DNA of 64,000 bases from Camelus dromedarius (Eukaryota), in the NCBI RefSeq assembly GCF_036321535.1, contig NC_087436.1:70558001-70622000 (forward strand), read 5' to 3'. The notes below the pieces were generated by a model that was not told the DNA's origin, searched no databases, and saw only the letters and a program-made list of their open reading frames with translations. Shown here one piece after another: positions 1 to 64,000 of the stretch; positions within the stretch are counted from its first letter, which is position 1; each line of letters starts with the position of its first letter. Both the position numbers and the translations under genes were made by a program.

Positions 1-94
1 TTTTGGGGCCTCATTCCATGAGACAGAAATTGTCTCTTATTCCCCTCTCTCAGGACCAATAACCCAGATATTAAAAGTCCTCTGCAAAGAACAC

Positions 95-603
95 TTTTTT
101 TATATTGAAGTCTAGTCAGTTTACAATGTTGTGTCAGTTTCTGGTGTAAAGCATAATGTTTTAGTCACACATATACATGCATATATTCGTTTTCATATTC
201 TTTTTCATTATAGGTTACTACAAGCCATTGAATAGAGTTCCCTGTGCTGTACAGAAGTAACTTGTTGTTGTAGTAGATAAACAAGATTGTACTGTGTAGC
301 ACAGGGAAATTATACAGGATCTTGTGGTGGCTCACAGTGAAAGAGAATGTGACAATGAATGTACGTATGTTTATGTATAACTGAAAAATTGTGCTCTACA
401 CTGGAATTTGACACAACATTGTAAAATGACTGTAACTCAATAAAAAAAAAGCTTTAGAAAAAAGAAGTAACTTCTTGTTTACTTATTTTATATATAGTAA
501 TTAGTATCTGCAAATCTTGAACTCCCAATTTATCCCTCCTCCTCCTTCCCCCTATCGTAACTGTAAGTTCGTTTTCTATGTCTGTGGGTCTGTTTCTGTT
601 TCT
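95..603 (-). mobile_element. L1 3'-end fragment (cetartiodactyl-type 3' UTR), interrupted by a second L1 fragment
   Basis: T-run followed by ttgaagtctagtcagtttacaatgttgtgtcagtttctggtgta...ttccctgtgctgtacag; resumes after 479 with tttatttttatatatagt...gttttctatgtctgtgggtctgtttctgtttt. Confidence 0.85.
270..462 (+). mobile_element. 5'-truncated L1 3' end nested in the previous L1, with target-site duplication
   Basis: actgtgtagcacagggaa...acaacattgtaaaatgactgtaactcAATAAA plus A-tail; flanked by agaagtaacttgttgtt (253-269) and agaagtaacttcttgtt (463-479), 16/17 identical. Confidence 0.88.
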
Positions 604-734
604 CTGTAAAGTATAATTTTCATTCATAAAACATTATCCAAAAGAAGACTCTAAAAGCAAAGACTTTTATTAGTATCTCCATTTCATTCTTTCTAACAGG
701 AGAAAACAGAGTCAGAATCATAATGGTGCAGCCT

Positions 735-905
735 GAGTTAAGTGTTGGGGAGACTGTGGCTTTGCTGCTAACTAGCTATTCCATTTTGGGCAAGTCGTGT
801 AGTCATGTCGTCTTCCCGAGCTTGAGTTTTCTGTTCTATGAAATGAAAGCCATACTAGGTTCATCCTCTCTAACATCATGTGTATCTTCTAGCTCTAAAG
901 TTCCA
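735..905 (+). mobile_element. MIR SINE fragment
   Basis: Core-like text actagcta...ttgggcaagtc...tcttcccgagcttgagttttctgttctatgaaatga, ending tctagctctaaagttcc. Boundaries approximate. Confidence 0.6.
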
Positions 906-1329
906 TCCCTGTGTGTATAATGGTGTAATCTGCTGTGACTAGGAGACCTACCTTGAATCCTACTTTGATCCTAAAATTCTGTGCCAGTGCCCGTATGGAG
1001 TAGAATTCAGGTACAGCGCTCTGTTTTTGCTTTCCATCAAATGCAGACTATTCTTTATTTTATATGCCCCCTGGTCCAGGCAATGTGAAGAGATCACAGC
1101 TCATTGTATAGGTAATTCAACATTTCATGAGATGGACACAGCACTTTCATTTTAGATTCTTAAAGGTTAAGATGGTCTTGAATACCGTGTTTAAAGACTG
1201 TCCTTGGGAGCATGTATGTCATTTCAGTGTTGTCATTGGTCCCTGAGAGAGTATACTGCTGGAGAGGAAGTGTAGTGGGAATGTCCTGTGTACCGGGAAG
1301 AGACATACTCACAGAGTCTACACTCTATA

Positions 1330-1530
1330 ACTTCTCCTCTATAGGACTTGCCACAATTACTATTAATCAACCATATATGCGATTTTTTTTTTCATTTTGT
1401 CTCCCTCGTTACACTAATTCATCTGAAGTCAGAGACCACCATGTCTGTCTTTCATTACTGTATTCCCAGTGCCTTGCAGCACTTGGCATAATAGGTCCTC
1501 AGTAACATTTGTTGAGTGTGATTAGTTGAG
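1330..1530 (+). mobile_element. L2 3'-end fragment
   Basis: tcattactgtattcccagtgccttgcagcacttggcataataggtcctcagtaacatttgttgagtg is a typical L2 terminus. Confidence 0.65.
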
Positions 1531-1749
1531 AACTGATTGCCTTAGAATCTACTGTTCTAAATATAATAATTTCTTAGAAATTTTACATGATTAGAGTTGA
1601 AATTCTGTGATAATCCATCTCTTTCTGACTGATGGCAGCTTAATGACAGACCCAAGGTACCCAGCACACCAAGTGTAAAGCCCAAAAGAGGACCTTTGTT
1701 TGATGTTTCAGACTAATTCATCAATATGCTGGTGCCATCTGTGTTTAGT

Positions 1750-2625
1750 TCTCTAGCCCAGACTTCTTGCCTTGTTTGATTGAAAACAAATGTTTGAATG
1801 GGCAATAGGCATCTGAGATCACATGTTGGAAACTGAGCTTCTGATCTACCCACCTCATACCTGCTTCTCCTACAGAATTCCCCACCGCAGTGAACAACTC
1901 CCTTTTTCTAGTTCCTTAAGCCAGAAAGATTGGAGTCTTCCTTGATGTCCATCTTTCTCTACATCGCTTACTCGATCCATTGGCAAACCCTATCTAGTTT
2001 ACGCTCAAGAGTTATTCGGATATTCAGAATCTCACCATATCTCACATTCAACACTGTCACTACAGTGGTTCAGGTCACCATTATTTCTCATCTAGATTAC
2101 TGCAAACACTTCCTAATTATACCATCTCCCTGAACCCGCCCTTCCCTCATGAACTATGCCCCGTGATCTCTTTGACCTCACCTCCTACTTCTCTCCCCCG
2201 CATCCGCTCTGCTCGAGCCTCACAGGCCCGATCAGGCTGCTGTGTCAGGGACTTCGCACTTGCTCTTCCCTGTGTCTGACATATTCTCCTTGCTGAACTG
2301 CTGTACCCCACAGTTCCCTGTATGGCTCATTTCCTCACCTCCTTCAGGCCTTTGTTCAGATGTGACCTTCTCAGTAGCTGCGTGATCTAAAACGGAAACT
2401 TCCCCCAAACCTTTCGACCCCTTGTCCTCCATTGTATTTATCCTTTGCACTGACCAGCATTTAACATATTCACATATCTTGTTGTTGTCTCCTCCCAATC
2501 AAATTAAAGTGCCACGAGGGCAGGAGCTTTTGGCTGTTCTGTTCACCACCGTATTCCCAGTGCCTACAACTACCTGGAACATAGGCCATAATCAAGAAAT
2601 GCATCTTTATAGAGTGAGTGAATAG
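1750..2625 (+). mobile_element. L2 (L2a-like) 3' region
   Basis: Degenerate L2 motifs (ggagtcttccttga; caccattatttctcatctagattactgcaa; ctcatttcctcacctccttcaggcctttgttcagatgtgaccttctcag; gtattcccagtgcct...gagtgagtgaa). Boundaries approximate. Confidence 0.8.
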
Positions 2626-3910
2626 AGACATGGACCCTTAGTTCTGAGTGTGTGACTCCACCTAAATTACGTTGGGAAGTTTGGAGGCGTTGTGCCTCCG
2701 GAAATGATTCAGATTTTCGGTGATTTTTGCTTCCTGTAACAGAACTCTGCTTCTGAATGTTTTTACAGCAATTTCTGACTCCCATTTACAATGTCCAGTT
2801 TCCAGACATGATAGGGCTATTCCACCCCCCCCCCCATGAAAAGCTCTCAAACCTTCTAGACTTGTAATAAAAGTTTACATTTGAAAATGCAGGGTGGATA
2901 TTTTTCTGGCTAACATAAAATGAAGAATTCCTTTCTTGGTGAAAACCCCAATTAAGTGGGCTGTTTTATTCCATAGAGAACTAACCCACCAGACTTCTCC
3001 AGCTTAATGTAGTTTCTGCTGTGAGCCCACATTCCCACAGAACACAACAGAACCCTCTTCGGTACTGTCCCTCTGGGTGTTCTGTACTTTTTTCCGTTGA
3101 CTCATGACTTGATTGACCAAGAATATCCTGCTTGAGTCTCAGCATTACTGGAGTTTTAGTTCTACTTCAGGAAGTTCAGGAAAAAAATAAGGAAAGTGGT
3201 TCCAGTGGTAGAGAAAATATCCCCATTTAAGTCTCAGAGAGCCACAGTAGTTATATAAAACCATAAACAGGGGAAGTCTTTATTTACGTGAAGTACAGCC
3301 AACTCTACCACCCTCTTCTTTCACATCGTTTCTCTGCTCTTCCCTTTCCTAAAAGTCAGGACTTTGAATTTTCACTGGCACTTCCAATAGAGAGCACAGG
3401 TTAAAGACTGTGCAAAGGGTAGAATGATCAGGACTGAGAAAGGCATATGAACAGGGAATGCAGAGAATATTCTTTTTAAAAAGAGTACTCCTAAGTGTGA
3501 GGTCATTAGGATACTGACATTCAGTGACATAGCAGTAGATGTAATGAAATATTTGGTATTAGTGAAGAAGTCTGTGCTTCTTATTAAGAATTTTTAGGTG
3601 GCTAGGCATTAGCTAATGGATTCATGAAGCAAACCAGTAAAAGAATAAGTCATGGTCCAGCTTTGGTGATGGCCCAAAGCCAGGAAGAAAGGCTATCGCT
3701 ACCCTCCACTGCTCCAAACCCTTTATTTCTTTGAGTCTGTGATGTCTGCAAGCCTGGTTATTGGCTTTCAGTTTCCCCTCAGTGAATATTCAGGTGGGCC
3801 ACTTTGGGTTTCATCACTGTTATAAGAACACATGTTAAAAGATCACATCCCCAATATGATCCACGTTTTACTGCCAAACCTGGGTGAAAAGGAAAGATGT
3901 CACAAGTTTC

Positions 3911-3940
3911 AACAAAGCCAACAAGCCAACAAGCCAACAA
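3911..3940. repeat. Short tandem repeat, about 3.5 copies of AACAAGCC
   Basis: aacaaagccaacaagccaacaagccaacaa read directly. Confidence 0.8.
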
Positions 3941-6292
3941 AGGAGAAGGGTGTTGATGTTTCAGTCCTAGTGGGACAGCACAGAAGGACCCCCATTCGTG
4001 TTTCTGCTCGGCAGAATGACTCTGCCTCCCCCGAAGAACCTGATTTCAGGGCCTGCCCATCAAACACGGTCACTTGTGCTTACCTTGGGACTTTGCAGAG
4101 GGACCTCTCTCTTTCCAGTCCACACTGCCTTCTCTGTGTCTCCTCTACTGGATTACACTGGAAAATTCCATTTCAGACCAAGTTTATTTGTTCTGTAAGA
4201 AAAAGTCTGAGGGAGAAGGAATTTAATCATCTATGTGATTATATGTGGTTACTACACTGTTTTGCAATAGCTTTTGCAGTTGATCTAGAAATTTAAGAAT
4301 TCTTAAAAACATCATTCATCCCAGATACACACTCATGTTGGCTTCTTTTATCTGTGATGAGGCACTTATCAGTTAGCAAGAAATTTATTATTGCTCTAAT
4401 AGTTTTATGTAGTTGGTTATATTCCAGGGCAAAGGTCAAGTCTATTTTCCACCATAAAATTGGCATGTTTTTAAGTGAGAGGTCTTGTCTTTTCTTAATT
4501 ATATTTAATCATATGATGGGAAAGTTGCAAAATTCAGTGATTCCCAGGGGGCCTTCTGTTTCTTCAACAAACTAGTGAAATGCTATCTGGTTGGCAGTCA
4601 CTCAGAGTGTGTTAAATTGCAATGTACTTTATCATTATTCTTCTAAGACCTTGGAATAAATAAACTTCACCTAATAAACTCCTCCTTCAAGGTTACAACA
4701 GTTTTGTAATTGCCAGCATTTAAAAAGCCAACTTCTGAAATTAATTTTCCTGTAACATGTCAAGTACTAAGACAAAAGGAAAAGTAGGAAACTTATTGCA
4801 AATATATGGTTACTCATAGTTATTATGAAGGATAGATAGTAGCTTTTAGTACATTTTACAATAAAAAAAAGTCTGGTTTTTTAAAAACATAATTACATGG
4901 TTCTAAGGCACCTTTACAAATTCACTGACACTCGAATAGGCTGAACTTTGGTACCTTTGCCTTAGCCTTTCCTATAATGGGTTCTGATTTGAACTGAGTA
5001 GTTTTCGGGTTTTTTTCCTCAAATTTGTCCTTGATCTGTGAGGAAGATAGACGTAGTATGGGTAGTTTCTGGGATGAAATTATCTGCAAACAGTCTGTTT
5101 CAATGGGCAAACCATTACTTTATGCCTGAAGCAGTATGTTGGATGTACAGTCAGTTCCTTGAACAATTTGAGCAATGCCTTTTAAAGGAATTTAATAGTC
5201 ATCATCCCAGAGTTCCTCTTGTGCTATTCTCTGTGCTGTGCTGTGACATCATCACCGCATTCAATATTTACTGAACTCAAAGTGAAAGAGATGCTTCAAC
5301 TGAACTATGAGATAGTACTTATCCTTTAGGAATGTAGATGCTAAGGAACTGGCTGGTTCTGAGGCTACATTTCCATTCCATTATGGTTAAATCTTGACCA
5401 AATCTTGGCTGCTATAATCCAGGAGGGTGAGTAATACTATTCCGTAAATCTAAGCTAGTTGGGGTTTATTATTTCTAATGTACTTTTAGAACTTGTTCAA
5501 AAATCACATTCAAGATAAATTGTAGAGAGGAATGAAGTAAGAGATAAGTCAAAAAAGAATGCAGTGGTTTTGCTACTTTTTTCTTTTTTTAAAGAAAATT
5601 TTATTAAACTTACATAGTGTTGACAGTGGAGGATGATGCCAAAAACAAGCCTACTGTCACACATTGTATGTAAGAAAGGCTTAGTTTTCTTTTACGAAGT
5701 GCATTTGGCCATAGAGATTTATGGCAACGGACAGAAGGGCAACTGGTTATCATTTAGTAAAGATAAGAGGGGTGTGAAGGCTGTATGTATAAAACACTCC
5801 CCTGTACTGAGTTTCTAGTCAGTTTCTAGCTGATCCTTGTCATTCTTCTTGGACTGAAATTTTGTGACCAAAGATTCTATCCCTCAGCTAATAAGAATAC
5901 TCTTAGGAATAAAAACAAGGTCACTGCACTCTCGATAAATAACATGATTATATGTAACCCTGACTAGGTTTCATATACTATGGAATCTTCTATCTTCTAG
6001 AGTCTCACCTTAAGCAATAAATTATAACATCAAATGTAAATGTGGTTCAGATACTAGTTACCAACAAACATGGCTAGAGAGTCTGTGAGTGAGCCTGAAA
6101 AGATAATATGCTTAAAGTTAGCCAATGTAATACAGTCCATAAGATAATTACTCTCAAAATAACCCTATTACCCTTTATCGTTTTGGCAAATCCATAGAAT
6201 TCTGTTCTATGAGTGTGATGTAAAATCGTCATTTTTCTCTCACTTCCCTCTATTTCTGTGTTTCTAATACCAGCCGACCTGAAGAACTACTA

Positions 6293-6295
<3 letters not shown>

Positions 6296-6353
<58 letters not shown>
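6296..6353. repeat. (CA)29 perfect microsatellite
   Basis: Uninterrupted CA run of 58 nt. Confidence 0.98.
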
Positions 6354-6355
<2 letters not shown>

Positions 6356-7852
6356 GGGTCTTTCAGAATGTTTCACAACCACTTTCGTATAAATAAACAA
6401 GATCCAGTTCTGGAGTTTTAGAAGCTCTTTGGTGTTGGCTTTTTACTGTGAGGAAAACATAAAAGCCTCCACCGCCTGCATCTTTGGGGACACAGGGGAA
6501 AGGAGGAGGGTCTTAGAACTGGGGGTGAGGATGGGGATAAGGTTGCCGTTGAAGCATGGGAGTTTCCTGACCAGGAGAGGGAGGAGAGAGATTTGGGATA
6601 CGGCCGATACGCTTCTGAATCACATGAGTGTCTGGCTTGATTAAAATTCTGAGTTCCCTTTGACATTGTGGCTGATCTCTTGATCTGTTTTCACTCCTGG
6701 TTCTACTAATGTGGGTTTTTTTTTTTTTTTTTTGACTCGTCTGGGGTGGTGAGCAGTCTATAAATAATACCTTATGTAGAGCTTCCTCTGATCTCTGCCC
6801 TTTGTTCTCCTCTTTAGTGAATTGGGTGAGTGTTTAGCTTTTTCTGGGAAAACATTTTTCAATCATTAAACCTTTGGGTGAAGAATGCAGAAAAACAATT
6901 TTTAACCCCCTCTTTATCTTGTTCAGTATCTTTCGGAGGTTTGAAGTGACAGAAAGCAGCATTTCTCTTTGAGTCGTAATGAATAGCAAAATGACCATGC
7001 TTTCCTGTTTTTCTTTACCAGTGTAGGAAGAATAGGTATGTGTGATACGCGGGATTAAACTTTCCTCATTCCCATATGTTGCTGAGTTATCAAAGTGCCT
7101 ACAGTTAGAAAGAAGAAGCTGTGAAAGGGGGTTGTTTGCTCCATCGCTAAGGTTAACAAGAGACCTGTTATTATCAGAATAGATGCATTATTTGCTGAGC
7201 TTGTGTACTTTTAAACACACATGGAGCCAAACTTGAAGGATCGAGCTTCCATTAGCATCTCAACGAGAAGGGAACATGTCAGCTGAGATACACATTAAAG
7301 TTAGACACAGCAACACACGCTGGCCTTCTTTAAGCATTAAAGGGAATTTTGTATCTGACCACTTCACACACTGTATTTTCAAATATTTAAGATAAGCATC
7401 AGTTCTTAACTGATATTTCACCTTGTGTAAACTTGCCTTGTGAAGTCACTACAGAATTCTCACAATGTTGGTTATTTTTACATACTGTAGGCTCTACCCC
7501 CATGGAGAATTTGCAGTGCATATTTTTCCTACATTATTTAAAAAACTGGGATCAATAATCATTCTTAACGACTTCACGTCTACATAGAGACAGATAGGAA
7601 ACCAAGGAGGCGGCGTTGGCTCCTTTCGGTTTGTTTTCTTTCTCTCTAACATCGGGGGGAGGAGCAGTCTAGTGACTCTGTTTGGCGTATTTATAAAGGT
7701 AATGCAGTTAATGATGTAATAAGCTTTTAAAACTCCACAAAAGATGACATTTTGGGCGTGCTGGTGGGAGTGGAGCTGGAGGGGTTGGTGTTGCTTTTTC
7801 CAGAGGCGGTTAGAACACTTTTAACAGCTGCTCACTAATCTCTTGTTTGTAG

Positions 7853-8013
7853 GTGGATTAAGTTTGAAGAAAAAGTGGAACAGGGTGGGGAGAGATGGAG
7901 CAAGCCCCACGTGGCCACCTTGTCCCTGCACAGCCTGTTTGAGCTGAGGACCTGCATGGAGAAGGGCTCCATCATGCTGGACAGGGAGGCTGCGTCTCTG
8001 CCACAGTTGGTGG
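7853..8013 (+). CDS. SLC4A4: SLC4A4/NBCe1 internal coding exon (probably exon 5), N-terminal cytoplasmic domain: (R)[53 protein letters not shown](E)
   Basis: Acceptor tcttgtttgtAG (7851-7852) with branch-like cactaat upstream; donor G|GTAAGT at 8014. 161 nt, phase 2 to phase 1. The peptide carries the SLC4 signature RWIKFEE...[19 protein letters not shown] and the NBCe1-type [14 protein letters not shown]. Confidence 0.97.
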
Positions 8014-8439
8014 GTAAGTATGTCGCTTTATGTGCCTGTCCTTTCTGCAGCCCTACCTGCCCACCCACGAGTCTCTGTCCGTGCACCTGACTCCTAGTGT
8101 CAGCAGAGTTGAATATTCTCAAAAGTTTATTCTCTCTGTTTTATATTATAAAACTAGTAAGGTTTATTGCAGAAAGTTTGGAAAATACAGGCAAATATTG
8201 AGAAAAATAATCACCCATCATACCTCCATCCAGATATAGCCATTGGTAACATTTTGGCATTTTTCCATCCAGTTTTGTTTCTCCGTCTTCTCTCCTATGC
8301 TTTTCACTTTTACGTGATTTTTAAAATTACAATTGGGACCATATTTATATGTGCAGATTTGCATTCCTTCACTTATTAGCATAAAATTAATATTTGGAAT
8401 GGAGCCCCTCACCCCTCCACCTTGGTTATATGGGACTGG

Positions 8440-8570
8440 AGTCTGGACAATAGATTTCTAGAACTCCTTGACCTTAGACATTGCACTGAGCTTCTCTGGG
8501 CCTCAGTTTTGTCATCTGTAAAATAGGGTTTAAATCCTCTGGGAGAAGGAAACTGGTCTAGTTCTAGTCC
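8440..8570 (+). mobile_element. MIR fragment
   Basis: tgaccttagacattgcactgagcttctctgggcctcagttttgtcatctgtaaaataggg (MIR core). Confidence 0.7.
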
Positions 8571-10099
8571 TTGAATTGGGGTGATTTCGTAGGTGGAAGT
8601 CAAGCTCCTTTAGCTGTATGTAGAGAAAGGTTAGATGGGGGCAAGGAGCCAGTGGAACCATACGGATTAGTAACTGAGTCAGGTCAAGCTGATGCCAAGT
8701 ATCATTTGTACAACCCCCAGTGAGTCACTGAACCTCGTGGTGCAGGGCAGCGTTGGCATCTTGGTAATTAGCGTTGTGCAGCAAATGTTAACTCGTTAAG
8801 TTGAACACCTTGGGCACATATCACTACATTCCAAAGAGTAGTAATTGTTTTCATTTTCTAGAAAGAGCCTGGCCTAAGCTGCCTTATTACCCTTCAAATC
8901 TAGTTGTGCTGAAGATCATGTTTTCCTTAAGAAGAGATACAGGGGCTCTGCTTCTTGGTCCTAGGACAGTTCCATGACTCACTGACCACTGGACCTGTAG
9001 GAATGACCGCACTTCCTTAAGGGGTCTGCAGTGTGCCTGCTTTGGGACTGTGGGAAGAGAATGTGGATCATGGCCCCACTGACCCATGTAAAATTCCTGT
9101 GTAGTTTCAAAATTTCATTGAGTAGCTGTAGGCAAAGAGCTTGTCTGTGGCATCTGTGTCCTTATAGACCATGGGAAGGCTACAGCATTTGTATTGGAAG
9201 AGAAGATTAGTTCTCACATCAGGCGTATGTCTTACTTACTTATACATATCCAGTTTTTCTTCGGAAAGCTTGTTAGTTAGATTTGCAAAGAAGCCCCATA
9301 CTGTCCGTGCATCAGAGATGCTCAAGGTGCAAGTGGAGAAGGGAAGAGTGATGTGAAGATGCTGAGTGGCCAGAATTAATTGGGTCATACATTTACTCAG
9401 CAACGGTACATGAGCGTCTACAGTGTGCCAGACTCTATTCTAGGCCCTGGAATTAAATTTGCAAATCCACCACTTTGTAAATGGGATGAGTTACAAATCC
9501 ACATCCACATGGACAGTGAGAAGATAATGTAGGAAATACTGCTCTTTGTAGAATTTTTCATGTCCGACAACACAGGTGAGGCGGAAAGTGGATGCTTGAT
9601 GTATGAGGAGAGGTCCTGGCTGACTGTACCCAGGGAAGGTGAAGCCCAGCTGCAGAGACCGAGAAGCAAAGGGGAGGGATGGTTTCCCAGGCGATTTGTT
9701 TCACTGACTTTTCTTCATTTGTTAAAATCTGTGAGAAAGATTGTTACCCAAAAAAGTATCCTGGTTAGCAAAAATCAGTCCAGTTTTTGAGTGAGAATTG
9801 CAATTTCTGTTTTCAGACTTTAAAAACTAACCTGGGGTAAAGATGTCTCAAGTTAGAAGTCAGAAGTGCATAAACGCAGGGCAAAGTCAAAATTAAACTG
9901 GTGATGGGGCAACAGGGAGAGAGTATGTGTCGTGGCTTAAGGGTCACCAGAAAGTTTCCTACATTGAAAAGAAAAAGGCCTATCATATACCATGGTTACT
10001 TCCTGAAATTCCACCATTTGGAAGTTCATCTCACTGAGCCCAGGGTTTGCTCTCTATGAAAATGCACATGCTCTCCGGCATCTTCAGCCCATGAGATGC

Positions 10100-10270
10100 A
10101 GGGTGGTGGTACAGAAAGAGTGGTGCGTTTAAAGTTGACAGGGTGGTTAAAGTCTACGCCTATGGACAAGGGGCGTCACCTAACCCTTTAACAGTCTCTG
10201 TTTCTCACCTGTAGAATGTGGATGAAGGGAGACCTCTCAGGGTTGTTGTGAGAATTGAATGAGGACCTCA
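10100..10270 (+). mobile_element. MIR fragment
   Basis: gtctctgtttctcacctgtagaatg...acctctcagggttgttgtgagaattgaatgag. Confidence 0.7.
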
Positions 10271-11929
10271 GCTGTAACTGGTCCTTCCTTGCACGACTGT
10301 CCCAGTATAAATGAGTTTATCCAGATCTTTCTACATGTCACCTTGTGGGGGCAGAGTACAGACTGGGTCAGGCTGAGAGATGCTCAGGGACTTCACCAGC
10401 AGGAGAAAAGATTCTGAAAGGTGCAGTGGATGGAGCTAGAAACAGCTTCACAGCTTCTTTGCTGTGCCTGGAGCTGATCAACAAGGGTGACCCGTTAAAG
10501 TCAATTGATAAACTTGGGCTTTTCTGTAAAACTGTCTCTGGGATCTTCAGTGCCAGAAAGAGCTACTTTAAGGAGTTTCTGACCTTTGGTTACTAGCTGA
10601 CCCTTTTCCATGTGGTAGAAGACAGAGTCCCACATTATACTGGAAACTTGTTAGCCAATGACCAAAGAAATGGAGAGTTCTTAGTATATTTAAGAAAAAT
10701 TTATCAAGCATTTTACATTCACACTTTAGTTTTCATTACTTCTTATTATCAGCTGTGGCTTTTTCCTCTAACCACCATACATTTACTTTAATAATGTCAT
10801 TAAGGTTTAAACTTGAACACCACTAGGTCACTTTGAGGCATCATCATGCAGTACTGAGTTTGCTCTGCCGCCCCAGAGGCAAGCAGGCAGAGAGTCAGCA
10901 TTGTCATTCTGGAGCTGATAATACAGAAAAACAGTTCAGAGGCAAATAACACACATTACAAGCAAAACGAAGAAAGAAAGAAAAATGGACAATATTTGGA
11001 GGAGCGGGGGGAGAAGAGTGTGTTTGAGTGAGTGTAAGTGGCTGAAAAGCAATGCTTAAAAATCCTCTGAAAGAATCAAAACCTTATAGCAGGTTAAAAA
11101 ACATGCAAGAAAAAGAGAATGCCTTTATTTCAGGTGACCAAAAATGTCACGGTAACTTGATGAGCTACTGTCATTATTTGTTGATTAAAAAAATATTTTT
11201 CTGGCAAAGGGTGAAGGGAAGTTGTCTCGTGAAGGGTGCTGTTAATTCCGAGTTGAGAATTCTGTGCATCTAAGTCTTAAGATGCATTACCCCTTCACCC
11301 CAGTTTTATTTCAACAAATGAGAAGAAAAAGAAATCATGGCGAGTGTGACTATATCAAATGAATGATGGCATGATTTCTATTTTTCTTTGCAGTCCACCT
11401 GCTACTCCTTCTCAGTGGCCTGCCCGAGGGGCCCCTCCCTCTGCAGGTGCAAAACTACCGCCACGTGGGGGCCACGAGTAGTGGGCCCCTGCTTCAGCAG
11501 ATGTCACTTCTCACACTTGTATAAAAAATTCAGCACTATTCTGATTCTCCTCAGGACCTCTCCTAGTTTTCTTCATGAAGCTCCCTTTCTGAACACTAAT
11601 AGAAAATTTTTTTATTTACAGGATAAAACATCACTTTTATGGGTTATTTTGATAGCTTATTATTGCTATCATATTATAGTTTTACATTTAAAGGGTGCCA
11701 TTCATATACGAAGCCAAGTACAAGGGAGTTTTCCTCCCTTCCTGAGTTAAAAAAAAATTTATAAGCCATTTCAGGTACTTTATTATGATGGGAAATGGAT
11801 TAGGAAAATGTAGATCTATTTTTGGAATTCTCATCTTTATATTTAAAGGCATTCCTGAGCCGTGCATGTTGGCAGATGTGTTAGTCATGTTGTTTCTTGC
11901 TTTTAACACCTTTTATATTTTCAAAATGG

Positions 11930-12620
11930 TAATAAATTTTTTTATCACAAAACTAAAATATGTCCATTTTTAGTAATGCAGAAAAATATAGCCTACAAAA
12001 GTCAAAATACCTCTAATCTTATCTTTCAGAGCTAACCTGCCAGCAGTTTTCTGTACATCTCTGTTTACACATATGAAATTTATTTTACAAAATGGGATCA
12101 GGCTATATAACCCTCAATCTGGCCTTTTAAACCTAAAAACATGAATAATTCCATATTATTAAATATAAATATCATTTTAATGGCTGCAAAATAGTCAATA
12201 ATCTATAATTGGGCATTTAAATTGCCTTCAGGTGTTTATTATAAAGAAAAGAAATAAACATTACTGGGTTTTTTTGGTGTGTATGTGCATGAAATAGATT
12301 ACTTCTTGATTATAGATTTCTAAAGATGAAATGTTCAAAGGGTTTGAACATTTGAAAGGGCTTTGTTCTTTATTGGCCAAGTGGCCTTCAAGAAACGTTG
12401 TACTGGTTATTTCTGTCATTATCAGTGTGCAGCCTTGCCTCTTGCATACAGTGTTCACATCACTGAGGACTAGTCTTAAATTTTGCCACTTTGATAGATT
12501 AACAGATATAATTGGTTAAATTTCTATAAATTTGTTTAAATTGTGTGTTAGTCTTGAAGTTGAATATTTATTGGGCCTTTGTTATTTCTTTTAAGAACAT
12601 TTGTCGACTTTGACCTTGTT
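11930..12620 (-). mobile_element. Old, highly diverged L1 (L1ME-like) 3' fragment
   Basis: AT-rich with antisense old-L1 motifs (tttacaaaatgggatca; ttttaatggctgcaaaatagt; gggcatttaaattg; atagatttctaaagatgaaatg; attttgccact). Boundaries uncertain. Confidence 0.5.
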
Positions 12621-14183
12621 TTTTGGTTGCATGACCATCTCTCTCCAAATTTTTTTTGGTCTCGGGTTTCCTTTTTAAAGAAAGAAAAGTATTGTATGAT
12701 GGGAAGATCTAAACTGAATCAGAAAACCTGGCTTAATGCCGGAGGCAGAGCGGGTAGCCTCTAACTGGGGCTTACCTGTGAGCCGGTCTCCCCTCTCATG
12801 CTCTTTTTGCAGCTATGTAACAAGGGATCGAGCCTGGTCCTTCCTGAGATTCCTTTCAGCTCTGTGATCCTCCAGAGCTGGTGCTTTCTTTCCCCGTTGG
12901 TAGTGTCTGTGGGATTTTGAACACTAAAGGCTTAATTTCAGTGTAGCTGTGAAATATTACTGCCTTCACTTTCCTTGCAAAGTTTTGTAGTTTATGCTTA
13001 AAGTGATCCCTGTAATGTGCACCATGTTTATGGAAACTTAATGAAGGGCATAAACCACACAGGTGTTTTCACCTGTAAATCACCTGACTGGTGATTTCCA
13101 GGCATCAGTCACAGAGCCGGCTGTGCATATACACGGATTGGCTGGAGATTACAAGGAGGGGGAGAATAGAGGGAGGCCCTGCCAGGAAGGGTAGATAAGA
13201 AACATTTTAATCCACAAGCCTCGAATTAGAGTAGGCGTTTGATAACACTTGCAGCTGATAGGCTGGGGCTGTTTGTTTATTTTTATGATCTTGTAAAATG
13301 GACTTCCCACATTGATTAAGACTTAAAGGGAAAGTGGACGGATTGTGTTTGGTAGCACTTAATTATTTTACTGTGGAACAAGGGGTTAATTATAATTACA
13401 GGGTCCATTCTGAGAGTTTTACTGAGTGGGGTTTCTGTAATTAAAAATGCTCAGAGCTAAAGGCCACTCTCAAACCAAAACATTCCTATGGGAGAAACTC
13501 TTCCTGCCTTGCTCAGGCTCTCTACTAAGTGGTCCAGTGTTATGTGACATTTACGGCATCTGTTGTCAGTGAGGCAATGTGATGGGAAGTCCTGGATTCA
13601 GCCTCTGCTTGGCTCCCAGGTAGCCGACTGTGTACAGTGTAAATCGTCAGCTTCTAGCTATGGGCTTTGAGACCAGTTCTGTGAGTGCTTGTTAGAAAGA
13701 CGGACTTCTGAGAGGCGCCATCATGCCCAAGCAAAGCTCCTTGAACTGCTGTCAATAATATTGTAATGACTTTGCATGGTGACAGACAGTTACTAGACTT
13801 ACCACGGTGAACAGTTCATAACATATATAAATGCCAGTGGGAAGAGATGGGAGTGGTTTGGAGCTGCTGTTATCCTATCAGTCCCCATCAGTTTTCCCAT
13901 CAGACTTTTGGAAAAGAAGAGCTTTTGTTTTCTTCTCCACCTTTGTATACAGAGAAGTTTGCCCGAGAGGAAGATACTGACGTGTGCTTGATGCACCCAT
14001 GCGCCTCCAATAGTGGGCCCTGGATGCGTTGTTCTGGTTCTATGCCGGGGGCAAAAGCTCTACCTGCACATCGTGAGCTGTTGTCCTGCCGTTGAATACC
14101 TTGCACAGATTCTGTGATATTTTGTCCTGAGCCCCATTCTGAACAGAGGAAATGTCGACTTGTGATGTGACATTAGAAATTTT

Positions 14184-14693
14184 TCAGAAAAGATTTTTTT
14201 AAGGCTGTTTTATTTTATTATTTTTCATTGAAACATAGTTGGCATACAATGTATTGATTTCAGGTGTACAACATAGTGAATTGGCATTTATATACATTAT
14301 GAGCCGATCACTACTGAAAGTCTAATAATTATCTGTCACCATACAAAGTTAATAAAATATCATTGACAGTATTCCCTGCACTGTACGTTACATCTCATGA
14401 CTTACTTATTTTACAACTGGAATTTTGTGCCCATTAATCCCCTTCACCCATTTTGCCCACCCTGTTACCTCCTCCCCTCTGGTGACCGCCAGTTTGTTCT
14501 CTGTATCTATGGGTCTGTTTCTGTTTTGTTTGTTCATTTGTTTTGTAGTTTCCACATATAAGTGGAATAATTTGTTATTCTTTTTCTGTCTGACTTATTT
14601 CACTTAGTGTAATACCCTCTAGATCCATCCATGTTGTTACAAATGGCAAGATTTCATTCTTTTTTATGGCTGAGTAATACTCCATTGTGTATG

Positions 14694-14726
<33 letters not shown>

Positions 14727-15548
14727 CTGTTTTATCCATTCATCTGTCAGTGGGAGCTTAGGTTGTCTCCATATCTTGGCTGCAATGCTGCAATGAACAT
14801 AGGGGTGCATACATCTTTTTGAATTAGTGTTTTTATTTTCTTTGTCTACATACCTAAAAATGGAATTGCTGGATTGCACGGTCTTTCAATTTTTGATCTT
14901 TTGGGGAACCTCTATACTGTTTTCCACAGTGGCTGTACCAGTTTACATTCCTACTTAACAGTGCATGAGGGTCCCTTTTCTCCACACCCTCACCAACACT
15001 TGTTACTTGTTGTCTTTTTGACGATAGCTATTCTGACAAGTGTGAGGTGATATCTCACTGGTTTTGATTTGCATTTGCCTGATGATTAGTAATGTTGAGA
15101 CTCTTTTCATATGTCTGTTGGCCATCTGTATGTCTTCTTTGGAAAAATGTCTATTCAGATCCTCTGCCCATTTTTAAATTGAATTGCTTGTTTTTTTTAT
15201 ATTGAGATATGTAAGTTCTTTATGTATTTTAAATATTAAGCCCTTATTGAATATATCATTTTTAAATATTGTTTCCCATTCAGTAGGTTCTCTTTTTGTT
15301 TTTTTTGATGGTTTCCTTTGCTGTGCAAAAGCTTTTTAGTTTGATGTAGTTCCATTTGTTTATTTGTGCTTTTATTGCCTTTGCCTGAGGAGACATATCT
15401 AAAAAAATATTGCTAAGACTGATGTCAGAGAGTGTACTGCCTATTTTTTTTTTTCCATGAGTTTTATGGTTTCAGGTCTTACACTTAAGTCTTTAACCCA
15501 TTTTGTGTTTATTTTTGTAAGTAGTCTGAGAAAGTGGTCCAGGCCTAA
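14184..15548 (-). mobile_element. 5'-truncated L1 (L1MA/MB-like), 3' UTR plus decayed end of ORF2
   Basis: Classic antisense L1 text (ttcattcttttttatggctgagtaatactccattgtgt; gtgtgaggtgatatctcactggttttgatttgcattt; ggccatctgtatgtcttctttggaaaaatgtctattcag; tttcctttgctgtgcaaaagctttttagtttgatgtag). Possible TSD tagaaatttt at 14174-14183 and 15549-15558. Contains a (CA)n tract near 14696-14725. Confidence 0.92.
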
Positions 15549-16302
15549 TAGAAATTTTATTTTTTTTGTAGTAAGACTGAGATATTAAAGTTTCTACAAA
15601 ATTCTGGCCAGGTTATAGTTTAAAATGACTAATAAAATATATTGGAAAGGCTTATTTGGATCTAAACAAGGAGAATAAGCCCCCTTCTTAGAAACGACTA
15701 AGGCATAATTTTGTACTTTAGTCTTTCTTTCATTGGATTAATTGGTGTTCAGATAACCTGATATGGGGAAAGGTGTATTTTCCTTTTTCTTATTATAAAG
15801 ATGATATAATATTACAGAAGAATTTCAGAAAATAGATTTAAAAATTGATAATGTCATGATGTTAAATTTTACATATTCTCTTGAAGAATTTTCATGTCAT
15901 TTGTATTTCTGGCATATTGCTGTGTTGGAATACATGACATTTTCTAATCTCCCTTTAAAAAAAAACAATTGAAAAATGTAAATTACTGACATTGTGTTGC
16001 CCATAGAAGAATGTGATTAATGTGAATGTACTATTAACTGGGACTTAAAAATTTACAAGGCATTTCTTCCTCTGTAAATATGTAATTAATACCAGAATCT
16101 TTATAACTCTCTCTTTAATGTCAGTATGCCTATACCCTGTATCTTTACCTTCACAGAAAGTGGGAAGTTGGAAATTTGGAAAATAGTACCTTGATATTAT
16201 TAACTTTGAGGATGACATTCGTAAAGTTAGAGTAAAAACTTAACTTCGTGGTCTTGTGACTGAGTTTCTTTTTGTTTTTGTTTTGCTTTGTTTTTGTATC
16301 AG

Positions 16303-16482
16303 AGATGATTGTTGACCATCAGATTGAGACAGGCCTGTTGAAACCCGACCTTAAGGATAAGGTGACCTATACTTTGCTCCGGAAGCACCGGCATCAAACC
16401 AAGAAGTCCAACCTCCGCTCCCTGGCTGACATTGGGAAGACAGTCTCCAGTGCAAGTAGGATGTTTACCAACCCTGATAATG
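16303..16482 (+). CDS. SLC4A4: SLC4A4 internal coding exon (probably exon 6): (E)[59 protein letters not shown](G)
   Basis: Long T-rich tract then tatcAG (16301-16302); donor G|GTAATG at 16483. 180 nt, phase 1-1. Joins the previous exon as G|AG = Glu. Peptide recognisable as NBCe1. Confidence 0.97.
16456..16482 (+). other. SLC4A4: Cassette I: 27-nt segment removed by an internal alternative 5' splice site (9 aa, RMFTNPDNG)
   Basis: GCAA|GTAGGA at 16455/16456 lies exactly 27 nt upstream of the main donor, in the same phase. Splicing to 53295 gives A|GT = Ser and deletes RMFTNPDNG. This matches the known NBCe1-D/-E variants lacking cassette I. Confidence 0.85.
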
Positions 16483-17700
16483 GTAATGCAGGGCCACCTG
16501 GCTGCTGCTCTCTCGCTCTCACCTCACTCACCTTTACGCCACCTCTCGTCATCTTTTCTTTTTTTTTTTTTTAAACCTCTCTTCTTGTTTCTTCTTTTCT
16601 CAAGTTCATATGCCACAGCCATTTCCTCATGACACTTTTTATCCAACTGGGCAGGTTTGCAGTCCTGTTGGAAGGATTTCAGCAGTCACTGTAGGCTGCA
16701 AATGCCAAGATGCCTTGCTTGTTCCATGCACGTCTATTGTGATTGAAATGGTTGGGTAATGACGCTGTGATGAAACAGCTGGATGTTTCCAATGACTCAG
16801 CAAACTTGTAGATTATTGAGCACACCAAGGAATACACTTTCGACATGGTGGTTTATCAGAATTGGGAGGACAGACTAAGATGTGATAAATACTCTGAAAT
16901 CTCTTGTCATGAAGTGTTTGCTTGATATAGGAGATGATGTCCGGCCTGTAAGTGATTATTCATCAAAGTAAGGGTCAGTATTATTTTTACTACTTAAAAA
17001 ACAATCTGCTCTTTTGTTATATGATACTGATAGTTAGATGGGAGAATAATTATTCAAGGTAGAATATTCACCCCCTTATATAGCAATAGGAAAGGCGTAG
17101 TGTTTTATTTATACTCTCTCGCATTTACCAGAATTTCTTATAAAATGTCTGTCTTCTGTGTCATTGTCTTTGTTTCAAATAAATTTCATGACTGGGTGCA
17201 GTCTGAGAAGGGAGAAGTTAATTTCCGTGAGGTATGGAAAATGAAGGCATGGGAGAAAGAGTTGCTAAGTATTGGGCTTGTAAAACTAGGTCGCTCTCAT
17301 TCCAGCCCCAGTCATTTTAGTATTAAGAGAAATGAGCTAAGGGAGCATCTTAATTCATTGTTCTCAGATGCACTTTCAGAATAATATATAACATGTCACA
17401 GAAAAGGTAGACTAAGTGAACTGTACAAACTGAATTCTAACTCAGTCGCTCCATTTCTGGAAATTGGGTTTTCTGGCCTTAATATTAAAATTAATAGTTG
17501 GTTGGGAGCGAGCTTACTATTAGCAAGCTTTGCTATATTTTGGAACCATTCCATGTTGCTTTTTCATGAGTGTTTAGTCATTAAGCAGAACCAAATGAAA
17601 AGTTCAGTTTTATTGAGTGACTCTTACATTGATTTAATTGCTACTTTTTTTTTTAAAGCACGACAGGTTATAAATAAATAATTAATAAAAATGCTCTTTA

Positions 17701-17833
17701 TGGCAGCGAGGTGAGGGTATAGCTCAGTGGTAGAGTGTGTGCATAGCACGCACGAGGTCCTGGGTTTGATCCCCAGAACCTTTGTTAAAAATCAATCAAT
17801 CAATCAATCTAATGGCCATGCCCTCAACCCCCC
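17701..17833 (+). mobile_element. tRNA(Ala)-derived SINE, camelid Vic-1 type
   Basis: gagggtatagctcagtggtagag (A box)...gaggtcctgggtttgatcccc (B box), (AATC)n tract and C-rich end. TSD aaatgctcttta (17689-17700) / aaatactcttta (17834-17845). Confidence 0.85.
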
Positions 17834-19113
17834 AAATACTCTTTAAAAAACACATTCACAAAAGGAAGACTCATTCCTACAACAATTTGATGGTTCTCCC
17901 ATTACCTAGAATATTACTGCTGACTAGGAATGTTTTGGTTTTTGTGTATTTTCTGTTTTACTAATTTATTTTAAATTGCATTTTGAAGAGTTCAATGGCT
18001 GGAAATGTTATGGGATAAACCATTTGTTAAAACTGATGTCACAAACAATAATTTTAAAAACAACTCATTTTAAAAATTATGGCCATTATGGTACAAGTCT
18101 GTTTTTTAATCTTTATTATCCTCTTTCTCACACAGAGTGAAATTTTGTGATTTGGAGATTTATTTTTTTCTCATAAAGTTGGTGGTAGTATAAGGAAGCA
18201 AGGTGTGCACTGTTTTCAGATACTGCTATATCTGCAAAGGGAAGAGGTAGGAACATGGCAGAGCGAGCGAGGGTGCCTTCTACCAGTATGGTGTGAGCTC
18301 CGTTTTCATGCACATGTAGCTGGAGTAGAAATTAGGAACAGATGGGTCTTGGAGGCCAGTATCTTGGGCTTTAGGGGAGGGCATTTGGATGTGGAATACA
18401 GCCAGTGGGTTGATACTGCTCATTGTTCAATCTTTCATCCTGTCAGTAGATCTCTGTATTTCAGAGGAAAGTTGAATTGCCTCCATCACTCACCTTCTCA
18501 CATGTGAAATGCCATAGATGCTGGAGAGAAAGCAGGTTGGAAAGGCAGGCAGTTCTTTTCCTTTGGCTCTTCAGCTGATCAGCTTACACCCTGAAGCATG
18601 GAATATGATTAGGCCTTTTAAAAGATGTTATTATTGGCCTCTGTGCTCCCTAACTCCTTTTAAATATCCGGAGGCAAGATTTGGCTTTGAGAGATTCTGT
18701 AGTAATGAGTTTCATGTGCCTCCAAGGTACATGATTATAAATTATCAGATGGCAAATTTTTGGTTTTCTAGGGGCACTTGTTCTTAACTTGCAAGTTTAT
18801 ACAGTTATCTTTATATGTTAGGACTTAAATACTTAGTATCTTTAACAATGATGAAATGTTCTCAGGATAAAATTCTAAAAGAATTATAGAACTTTTGCTA
18901 CTACTTTAATAAATCAGTCTTATATCTATTGTAGTTGGAGCTAAATTCTAATATCCCCATGTACGAACCTAAATAAACCTCGATCACCTTAGCTTTCTAT
19001 CGTAGGCTGCAAAGTAGACTCAGGATGCTGCCAGCTTTAGTCATGGCAGCAACAGTGCAGTGAAGAGCTGGGATTTATGGAGACGCTCCCGAACTGGACA
19101 TTGTCTCATTCAC

Positions 19114-20356
19114 CTGTGGTGTGCTGGAGCCACCTCTTTATACTCAGAAGAGTCAGTTGTTATCAGGAATTTTGATGGCTCGTTGTTAAACACAACTGCT
19201 ATTAAAAATTAAATTATATAAACATGCAGTTAGATAATGATATTAAAAACAATGGTAATAATTTCAAAATTCATTATCTCCTACTTGTTTTACTGTAGGC
19301 TACACTCTTCAGGTTACTTCCTTGCATTGTGTCTGTGTGGGAGAAATGCTGTAAAACAGTGTGCTGCCATCACCTCTTCCCAGCTCTGCATTCAGGGACC
19401 TCATTTTGGAAGCTTGGAATCAGGCATGACGGTAGTATCTACACCATAGAAATCAGCAAACGCTACACATCAGGGCTTAATATATTGTTCGGTCAATTGC
19501 TTCTAGGCTTAAAAAAGGGATAGAGAAAATGCTAATAATGCAGATGAAACCTTAAAATTATTCAGTGTCTATAGCTGTTGTCTTAGCTTGGGTTCCCATA
19601 ACACACTGCCATGGACTGGTATAAACCTTAAACAACAAGGATTTATTTCTCACAGTCTTGGAGGCTGGGAAGTCCAAGATCAAAGTGCCACAAAAGTCGT
19701 TCTTGGTGAGGGTCCTCTTCTTGGCTTGTAGATGGTCACCTTCTCATTGTATCTTCACATGGTGGAGAGAGATTGATCATCTTTCTCCTGTTTGTTCTTA
19801 TAAGGGTCCTAATTCCATTCATGAAGGCTCTGCCCTCAATGCCCCACCTCCTAATATCATTACATTGGGGGTTAGGATTTCAACATATGCGTTTTGGGAG
19901 AACACAAACATTCAGTCCCTAACAGCTGTTAAAATGTGACTAGTGCAAGGACTTGAGGAATTATTCTTTCACTATCCAAAAACCATCACCCACTTTAGCA
20001 AAGGGGTCACCTACATTGCTGACAATTGAGTGAACTCTGACACACGCCTTCACTGTTTCACTTTTGCCTTACTCATTCACATATATGATAATGGACGTTC
20101 AACATGGATGTTGGACCTATGCTTGTTTGCCATTTGCAACCCTAAGTTGGCTACTAATAAAAGAGTGGTAAAAATCAACATGCATTCTGTGAGAAATCAG
20201 CTGGCTATATGCAGTTTACAGTACTGTATATTTATTATTTATACGTGTGCTGTACGTCTTTTATATCAGTAAAGTTTACTACACACACACACCGCCCCCA
20301 ACACACACATTTTCCCCCCAGAGCTTATTTTCAAATATTTCCCAGCACACCCACTA
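19114..20356. mobile_element. hAT DNA transposon, MER63-like, split by an MLT1A LTR
   Basis: Terminal inverted repeats ctgtggtgtgctgg / ccagcacacccacta; internal text resembles MER63; about 900 bp after removing the nested LTR. Confidence 0.75.
19579..19924 (-). mobile_element. MLT1A-type (ERVL-MaLR) solo LTR
   Basis: TG...CA ends; perfect 5-bp TSD gctgt (19574-19578, 19925-19929); motifs tttatttctcacagtcttggaggctgggaagtccaagatcaa and ggggttaggatttcaacatatg. Confidence 0.92.
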
Positions 20357-20725
20357 CCGCCCACCACTGGCTATCTGTGGCTAAAGACTGTCTCTACTTT
20401 TTAGGGTCCTGATGTGGCTTTAGATGCAAGATGATTTAATATTTTTAAAAAGAAATGAAAAACGTTTTTATTTGTGATAAATCAGGGAAGAGTCAGGCTA
20501 GCTTCCAAGTTGTTAATTACTATGAAATAGCCACTTATCTGAGATACCTGTGAATTCTGGTGGACATGTCTGCCAGGTACTAAATTTTAGGCAAGTGGTG
20601 TATTTTCTCAATGTATTAATTGAGGCATTTCTGTGGAGTTAGTGTTGCATGAAGAAACCAAGTAGATTTTCATTTCCTCTAGTGTTAGATTTTTCTTCAC
20701 CTACTCTCTTTCTCTTTGTATTATT

Positions 20726-20805
20726 TTAGGTTGAATCATATGAGATTGCTATTTTTTATGGGTAAAATAAAGTTGACTATCGGCAATTTCATTGGTTCCA
20801 GTTAA
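20726..20805. mobile_element. MADE2-like mariner MITE (80 bp)
   Basis: Degenerate TIRs ttaggttgaatcatatgagattgc ... gcaatttcattggttccagttaa. Confidence 0.75.
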
Positions 20806-21414
20806 TGCCTTGGTCTGAGATACTTAGATAATAGTTCTGTACTATTTTAGTTTACTATGAACGAATAACATTGAAGCCCAGGAACATTCCTTTGTAATAT
20901 TTAAAAATCAAATAGGATGTATTTAGTTTGTATTTTATTAGAAAGTGAAAGTAAAGCTTCTACCTAATGTGTATTCAGTGAATAAATACTTAGCAAGATG
21001 TTTCTGACAAGGTTACCGGGTAACTCTGTTAAAAAGTCATGTTTTACAGGATTATCTGACTTTTGAAAATATCATTTAGCATTTAAAGAGATACTTTTGA
21101 TATGTAGTGTCTAATCTTACAAAAGATAAAAACAAGACCCAATTTAGGGACCCAAGAACCTTAATTTGAGGATTCAGTTTTCACTACCTTTGTGGAGATT
21201 CGGGCACAGCCATCATGAATTTGTCCCTGGTCTTTTCCTGACTTCATTTTATCCCATGAAAACCCTTGCCCTCTGTGGTCTGGGAGTACAGGTGCCCTTT
21301 ACTGAAAAGTGACTTTGTTGATCTAATTGGACCTAGATTATGAATTTCATTTTTCCCAATCCAATTTTATGACCCCAATTTTCATTAGATTTTTTCAATA
21401 AAAAATTGGAAAGG

Positions 21415-21530
21415 TAATTTACTACTTAGTTTCTATGTCTGTAAAACAGAGATAATGAAAATTAAATGAGATAATGAATGTAAAATGTTTAGAATGGTAA
21501 CTGCACATAGTAATCACTCAACAAATAATA
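21415..21530 (+). mobile_element. MIR fragment
   Basis: ttagtttctatgtctgtaaaacagagataat...attaaatgagataatgaatgtaaaatgtttagaa...cacatagtaatcactcaacaaat. Confidence 0.7.
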
Positions 21531-22199
21531 TTAAATTATATGTAATAAGTTTAAGCACATTTAAGGAAGAAAAAAATCTCATATCGAGTAAGAGTATTTT
21601 CTGGAATGATATTTGCTCTGTAACTTACTATTGGGGAAGAATCTCATGGACGTAGTGCTGATTTGTTTCCTCTGTCCTTTGGTGATACCAATACCATTTC
21701 ATTAGCAATGGGAGAGGAGAAAACCCTTTCTCATTACAGCCCTCTTGCGGAAGAATCTGTCCCCATCATTGATTTTTTCCCCCCTTTGCTGGCAGGAAAA
21801 CCCTAAACCACACTGAGAATCCAAGATTCAGTAAAGCCACTCCAGCAGGTAGATGAGGATTTGGAAAAGGTGGCAGCTCCAAGCCAGGGCAGCTGGCTCT
21901 GGGGCCTCATGCTGCCTCATGCAGACTTTCTCCTGGTGCGCTATGGCCTCTTCGGTAGTTACGGGAACTCAGGGCCTGCTCCTGATTAAAACTCCAAATT
22001 TTATCTCAGTTTACTACTTCCTTTGTTCCTTTCAGGTATGAGAAATGCAGCCCACTTGCTCCCACCGCTTGTCGCCACCACTTACTTTCTCCCCAGATTC
22101 CTCTTTTCAGTGTTATCTTCCCGACAGGAGGCTGCTTGCTAGCAATTTCCCACACTGCTCTTTCTGACATAAATACACAATACCTTTAGATATTTTTAT

Positions 22200-22426
22200 T
22201 TCTTGATTATTTTTTCTTTTTCTTTTAATAACAGCTTTATTTTTTTCCCATTAAAAAAAAATTGAAGTAGAGCTGATTTACAGTGTTGTATTAGTTTCTG
22301 GTGCACAGTGTAGTCATTCAGTTACACATATATATACACATCTTCTTTTTCATTACAGGTTACTGCAAGCCATTGGATCTAGTTCCCTGTGCTGTGCAGT
22401 AGGACCTTGTTGTTTACTTGTTCTGT
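22200..22426 (-). mobile_element. 5'-truncated L1 3' end with TSD
   Basis: ttgaagtagagctgatttacagtgttgtattagtttctggtg...ttccctgtgctgtgcagtaggaccttgttgttt; flanked by atacctttagatatttttat (22180-22199) and atacctttaggtatttttat (22427-22446). Confidence 0.88.
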
Positions 22427-24709
22427 ATACCTTTAGGTATTTTTATAAGTGTAGTCTATTGCTACTCTCTTAGGTGACATAGATGGTAGTTAGCAACATA
22501 GAATGAACAATGGAAAGAAATCAGTTTTTTCCTGTTAGTAATTCTCGGCTCCATTGAAGTGTAAATTGGGATTAGCGTGGCTCTTGTTGCTTTGCACCTG
22601 ATTGGAGGCTAGGCACATTCCATCTGTTTGGTTTGGGTGCTGGATCAAGCTGCCTAGATGCTGGCACATGGTCGCTCTTGCTGGGACCCCCGCCAGATTT
22701 GGCAGCCTTCTTAGTTCTCTTGGGCAGTCTTAGCTTTTGTGTGGGTTTCAGATTCCAGCCTATCCCAGTTATCTCTGGCTGGGTTATTCTCCTTTGCTGT
22801 TCCTCTTTCTCCCCGTACCCTTGAATTCAGACTTGGTCCCTGAATCTATGGGTAAGGCAGATGTTTTGCTAATTTCCCTCAAGGAGTCTGTTCCAGATGG
22901 AGGTACCATGCTTCTCAGGTTCTGAGATGGGTCAACTGACAGGCTCACATCCCATTCAGAGGAGAGCCCTCTTCCCAGGTGCTTTCCTGCATACAATCAG
23001 CTCATTCCAAAAACCGACAGTACATATCCATCTGTTTTGTTCAGAACTCTAATTCTCCATTCGTTTGCACAGCACAGATGAATGTCCTGGCCAGAATTCA
23101 ATGAATGACCAAGCTCTTCTCAGCCTTAGATTAAATGAACCTTTCCATGGAAAGTTTCTAGAAAAACGCCTAAATAAAAGTGTCCTTTAATAATAGTAAT
23201 GAAATAACACAAGTAGTTCTAATTCATGTATCAGACAGCATTCTTATTTTTTTTCTTTACCCCAGGCAGGTGACTGATCTTCCAGATTTATAATGTTCAG
23301 ATCTTTAAATAAACAATAACACATTTTTCTCCAAGGGTCGTACCCTCCTGGCATTTGCTAGTCTAGTCTGCTCTTCACGGCAATGAAGAATAGGCTTAAG
23401 AGATACCACAAGGGAGTATTTAGCTTTTGATATTGAAGGCCTGCTTTATAATCTTCTCCTTGAAAACATGGCTGCATCTTTTCCAAAGGCTTCATTCTAA
23501 TCCTGGAGTAACACTTAGCGCAGTATGAGTTTGAGCAATTTATATCATCTCCTTGAGCCCCAGTTTCTTTATCTGTAAAATAAGGGTGGTAATGTCTTGT
23601 TCTATGTATACAGCCAGAAGTATATGAGATACCTTTGTGAGAATTATTTAATAATGTGAGGTATCATTGCAAAGAACAGCTATTATTCAGAAATATTTTA
23701 AGGGGAAAACTTAGTGCCTTTCAGACTTAAAACTTAAGACAGAGCTTCAACTTACCACCCTTATTTTGTATTCTCTTATTATCTGTGTCTTTCCATCCCC
23801 CACCTCCACTTCTCCATATATGAAAACATTCTTGGAGCTTTATTTTTAAAACAGTGCTACTTTCATTATCAACTTTACAGATGCCAAATAATATACAAGG
23901 AGGTACCACTCATGGGCTTTATAATATTTTTGACTTAGAGTATAAAGGTTCATTAGTATGTCTGAGCAATGACAGTTCTTAGCTCTCAATAAAATATATA
24001 GAGCAGGATGTTGCCATGAAATAAACATATTTAAAAATTTTGTTAATTGCCAGTGTGTTTTCCATAACTGGGGTCTGTGATGGAGTAAAAGAACAGAATG
24101 ATTCTTTGTCTTCTCGTATCACATATGAATCATCTCATCTTCTTTCTTTCTTTCATTGGAGAAGAGCCCTTCACTGATTTTCTGCTGCCAACCTGGAGTA
24201 AATCTTCTTCTGAGACTTGAGATCCTTGATAGAGCTGCTATTGTGAAGCCTTGTTTCCCCGGCCTCAGCGCGCTCTAAGAGCAGACAGGAGAGGAGCTGT
24301 AGATCCTGGTCCCTGCCTTGTTCCCTGTGAAAGAGAAATAGAGAGGGGAGGAGAGGGAAGGACAGGAAAATGTGAGGAAAGGAAGGTAGGCCAAATTGAA
24401 GCATAAGCTGTGAGTCTTATAGACTCTCTACCATGTCTCCCTCAGAGCAAAAAGGGGGAAGAAAATCAGTCTTCCAAGAATGATTAAGCGTGCCTCCTTT
24501 CACTCAAGCTCTGTTTCAGTATAAATACTAGGGACAAAAAGGAGATTTTTTTTTTTCAGGTTTGTGAACCTGATTTCCTAAAAATCACACTTGGAAGTTA
24601 AAGTTGCATTAAATTAGGCTAAGGTTACTGCTTTTCATGTTTTCCAATACCCTTCAGGATGTTGAGCAAAGGAAACGTCGTTCCATCAATGATATTAGTA
24701 GCAGTAGGC

Positions 24710-24855
24710 AACAACAATCATGCCGCCCATTAACTGAGCACCTGTTATAGACCAGGCATTGTTCTCTGTGACATTTCTAATGTGTATGTCATGATCTCCA
24801 TTTGCAGATGAAAAAACCTGAAACTCAGAAATGTAAACTAACTTACTCAAGCATA
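24710..24855 (-). mobile_element. MIR fragment
   Basis: actgagcacctgttatagaccaggcattgttct...ctccatttgcagatgaaaaaacctgaaactcagaaatgtaaactaacttactcaag. Confidence 0.7.
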
Positions 24856-25876
24856 AAAAAAAAAGACGGAGGAACCCAGTGTGCTCGATAACAATATTCC
24901 AACTCAGCTACGATGATAATGAGCTTCCTCAACCATAATTTATTTCCCACACGTCAGTGAGTCCAGGGCTCTTACTCTGTGTAACCCTGTGATGATGAAG
25001 GGCTCTGGGGTCATTCTGTGTCTAGGCGGGAATCTGTACGAAACATGGCAGTCGAATGTCTTTATTGGCTTTCCAAGTGGAGATTTCTAGGCAAATGTCT
25101 CACGTTTACAAGTAGAATAACGCTTAACTCCTTAGTTAAATTTCTTGGCTGAATAACGGTGTGGAATATATAGTAGGTGCCGAACAGTCACTTGAACATG
25201 CAGCATTGCAATCCTGAAAGAGTCCAAAAATGTTAACATGAGTAAAATTTATTTTCTTCTTAATAGAATTGTTAAATTTTTTTTTTTTGATGGAGGTTTT
25301 TTGGTTTGTTTGCATGATTCAAGTAGGGACAACCTTATCTGAAGAGGTTTTGGACAAGTTGATTCTTAAAGGAAAGATGAATCATTACCAAAAAAATCCT
25401 CCTCACAACACCTTTGTCTACAGTCTAGATATTGGAAACCATCACTCAGAACTCTTTAGAGCTGTATCTTTCCTCATCAAGTCATAGTAATATAAACCAG
25501 TTTCTACCTTGTTTATGCCTGAAGTCAGGCAAAAGTGATTTTAAAGAGGATCTGTAAGCTAGTAGCACAGCTAGATTGTTTATTCTGCAGCTTAAGTGAA
25601 GAAGAGGCACAATGAAAGCATTATTTGGAAAAGGCTTATGTTATACATCATTACTATGCTATAATCGTAAAAAGTTTGGCTTCAGCTTGAAGGGCAGCTT
25701 TTAAAAATTTTATCTTTGGAGTAAATTTGTGAAGAGAAGAAAAACAACATGAAAGGGTTACAGAGTTTGTATCTCTCCCTGCACAGAAGTACACAGAGGG
25801 TCTAACAAATCAGTGTTGGAATTTGCCAGTATAAGTAATGGATGCTGTGAGCCTCCCCAGTTTTCATGAGGGTAAG

Positions 25877-25896
25877 CTGCCAGATGGCGCCAATCA
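25877..25896 (+). promoter_or_regulatory. Candidate CTCF core motif with adjoining CCAAT box
   Basis: CTGCCAGATGGCGC matches 12/14 of CCASYAGRKGGCRS and runs into CCAATCA. Motif match only. Confidence 0.35.
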
Positions 25897-27929
25897 GCTC
25901 TGCTAGAACGCAGGTGCCAAGTCTCAATGGGCAGTTTCATTTTCATGCCTGTCTTTGGAGCCAGGTTCTTTGCCGGTGTGTGCCAGACTCCGTGCCTCTG
26001 TCCCCTTGTTGGTGAGGGCTGTCTATGCAAAAAGGAGTTCCCAGCTTTAGTTCCCAGCAGATAATGCACTGACATGTTGAGGGGAGCAGAGGTGAGAGAA
26101 TCTGGGGGAAGTTAACTCATCAGCACCTGAGTTTTGGAGCAGCTGCTGACCTCCTGTACTCATTTGAGAAGCAAGCCATGGTATGGTAAAATTTGGGTAG
26201 CTATGGACTGATCAGAAGCTAAAGAATGCACATGCTCTTTTGAGTTTACTTCGCATTCCTAACCTCTGTCTGTGCTCACTGCTCTGGAATTTTAGTTGGT
26301 CCTTTCTTGAGCCTGGATAAATGGCAGCCGGTTGTCTAGCCTCTTCCATTTCCTTTAGCTAAGCCTGCAGGGATATTGGCTCTTTAAGCCAGTCACTCAG
26401 TTGTCAGAAGAAATAGGAGGTGAAAGTTGGCCAGTATGATAATACAGATTTCAAAATGCCTCCCTCTTAACAATAGCAATTTTGGAATAATCTCAATTGG
26501 TTCATTTCCCTTTTTCATTTTTCTTAGTGCAATAAAAACTTGCAAATAAGTTCAATTATGGGAAACAATTAAAAATTCAGATTGCAAAGAAAAGACATCA
26601 GATCTGCCTCAAACAGGTGCTGGCACAGATGGCTCGCTCACAAGTCCTGGCTTTATTTACAGCTTTTAAACACAGACAGATAAATTGACAAAAATGTTTC
26701 TAGATTTTATAATATGCCGAATGCCCAAATTTGGCCATAAACTTACATTAATTTGTAAATGATTCAGTTTAGAACCTGACCCTCCCCAGTCTCCAGTAGC
26801 CTTAAGAGGACCACTTGTCTGCCCTGTCATTTGCACACTTGTGTGAATAGAGTATCTAATCTTTTCTTTTGGTTGGTATGCTTTGTTTGTTGCTTTGATC
26901 ATTTAATGACAGTATTATTAAGGGGGAAAAGTTCCCTCATGTCAAATTGTATGTAGTCTGGTGGTTAGTTATTTCCAACCTCATTGTTGTACCTTGAAGG
27001 ATAATTATGCTCCCAACTTCTTACTAGCCTTGGAGTGGGACGTCTGATGAGAATAACAAAACAGAGGGCAGGAAACCCAAATGGAGCTATCTTCAGGCCG
27101 AAGCTGGTGGTGCTCTTGCATTGATTAAAAATACCTGGCGGAACCATGCTATAGATTTAGCCTACCTTATTATTCTGTCTTTGATGTGGTCTAAGGTTTG
27201 GCATGGAAGCACCACATATTAAAATTATACTAAAAGAAGTATTAAAGGGCACCGGAAAATGAGGACTAATATGCATTTCTAAGTTGGTTTAAGGTACTGA
27301 TTTACCTATATCCCAGTTTCATGTTTCTGAAGGGCTGAAAAACAGGAGGCAAAGGAAGTTGAAAACCAGTTCTGTGTTCGTCAAGGAAAGTGTTTCAGAA
27401 GTCACAGTATGAAATGTTGCTTTCTGCGTCGTGTATCAGCTGCTTAGAAGGGTCTGTTGGGTAGATCATAAAAAAAAGGGCCTTTCTAATATAACACCAT
27501 GCTCCCTGTGCTTCACAGAAGTGTGTGTGACTTCCCTCTGTGTGTGCTTATGTGGCGCAAGATTATTAACAATCTTGATCTTACATCTTGAGACTAGTGT
27601 TCATTATGTAAATCTTTCATCTGGCTACAATCCACGTTTTGTGTATTAGAACTTCAGGGTGGATTATCCACAGGTACTTGGGGCACTATGATGATTGAAG
27701 GTAATTTATTTTAGGCTTTTCAGTTCTGTGTTGGGATTTGTTCCACCTATGGATGCAGGGTCATGGGAGGGGGTGTGTGTCAATGTAATATGTCATTGTT
27801 CTCCTTTAACCCGCTTGTGTGATTTGCTTTAGTATTTTTTTCTTCTTAATTAATGCTTCCATCCTCATCCTTGCTGTGGCTGCTCATGTGTCCTCCTCCT
27901 CCTCCTGTCTTCTGCTTCTGACACTAAAG

Positions 27930-28025
27930 CCCGCAGCCCGCTTGAGAACTCAGTGCCCTGCCTAGCAACCCGCACCTTGGACGATGACCCCCGAGTGCAG
28001 CGCAGTCCCAGCGTGGGATGGCTAA
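27930..28025 (+). CDS. SLC4A4: Candidate non-canonical in-frame cassette exon of SLC4A4, 96 nt / 32 aa: ARSPLENSVPCLATRTLDDDPRVQRSPSVGWL
   Basis: First AG (27928-27929) after a 95-nt AG-free pyrimidine-rich stretch; donor AA|GTAAGT at 28026. Length divisible by 3, open in the required phase-1 frame, 7 CpGs. Peptide resembles the recalled SLC4A5 segment [28 protein letters not shown]. Confidence 0.68.
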
Positions 28026-28589
28026 GTAAGTCCATGACCGGGAAGGGGCAAGGATGGTGGTGGTGGGCGGGGGAGGGCACGAAGACTGGGCTCTTGGTTA
28101 CTTAGTGGAGGGCATCCTCAAGAATGCCTGGAAGGGTAGGACTCACAGGTTCCTGAATTCACAGTTACAGATTCATTTCTTCTGTTAGTCAAGAGGACAG
28201 GTACAGTGTGTCCTCCTGGGTGCAGGCTGAGTGCCTTGTAAGGCCGTGGGAGGAGTTGGAGACTAAGTCGGGCGTGGCCCTGGTAGTGCTCCTTCCAGGG
28301 AGCACTCACCAAAAGGTCAGCTTCCTCGCAGGGCTGATGATGCCGGATCTTCTTACTTCAGAGGACTGTGAGGGAGATCTCTTGAAGATGAGGTCTCCGA
28401 AAGTGGTTTGAAAGCATTCAAATGCCGAGTGAGAGGAAAAACTTTCTAAGTTAGTGGTCTGAAGAACCCCCAAGTACCCATTAAGGTACCCGGAAGGGCA
28501 GTAAGTGCTACCGACAATGAGAAAGTAGCATAGATAGAATGTTTACTTTATAAATAAATGGTTTTGTTAAAAAGACAAGATTTCAAACT

Positions 28590-28748
28590 TTCAGAGGTTA
28601 TGAGTAAGTTTATGGCTTCAATTGTAGTCTCACAGATGTATACTTATCCCCAGACTTAATGAGTTTGTGCACATTAAAGTTGTGTGCCTTAAATAATGTA
28701 CAGCTTTTTCTATGTCAATCATACCTCAATAAACAGTTTGTTGAAAAG
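28590..28748 (+). mobile_element. Old L1 (L1MC/MD-like) 3' terminus
   Basis: cacagatgtatacttatccccagact...tgtacagctttttctatgtcaatcatacctcAATAAA. Confidence 0.7.
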
Positions 28749-29329
28749 TGCTTGAGAAAGAAAATTTATACAAAAAAATAGACAAAATTTATTTACCTAA
28801 AACCAAAAGAGAAAAGAACAGTTACCAAAAACTACATGAACTTTCCCCTGAGATTTCCAAATTGGATTATATGTGATATGAATTTCTTTTAGTTGTGAAG
28901 AAGCCCATTCATGGTGACATAATTGGACTTTTAACTGTTTATTATTACCATTCTTAAAAATTGAACTATTGATTAAGCTTTTTACTATTTTAGCATAAAG
29001 AAATTTCACTTACTGGGAAGATGTCTTTCTCAGATGACTTAGTGGGGGAAGTTTTCATTCATCCTAAAATAGTGTTTGTTGTGCTTCATTGTTCTAGAGC
29101 TTTTATTGGATGGAGTAAATTTGATCTTTTTAGTAGCTGTAGTAATAATCTCCACGTCCCTTCGAGAGATAAACATGTGTACTGCCCACTACTGAATGCC
29201 AGACACTGTATTAGGCACTGGCTGTTTAGAGATGAATGAGTCCCTGCCCTCAGTGGGGTTTCCTGTCTAATGAAGAAGACAGGACACAATGGATAACAAT
29301 TGTATAAAGATGCTAAGTAAAATGACTGA

Positions 29330-29333
<4 letters not shown>

Positions 29334-29371
<38 letters not shown>

Positions 29372-29382
29372 ATACACACACA
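29334..29382. repeat. Imperfect (CA)n microsatellite within an antisense L2-like fragment
   Basis: About 17 CA units, then cgtata and further CA units. Confidence 0.92.
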
Positions 29383-29659
29383 AGATTATGGGAACATCTG
29401 CTTGGCCTGAGAGTTGTGATGATAGAAGAGGCTTTTGGAGGAGATGATTTGGGGGCTAAATCTTAAAGAAAAAGCAGAAGTTTGGTGGCAGGAGAGTTGA
29501 GGGGGGAAGTGCCTCTTATTGAACTATTAACTTTGTGATTATGTCTGCTATACAGTAGGTCTAAGAAGCTTGAATAATAATTTTGTCTTGAAAAATCATA
29601 AGAGTTGCAAATATTAACTCATTACTTTTGGGTACAAACCCTCAGCTGAGTCCTATATG

Positions 29660-29800
29660 TGATACCATTTAATTTTCTGAGCAATCCTGTTGTGGTTATT
29701 GTTATCCACATTTTACAGATGAAGAAATAGGGCTTAGAGAGGTTCAATAACTTGACCAAATCATACAGGTCATAAGTGTCTGGGGCAAGACTTCATCATG
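29660..29800 (-). mobile_element. MIR fragment
   Basis: tatccacattttacagatgaagaaatagggcttagagaggttcaataacttgacca. Confidence 0.75.
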
Positions 29801-30024
29801 TACTAGTTACATCTGTAACTTTGAAGGATAGTGTCTTATTGAAAGTACAGTATAGCAAATTCACATGGTTAGATGGCTGGAAAGATCTGCTGACCCCGCC
29901 ATGAACCTTTAGCACTCACATGATTTTCTCTGCAAGAATTGTGCATTTCTTCTAATAAACTTTTCTTTTTTTCCCTCAGTGATGCCTCTTGGGGAAAAAA
30001 TAAATTCAGATACAAAGTTTAGTC

Positions 30025-30225
30025 ATTGGAGTTTGGAGCCAGGCCTAACTGGATTTGAATCTTGTGTCTACCACTTGCTTGACTTTGGGAAAGTTACTTC
30101 TCTACTATAAATTTGGGTTTCTCGACCGTAAAACTGGGTTAATCTTACCAATTTAGGATTGTTGTGAGAATTAAATTAGAAATATGTAAAGTGATTAGCA
30201 TATCTCAGCACTCAATAAATCTAGC
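30025..30225 (+). mobile_element. MIR
   Basis: tttggagccagg...ggatttgaatc...gactttgggaaagttactt...taggattgttgtgagaattaaattaga...gcactcaataaat. Confidence 0.75.
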
Positions 30226-32859
30226 ATTTTCTGTTACTAGCAAAGTGCTTATAGGACTTGCTGAAGAAACTGTAGCTATTCTTATCCTTTTAAAGTTTTA
30301 TTTATCCATGTCAGACATCTAGACATTGATATACTGTTGTGGATAGAGTATCAAGGAAATTGACCAAAATGTCCAGTTTGTTCATATTATGGAAATGTGG
30401 CAACCATATGGAAATCGACCTAGGTCAACCCAACACCCTGGGCCAATCCTATTAAGAAAACATATTTTAGTCATGAGAGAGGATTCTTCTCGTTGTGTAT
30501 CTATATGATATATTCTCTTGCTAATGTGTAATTTTTTTGATGTGTTATCTCAGTCACCTCTCCCAGGGTCCCTATTACCTACCACATCAGTTCAATAAAT
30601 GTAATATACACACGTAAAATAACCAAGATGTGCAAAGTGGCATTACGTCCTGCTGGTTCTACGTACCTATTCAGCCTTATTTTCATCTCTTCTTGGTGGG
30701 AACCTCTAGTCTTACCAGCTTGTCCTTTTCCTTTTGGCTTATACTGTGGGAAGCCCCACCTCAGTGCCTTACTTTGTTCCTCTGCCCTTCCAAGAACACC
30801 TTCTCAATTATGTCTATCCAGAACCATTCAGTAGGTCCCAAAGCAAGCCCCATCTCCTTTATGAAGTAGTCCTCATAAACACAAAAGATCTTTTCAGGTC
30901 TTAAAATTCCATAGTTCCTATTGTCTGTGCCTCCCAGTTGAGGATTTGTTATATATTGTTTTATGTTGCCATCTGATGTTTCATTTTTTGTATTTTTTCG
31001 TTTCGACTATATAAAAAAGCTCCTTTAGGTCTGGAGCCGTATCTCATGCTTTTGCATCTCACCATATCTCATGCCTTTTCCAGGATGATGTAGGTACTTG
31101 AAACATGGGAGTTGTACACTAAATATTTATTAAACCTTGACACTTCATCATTTCATTAGAAGCAACCAACATCCCAGTTTTCATAAGGGTCCCTCTTGGC
31201 CACAGTAACTCTTAACCAGAAGTGATCATTGTTGACCTGCAAAAATTATTTCCGCATATTTCTGTTTATCACAATCTGATGAATTTTGTTATCAGTTTAT
31301 TCTGATAGTTAACATGGAATTTGTTTTCAAAAATGCTGCCCAAATTATCACCTAAAAGACAGGTTTGTGAACAAAGTTCCATTACTTTAATCTTTCAGTA
31401 TTCTTAGTGAGATATTTTCAGGCTTAGTGTTAACTTGAAGTAACTAAGCACCTTTAAAAAGCTAAATTTAAAGTTGCTTTTGGGGGAGTCAGCGTCCATC
31501 ATTTCTACATTGTGCGCTTCTTATCTTAGTTGTCACCTGAGGCAGATGTGAGCTCGCAGCTCTTACCCATTTCAAATGCTGCCGAGGTGTTGAATTAGAA
31601 GTTGGAACAAAACCAAAAATCATTTCCTCTTACAGATCTCCCGGCAGATCTAAAACCAGCCTGGGCCACCGAGAACAAAAGAAAAGCTTTTACCTCTACT
31701 TTTCAGGACAAGTTAATACCCACCTAAATGCTTTGCCATTATTAGAGCGGAGGAGCGTTCCCTATCTTGGTAGACACTCGGAGCACTTACCAGTGAATTC
31801 AGCTTGACGTCTAACAGCCCACGTCCTGAGTCCTTAGAAAACACTTTTGTCCTTTTGCAGTTACTGGTGGTTGAAATCAGCTGCTTCAGACTCTTAGGTC
31901 TGAACTTCAAAGAAGAATATGAGATTTAGGGTTTTTATTTTCCCTGCCGTCTTCTGCCCATTCAGGCATCTGCCTTCACTTTACGTTGTGTTGTGTCTTT
32001 CTGTCTAATTTGTACATCTACCAGGCAGGGACCTTCTGGTCCAGTTCAGTGTTTTGTAGGTGAGTATCCAGTGTTTGATGTTATTACTATCCTAAGTATT
32101 AATATTAGATAATACTGTTTTTTTAAGAAGTGAAACCACAGTGGTACAATTCTGTGGATTCTTGTTTCATCTTCCAGCCAGGTTACACAGTTAATGTTCG
32201 TTATAATTTAAAGAATGTAAGTGGGACTCTTCTGCTTTAGGAAAACAAATATTTTATTTCTTTTTAGGCATTTCTGGAGTTAATCAATTCAAAGTCTTTC
32301 CACTATTGGACAGTTTGCTGACTAAATAAAAATTACAATTTTCTCTGGCCGTAGAGTTTTGTTAAAAAGTTTTGAAACTTCTTTAGGAAAGTGATGAACC
32401 CAGAGAGTTCACTTTAACAGGTTCAGAGTCAACAAATATTCCCAGTGCTCTTACGCTTCTAGTTCCATCGTCCAATTGGAGAGAAAGAGACAAGGGAAAT
32501 TCACAGCTGACAATATTGGAAGAGAGGCAATCAATGAAAGTGCCACCGGCAGAGTGTGAGGACAGACCTGCTCGTCTGCAGTGTGTGTAACATAGCAGCA
32601 TACGTTATACTCTCTGAAAATGCTTATTAGAAACGTGGATAGTGGGACATAAAAAGAGAATTGGGAGAATAATTCTTCTTAGGGGAGGTAGACTTTTCAG
32701 TGGGCCATAAAGGGTGGGCTGTCCCTCTACATACGTGGAGATGGTGGTAAAAGCAGGGCGAGACATTGAAAGGTGACTCGAGGCTGAGAGAAAAGTATGT
32801 AAGCAACCAGGTTGTTGAGAATAGAGAATAGTTTGTGGGAGGTAGTCAGGTGACACATT

Positions 32860-33245
32860 GCATTAGCAGAGAGGGCTTAGGACCAGAACATGTGGCTGCT
32901 AAGGTGGCGAAATCATTGAGCTGTTTCGTGGAAGGTCTTTGAAAGTTTTTTAGCATGGAGGTAGCATGATCAGAATTGTGTATTAGGGAAATTAGTCTGC
33001 TGGGGGTTTCGAATGGGATAGAAGGGGGAAAGGCTGGAGGCAGGGGAGAGAGTTAGGAATGGGCTGTAGAAGACCAGTTGGAGAGAATGAGGATCTGGGA
33101 CTGTGACTGTGGGAATGGAAAGGAGAAGGGTATTGCAAGATGTTACAGAGATGGCTTCTGCAGGACTCGGCACCGGTTGAATGTCAGGAGAGGAAGAGGA
33201 GGGCATCCAGGGTGCCTCAGGTTTTGAGCTGGTGACCAGGGAGAT
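32860..33245 (-). mobile_element. L2 fragment
   Basis: Purine-rich antisense L2 text (gcatgatcagaattgtg; ggctggaggcaggggagagagttagga; ggttgaatgtcaggagaggaagagg). Confidence 0.6.
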
Positions 33246-35025
33246 GATCGGAAAGCGGTCATAGAAAAGAGTGACGGGATTTACAGAAGCTCAACAATTC
33301 CAGTTTCTGCCCCTTTCATGCCTGCTGTGGCCGTCTGTGAAGATAACGTTTCACTAGGAGATTTTTAGATTATTTATCATGGGCCAAGACTCCTTTAGAA
33401 TTCTGCTTTTTTATCATATTCTCACTTTAGTTTTGGGGATCCATTTAAACCTACCTTTGGAGTGCGAAATAACCACGACACCCCAGCTCTCTTTAGACAA
33501 CTGGCAAATACAGAACATTTATTTTCGTCTTGATTCCAAGCATTTCACCTTCCATCCCCATGTTCAAGATGAAGGCTTCTTGATTGGCAATATTATTTGG
33601 GTCATTTATTGTATTCTCATATACATTTTGGGCCTTTTAAAAGGCAAAAAGGAAATCCAAGTAACTTTCAAAATTCTCTCACCATAGCTTTTCTTACTCA
33701 AAATTTTTCAAAAGACTGTAGGAAATGAAATCTTTCAGCAACCTGACATCAACCTCCAGACTTTTTAGTTAACATAAGACATTCAGAAAACTTATGTCAT
33801 ATCCAAGAATAAATTATAACATTCTTCTTCAAATACAGGCAGTCTTAAAAAAGGGGGGGTGTTAGTTACTATTTATCCTGAGCTGCTGAAAGAGGGCCCA
33901 CTAGTTGTTTCACTGATATTTAATACGGGATTTACAGTGGGCTAGAATACATGCTGACTCTCAAAGTTATTAATAGAAAGAATCAAGGTGGAGAAGGAAT
34001 AAAAACTTAGAAATTCTGTTGTATTTCAGAGTACTAGGGACTTGGAGGAGATCTTAAGAGGCACAGATTTTGAAAAACTTCGACCATCTGTGGAATTATA
34101 AAATAGAGGTTTTTCCTCCCCCGACAAGGAGAGCTTGGGATTTGTGAGCATTCAGGCTGGTGCTTGGCAGAATGGTGTACGTGGAATATGTTCACCGTCG
34201 AACTCTTCTCATCAGCAGGTCTGTCCCTTTTCCTGACCTTTCAGGCTTTCACTGTCTTTCTCCTCTCTTTCAGACTTGGAACCTCAGAGTCATCGGTTAT
34301 GCATTCTCTCTTCCCCTCCAGCCGCAGTGAAGGATCAATTTGTTAAATGGCACCTCTGATAGGTTGCTTGCCTCAGTCTCCTTTCTAGTCATACTGTCAT
34401 TGCTTTTGTTCGCATCTTTATTTCCTCTTGCTTGGTCTGATCTAATAGCCTGTTCCCTGGGGTCATTTCCTATAGTTGGGCATATGCAAATGCACCCTGC
34501 ATTTTGCCTTCCAGTTAGTCATATCAGACCCAGCTGATACGTTACCCCCTCATGTGGAAATGGTCAGTGGCATCTTAGTGTGTTCCAGACCACATCCAGA
34601 CCCCCGGGCCTGCCAGTCAAGACCCATTGCACAGTGTCCTGTACGCAGCATGTCATGCTGCTGTATCTCCCTTTATCTACACTACATCTCAGCAGCAACT
34701 TACCATTACTTGAATTTACTGAGTGCTTCTCTCTGTTGGTGCCTTTGCCCTGAACGTTCTCTCCACTTGGAATACTCTCCTTCCTCCTGAAACTTTCTGT
34801 CAAAATTCTGCCAATCCTTCATGGTCCAAGGTTCTCCTTGAAGCCTTCCCAGCTTGAGATACTCTCTAGTGACCTTGAACTCTGAACACACTTTTTCTGT
34901 CTCCTCACATGACGTTTATCTCATTCTGCTTTGTGTTGCAGTGTGTGGGTACATGTCTTACTCTACTAACTATACATTTTTTAAAGGCAGGACCCGTGTC
35001 CAATTGAGGTAGGTGTCCTCTATCA

Positions 35026-35248
35026 CAGAGATGGATGATCACGACCCATGGTCCAAATCTGACATACTGCTTGGTTTCATAAACAGAATTTTATTGGAAC
35101 ACAGCCATGCTTATTAATTTGCATATTGTCTGTGGTTGCTTTCCTGCTGCAATGGTAGAACTGAATAGTTGCAACAGAGATCGTATGACCCATAAAACCT
35201 AACATATTTACTAATTGCCCTTTTACAGAAAAAGTTTTCTGACCCTTG
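35026..35248. mobile_element. MER58A-like hAT-Charlie MITE
   Basis: ttttattggaacacagccatgc...ctgaatagttgcaacagaga...tatttactaattgcccttttacagaaaaagttttctgacccttg. Confidence 0.85.
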
Positions 35249-35254
35249 GAATAC

Positions 35255-35600
35255 AGAACTGATTCTCAGAGTGGGGACTGGGGACCCCTGGATAGCCCTG
35301 GGATCCTTTCAGAGGGTTTGGAAGGTCTTTGTATTATTCTTTGTATCATTCAGCCAAAACAATATATTGCAGCAAGTTGAACACAGGCGCAGACATGAAA
35401 ATCCAGCTGTATTTTACATTAATCCATACAGTCAAGACGTTTGTAAAAAATGTGAAACAATGCCATTCTTTTTTTGCCAATTTTTAGTTTTGGAAAATTG
35501 TTATTTTTCATAAAATGTATTACTTATGCTAACAAGTAATTGGCTTATTATGTTATTTTAAATTAATAAATATTTTTTAAACTTTAGTTTTAATTCCTAA
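35255..35600. mobile_element. Charlie1-like hAT transposon remnant
   Basis: gcagacatgaaaatccagctgt...tttgtaaaaaatgtgaaacaatgcca...ttttggaaaattgttatttttcataaaa resembles the Charlie1 interior. Confidence 0.65.
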
Positions 35601-35854
35601 ACCAGAAAAACACTCTTAATTTTTAAGTGTGTAAAGGTAGCCTGAAACCAAAACTTTGACAACTGCTGCTCCATTGTGCCTAGTAGAATGCCTTATAAAT
35701 AGTAGTAAATCAACAAATGGTGAATGAATGAATAACAGAACCAAATGATTCAAATGTAACATTAAATAAAGCACAGTGATAATACTTGAAAGCTTTGAAA
35801 GGGAAGACTGAGTAAGAACCACTAAGAAATGATGTCTACTATGTGTGTGTGACA

Positions 35855-36117
35855 TTATTTATTTATTTGTTACTGAAGGATAGTTGATTTACAATGTTGT
35901 GTTAGTTTCTGGTGTATAGCATAGAGAGTTTGTGTGTGTATGTGTGTGTGTGTGTGTGTATATATACACACATTATTTTTCATTATAGTTTATTACAAGA
36001 TGTTGAATGTAGTTCCCTGTGCTGTATAGTAGGACTTTGCTGTTTATCGATTTTATATATAGTAGTTTGTATCTGTTAATTCCAAACTCCTGGTTTATCC
36101 CACCCACCCCCACCCCA
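35855..36117 (-). mobile_element. L1 3'-end fragment with internal (TG)n tract
   Basis: tagttgatttacaatgttgtgttagtttctggtgtatagc...gttccctgtgctgtatagtagg...tagtagtttgtatctgttaattccaaactcct. Confidence 0.88.
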
Positions 36118-36214
36118 GAGAACGCTGATGAAACATAGTAGAGTGAGGATGATCTGAGGGGGTAAGAAGAGCTGGTCTTCCTGACCATCTTTCTTTGCTG
36201 CTTTCATGACAACT

Positions 36215-37125
36215 AGTAGTCAAGATAGGCTGGGTTTTGCTACAGTGACAACTAGCCCTGTTACTCCAAGAGAGGAAGGCCTCAGTTCTTGTCTTGCCCA
36301 AAAGAGAAGAATTCAGACGGGAGACAAAGGCATTGTGTAGTTAAAGATTTCATTAGGAAAGCAAAAGCACACCTGTAAGAGCAGGAGATGGGCTGATCCA
36401 AGAGAGAATGGCAGCCTTGGTCTTTCTTGGTCCCTCCTGTCTTATACCCTCACTTAGAGACGGTCTCTTGATTGATTGACGGCTCTATCCCCTGGAGTGC
36501 TTCGTCATGCCCGTCCCCCTTTGCACATGTCCTTACCTGTGATGCAGACAGAAAAGCCCGTGAAGGGGGAGCCTACACTGCAATGCTAATTACATTACAA
36601 TGAGCACTGGGTCTTGTCTGTTTGGGTTCTTGTCACTGCCACGCATTCACGGCAATCCAGTTCTAACTGGTTTCTTGCTGGCACTCTTTTAGAGGAAGTA
36701 AAGCCCCCATCTTCCGGACCACCCTCTCCCCTGCACCTCATCTACCTGGTGCCTCCACTTATTTAATTGCCTAACAATCCCAAACATCTCAGTTCACACC
36801 ACAGAGGTTTCTTTCTCATACTATTTCATGTTTATTGTGGAAGTGCAGGGAGCTGTGCTCATCACCGTTAGGCAGGATCCAGGCTGGTGGAAGCCTTATC
36901 TGGGTTCATGCTTCCACAGTCATTGTACCATGAAGAAGAGTTTTGGTGACTCACAGGTTGCCTTGATAACTTCTGCCCAGCAATGACACATTCTTTCACT
37001 TACATTTCATTTGCCAAAATGAATCATATATCCACACCTAACTCCAAAGAACTGTTATCCTACCATGTGCCCAAAGGGTGGAATTTCAGAAACATTTGGC
37101 AGACAACACCAATGACTACCGTCCA
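36215..37125 (-). mobile_element. Old MLT1 (K/L-like) MaLR LTR, interrupted by a younger LTR
   Basis: tagtcaagataggctgggttttgctacagtgacaac | cccaaacatctcagt...ggatccaggctg...ttcacttacatttcatttgccaaa...tcctaccatgtgccca. Confidence 0.65.
36259..36776 (-). mobile_element. ERV solo LTR (518 bp), probably ERV1 class
   Basis: TGTTA...TAACA terminal inverted repeat; flanks agccc / atccc; cleanly splits an MLT1 element. Strand inferred from the antisense U5-like start and TATA-like cttata. Confidence 0.8.
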
Positions 37126-37859
37126 GTTATAACAGAAATTATAGCTTTGACTTTGGAGTGTGCCTTTCTGGGCAATGCATAGAGCAGTGTGAGCTATGCA
37201 AGGCCAGTGTGCAGAAAATACTCTCCTCCTGGGTACTCTTCCAGATGGAGGGAGAGAGCTTTTCTCATAGTCAGGGAGGACTGGGGTTACCAGTTCAAGG
37301 TCTACTGAAAAACCACTGGGGCCGTGGTTTGACGGGAGGTGGACTAGATTAATTTGAAACTGATGGAGGATCTTTCAGGCAAATATACAGTAAACCACTC
37401 TTATTAGACCAAACAATGTCTGGATTTAATTCTTGGAGACCACTGGAGATCTAACTACTTGAATTAGTATGTCTGTGCACATGTGAGTGAGAGAGATTAG
37501 AGGAAAAGCAAATGTAATATTCTAGCTGTAGATATCAATTTCAAAGGTAATAATGAAATTTCTTCTTGGCAGCAAGCAGTAGAATTTTACTTTGATGAAA
37601 ATTACTGGCAGAATCTTCAGAAATAATGGCTTTTCTTTCTGTGGTACACTGAATGTTTATGGTGTAGAGTTGTCCTGGTAATTCAGATCCCAATTCTACT
37701 CCTCTGAATGCGTCCCCCACTCCGGTAGCCCCTCACCCATCCCCTGGCAGGCCAGAAGCCCCTGTCATCTTGTACCCCACCTTGTCCTCTGGCCTCAGTG
37801 CCCTTCTTCTCTTTCCCTTCCTGTTCATCCCTGCCTTTCCCTGACTCTCCATTACAGCT

Positions 37860-38700
37860 GCTAGTCTACTTAGGATCCAGATCCTCGTTACCTCTTGTGG
37901 GAACTATTTCATTATTTCCCATTTTCCCAGCCTTCATTCTTACTCCTTGAAGGCCATCTTCCACAACTGCCAGAAGGACCTTTCTAAGTTACAGATGCCA
38001 AACATAGCACTCCCTTTGGTCAGAAACCTTTCATGGTAACCTCTTATCCTTTGTACACTCAAGCCCAGGCTTTGTAGCCAGTTAACTATATTCAATGTCT
38101 TGTAATAGCCTATAATGAAAAAGAATATGAAAAGGAATATATGTGTGTGTGTGTGTGTGTGTGTGTATAACTGAATCACTATAGTGTACACCAGAAATTA
38201 ACACCACATTGTAAACCGACTATACTTCAATTAAAAAATAAAAAAGATCAAGCCCAGGTTCTCTAATCTGTGTGATGTTCCTTGACTTGGTCTTTGCTTA
38301 ACTCTCTAATCTTCTCTTCACATTTCCACTTTAGTACGACAAGCTACAAGAATTTGGATTTTCATATACCTAGATTCCCTGCCTTTCAGTCTCTCTATTC
38401 CTTATTCATGCTGTTGCAGCTACTCCCGCTTGACCGGACTGAGTTTAACCTATCCTTGAAGCTCTGATTTTCTCCAGGAGACTCTTCTTCATTTCTCTCT
38501 TTTCCCTCCGTCCCACCAAAGTGCCTCATTTCTGCTCTCATACTCCCCACCATTACGTTACCATCATATCATAGAACAAGTATGTTTCCTTCCCGGTTGG
38601 CAAAGTGCTCAAAGAGCCTGAGCCACATCCCCCTCGTCTTTGAATCCCCTCTGCCAAGTGCAGTGTCGCACACTTAGTGGATGTTCAGTAAATGTAGGGC
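37860..38700 (+). mobile_element. L2 3' region, interrupted by an L1 fragment
   Basis: ccatcttccacaactgccagaaggacctttctaa...; terminus tttgaatcccctctgccaagtgcagtgtcgcacacttagtggatgttcagtaaatgt. Confidence 0.6.
38070..38247 (+). mobile_element. 5'-truncated L1 3' end with TSD and internal (TG)n
   Basis: aactatattcaatgtcttgtaatagcctataatgaaaaagaatatg...tataactgaatcact...cattgtaaaccgactatacttcaattaaaaaa; TSD tcaagcccagg at 38059-38069 and 38248-38258. Confidence 0.9.
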
Positions 38701-39597
38701 TGGACTCATTCATCCACCCAGCTCTTGCTATGGGTAAATTATTTGCTAATCATGCACTGTCAGTCACACTTGTATCTCCTTTGTCCCCACTAGGGTGTAA
38801 TGGACAAGATATGCACTTATCATCTTTAGGAACCTAGTTAATCTGAAAGCAAATAAGAAAGGAAAGAATATGTAGCAATCTGCTTAGCCAGAATGTGTGG
38901 TATCCATTTGCCTGAGACAAACCTTCTGAACAATAGGTAGTTTCATTTTTGTTTTTGACTATTTGGTACTCTTCTCAAATTCATCTATATATATTTCCTT
39001 ATTTGTATGACTTAGTTTTCTTTGACTTTTTTTTTTTTTTTTTTTTGGTGAGGGGTGCTGGCGGTGTGTAGGGCTGTTAACGGGCCATGAGTTGTGGTTC
39101 TTCTTGCATAGATTGGGGTTCTTTTGGAGAAAACTGTGATTTATTTCTTACTCAGGAGCTAATGTATTGCCTGATACACAGACACTTTGTGAATATTTGT
39201 TGATTAATTGAACCCTTAACCTGAAAATGAGAGAAAAGACTGAAAAGAGAGGTAATATGCAAACCTCAAGCAGGAATGGTTTTTGAATTTGTTAGATCAT
39301 AGTCTTCATCCCCAGCCTAGCCAGCCTCTCTGGCATGGGGGAGCTCTGCTGCTTTTCTGTGGCTGCTAATAGTGGTAGAATTTGGGAGTTGGATTCCTTG
39401 GCTAGGGCCTCCGTTTCTTGCTCACCAGATCTTTCTGTCCATGGTTGAGATAACACTACTAAGGCAACTTCAGCTACTACCAGCTGTCATTTATTCAACC
39501 AAGTGCTGTCCCATTTAATCCCCACAAAACATCCCATGAAGTAATAAGCATCCCCGACCTTTTGTTACAGATGAAATCACTGAGGCTCAGTGAGGTT

Positions 39598-40622
39598 ATG
39601 CTACCACAGTACTTGAGGGCTGTTCACAAATTCTGCAGTTCTCTCTTTTTTTCTGGGCATATATGAATACCCTCCTCCTCACCCACATGAAGTTCAGTGG
39701 ACCACATGACTTCCTTTGGCCAATGATACATGAGAACTGATGGATATCATTCCCAGGGAAAGCTTCAAGAGCAAGTATGTGCTTCACTAGTTTCTTTTCT
39801 CTCAAACCATCAGTACGTCTGTTACCGAGTCCAAACTCATTCTGCTCGCCACACAACAGGCCAGTAAATTGAGAGACGAGGTGTTGGGGCAAGGAATAAT
39901 GACTTTATTTGGAAAGCCGGTAGACAGAGAAGATGACAGACTAACGTTCTGGAGAACCATCTTCCCCAAGTCAGAAATCCGGCTCCTATTATAGGGGAGA
40001 GGGTGTGGTTGGTTGTCCAGACTTACTGATGTCAGAATCCTTTGTTCTTGCAGCTGTCCATGTAGGTCAGGTGAATGACCGCAAACACTCCTCCTGCCAG
40101 ACAGGCACGGTTACAGTCATAGAACCACCTCAGATTCTCATGGCTTAAAACAAAACTGGTTCACTGTAGGTCCATGTAGGTCAGGTCATGATGTTCCTGT
40201 AAACCTCCAATAAGACAAATGTTATTCTCTGTTCTGCAACTTTTTATCTCTGTATGAATGGAAAGGTGTTACACCCTTAAAGGTCAGAGTCTTGAGAGTG
40301 GGCCATCCTGTATATTTCAGGCTACAGGCAACACTCTTTTACAAAAGGTGCAGAACCAGCATGTAGAGCTAAGCACAGGAAGTAGAGCACAGGGTTAGAG
40401 CTAAAGAAGCAGATCTAATAGGGAGTTAGAGTTGTTCTTCCCTAGTGCATGTCTAGTGAAGGCTGCTCCATGCATTTTGGTCCTGGTCCAAGGACAGAGA
40501 GGTAGAAGCAAAACGCCAGCAAATCCATATGCACATTATTATCCTGAGGGAGAAGTGAACCAGTTTTGTTTTAAGCCATGAGAATCTGAGGTGGTTCTAT
40601 GACTGTAACCGTGCCTGTCTGG
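39598..40622 (+). mobile_element. MLT1I/J-like MaLR LTR split by an ERV1 LTR
   Basis: gaccacatgacttcctttggccaatga...gaaagcttcaagagc on the left; gttttgttttaagccatgagaatctgaggtggtt on the right. Confidence 0.7.
39820..40449 (-). mobile_element. ERV1 solo LTR, MER41-like cetartiodactyl family (copy 1), carrying a 114-nt secondary insertion
   Basis: TG...CA ends; 4-bp TSD cgtc / tgtc (CpG decay); antisense polyA signal tttatt near 39904; colinear similarity to 44090-44647. Confidence 0.88.
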
Positions 40623-40647
40623 CAGGAGGAGTGTTTGCGGTCATTCA
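40072..40647. repeat. Perfect 94-bp inverted repeat (arms 40072-40165 and 40554-40647, 388-nt spacer)
   Basis: Base-by-base comparison shows arm 1 equals the reverse complement of arm 2 at 94/94 positions. Confidence 0.97.
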
Positions 40648-43600
40648 GTGAATGGGGCACCGGGGTTTGAACTCAGGTTTGCAGACTCCAGATGACATGG
40701 TTCCTTTTGATTTCCTCTCTTCTTCTCATTCTCTCTGCCCTCGGGTCTCCCTGCTTTTAGCCACAGTTAGTGCTCTTGTCTGCTGACAAGAGGTATGGAC
40801 ACTGATGACTCAGAGTTTTGCTGTTTCAAGTTAGAAAATGAAATTCCTAGTGTTTCTCAATGAGAGGCCACAAGTCAGCATTCAGAAGGGTGATTTTCTA
40901 GGATGGTTCTACTCTCTGAGGCCCATTCTTACCACCTCCAGGGAACAGCTGGAGCACACGGAGCACACAGATGGTTCTGGGCCATGCTCAGCTCTTGCCT
41001 CAGAAAGCCATGCACTGTGATGGGTTCTGCAAGGGTAACCATGGTTACAAATCAAAGAGCAGTCTTGTTAGGGGAATGTCTTGGAGAGACTAATATCAGC
41101 ATCCTTTTTGAGGAGGAGGAACAGGATAAATCCAATTAGAATGATGAATTTTTCCCTCAGTAAAAGTCTTCCTTTAAAAATCGATTCTTGTGGCACACAC
41201 TTAAGCTGGGCCTGGATTTTAGGATTGCTGTAGGTTGTCAAGGTTGAATCATTTCCCCAATTTCCAAAAGACATCTTTGAATAAATTTTGTCTCTGTTTC
41301 TAGTGAAGTGTGTAGAGCCTGAAAGAAAGGGGCATTTCCTCTTAACCAGCTAGGGGCCTAGGCTGTGTAGGTTGTTATTACAATTTATACTAATTTCAGC
41401 GATCCTTGTGATTACTGTCTTAAGTAAGAATGATTATTATCACCTTGAATTGGGAATGTCCCTTCCCCTTTTAGTGGTGATAGTTTTATTATATCCAGTT
41501 GCAGTGATAGAGTTTTGAAGTGTTATATTAATTTATTCAAATGGCCAATTCATTCATTCACTTAAATATTTTTAAGTACCATGCTGTGGCTAGTGCTCAG
41601 CTGGTCCTGGGAAAATATAATGAGCAAGGCAGACACCTATTTCAGAGACCTACCAGGTAGACTTGTTATACCAAGGGGAGAGATGTTTGTGAGAAGCTGG
41701 TTCTCTTGAGCAGAGTGGGAAGTGCTTGTGGAGAAGAGTGGGTCACACTGAAGGTGGAGAATGAGGACCTGGAGACCACCCAGGAGGTGATCAGATAGAG
41801 AAACGCCCGCCTCGGCCATCGGAGTATTGATTAGCGGAATTGGAGAAAGGGCGTCATAGTTGGTTCATGAGAGCTGGCTTATCACAAACACAAAGAGGAA
41901 AGGAAACTTTGCTTTGAGGTTTCAAAGAACAGAACCTGGCCCTGTAGGTGAGCATTTTAAGGAATAAGATATTGACTTGGACTCCCGATGTTTTAGATAA
42001 GGATTTGAATGTAGTTTTTATTTTCATGATTCAATGATTCATGAATTTCAGTGATTTTTGAGAAGGATCAATGACTAATCCAGGTTCGGGCCCTGCTGGC
42101 AGGGATGGATGGAGTCCCATCGGTCCTGTATGGATCCAGGGCTTTCTCATCAAGGGACCTTTGTTTACCAGCTTCTTGGGAGGGAGGGAGGGCTGCAGGG
42201 ACCAATTCCCCAGGGCTGGAGAATTGTAAAGGGTAAAGCAAGTGCTTCTGCTTATGAAAATCCTTAGTTAGGCCTGGAGACATAGGAGAATGTACATTCT
42301 AAGAAGTTCTGTGTAGTTAAGTGAAAGCCAGCTCTTTCTAAGCAGATGTGTGCTTTGGTTGGCATCTCCTAATCTCTTGGTCCATCCAGATGCTACAACT
42401 TACCTAGAAAACTGAGGCAGTTTTCTCCATGTGAGAATGAGCTCTATTACAGTACAACAGATCATTTCATTTAGTGGCAAGTTTCCTGTCATCAAAAGTA
42501 TAGAAGCCAACCTCAGGAGACTAGCTCTGTCTGTTGTTAGAGGAGAAAAACTGCTTGGGATAAAAGTTGGTTGTGTTCTCGGTGTCCTTTAACTCTGTGA
42601 CTCTCCGAGCCTCAGCTCTAATAACATACCCAGCCTTCCAGACTATCTACCCTGTGGGATATTTAAACTTATTATACTCTCTATATTATCTTCCTGCTCA
42701 AGAGATAATGTGTAACTTGTGAGAAATTTCTAGTAGTACTGTGCTGGAGGAATTTCTGAAGCTAACATTTTGATGCTGGTTCAGATTATTACTTACACGG
42801 TTTCTTTCTCTTCCTCTGCTTTTTTTCCCCTCTTCATCTTGGTTCAGCAGAAAATGGATTTTCTAGAAAGTACCTTTGCCCACTAATTTAGGCAATCTTT
42901 AAACAGTCTAACTAGACCCGGTGAAGTATTCTTAGAGTCTCTGCATCTTCTGTTGTTTTGCAAACCTTCATGTATTTTACCACTGTCTTTTTTCCCATCC
43001 AGTCCACACTTCAGAAGTAAATATAGAAAAGCATATATTGCCTTCAAATCAGAATGACAGGTGCTAGAATAAATTCAGATCACATTGTCCTCAGCAAACA
43101 TTAGCGATTACCTAAAGAACTTCTTATAATATACATAGGTAAGTTAGGTACCTATTACACAGGTTTGTCAACTAATTACTAATGACCTCTGCACTCAGTA
43201 GGACATCCAACACTTTTGCTCAAAGCTCTCTGACTTTTGTTTGCCTGAAGTCACCGCATAGCCTCAGTGTGATGAGTAAATAGCTGCCTCTGAGCCTCGG
43301 TCCTCACTTCTTGAGTCAGCTCAGATAATTTCAGCTCCCCAATTCAACCTCCCAGTTCTCTGAACTCACCTCTATAGGCTGGAAAATTGCAAATGGTAAG
43401 ATCCTATCATGGCAATTGTAGTTCACGGTTTTCTAAAGATCTTGAATTCAGAGAAGATTTATGCATGTGATTATACGCCAAAGGGAAAGAGAAGAAACTA
43501 ACGTTGAACATCTGTGCAGGACACTTGCTCGTGCGTTTCCTTGCTTAATCCTTACAGCAGTCCTGTAAGGGATGATTATTTTATTTCATAAAGTTTTCTT

Positions 43601-44089
43601 ACTCTACTTCTGTCTTCTTCTCATGATACCATGCTGACATAAGTTATCTCTTGGGTTCCTTTTATATTTCTCCTCATAGACCCATTAGGTTCATCTGAGA
43701 GAGGCAAGTTGCAAGCCACCACCCCATACACCCCACCCACCAGTCAGAAAAATCATGGCCCTGGCACTTGGTGCTATGCAGGTCTGTGTCATGGAGTTAA
43801 AAAACCCTTGGGATTTCTTAGAATGAGATGACTAGATGAGATTTTGGATGAGACAGTGTCAACTCAGAACTGCCAGCATTCAGTTCAACTTGAGCTTTTC
43901 AGTAGGAAGGAAATTCTGGGCCCATCCTAGTTCTGGCCAGAATTCCCCAGAGTGACTGCAGGATTACTTGCCAGAGTTGTTTCACCATTTGGGACCTAGA
44001 TGCCACTTTGGCTGAATTGTGGAATAAACCTCTCCAAGGCAGAGAAAGTGAGTGTATGAGCCAGCACATGCTGGGAGAGATGATGCGCC

Positions 44090-44647
44090 TGCTGCCACTC
44101 CAAACTCATGCTGCTGGGTGTGCAGCAAACCAGTAAGTTGAGAGACAAGGTGTTGGGGCAAGGAATAGCAGCTTTATTCAGGAAGCCAACACACAGAGAA
44201 GATAGGGAACCAGTGTTCCAAAGAACCATCTTACCTGAGTTAGAGTTCAGACTTCTTTTATTCTAAAAGGGAAGTGGGTGTGGTTGGTTGTTGCAGACCT
44301 CTTGGTGCTGGCCAAACTCTGGAGGGGATGTGGTAATCCTTTGTTCTTACAGCTGTCCACATAGGTCTGGTCAGGATGTCCCTGTAAACCTTCAGCAAGA
44401 CAAATGTTATTTTCTGTTCTGCAACATTTTATCTCTACATGAATGAAAAGTGTTAAGCTTTTGAAAGTCCAGCCTGGGGGGCAGAGCCTTGACATTGCTA
44501 TTATGTACACTTCAGGCTATAGGCAACGTTCTTTACCTGTTTGACTAGACAAAGGTGCAGAGCCAGCATGACTAAGCACAGGCAACAGAGCACAAAGCTT
44601 AGAGGAACAGACCCAATATGGCATCAGATTTCTTCTTCTCTGTTATA
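44090..44647 (-). mobile_element. ERV1 solo LTR, same family as 39820-40449 (copy 2)
   Basis: Shares ccaaactca..., ttgagagac.aggtgttggggcaaggaata, agacaaatgttatt, aaaggtgcaga and ctaagcacagg with copy 1. TSD cgcc (44086-44089) / cacc (44648-44651). Confidence 0.88.
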
Positions 44648-45559
44648 CACCCTACTTTCGCTCTGAGTTGGACACTCAAATGTGGAGACTTTTCAGGACC
44701 ACTTAGGTGACAGGGACATGATGGGCCCAGAGATCCTTGCTCCCTCCTTTCCTGGAGGCTGCTGTCTGAGCTGTGGGTGATCTGTGACCACTGGTTGCCC
44801 AATGTCTATCAGCTAGTTGGATGTGCATCAGCAAGACCATGAGGAGTTACTGCACGAGGAAGCCAATTTAACTAGCTTTTCTCCGGGTCACAGTTTGTGA
44901 GCCGTAAATCAGGAGCAGTTAGGAGTGGCTACATTTGTAGCTGGAGGCCCAGAGAGTGTGTCTGTTACTCTTTTAAAACTTTATATTTATCTCTGTGTCC
45001 ATATATAATACTAATAAACTGAATCTACATCAGCAGTGGTATTGACATTCATATCTATATATGTATTTGGCTGCAGATGTAGGATCTGTACGTCTGTTAA
45101 ATGGCTTACTTTTATGGACAACCTTTTTTTTCCCCCTGCATATGCTTTTCATATACAAGGGATTTGGGTGATTAAAACTATTGAGGTGAATTTGATAATT
45201 CTGACAGAGCCTTCAGGAAAAATTTCCCTTGCCATAATTTAAAAAAACAGTGTAAATATTATTTCATGGAGCATGTTTTTAGAACTACTTAAAAATTGAC
45301 TTTAAACTCTTTTAAAATCTTGATCTCCATGTTTATATTAAAATTTTGATTTAATTAAAACTCCCAAGCTTGCTACTAGTCTGTAATGTTTCAGCTTAAT
45401 CTCAGGGACTTAAAAATAATAAAAGTACTTTAATTAATTAACTTTATTATATGATAAATAGACATATGTATTATGTTTTTATTAAAGTATTATGTGCAAA
45501 TGGGTATGAAATTGAAGAGCACAGAAGGACTTCTAATGAAGAGCAAACTCCTTTGCTTC

Positions 45560-46600
45560 ATCTTTTAATTTTTTCTTTGCTAGAAAAGATTTTACTGATT
45601 TTGAACACGTTTCCTTCCTCCAAATAACATTTCTATCACTATTCTTAGTTCCATTATTAATTACATTTGTAATCTTAGGTAATAAACCTATATTTATGTC
45701 TTTTTGTAGGAAGTATGGGCGGGATCTTTTGACTTCTTACTGTGTCAGAAAAGGATATTGGCTTCCCTGCCATTCCTTGCCTCTGTCCTTGCCACTTCCA
45801 CTTCCAGATTTCTGTCACTGGTACTTCTATTTATTGTCAGTATTGATTAGGTTTACATTCTTGTCTCTATCCATTCATTCTGTGCTTTCTCTATCAGTTT
45901 TTTCTAAAGTCAGAAGTTCATAAATAGTATTCATAGTATTAAGACTATATAAATATAGTTTAAAGCTGTGTAATGGTTATCACATTTTCTTTCTTACATA
46001 GTTTTTGTATCCTGGAGTTGTAAATTGCATTTCCCCCCCCCAAATTACCTATTGTTACTGTATTCCCGAGCTCTTTCAGTACCTAAGGGACACTAATAAA
46101 CCCTATAGATACTTCCTTGGCCCAGGTGCTCCCTCCTCGCTGTCTCCTCTCTCCCCTGGACCACCCTCCTGCTCTGTAAGACACGGCTGTCCCCTGCCCC
46201 TGCGGCACAGCTGCTGCTCTGGCACTGACTTTAATTGGTCTCCTGAAGCGGACGCCACGTATCTCTTTTTCTCAGTTTATTTTTTCATTTTGCTAAACCA
46301 TGTTTCAAGTGACTTTGCATGAAAGGACATATAAAAGTTGATTTTTTGGTTTTTTTTCCCCGAAAATTTCGTATTATTTTTTCACACTTGATTGGTAATT
46401 TGGATGAGTAGAGAATTGTAGGTTGAAAAAATTTTTCTTCTAGAACTTTGAAAGCAAGTTCCATTCTCTTCTTCCATTTGTGTTGCTTAAGAGAATTCCA
46501 AAGTGTAACTCTTACTTCTTTTCTCTCTAGATGGAAAATTTGAGGATATTCTTTTCATTCTTGGTGTTGTGAAGTTGTGTGATGATTCATTTACATGAAG
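45560..46600 (-). mobile_element. Very old L1M-like fragment(s)
   Basis: Motifs such as acacttgattggtaatttggatgagtagagaattgtaggttgaaaaa...cttctagaactttgaaagc. Boundaries uncertain. Confidence 0.5.
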
Positions 46601-47144
46601 GGCTGGATTTTTTTTGTGTGTATGTGTGGTTTGTTTTGTTTATTTTTCCCCAGGGACTCATAGGCCAAGTCATATACTAAGTTGAATTGGTAGCCTTCTT
46701 AAATTATTTTAGATTTAGACACTTGATCAGTTCAGAGATAGCTCCATTAATCTGAGTTTGTGAAATTTTACCATATCTTGGATATGGTATCAAAATAATA
46801 GATACAAGAGAGTAAAGTTCAGCTTAGCAAATCAGACACTGGTACATGTACTTGGAATGGTGTGGCTGCAGGGACCTATTCAAATTCCTCAACTTTGGCA
46901 TAAGAGCATTTAGTAAAATCTCTCTGGACTAGTGCCTTTTTGGAAAGAAGGCAGTGAGACGTTCATTTCCTTCAGTCATAATCTTCCGTTGGTTTTTCTC
47001 ACTTACCTTTTTTACTGGAGAGCATAGCCCAGTTCTTTTTCTTTTTTTTTTTTTCCTACTTTCATGAGATAAGGTCACAAATTATTTTATATACTTCCAC
47101 CTCTATTCTTTGGACATAGTAACTTTTGGTTTATAGATTTATAT

Positions 47145-47178
47145 TGTGTGTGTGTGTGCGCACGTGCACGTGTGTGTG
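47145..47178. repeat. 34-nt perfectly alternating purine-pyrimidine tract containing tandem CACGTG-CACGTG
   Basis: tgtgtgtgtgtgtgcgcacgtgcacgtgtgtgtg read directly. Confidence 0.9.
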
Positions 47179-49349
47179 GACTTATACGCAGGTGAGACAC
47201 AGAAAGAACTACCATACAGTCACGAATACTATGTATAATCACAAGGACTGCAGATTCGCTGGAGTCCTATATGGGGTTTTACCTGTTTTAGTACATTTTC
47301 TAGTACCTGTTTGTTTCTGAACATTTCCTCAGCTGTGTAGAGATTTTTTAAATGTCATATGTGTGGGTGTGTGCACGCACATGTGCAGGAAGAGAATGGA
47401 ATGCCTTAAAAAAATTAAGCTACCTAATTTAGATCATAATAAAAATTAATTGTCCAGTGCAACATTATTAGAATGGGAGTCACTGTGGTTACAGCATTTG
47501 GCTTTTGCTGGTTAAAATTTTAAAAAGACTTAGAAGAGATGAACCTTGTGTATTTGACATTGAGATGTCCAAGCCCTAACACTGAATCTGGGGTAAAGCC
47601 CACAGACTAGTTCAGAAAATTCAAAAACAGGAGGGAACAGGGTCAAGGAAGTTGAGGATGGGTCGATTACAAAGGGTCACGTGGACAGCAGAGGTCTCAA
47701 AAGGATAGAGAATGGTCTTTAAAGAGAGAATAGTCTTTGTGTTTGCCGTGCTCCTGTCGGGCCTCTGCACACTGCCAGCTCCCTCATAAGGATGCCTGCT
47801 CCGTTATCCTGGCCCCATACATTAGAGATGACTTCAGCTTTTGGCTAGAACTTGACTCACATGCGTTGTAGTTATCTGGATCTTTTGATGTCCTTCTTCT
47901 TCCTTCTTCCAAACTTACTTCACTTTCCCAGGCAATTGCATTCTTTGAGCTACTTCAGTTCCCTCAGACTCTCCTCTACCCAAGGCTCTCCTTCCCTTTC
48001 GCTGAGGTTCTGACCCCCTCCCTTACTTTTCCTCTCATTCTCGTGTCCTGATTATTCCTGCACTAGAGTTTCTCCTTTCCCCGTTCATTGCTTCTTTCCT
48101 CTGTTCCCACTGCTGACTGGCAGGGCTTTAGCCAGCTTGGCAAGGTCTTTCCATTTTGTTAGTTCTGGGCCAGCTACACACTTCTTCCTTGTTTACTCTG
48201 AGGCTTTCCAAGTCTGAAGGTTCTTGGAGTGTGCACACAGCATCTTCCACCATAGGAAATCGACTTTGAACAGTAGTGTTTTTAGTATTCACTCCAAATG
48301 GAAGTAAAATGATATTCAGTTGCTATTATCCATTCATTCACAAGTATTTATTAAGGGCCACTAGTGCCAAGCTCTGAGGCTATGACTGTGAACAGGACAA
48401 ACTAACGACCTTGGCTTTGGGCTCTTGGAGTTTACATTATATTAAATCATGCACAAACAAACAGCAGAAATCCTCTAAACAAAATAATTAAAATTGAAAC
48501 CAGCAAAAATATCCAAATTGATTTTCTCTTAGTTATGACATTCCTTCAAAGAGCTCCTTCTGACAATATTTTAGGCTTTCCTTAGTCTCATATTTACATT
48601 TTAAATATTTCTTATTTACTTGGAGGTGGGTAATGAGAATGGGTTGGAGGTTGTGATGACATGCTTGGTTTTTTTTTAGTTTCTGGTGGGGACAGCTCTC
48701 AGTGGTCTGTTGCCATCTGACAAAATCCAAGCTTATCTCAGCCATTCCTTCTAGGCTTTCTCAGTCAGACTCTTGTGAGTGTCCCAACTGATTCATTCCC
48801 CTTGTCCCATTATCTTCCCGTTGTTAGTGGTTTAAATGGGAAGAAACTGCTGTTGGAGTAACTTGAAAGGGGGGAAACCAAAATGGAAATAATGGAGAAT
48901 TGGCTGAATGTACCTTGTGGAATGCTACAAACACTTGCCTATGGCTGTGAATTAGGACATACAGAAGCATGTGGCATTATTGCTTTTATAATTACTTTGC
49001 TATTGCTTTTAGCATCCTTCCTTGTCTGCCACAGAGCTCTGGTTTGGGGGCTCCTTTTCAATCACAGTGGCAGAATAGCTGAGAGTTCAATATTTTTCTC
49101 CTTTTATTTTCTTTATGAAAATAAAAAAGTAAAGAAATGCAGACTTCATCTTTGAGGAGAGCTAAACTGGAAACCGAGTACATTTCTGTCTTAAACATCC
49201 TTCATGATATTATATTACATGGAATTGGCATGGAAATAGAATATATTCCTTGTGGTTGTACATTATATTTCCTCTTCATTAGAAATGATGACGTTTATGT
49301 GTTTATTTATGTAAATAACATAAAGAACCCTTTTTTTTTTTTTTCCTCG

Positions 49350-49535
49350 GAGGCAGTGGGATTGGTATTCAGAGATCTGGAGTTAAATGTTAGTTTTACC
49401 ACTTGCTGTGTGATCATGCACTTAACCTCCTTGAAGTTCCTTTTGCTTATGTATAAAGTGTTAAAAATAATAATACTAATCTCAGAGTGCTTTTATGAGG
49501 ATTAAGTAAAATAATGAAAGTTAAAGTACTTAGTA
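49350..49535 (+). mobile_element. MIR
   Basis: ccacttgctgtgtgatc...cacttaacctcc...taatactaatctcagagtgcttttatgaggattaagtaaaataat. Confidence 0.65.
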
Positions 49536-50757
49536 CTCAGAAAGATTAGTTGACCCTTCATCTTAGATATGCACATTTTCTAGTAGATTTATTATGTCAA
49601 TAGAGGGGGAAGAGAGTATGAGTGAGTCAGTGAGGGTACAGAGAATGGTCTGTAGGCTCATTATACTGGTATGAGGTGAGGGGTCAGTTTATGTGTCATT
49701 GTGTTACATGTGTGTTTACATTTTTATCTAATATGTACAAATAAGAGTATCACCGTCTTCCTTTGCTGTACATTCTCCTTACCCCTCTTTATTGTATCTA
49801 GTAGATACAATTGCAAGGACTTTATGCATTGCTACATGTGTGCTAAAAAGACTAACAGTGATTTTCAAACTTAGTACAGAATGCAATTAATTTTTAGAGA
49901 AGACAGGATGTACCTGCCAAGTGAGTACTTTGAAAATGAAATTGTTTTTGATTGTGTGAAACTGCTAGAAAATGTGATTCTCCAAAGCTTTCTTTTTCTT
50001 AAGGCCAAAATACAGTGGTATGGAAATTAATTATGATTGTACACTTGAGGCTGGTTCTTTTTCTTTTTCTTCTTTTTTTAAAAATCAAACTGAAAAAAAA
50101 CAAAGTTTCTTTGGACCAAGAGCAGTAATGAGACATTCATATGCCCTGGGTTTTTAGACAGAAAAGGTCTGCTAGCGGTAGCTTTGAGTAGAGGAATCAC
50201 CACCTGCACAAGGAGTAGCATACTTTTGGGTAGTCTTGTATTTCACCTTTTTTGTACAAGGTGACATTTTCCCCTGCCACCCCAACTCGCTCAGGATTGC
50301 AGTATAATGAGTCTACATCATCAGCCAAAACTCTAAAGAGAAAGCACTGATTTACTCTGACAGTGTGTCTTATTGACTGTTAAGTGCAAAATATCCACAG
50401 TAGAACATTGTCAGGGACCCGTTGTGCAACAGCATCCCAGGTTTGCTGACGTGCCACACAGAAATTTCTGATTCCCAGAGAGAATTTGGTTTGTAACTTC
50501 TTGGCGCTTGTCCTTGTCTTCTTTGACTTGGGTGATATGTTTCTGGAAAAGGCTGATTAAACAGTGAGTTTTGAAAACAAAGTAATGTATTTATTTGATT
50601 GCATAGGTGAGGATTTAGAGGAAAGACCACATATGATCTTTTGGTGTGTGGTTATGTGGCAGGGATGCTAATTTCATAATGTGCTTGCAGTATCATAGTT
50701 GGGAGCAAGGACATGCTAGGACATATCCTCTGGTTAAGATAACTGGTTTATTTAGAG

Positions 50758-50933
50758 CAGTGGCTCTCCAACTTTAGCTTACTTTAAAATCATTTTGAAG
50801 GTTTGTTAAAACCCCCATTGCTGTGTTGGATATAGTTGGTCTGCAGTGAGTCCCAGGAATTTACATTTTTATCATGTGCTCACCGGCTGCTGCTGCTGCT
50901 GCTGCTCTGGGAACCGCACTTTGGGAACCACTG
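50758..50933. mobile_element. MER5A hAT-Charlie MITE with internal (CTG)6-7
   Basis: TIRs cagtggctctccaa / ttgggaaccactg; 8-bp TSD atttagag / attcagaa (6/8); cccaggaatttacatttt motif. Confidence 0.88.
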
Positions 50934-53294
50934 ATTCAGAACATTGGGAAGCATTTGTCTCTGGTTCAGGGTGTTAGAGGGGAGGGGTGGAGAGTTTGTT
51001 AGGGAGGGAGGTGGGAAGAGATGCGAGAATGCTGATCATCTTGCTTAAGATCTACCCAGAAGTGTTGACTGCTGAATTCTTTCAGTGTATTACAAAGTTA
51101 AACATCAGTGAAGGTGTTAATATTACTTCTATTAATGAGAATCAGATAAGGTCGGGAGGGACAATAGATCTGATTATTTCTTAACACAGGCCTCCTCTTC
51201 CCCATCTGGTTCCTGCATCTGCCTTGACCCCATGCTGTTCTCTGCTCCCTCCATGGAGTACAAATACAGATAGCTACGCTATAACTGTCTTTCAGAAATG
51301 AGAGAAATATTGAGACTGTATATGAGGTTTCTTGGAAAAGTTGTGACATCGGTCAGGATTACCATTATAGTGGAAACCTTATTCATTTGGCTTCTACCTA
51401 TTCAGATTTTGCAGCAGTTAGGACAGTGCTTGGGTTGACATGTAGCACTGCAGTATTTACAAAGAATTTCCAAAGCAAATCAGTGAACTTAGACTATTGC
51501 CCAGGAAATTTAAAGTACTTAGTGAAAAGCTGCTTTCAAATTCATTTCAGTGTTGCTGCTTACATAGAATTGATTTGATAATTAGAAATCAGTCTTATCT
51601 ATTCATTTACATAAACTGCTATTAATTTATGGTTAGGATTACTAAGACTTCATTGCTTTAAGAAAATACAGTTCAGATTTCTTTACTTATTCAAGGAGAA
51701 TTTTCACCCACTTAATCTGAAAAACTGACTTTGTTTTTTAATGTAAAGTACAAAATTGTATGCACTCATCATCTCACATTAGCTTCAAGCCCAGCGTTAT
51801 TTGGGGGCATTCATGTTTGTATCTGGTGCCTTTTGTATTGAGTGGACACTAGAAACCTGGTAGGCGGTTCAGAAAAGAAAATGTGGCTTTCAAAGGGGTC
51901 CTTTTAATTTTGCTCATAGAGCAGTTTTTCAGATGTTACTTTCCTTTGAAAAATGCCCTGTACTCAAATTTTCCTGAAATAAAACATCTCACCAGGTAAA
52001 AGGTTTAGGAGAGCTAGGCCACGCTTGTTCAATGAAATGCAGCAGAGTGGAAAATATTCTGTTTTGCCAGCTCAAGAAAATTGATCTAGTAGTTAAAAAC
52101 AATTATATTATTTAAAGAACTGCTGTTACATGGACATTAAATTATTAGGGGTTGATTTTAGTCTTTTGTAAAATTATGTGTTGAGGTTTCGGTCTGAAGG
52201 AAGAGAAGTCTGTAATCTAAAGAATTATGTGGAAACAAGTGTGAAGCTATGTTCGAATTTGGGTGCTTGTTTTTTCAACCCTTGTCCTCTTGATGCGAAG
52301 ACCAGCCTGAGTCAGATCTCTGAGGATTAGATGATGGACACATTACTCAGCGTCCTCCAGGGGCAGGTCAAACACCCTGGCTTTGAAAAGTTACTTTTTT
52401 GCTTAGTGAGCCTAGAAATTTCAGGTCCAACTGCAGAATGAAAGCTCAGTATTCTGTTTATTAACCAGTCTGCTTGAAAATAGTCTCTCCTTTTCCTCGA
52501 TCTCCTTCCTCTGTGCTCTCAAATAACCATGTCGAAGTCACGGGATGGATTGCCCATGGACTTTACCTACAGCAGCTCCACTGCCGGGGAGCTTTGTTCC
52601 TATGGAGTATTCCTGATGAAATCCATCCCTGGCCTTGGATAAGAAGTTTGGCATGTTAAGGGGGAAAGAAGGGGTACCTTAATTTTAGTCTGGCACATGG
52701 GAACACAGGAAGTAAGGGGGGCTGCGATAACACTGCTGTGAGGCAAAGAGTGGGGATTCTGAATCAGGTGTCCACTAACAAGAAATACTGTTGATCAAAG
52801 TGTTAGCCAGAGGATGGAATGCAGATGGCTCTGGGGGTCGATCTGAGCAAGGGGTGTCCTGGGAAGGACTGCAGAGGTCCCGGCCTTTTACTGTGGCGCG
52901 GGCTCTTCAGACGAGAGGAAAGAGCCCATCTCTCTGGGCAATAGAAATGGGTAGACCAGGATGTCTATGAAGGGCTAAAACAAGAGGCAAACCAGAACTA
53001 GGAGTAAATTTATTTTTAATGCATATTGTTTTACATGTTTCTTTTAAAGTTTAACTTATCTTGAAATAGAACCAGGAAGCAAGACTTAAACAAGGTGTAT
53101 GAGATTTTATGCATTTTTCATTTAACCGTGTTAGCACTCTACCCTAACTTTCCAACACTTCAGGAGACTCCTAATGTAGCTGAAGCACCATCCCCATCCC
53201 CATCCTCATCTGCTAGTCTTCACAAAGTGTGCAGCCAGAGCCTGTGTGTTTTTGATGAGAAGTCGTTTATGAGGCTTCACTTCTGTTTTTCCAG

Positions 53295-53371
53295 GTAGCC
53301 CCGCCATGACTCACAGGAATCTGACTTCTTCCAGTCTGAATGACATTTCTGATAAACCGGAGAAAGACCAG
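53295..53371 (+). CDS. SLC4A4: SLC4A4 internal coding exon (probably exon 7): (G)[25 protein letters not shown]
   Basis: Acceptor ttctgtttttccAG (53293-53294); donor CAG|GTAAGC at 53372. 77 nt, phase 1 to 0. Joins exon 16303-16482 as G|GT = Gly. Not in the ORF track. Confidence 0.97.
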
Positions 53372-53534
53372 GTAAGCAAAGAATTCTTGCTTCTTTGAAC
53401 TGCGAGACTAAATGTATACCTGGAAGATGCTGGGGAGAGGTTAGAAATGACGGTTCCCTGACCTGAAATGAACCAGTATGGGTAGATGGGTTCTTTTTTT
53501 CACTTTCTCTGGGGGAAGGGATTTGAAGTTTAGA

Positions 53535-53705
53535 AGATAAGAATTAGGCTTGACTCCAGCTCTTAACGGTGTATTCACTCGGGCAGTTTAAATCTTGGAG
53601 CTACAGTTCTCTCAGCTTTAAGATAGTGATAATAATTCCTACCTCAGGTTGATTGTGAGGATTAAATAAGATAATTTACGAAAAAAGTGCTTTGGCAAAC
53701 TGTTG
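53535..53705 (+). mobile_element. MIR
   Basis: ataataattcctacctcaggttgattgtgaggattaaataagataat...aaagtgctttggcaaactg. Confidence 0.7.
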
Positions 53706-56700
53706 AGGGCTAGGAAATGTTGGAAATTGCTAACGTTGGGGGGACACCTCAGGCAAAGCTATTGTGTATTTGTTTGTCTATTAAAAGACATATTAAGTAG
53801 CCTATTTGAAATGGAAAACAATTAGGTTTTGAATCTCAATTTGCTTTCCTTTAAAAAGCATGTGGTAGAAACTGGGCCACTTTCCCAGTTGGGTTGGGTA
53901 TCTGGGCTTGACATTAGCAGAAAATGGGGAGTAGGTATAAATTTTGCACTTTATATTAAAAGATAAAATGAGTTATTTGCACTAATTGGCTGAAAATTCT
54001 ACCTGAATAAATAAAGAAATCTGAATTATATATCTGTAAGGCAGTGAAGCCTTATTTTCCACAGTGTTCCTCTTTAACTGACAGAGGTTTTTAGACATTG
54101 ATGAATTCTAAAAAGCACAGGAAAGGTGAAATTATGTTCCTTCTTGTAAGGTGGCTTTTGATTCTTTCTTCCTTCTTCTTCTCACCAGCAGCCCCCTAAT
54201 GGGGCCTTCATCATCTCAGAACAGATTGCTAGAAGAGCCTTTGGAATTAATCCTGTTTCCATTTTCTCCCAACTCAATACACTTTTCATATTATTGCCCT
54301 TATAACTCTCTCCTGGATCAAAAGTGTGTAATGGCTTCTTACCAAGTTACATTCAGAATTCCCTGACTTTTTAAGATTCTCTGACATCTGGTGTTATCTT
54401 TCCCATCTTAACTTAAATGTGTTTCCCAGAAGAGAAACTCTGCTTTGTTTCTGCCTAATTACCTACCCCTTCTGCACTGAGATTAATTCTTGCCTTCTAA
54501 ATGCTGGTAGTGATGGCTCTCTCCTACCACTGGCCTACCTGATGATGTGGGAGAAGATCACTTAAATACTGGCTACACTGGTACATTCATACCAGTCGTG
54601 AAAAGGGAAAACTCAGTCCCCTAGGACTTGTTGAGAATTTCCCTCAAAACAATTTTGTACATTTTGGCTCTATACAGTATTCACCAAGCACCATTCCGAT
54701 TATGAGGTTGGCCAGGGTCCTTGATATTGGATAAGGCAGAGTTAGAAATACCTGGCTGACACTTCTTCTGAAATGTCTGGAAGGCTTCTTTTATTGCGGA
54801 CAGTTCTTTTGTCAGTAGCAGGTGGTAAATTCTGAGAAAGATTTCTTACCTTCTTGGGTGTCTTCGAATCTGGGCGTATGCCAAAGAAATTTGATGGCTC
54901 AAGATGTGTATTACATAAGGTTGTGATTCCAGTGTTAGAAGAAATAGGTTGGAACATGATGATTTGGGGTGTTGATTTTGCTGTGAAACCTATGTGATTT
55001 GGTCCTTAAAACCAGACTCTGTTGCCTGTCACTGATGCATCACATTCATAGAGATTCATGTGAAGATGAAACCGGGAAGACTCAGTTCAAGAGTTTTGTT
55101 CTTTTTGTTTTCAAAACCAGAGAGTGAGGTTGATGAATATATCATTGTAAGAGCAACTGTCCATCTTCGTTTATCTAATATAATAGTCATAGTTAACCCC
55201 CAAAGAGGACGAAACTCTGTTCTTTGTTCCCACCAAGAAATTTGAAGAGAAGCTTTGTAACTGATCCATGATCTCCTCTATAACCAAAGGTAGAGTATAA
55301 ATTCCAACTAATATTTCCAGTTTCTATACTTACTATCTTAGTGACTTCAGATACAAAAGCTCTGGGATCATTTTAGGGCGAGAAGAAGAAAATGGACTTG
55401 CTAAGAAGATGAAGCCAGGGCAAAAACCACAATAAACCCAGGCTTTTATTTTTTAACCTGCTTTTTCTGTGTTTGGGTGGGAAAAAAAGGTTGCCAGGCT
55501 CAAATTTGTTTTGAAAAAGCTTTTACAATTAATTAGCCAGTGTCCTGGAAATGATCTTGGCAGTAAAGTCAAACTTGTTCTGTATGCTTTTCCAAGTTGG
55601 CCCCAGAAAAACTTCCATCCAACTGGAACTGAAGTTTTCTGATTGACTGATTATCCTGCCTGGATACAATTCGAACAGTTGTGACGGTGCTTGGTGACTT
55701 CCCGGGGCTGTGTAACTTCCCTGCAGCACAAGAGACAGGTTTAATGTTCAGAGTTCTGATGAGGAGCAGTTTTCTTTCTGACAGCTACATAGTGACAAAA
55801 TTCGAAGGCATATTTTTTATGAGATTCTGTTTTAGGGAAACAGAAGAAACAAATCTGCGGACTGCACTTTCTCTCTCTGGCTCTGCCAAGCCTATGCACT
55901 GATGATTTCAGTAGCGGCTGCTTTATTGAGAAATAGCTCAAAATAGTTAACAGCAGAAGAAAAAGCATGGCCAGAATTGAGGTGACTCAGTGCTTCAACA
56001 ATATTCCATCTTGGATGTTGTATTTATTAAGCAGAAAAACACCTGGGGAGAAGATTTAAACATACATATATATATAGCTGGAGCTCATATACTTGTAAAT
56101 CGACATAAATGATCTCCTCTATTTTGTTGCTATGGAGGGTTTTCCTTTCCTTCATTATCCAGTTACCTTCCCCAATTACCTTAGATTGATTTGTTTTTCT
56201 ATCTCCTTTTATTCCTTTTCTGTTCTTTAAAATATGTTAGAACTGCCATGGATGCTTATCAAATGCGGTGGGTTAGTTCTAATTTTCTTGTGAGTGTGAG
56301 ATCAGCTGTGAGGATTAGGAAGTCTTTTTTTTTAAAATCATTTTACCTCTTAGCTTTAACTCTGGAGGAAATAACCGTGCTCAGTGCTGCAATGACTTTA
56401 AAAGGGCTTGTTTTGTTTTTTTGTTTTCGTTTTTCCAGGATTATCAATAATGCAAAAAGCTCTCACAATTACGTGACCAACCTTAAGTGAAATTGCAGTC
56501 TCTAGACTGCAGGGGATGCAGTCGATGTAGAAATCCCTCGCAGATTGTTAGAGAGACACTTCCAGCTCACATGACTTTGTAACATCTTATCTGGCGATGG
56601 CTTCCATGATGCTTGCTATTTAGCTAGCTTATCTGAGAACCCATCCCTACTTCTCCTGGTAGAATCTGGCCTCAGGTTAGTTTCTAAAGTGTGTTGTAAT

Positions 56701-59700
56701 CCCTTTTAGCACTGCCTGTTGCCTATTATCTTTAAATACACTTGATGGCCTCGATTTCTGTTTTTGAAGTCTTGGTCTTTTGTAGAGATATACCTGAATT
56801 TAAATATTTTTGTCAGAGAATAAGAGGATGAAATCCTTAAACCACATGTAAGTTTGGAACTGCTAAGCCATGACCGCCTTAAAATGAAATCTGGAAAGAA
56901 GCATTTTGTGACTGGATGAGCCCCTAATTCTTTTCTTACACGTGTGTGATACAGAGGCGAGTCAACTAAATTCGGGTGAGACGAATTTTTCATCGTGTTG
57001 GTTTCCACCCTGAGGCTCACACACAGTCTCCCTTAGCATTCGTAGCTATTGCACACTCACAGTGATGGAAGAGGGCTATTGCACCTGCTTTTCCTTTTCC
57101 ATGGCTCGGCCAGAAGACCCTCCGATTCACACAGAGCGCCGGGTGGTCTCGCCCCCCTCCTCAGGGAGGGCGCAGTGGCGGGACGGGCTCGGGTTTGCCG
57201 AGGTTATGCTTCTTGTCTTCAGCACGTGCTCGGGGGCCAGTGAAGCACTGCTGTGTCAGGAAAGCTCCAGATGGAATCACACCTGTGAAAACCTGAGAAG
57301 AAAGGCATGTTGTGAGGAGGCGGTTGCAGTCGTTAGGTGTGCTGAGTCACTCACTGCAGTTTCGGTAACTGCGATGAGTTTCCCTGTGGTTGGGCGGCTC
57401 CAGCTTTCCATCGGGCAGGAGTCCTTGATGGGAACTGGTGTACCCATTGCGATGGTTACCTTTGGAGCCCGTTTCCAAGGGGATCAGCTAGCTACTTAGA
57501 CAATTAACAAAACTGATGTCTGTCACTGTCTTTTCCCTTTCTCCAAAACTTTTGACTTTATGTAGCTTCCTTCTCCCTCCTTATGCTCTCTCCCATATTC
57601 TGAAAGAATTAACAACCACATTGGTTAATGGTTATTAGAAGAGTTTGAGAAGCACTGATACTTATACTGACTTTAGGAACCTGTGTTCTTGACCTGTGTC
57701 CCAAATAAAATTGAGACACTTGAATTTTCCAGTTTTTGCAACGTTATACTTTCTGTGAAAAACTTTTTATCTGGATCAGCCTGACAGCCTTCATTTAAAA
57801 ACGAGTTTTGTGTCAGCCTGAAAGTGAAGTAGATACACTTGTTCCAGGTAATCTAAGCTCTATCTTGTGTTTTCAGGTAAGAAAAGGAGGAGCCAAGGTA
57901 GCAGGTGTGCAGAGGTAGGTGAGGCCAGGAAGTATGCAGGGAGACCTTTTAATTTTATTCGAAGTGCCATGAAACAGTGTTTCAGGAGAGTTGTGTGTTC
58001 TGACTTACCTTTGAAAAGGACCACTGGGGGTGCTGTGTGCTAGGATGGAGGAACTTGCTCATGTCCTGGATCATCGGTGGTGGTCCTGTAATTAAGCACT
58101 GGGTACACACCACGTGCATTACACAGCGCAATGGACGTTTCTTACTGCGTGTGCCCTAGATGTCAAGACCTTGTTCCTCTCGGCAAAGGAAGTTCTTCTG
58201 TTCCATACAAGTACTGTAAGAAAAAAAAATGAGTTTACTAGTTAAAATATCTTCCATGTACTCTTAATTAAATTATTAATTAACATTAATAAAAATGAAA
58301 GTATTTTATTGCACGAGAAGTGGAGGTAGGCCCCCGGGAGTGGCGAGGCTGAGCTTTTGAGTGATTGTGTCTGTTACCTGCAGTGCTCTTTTGGATGTCA
58401 CCGGGGGAAAACACACGACCCACGATCCCTTCGCCAAGGGCCTGTCTCCGGAACAAGTGTCTTAGTCTTTATTGTTCAGAAAGGGGCATCGGGGTGTGTA
58501 TGCAGGAGACAGGACCACCGAGGGGGGTCCTGAGCCGCACCCTCACCTGTCCCTGTACCTGTGAGAGAATCGAACTCTAGGAGCACCGCAGGGCGTTCCT
58601 GTATTCAAAATTTAACAAAAAGGATTGCAGGTTTTACATGTCTTCAGTGATGACCTGTTGTGTTTCGTGTTTGATGTCACTTATTGTCCTCTTTTTAGTG
58701 TGTAGCCGTCTGCCTGAATCCCAGTACCAGGAATGCACTTAGATTGTATCGCAGAGCAGTAGGAGGCCGTTACAGTTGTCCTTGATGAATATCTACTCTC
58801 GTGTCACATGTCACCTACCTCTGACCAAAACGTCATTTAAAAAAAAAAAAAACAAAAAACTAGCTTTTTCCCCCCTCGAAGTGGAAAACCAGAAAACAGC
58901 GGCACCTTATGGTGAACACCCTAAGGGCGTGGTTAAGAAACCTTTATAGTACTTATAAATAAAAACATGGACTCATTCTTTACCTGCTCTAGTAACATTT
59001 TATTATCTGTAATATTTTTTAAACTTTAGTTTTTTTCTACTTCATAATTATACAAAATTGCTGTAAAAATTCAAACAAAGCAAAAACAAATAAAATAGAA
59101 AGTGAAAGTTTACAAATTCTCACCCTCAAATAACCACTTATTAGCAGGTTGATGTAGAATCTTCTAGACTTTTTCTATGCATTAAAAATATATATACTTA
59201 TTTATATAAACTACAAATGGGATTGTATGATTCTGCAACTGGAGTTTTTAAAGAGCTAACTTTTTTTTTTTTAATTCTTTTATGGGCATTTCTGAAGGAG
59301 AAGTTTTTGTAAGTGGAAAATTGCTGGGTCATTATGTATTGCCAATTACCTCCCCAAAAGATTATACCAATTTGTGTCCTAGGTCTTTTAAACACTTTAA
59401 TAAATCTGCCTCCACTGCTGGGATACTGTTTGCCAGTCAAATTTGAGTTTCTCCTTTGTGATTCACTCCACTAAAAGCTTAGCGACTCAGTTAAAGTGAA
59501 AAGAATCTCTCAGTCAGTAGCATCTGCCTCCCAGCTCACTCTGGGGCTTTTTTCAGAAGCTTAGAATATCAAGGCTAAAACTGGGTTTACTTTCCTGGTC
59601 TAATTGGATCTCTGAGACGGCTAATCCGCTGGTATTCAGAGGTAAGGAGGTGAGAAGTACGGTGGTAGACGACTTGGCCACCTGTGTGTTTCTGATTGCT

Positions 59701-61757
59701 TCTGCTCAAGGAGCTGCTGTTCCCAGCTCTGCAAGAAATCCGGTCCGCTTTAGGAGAATCTCCTTGGCAACCAAAAATGCCTCCTCTTAAGGGCCCTTCT
59801 TGGTGGTCAGCATCTGGAACAAAGAAGAAAATTGCAAGAAGGGTGGGGCAAGTGTTCTCTTTGGAGCACCATCCAGCACATTTGCACTTGGCCCTAATCT
59901 CCCTGCTCCCGAATCCTCCACCCTCAAGAGAATTTTAAGTGAACTGACGTACGTACTGTAAAGTTAGTTCAGTGAAAAGTTTATACCTTATACCTTGGTT
60001 CGGAGCTCTGATGGAGTGTTGTCATCTGGGATAACTGATAATAAGATCAGTGAACCATCCTTTACAGGTAGGGGGAGGTATCTGCAGATTTTGCTGTTTC
60101 CCTCCTTCCCTCGCCACCGGGAATCTCTGCAGCAAGAGGCCAAGCCAAGGGAGGAAGTTTTTCTTGCTCTTCTTCAGAAAGAGAAGGGCTTCCCACTGTT
60201 CCCAGCTCACTTGTCTGATTGATCCAGTGGCTCCTTGACTTAGCTGCCTCTGCAGGATCGCCTGACCTTATCAGTCACCAGCAGAGTGTCCTGATTTCTC
60301 CGTGCATTAGCACCAATGGTCTGGTTTCACTCCCTAGAACTGAGGTGAAATGAACACAACCATGCTTCCCTTTTCTCTGCTGCCATGTTAAAATGGTAGC
60401 CGTAGTTTTTCCTGCAGTCTGAAAGCCAGCGTTAAACATACCCAGTTGACGTTACCACCTGATTAGTGTTCTAGGCATGTGCATACAAGAGGCTAGAAGG
60501 TGACCAAGCCATTTTGCAGGGAGCCTTGTAACAGCTCTGAACTTCAGTGTTAGCAGCACTGAGCTCCTTCGGGCTCCACGTGGTAGCATTGAGTCTGTTC
60601 TTCTGTGGAGGATAATGACAACGACTAACATAGACTGAACACCTTTTCACACTAGTGCTTTGGTTGGTACAATCAACCCTGTTTTATATATTGGTAAACT
60701 TGAGGCACAAAGATAGTAAGTAGTTGTTTGCAAAGTTAAATAGCAACCAAGTGTTAAGAGCTGCTGCCTGGCCCTGGGGCCTGTGCTCTCAGTGAGCACA
60801 GTGAATTCTACTTATTTGTATCATGGTCTTTTTTAGGTCTTGAGCCCCAGGTGTCCAGTTGGTAGCTAGTAACCTTAAGTTTGTCTTTGAGGCACACATC
60901 ATGCTGAATGGGCTCATCAGCAGAACTGTTCTTAGATAAACCAACAGTTAAACATTCTTAAGAGTCTTCCGGTGACTGGCTGTTTCTGCTGCCACAGTGA
61001 TTAAGAAGCTCAGTGGTCCGACTGTTTGTTGTGTGCCCAGACCCCGAGTGGTATTGGTGGAGGTCAGGGAGAAGAGGCTTATATAATTTTTTAAAAAGCA
61101 TAAAATATGACCTCAGATTGTGAGTTTATTTCTAGCTGGAGAGACCAAATAAACTGTGTGGTGCTGACAGTAAAGTACAGCAGTTCCATGAAAGACAAGA
61201 TAACTGTGGGCCGGAGCTGTCAATCAAAGAGAAGCAAGGGACCTTAGAAGCATCCTTCTATTTTAGAGAACATAAGTAGCAGAAGATTAGAGTTTTAGCC
61301 AAATAAAACATTCTTCCTTGGAGAAGGGGTTAGTTAAGGAGAAGGGGTAGGGTAAGGTAGAATGTAAGAAATAAATCGGAATATAATTTATCTGCAGTTT
61401 AACAATTCAAGTGAATGACTTGGTTTACCCAACAAATGGAAAATAATGTGACTTTTAAAATTCTTAGAACGATGGCCATTAATCCCCTAAATTTAATGAA
61501 ATATGACAGAGTTTCAGTGTTACCCTTTTGTTGTTGTTGTTGTTAGAGTTACCAGTAGAATTTGCAGACATAGATTAGATTAATTATCCAGGGCCAGGGT
61601 GGGTACTCACTTAATATACAGATCTTTACTTATGCTTTGAGAAACAGCCCATGGTCCCTTAACTTTTAGGCTGTTCAGCATTTGTTCTTGCTGTTGATAC
61701 ACTGTCACTTCTAGGTCAGTAAGTCTGATAGAGGCGCATCGTTGTAGCCTTCATTTT

Positions 61758-61777
61758 TGTGTGTGTGTGTGTGTGTG
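61758..61777. repeat. (TG)10 microsatellite
   Basis: Read directly. Confidence 0.9.
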
Positions 61778-63312
61778 CTGGTAAGAGGAAAAAACAATTA
61801 TTATTGAACTTTTTCATTAAGGTGATCACAGGAATAGCTTTGAAAACTTAAATCAGTGTGTTAAACCTTAAGTCCTCTGAACCTCAGTTTTCCAATTCAT
61901 AATAAAGGTCTTATAATTCAGTCTGAACTGCCTTCTCCATAGGGTTGTTGTGGGAAAAGGACTGTGCTTAAGGCAGTTGAAATATTAGACAAGTCTTAGT
62001 TATCACTGTCATTTGCATTATTTAAATGTGCTATGTTTTTTATTTTTGGTTTGGTTTTGCAGTAAGAAGGGGTAAGATGGAAGTCAGTTGCGTTTTTTTC
62101 ATTTCTTACTCCTCAGATTTACATCGTGAATCTTGCTCTTTGGGGTTTCACGTTTTTAACTTCTCTACTCCATTGCTCTGTCTGCATTCTAATGAAATGT
62201 GTCTGATTGTCCTTCTGTGAATAGTGTTACTGCGTGCACATTTCCACTGGACCCAAGCATCTCTTTTCCTCTTGCTTTTTTTAAGTCCTGCCTTTACTTC
62301 AATACCTAAGTAAAGTCTTGCTTTTTCCTGCCACTCATCTTTGGATGAGTGACTCATGTGAATTATACCTGTCTCAAATTCTAACACCATCTAAGCGCTT
62401 ACTGTTTGTCACTTTACAGGGAATCACTTGTTTGTTATTGTGTGTCTCATCTTCTTTATGGGGTAGGGAGTTTGGGAAGGCAGAGGGTCTGGGGTGGAGG
62501 GAGAGGCAGGAGTCTTGTAAGTTAGTTGCTGAGTGTAATGATGATGATGACTAATTGGGGAGAATCAACTTTTACTTATCTTGTTTCTCAAAAAAAATTT
62601 TTTAAAGGCTGAGAAAATGACTGTGACTATGAGAGTTTCTCAGAGAAAGATGATTTCTGAAAGTATTGTTAGTATATTTTCATTCTAACAACTTTAAAAT
62701 TTGTACGTCTTATCATGATCACTGACATAGTGTTTCATTAAGTTAACCAGTTGCTTGAAATGCACATTCTTGCCCAGCTCATACAGTAAAATTTTTTCTT
62801 CAACTAAAACAATCATGTAAATTCTAATATTTCAAAAATAGTTTGCTCTTTCATTTGTTAAAATCCATTTACACATTTTTCTCATAATTGAAAGCTCAGT
62901 GAACACAGTTACCTGCTGATTGACATAGCTTAAAGAAAAAACCAAATCTTTTTTTTTTTTTTAACAAAGTTTAGTGTGTCACAAGGATATACTGGAAATT
63001 CAACTGTCAGCACAGAAAGACACTCTATTGCAAGATGACATGATATTGCTTAATTTCCCAGGCATGGCACATTTCAAATCACGGACTAGCCAACATTCTA
63101 CTTTTAGACATGAGCTACCTCATTTTGTATGACATGAAATGGTGTGAAATTAGGGGTAAGGCAGATCAGACTTGGAAAGGATTTATTACTGAATGTGATT
63201 TATTATAGAATTTACGAGCTCTATACGTGATTAAAACTCTGTTTCACTTTACATTTTTCTTACAGTTTTGATTCCAAAGACCGCATTATGGTTAAGATCC
63301 AAGTATATAATC

Positions 63313-63335
63313 AAATAAATAAATAAATAAATAAA
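63313..63335. repeat. (AAAT)5 tetranucleotide repeat
   Basis: Read directly. Confidence 0.85.
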
Positions 63336-64000
63336 GAACAAGTCAAGCTGAAACCCAGCTGTGTATTAAGATGACTTGTTTCAGAAAAACCTTTTGGTCA
63401 GAGATGAAAGAAGTTCATCTCTTCTCACAGTGTCTTTGGCTGCGTTACTCGTTGTTTCTCAAATGAAACTTACAGATAAAGCCTGTTTCCATATTAGCTT
63501 ATTTATGGCACTGAGAAATAAGCAAGGGGAATTTTAGAAATTTCAACAAGTACCCTCTACCTTGAAGCTTTGGGTGAAGAAAAACTCGATGCATAATTCA
63601 ATGCCTGTTGAATTATGATCTCTAAGAAGGCATCCCCAGACACTCTGGAGGAAGGCTTTGTTTAGAAAAATAACAATTGTCCCTACCACTTAAAAGAGTT
63701 GTGCAACTCTTTTCCAAAGTGTGGAATTCTCAGGGAGTATCTCTTTTCATCAGAACATTGTGAAAACATCCATAAAAAATGTGTCATGAAGGGATTTTCT
63801 TGGGGTGTGGGCAGTGTTGTTCTTATTTGCACATGTCTTTGTGGGAGTCCCTGAATGAAGTCCTGCTGAGGGAACGGAGTGCAGTTACTTCTTTTAAAAG
63901 ATCTTGATTCGTGTCACCTTTTGGTTTCCAGTTTTAAAAATTCTCTATAGTTTTTCATTTTCAACAGATGTGCTGAAGTAGCACAACATGTAGGTTTTGT

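Follow-up and report, generated by a model that had tools for sequence, protein, structure and literature searches.

Kidney, pancreas, brain, heart and eye all rely on NBCe1, the product of SLC4A4, as a major transporter in acid-base balance, and nearly all of the functional work on this protein is founded on the variants A through E.

In the variant list of PMC4664831, SLC4A4 is assigned two promoters, two cassette exons, the variants A through E and a single N-terminal cassette, the 9-aa cassette I (cassette alpha, associated with the variants NBCe1-D/E). The same source describes optional, in-frame N-terminal cassettes in related SLC4 transporters, namely cassettes I, II and IV of NBCn1 and cassette A of NBCn2, and reports that some of the NBCn1 and NBCn2 cassettes alter activity or carry binding sites for partner proteins (PMC4664831). 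Cassette I of NBCe1 corresponds to residues 236-244 and lies in the P-loop, a disordered segment of the cytoplasmic N-terminal domain (residues 230-262) that contains 12 Ser/Thr (PMC12394656). According to the portions of that 2025 study used here, mimicked phosphorylation of the P-loop inhibits NBCe1-A by ~80%, through binding of the loop to intracellular loops of the membrane domain; the phosphosite clusters of the loop are 18 residues apart, a shorter linker gives a weaker block, and loop length matters (PMC12394656). P-loop deletion constructs are also reported there, and cassette I is the only cassette that these portions mention.

We have analysed a window of 64,000 nucleotides from Camelus dromedarius (contig NC_087436.1, positions 70,558,001 to 70,622,000, forward strand), to which all SLC4A4 coordinates below refer, and which includes a 36.8-kb intron of SLC4A4. 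An earlier note, made from the letters of this window, had proposed that the intron hides a 96-nt cassette exon resembling a segment of the paralog NBCe2 (SLC4A5). Optional N-terminal cassettes are familiar in Na-coupled SLC4 transporters, and the 96-nt exon is one more of that class; what it shares with the NBCn1 and NBCn2 cassettes is the kind of element. Below, we describe the exon, its conservation, its counterpart in SLC4A5 and its occurrence in database records, and we consider what it might do in the P-loop.

Results

Anatomy of the exon and its splice sites

The constitutive SLC4A4 exon upstream of the intron was read directly from the sequence at 16303..16482 (+ strand). It ends in phase 1 with ...NPDN and a lone G, and the donor after 16482 is GTAATG; the exon also contains a second, internal donor at 16455/16456, the use of which takes out the 27 nt of cassette I. 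The downstream constitutive exon, at 53295..53371 (+), is entered in phase 1, starts with GT AGC CCC and bears the C-terminal cluster of P-loop phosphosites. When nothing is inserted, the join at 53295 reads G|GT AGC CCC, for G-S-P...

Between these two exons, at 27930..28025 (+), lies the alternative coding exon of 96 nt and phase 1-1, for which the evidence comes from the sequence, the reading frame, the base composition, cross-species models and the paralogous exon of SLC4A5. It is situated 11.4 kb downstream of the cassette I exon in the camel window, that is, between exon 6 of the literature and the next constitutive SLC4A4 exon. Its phase-1 translation, A-RSPLENSVPCLATRTLDDDPRVQRSPSVGWL-S, is free of stops; upon inclusion, Gly244 is exchanged for these 33 residues, which amounts to a net gain of 32. 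The exon has canonical AG and GT sites and keeps the frame with both flanking exons, and the frame also holds from the internal donor at 16455, when cassette I is skipped. The earlier note had placed the 96 nt between an AG at 27928-27929 and a GTAAGT donor at 28026, coordinates that proved to be exact, and a reading of the frame from 16482 to 53295 confirmed its claim of a stop-free, phase-1 insertion between SLC4A4 exons.

The 3' splice region, as read from the sequence, extends over 27882..27929 (+) and consists of a branch-point-like motif, CTCAT, at 27882-27886, followed by tcctcctcctcctcctgtcttctgcttct, which is rich in pyrimidines and free of AG, and then by a purine-rich spacer and an AAG acceptor. 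The acceptor side reads ...ctgacactaaAG, its AG being the dinucleotide at 27928-27929. The pyrimidine fraction from -40 to -3 is 0.78, the highest among the six intron candidates that were scanned. The 5' splice site, GTAAGT at 28026..28031 (+), follows an exon end of ...CTAA. We regard CTCAT as the putative branch point, and the AAG as a presumably suboptimal or weak acceptor.

Over a few hundred bases to either side, the exon is free of the RBFOX motif, (U)GCAUG; the nearest + strand copies of GCATG are at 27201 (~730 nt upstream) and 32953. Slc4a4 appears in the RBFOX-target table of a review, where no exon is named (PMC10874720), and PMC8881802 does not mention Slc4a4. With no GCATG nearby, RBFOX regulation of the 96-nt exon was not retained as a proposal. 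A Slc4a4 splicing event in PMC12881438 was likewise considered and set aside, as it concerns, to judge from the primers, the 5' end of the gene.

Composition, chance and copy number

The frame of the exon is part of an 83-codon stop-to-stop ORF (27854-28105). Since this ORF is open irrespective of the splice sites, the open frame by itself carries little weight. We scanned the 36.8-kb intron for segments of 60-200 nt, bounded by AG and GTRAGT, in which the length is a multiple of three and phase 1 is open. Three donor places passed: the 96-nt exon, 43910/43931-44047 and 48703-48774. The combination of splice motifs and an open frame is therefore at chance level. The two other places (both +, AG...GTGAGT, open in phase 1) contain 0 CpG and are ordinary in GC content, and no extra insert from either of them was seen at this junction in the SLC4A4 models inspected. 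We take both to be likely chance pseudo-exons, and they serve as internal controls.

In composition, the 96-nt exon is singled out within its intron. Its GC content is 66% and it contains 7 CpG, with an observed/expected ratio of 0.69, as compared with 40% GC and a CpG ratio of 0.23 for the intron. Only 15 of 36,716 intron windows of 96 nt hold at least 7 CpG, and all 15 overlap the exon. The 301 bases around the exon are single-copy in the 2.3-Gb camel genome, and the exon is therefore not a repeat. By these criteria, two statements of the earlier note, that 7 CpGs stand in a CpG-poor intron and that the segment is not repeat-derived, were borne out.

The minus strand is also open across 27865-28101, with stop-to-stop ORFs of 78 aa and 57 aa, and there was no sign of an antisense gene.

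Conservation of the cassette across vertebrates

We used a 40-residue read-through translation of the window as a query against longer proteins, and obtained 110 matches among 113 candidates. Of these, 106 could be parsed, into 92 full-length SLC4A4 proteins and 14 short read-through ORFs; the four further short ORFs, which fell outside the parsing pattern, are also read-through and contain the core whole or in part. In 90 of the 92 full-length models the cassette is spliced at exactly the predicted borders, the other 2 being read-through models. On the N side, 80 of the models join after ...[ST]N.DN[A/V], and hence include cassette I, and 10 join after ...TVSSA-T, without it; on the C side, all 90 correctly spliced models continue with SSP... 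The 10 models, which read SSA-T-RSP, agree with the earlier proposal that the exon can be joined in frame to the cassette I donor.

There are 20 distinct cassette cores, each 31 residues long; the core is near-invariant, with 0 indels or stops in the 106 parsed sequences, over a range that takes in mammals at one end and ray-finned fishes at the other. Models of SLC4A4 from human, mouse and cow have the peptide exactly between ...NPDN and SPAMTHR..., and the cassette was found in other mammals including buffalo, sheep, cat and bats, as well as in turtles, many birds, a lizard, gar, bowfin, Arapaima, Alosa and Megalops. One annotated model from Danionella has a diverged copy. In our alignment of ten sequences (A1), the cores from mammals differ very little among themselves and share ~77% identity with that of gar. 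Where species differ, the exchanges are conservative at the protein level (D/E, V/M, S/T) and never alter the length; the near-invariant features are the initial RSP, SVPC, a run of acidic residues, R-V/M-x-R-[ST]-P-S and GWL.

The 14 short matches are read-through ORFs on genomic contigs of other species, in which the core is kept and the flanks diverge just outside the splice sites. The exceptions to this divergence are K/Q-A before the core, in keeping with a conserved AG, S-K after it, and the leucine-rich translation of the upstream pyrimidine tract. The residues that follow ...GWL are S-K in 14 of 14 of these ORFs, which fits a continuation through A|GTAAG. At the protein level, frame, length and peptide are conserved together, and this conservation drops at the exon borders. 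To judge from these protein comparisons, the pattern marks a coding exon on which purifying selection acts, and the exon predates the split of ray-finned fishes and tetrapods.

In some fishes (P0420, P0434, P0468; Logan contigs), the upstream exon, a short intron and a diverged cassette, …IARNPLEHPVPCL… / …IARSPQEHPVPC…, are all read in one ORF, and the cassette of these fishes lies only a few hundred bases downstream of the upstream exon, as against 11.4 kb in camel. A scan of metagenomes gave one locus (L001, 1501-1548), with a 12-residue exact match, NSVPCLATRTLD, in an unrelated, internally repetitive ORF, and this was judged to be a chance match of the pattern search.

The counterpart in SLC4A5

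Camel SLC4A5 was located on another contig of the same genome (C15). It contains an exon, L010 1031-1126, which is 96 nt long, is preceded by AG at 1029-1030 and followed by GTGAGT at 1127, and has phase 1-1 at its two ends. The exon encodes (N)RSPARSP...YG[RH]L(C). Its neighbours, an exon that ends ...DIGKSVSSTT+A and one that starts GT CAC GCC, are homologous to the exons that flank the 96-nt exon of SLC4A4. Hence in one genome the two paralogs carry, between homologous flanking exons, an exon of the same length and phase at the same intron position. The earlier note had expected a phase 1-1 exon of SLC4A5 starting at ARSP; the phase was correct, but the exon starts with (N)RSPARSP and not at the second ARSP.

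Sequence comparisons were also made. In a whole-protein MAFFT alignment, the NBCe1 cassette is in register with the NBCe2 segment RSP...G[RH]L. The NBCe2 sequence from human given in the earlier note was correct letter for letter (P0372), but its register, in which ARSP was placed upon ARSP, was four residues off, the correct alignment being ungapped over 31 residues. All ten sequences of A1 share RSP, G and L; further positions agree between individual pairs, among them the [ST].[DE][DE] and R[VM] stretch, and there is no indel against tetrapod NBCe2. We compared cassettes and segments with composition-preserving shuffles, 2000 per comparison. The gar cassette scored 54-56, ungapped, against four tetrapod NBCe2 segments, with a shuffle mean of ~19 (sd 4), and 0 of 2000 shuffles reached the observed score; against the NBCe2 segment from pipefish, 2 of 2000 did so. 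For the camel cassette, the number of shuffles that reached the score observed with the NBCe2 segments ranged from 6 to 252 of 2000. A cassette-only HMM matched three SLC4A5 representatives at the right place, with E values of 1.3-3.9 among 150 proteins, which are not significant. The 96-nt exons of camel SLC4A4 and SLC4A5 are only 26% identical. Taken alone, this similarity between the NBCe1 cassette and the NBCe2 segment is modest. Together with the exon structure, it makes common ancestry of the two exons well supported. The proposal of an ancestral, in-frame cassette exon homologous to the NBCe2 segment is upheld by its conservation and by the structure of the SLC4A5 exon. Because it is a paralog of the SLC4A5 exon, the 96-nt exon most likely predates the duplication that gave rise to NBCe1 and NBCe2.

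The two exons also differ from each other. The SLC4A5 segment was present in 120 of 120 proteins inspected, a sample of the best by score and as such biased towards carriers, and it appears to be constitutive, whereas SLC4A4 is modelled both with and without the exon. In SLC4A5 a strong CAG acceptor follows the pyrimidine tract at once; in SLC4A4 the acceptor is AAG, behind a purine-rich spacer.

A profile built from the NBCe1 and NBCe2 cassettes, applied to the matching introns of three further camel SLC4 loci, found only the exons of SLC4A4 and SLC4A5. These loci, identified by their matches to the SLC4A5 query, are C17:48444513-48479477, C11:54863702-54889435 and C4:38619770-38707768. One RRSPLEN match proved to be AT-rich intron sequence with a stop after it, and was rejected as an exon.

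Optional use and database records

The exon is optional in SLC4A4. It is not hidden, as the earlier note had it, but is found in many XP_ and TrEMBL records, and the guess in the same note that it might exist among predicted isoforms was borne out by the 90 of 92 full-length models noted above. Database models, which are the sole source here for the two forms together, include both inclusion and skipping; in chicken, P0060 has the exon and P0406 is without it. The exon may be compared with cassette I in that both are optional and lie in the same disordered N-terminal loop, directly adjacent to each other, and both combinations are seen in the predicted models (of the 92, 80 contain cassette I and 10 skip it). 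Cassette I is produced by an alternative 5' splice site in exon 6, whereas the 96-nt element is a separate exon. Furthermore, cassette I has been cloned and functionally tested, according to the portions of PMC4664831 and PMC12394656 used here, whereas we found no paper describing the 96-nt exon or its peptide; the scope of that search did not extend to the variant inventory of Parker & Boron 2013 (PMC3768104). The claim of the earlier note that NBCe1-A to -E lack the peptide agrees with the variant list of PMC4664831.

All of the named records inspected that bear the cassette are XP_, GenBank genome-annotation or TrEMBL models, and there is no curated NP_ record among them (for the mouse cluster, among the 15 of 285 members listed). 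A junction search in short proteins gave 190 matches, of which the 110 newly listed ones were inspected. The skipped form was seen in 12 of these 110, and in one Logan fragment (P0421). No spliced inclusion junction was present in the Logan- or ENA-derived proteins inspected, all carriers of the peptide being genomic read-through ORFs.

The only human and cow records seen with the cassette are 1027-aa models, P0023 (TrEMBL A0A8V8TNB1) and P0013 (A0A3Q1LUF6), and in both of them a membrane-domain segment of 84 residues that follows KEHKLK is missing (KGAGYHLDLFW...APILK). The proteins predicted by these two models would probably not transport. The same 84-residue segment is absent from 5 of the 92 full-length models that bear the cassette. 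Among the 92, the N-terminus is MEDE (B/C-type) in 89, a truncated start in 3 and A-type in 0, and 21 have a C-type end. The pairing of MEDE with the cassette, which is a feature of models, is only a hint as to which transcripts may carry the exon. The exon is known to annotation pipelines; its role in NBCe1 is what we infer.

Discussion

We have weighed three other explanations against the reading given above. That the element is a chance pseudo-exon, with splice-like motifs around an open frame and no biological meaning, has some footing in the intron itself, where two other places give phase-1-open AG...GTRAGT candidates and where, whatever the splicing, the frame stays open over 83 codons. 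Those two candidates, however, have 0 CpG and ordinary GC, and cross-species conservation and the SLC4A5 paralogy refute the idea, to which we give practically no credence. A non-coding role, as an intronic enhancer or splicing-regulatory element in which the open frame is incidental, would account for conservation in another way. The upstream intron also looks conserved, the read-through ORFs of mammals and sauropsids sharing LLLLS..A...[KQ]A, and the element is a small CpG-rich island. Yet the paralogous element of SLC4A5, equal in length and phase, is an ordinary coding exon, present in 120 of 120 proteins in the score-biased sample inspected; the substitutions are conservative at the level of protein (D/E, V/M, S/T), without change of length; and conservation falls off at the splice sites. 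We consider such a role very improbable.

A further explanation is that the exon, although conserved, is now a near-silent relic in mammals, added to gene models by homology-based predictors and making no meaningful contribution to NBCe1. The records inspected are compatible with this: no transcript-derived one has the inclusion junction, all of the named records that bear the cassette are predicted models, those from human and cow are also deleted in the membrane domain, and the NBCe1 literature gives, in the variant list of PMC4664831, only variants A through E. Disuse is hard to square, however, with mammalian cores that hardly differ from one another and match the gar core at ~77% of residues, with 0 indels or stops in 106 sequences, and with splice sites and CpG content that are intact in camel. 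We regard the relic as unlikely, if less so than the two explanations above. Our preferred reading, in which the element is a genuine ancestral cassette exon of SLC4A4, paralogous to the SLC4A5 exon, is on these sequence comparisons very probably correct.

The position of the exon suggests where it might act. In the human model P0023, where TVSSAS opens with T230, the insert has residue 244 as its first position and lies inside the segment 230-262 assigned to the P-loop (PMC12394656). It falls between the phosphosite clusters T230/S232/S233/S235 and T254-S262, straight after cassette I, a placement that rests on this numbering and on the portions of PMC12394656 cited. Of the residues of the insert, 7 are Ser/Thr, 4 are acidic and 4 are basic. 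Inclusion of the exon would lengthen the linker between the clusters from 18 to about 50 residues and would add its 7 Ser/Thr, among which are two S/T-P sites and one R-x-x-S, all three conserved. It may in this way change how far the P-loop reaches and how it depends on phosphorylation; a longer linker or the new sites could alter the strength of the block that the phosphorylated P-loop exerts on the transporter, or the kinases and phosphatases involved. Optional use of the exon probably stems from its acceptor, a presumably suboptimal AAG that is separated by 9-10 purine-rich bases from a long tract rich in CU and free of AG, a layout typical of repressible exons.

A regulatory role of the insert in the P-loop is a possibility that we advance tentatively, somewhat short of thinking it probable. 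With a similar degree of reserve, we suggest that the exon may define a set of unrecognised, tissue-restricted NBCe1 variants from the B/C-type promoter, the P-loop of which would be ~32 residues longer, with extra conserved phosphosites and with a phospho-block or regulator binding unlike that of NBCe1-A to -E; the same module would be a part of every NBCe2.

As the exon is already annotated in predicted isoforms, it is known in that sense, and it is not described in print as far as we have searched. A 32-residue insert that has been conserved for >400 million years, in the middle of a loop that acts as a phosphorylation-dependent blocking module (PMC12394656), would be a plausible regulator of NBCe1. 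If the exon does define an unrecognised set of NBCe1 variants, the intron sequence around it would matter for the interpretation of disease variants in SLC4A4.

Follow-up and report, generated by a model that had tools for sequence, protein, structure and literature searches.

How did a perfect reverse complement of a neighbouring segment come to lie inside an LTR in an intron of SLC4A4, and does it have any consequence there? We examined this locus within a 64-kb window, the term used here for the whole stretch of camel DNA that was analysed. The structure is real in the assembly and most likely also in the animal. We consider it very probable that it records a single germline copying accident without evidence of function.

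Structure of the inverted copy

Comparison of the window with itself revealed that, in the assembled sequence, positions 40072-40165 are the reverse complement of positions 40554-40647 at 94 of 94 positions, with the two arms separated by 388 nt (self-BLAST E = 1.6e-42). The match stops at both edges, with no further pairing outward on either side. The inverted pair is the longest of the five exact non-low-complexity repeats of at least 18 nt in the window, the runner-up being 25 nt long. The inserted copy occupies 40073-40165 on the minus strand (93 nt, or 94 nt including the T shared at 40072) and reproduces 40554-40646. The donor (40554-40647, plus strand) is intact and is located beyond the LTR, with 388 nt separating it from the insert upstream.

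The insert is bracketed by two identical 17-mers on the plus strand, the first at 40056-40072 and the second at 40170-40186. Between the inverted copy and the second 17-mer lies a short stutter (40165-40172, plus strand), an exact 8-nt copy of 40061-40068 that contributes 4 extra nucleotides (40166-40169). The net gain is therefore 93 + 4 + 17 = 114 bp; no bases were lost, and sequence comparison identified a local template for every added base. Neither a poly(A) tail nor a T-rich endonuclease nick site was found at the insert ends. The event site contained no tandem array, and a single unrelated 9-mer dimer was detected within 39500-41000. The sequence-only reading of this DNA had described a 94/94 inverted duplication, a 17-bp flanking duplication, a stutter at 40165-40172, a net gain of 114 nt and the lack of a poly(A) tail, and each of these observations was reproduced.

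No other long perfect repeat occurs in the 64 kb, and the arms show zero mismatches; both would also be expected if an inverted copy had entered the consensus through a fold-back chimeric read or through faulty gap filling. A hairpin loop holds one end of the donor, a context that favours fold-back chimeras, and the structure is known here from assembled sequence alone. Such an assembly or library artefact is nevertheless unlikely: three junctions leading back to the same template, with 17 bp duplicated and a stutter that is itself templated, would be hard to obtain from one chimeric read, the window contains zero N and no other such structure, and the anatomy fits a class that has been validated with long reads in humans. 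A narrow combined-term literature query on chimeric artefacts matched no paper.

Host LTR and polarity of the event

The insert lies within a solo LTR (39820-40449; 630 bp including the insert) that has TG...CA ends and is flanked by its own 4-bp duplication with one CpG-type change. A paralogous solo LTR without the insert (44090-44649), in the same orientation as the host LTR, served as the outgroup. The two LTRs showed 79% identity over aligned columns. The paralogous LTR aligned with the left flank of the insert up to 44371 and with the right flank from 44355, and this overlap of the flank alignments indicates that it holds the 17-mer once and contains no insert. Scores against the same LTR were 80 and 143 for the flanks and only 22 for the insert. 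Because the paralogous LTR has a single 17-mer and no insert, 40073-40165 would be the new copy and the donor presumably the native one, with the polarity taken from a 79%-identical paralogue and not from an orthologue.

The flanks of the LTR at 44090-44649 showed no clear duplication. Treatment of the two LTRs as parts of one provirus was rejected on the basis of their 79% identity and the private 4-bp flanking duplication of the first. The LTR that had previously been called a sister LTR thus does read through without the insert, but it is an independent paralogue and not a partner in one provirus.

Junctions and probable copying mechanism

Three junctions were identified, which from left to right lie at 40072/73, 40165/66 and 40169/70 and carry microhomologies of 1, 1 and 3 nt. 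The second junction adds an imperfect match of 5 of 7 nt, and imperfect junction matches have been said to characterise replicative repair (PMC6902434). Perfect microhomology of only 1 nt at two of the three junctions counts against the copying-accident reading. The 4 extra bases do not match the adjacent sequence, which rules out a later simple tandem duplication or slippage; as they need the original 17-mer as a template, one event with iterative priming is favoured, and we infer that all three junctions arose in it.

The arrangement can be accounted for by a polymerase that, while extending through the LTR, would leave its template at 40072, where 1 nt is common with the donor, and copy a 94-nt opposite-strand segment located about 460 bp ahead. 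It would then return first to 40061, 11 nt behind the leaving point, copy 7 nt, and slip back a second time to where the 17-mer begins, sharing 3 nt there, so that synthesis would resume at what is now the second 17-mer, 17 nt back from the leaving point. The stutter would thus represent an aborted first return. For a nascent plus strand, this would be an inter-strand switch with the opposite parental strand as template, giving the order 4-1-3-2. In the mirror order, a broken right-hand end would fold back onto its own strand or prime on the sister chromatid, the latter having been proposed for inverted templated insertions (PMC13269935). The left-to-right and mirror orders would give an identical product, and the sequence by itself fits both. 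The 17-bp duplication could likewise stem from re-priming behind the leaving point (PMC7954356) or from fill-in at a staggered break (PMC8355091), both of which fit.

A different origin for the 17-mer pair would be a target-site duplication, left when a free 94-nt fragment (sister-chromatid DNA or reverse-transcribed RNA) was captured at a staggered break, whether by end joining or by the L1 machinery. The size range of L1 target-site duplications includes 17 bp, and the 1-nt junction overlaps are compatible with ligation. Small tandem duplications arise at staggered breaks (PMC8355091), and inverted templated insertions have been traced to a broken sister chromatid (PMC13269935). Against such a capture, which we regard as decidedly unlikely, the insert has neither the poly(A) nor the T-rich nick site of an L1-mediated insertion, a source just 388 nt away is not favoured by RNA capture, and the stutter requires synthesis on the target itself. 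A combined literature query on polymorphic templated insertions that bear target-site duplications matched no paper.

The copying accident thus remains the preferred reading. As a matter of judgement, replication-coupled switching would account for it with roughly even probability, polymerase theta acting at a staggered break is possible with a somewhat lower one, and any other enzyme is improbable. The tilt towards replication-coupled switching rests on a length and a reach beyond the usual range of polymerase theta. An earlier proposal had invoked a template switch or polymerase theta-type repair: its core, a local copy of the opposite strand that is neither a retrotransposon nor a DNA transposon, agrees with our results, while the choice between its two options is one that the sequence does not decide.

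Comparison with known mutation classes

Among 229 validated human inversion sites, 54% were inverted duplications (Sudmant 2015, PMC4617611). These were nearly all shorter than 1 kb, lay within 5 kb of their source and were typically not retrotransposed (PMC4617611). The camel insertion resembles them in being a reversed copy of less than 1 kb (94 bp), at most 5 kb from an intact source (388 nt) and free of retrotransposition marks, the 17-bp flanking duplication alone being ambiguous in this respect. It differs in being known from one non-human assembly and in its small size of 94 bp.

Template switches of the '4 before 1' type produce one large insertion together with a direct repeat (Walker 2021, PMC7954356). 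The short-range switches reported had a median length of 12 nt and a maximum of 128 nt (apes) within a 100-nt search window (PMC7954356), and each person has been described as carrying 3,049-3,934 template-switch-like patterns with lengths of up to 318 bp (Loytynoja 2022, 10.1101/2021.11.26.470150). The present event shares with this type the copying of the opposite strand, a return behind the leaving point and the order 4-1-3-2. Its reverse-complement segment exceeds the minimum of 8 nt, with the ancestral state taken from the paralogue, and the 17-mer supplies the direct repeat between the return and leaving points. In contrast, 94 nt were copied against the median of 12, the template lies about 460 nt away and not within about 100 nt, and there are three switches instead of two. 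The event works like a template switch, outside the published operational set.

Insertions made by polymerase theta are described as 1-25 nt long (PMC7407515). Compared with its iTINS products (PMC13269935, PMC7407515), the insertion showed the same patchwork of nearby sequence with flank matches of at least 6 bp, an inverted copy, microhomologies of 1-3 nt and iterative priming. TINS, however, are deletions accompanied by a mostly short insertion, whereas here there is no deletion, 17 bp are duplicated instead and the copy is 94 nt long. Tandem duplication at a staggered break (Schimmel 2021, PMC8355091) would explain the 17-bp duplication, but not the 97 nt between the two copies.

The insertion is an ordinary member of mutation classes already familiar in human genomes. 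In its present state it has little importance beyond illustrating a common mutation class cleanly, in a form whose every part can be parsed. On its own it settles no open question, since a single fossil event does not reveal which polymerase produced it.

Donor and donor ends

The donor may represent the 3'-terminal part of an MLT1-type element that continues into a MIR. Its left boundary gave a best pairwise score of 136 against old repeats (null 114-139; 174 tiles), and its right boundary a best score of 115 (null 95-105; 174 tiles), with a match that looks low-complexity; neither score is convincing. A MIR profile built from 12 MIR-like copies in the window, chosen by eye, matched 39506-39600 (E 2e-4) and nothing at 40560-40760. 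Upstream in the same intron, 36270-36765 was read by eye as what we take to be an LTR-like element nested in an MLT1-like copy.

Both donor ends have a 6-nt direct repeat in common (40554-40559 and 40647-40652), and the copied segment starts with one copy of this repeat and ends exactly on the opening base of the following one. Given this shared end repeat, the tools applied leave room for the donor itself being an older insertion. The right end of the donor (40647) also lies in the loop of a small DNA hairpin (40638-40662) with a 6-bp perfect palindrome core and a folding energy of about -5 kcal/mol. A 6-bp stem near either end was found in 877 of 63,500 random 94-mers (background 1.4%); 232 had a 6-nt match at the two ends, and 8 of the 63,500 showed the stem and the match together. 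The hairpin is weak, as 12 and 4 of 200 shuffles folded equally well. The hairpin and the 6-nt repeat are only leads, being post hoc and involving overlapping bases.

Age of the insertion

With zero mismatches over 110 duplicated positions, divergence is capped at about 0.014 substitutions per site (95% upper bound). This corresponds to 4-6 My at 2.2-2.5e-9 per year and to 10-14 My at 1e-9, the rates being assumed and not camelid-derived. No per-year camelid mutation rate was found in the literature, and the available text of PMC12337305 declines to state one. The same source gives 0.001 substitutions per site as the prior mean for the root of Camelus (PMC12337305), a divergence at which the probability of no mismatch is 0.80. 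For the split of Old World from New World camelids about 16.3 My ago (PMC12127551), zero mismatches would have a probability of 0.0004 under a yearly rate of 2.2e-9 and of 0.03 under one of 1e-9.

The event thus appears young relative to the surrounding repeats. Under the assumed rates, the identity of the arms caps its age only at about 4-6 My, which leaves ample room for fixation of the allele. A previous description of the insertion as young and perhaps polymorphic was too strong: it is supported in so far as the event seems younger than the repeats around it, but zero mismatches are compatible with 4-6 My and nothing shows segregation. If the insert does segregate, it could serve as a presence/absence marker. 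Among the matches listed in a literature search on SLC4A4 and camel structural variation, no title concerned this locus, and the available portion of the main text of PMC12127551 does not mention SLC4A4.

The SLC4A4 intron and the predicted helix

Three plus-strand exons in the window matched residues 87-139, 141-199 and 201-225 of human NBCe1 (SLC4A4, chain 6caa_A). These ranges are near-contiguous, indicating that no coding exon is missing between the matched exons. SLC4A4 is a bicarbonate transporter gene of kidney and pancreas. The event lies in its 36.8-kb intron (16483-53294, plus strand) between exons 16303-16482 and 53295-53371, with the upstream exon 23.6 kb and the downstream exon 12.6 kb away.

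On the transcribed strand, the two arms were predicted to form a 94-bp helix with a mean pair probability of 0.998 in a 1.1-kb context (z = -15.6; none of 20 shuffles as stable). At -190 kcal/mol, the predicted duplex was the most stable of four inverted pairs compared (the others being -83, -123 and -155), and its arms contain 50 adenosines. The 94-bp duplex proposed in the sequence-only reading is thus borne out as a predicted stable helix, should the intron be transcribed. A long, stable duplex on the transcribed strand is what ADAR-edited intronic dsRNA would call for, and ADAR editing of the helix where SLC4A4 is transcribed is plausible and would leave the mRNA unaffected. The arrangement is like that of intronic inverted Alu pairs (PMC11263572), in which two close, opposite-facing copies pair in the pre-mRNA; unlike these, it is a single locus of 94 bp, perfectly paired and without a dispersed family.

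The left junction creates a donor-like GT at 40071. By a crude U1-pairing count, which is not a MaxEntScan score, this site scored 7.5, a value reached by 48 of 2151 intronic GT sites, and most of it would be paired inside the helix. A stronger new splice donor was not supported, as the site at 40185 scored 8. Given the distances of 23.6 and 12.6 kb to the exons and the lack of a stronger splice donor by this count, the insert is probably neutral.

A selected role would require that the helix alters splicing, elongation or RNA turnover of SLC4A4, or that conversion keeps the arms identical. Intronic inverted repeats can affect splicing (PMC11263572), and the pair probability, the 50 adenosines and the rank among the four pairs are in keeping with such a role. 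Yet the two arms share a single intron, enclose no exon and are more than 12 kb away from the nearest one, Rfam returned no family at the event site, identical arms allow no covariation, and the high stability of a fresh copy is trivial; a functional element is extremely unlikely.

It is also very unlikely that a segregating allele gives its carriers a perfect, heavily edited 94-bp dsRNA that measurably shifts SLC4A4 splicing or expression. Were this the case, the locus would offer a natural within-species test of one newborn intronic duplex, and the hairpin-loop end and 6-nt donor repeats would suggest a structure-guided start/stop rule for such copies. The locus would gain in importance if carriers and non-carriers exist, as heterozygotes would show directly whether the duplex is edited and whether it affects SLC4A4 output.

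The arms had also been proposed to mediate inversion of the 388-nt spacer, which would move no exon. This possibility is weak, as efficient recombination has been reported for lengths of 134-232 bp (mitotic) and 300-500 bp (meiotic), well above 94 bp, though shorter cases exist for close repeats (PMC2583991).

Other features in the window

A second inverted pair (51640-51795 and 53895-54060) brackets the 77-nt SLC4A4 exon at 53295-53371. It is about 155 nt long with about 78% identity, is old and has a predicted duplex energy of -123 kcal/mol; it has no other copy in the window and resembles no recognised repeat. Pairing of its arms could loop out or circularise the exon. The previous intron contains an inverted pair (13749-13836 and 14282-14369) of 88 nt with 80% identity and a spacing of 445 nt, which we take to be L1-like fragments.

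The sole Rfam match in the window was tRNA-like (RF00005; 17713-17784; 44.9 bits). It is followed by a short simple-repeat tail, and we assume it to be a tRNA-derived SINE and not a tRNA gene. The 3' end of the exon upstream of the event (16455-16482) contains, 27 nt ahead of the donor, an internal GT that presumably matches the 9-residue alternative cassette of NBCe1.
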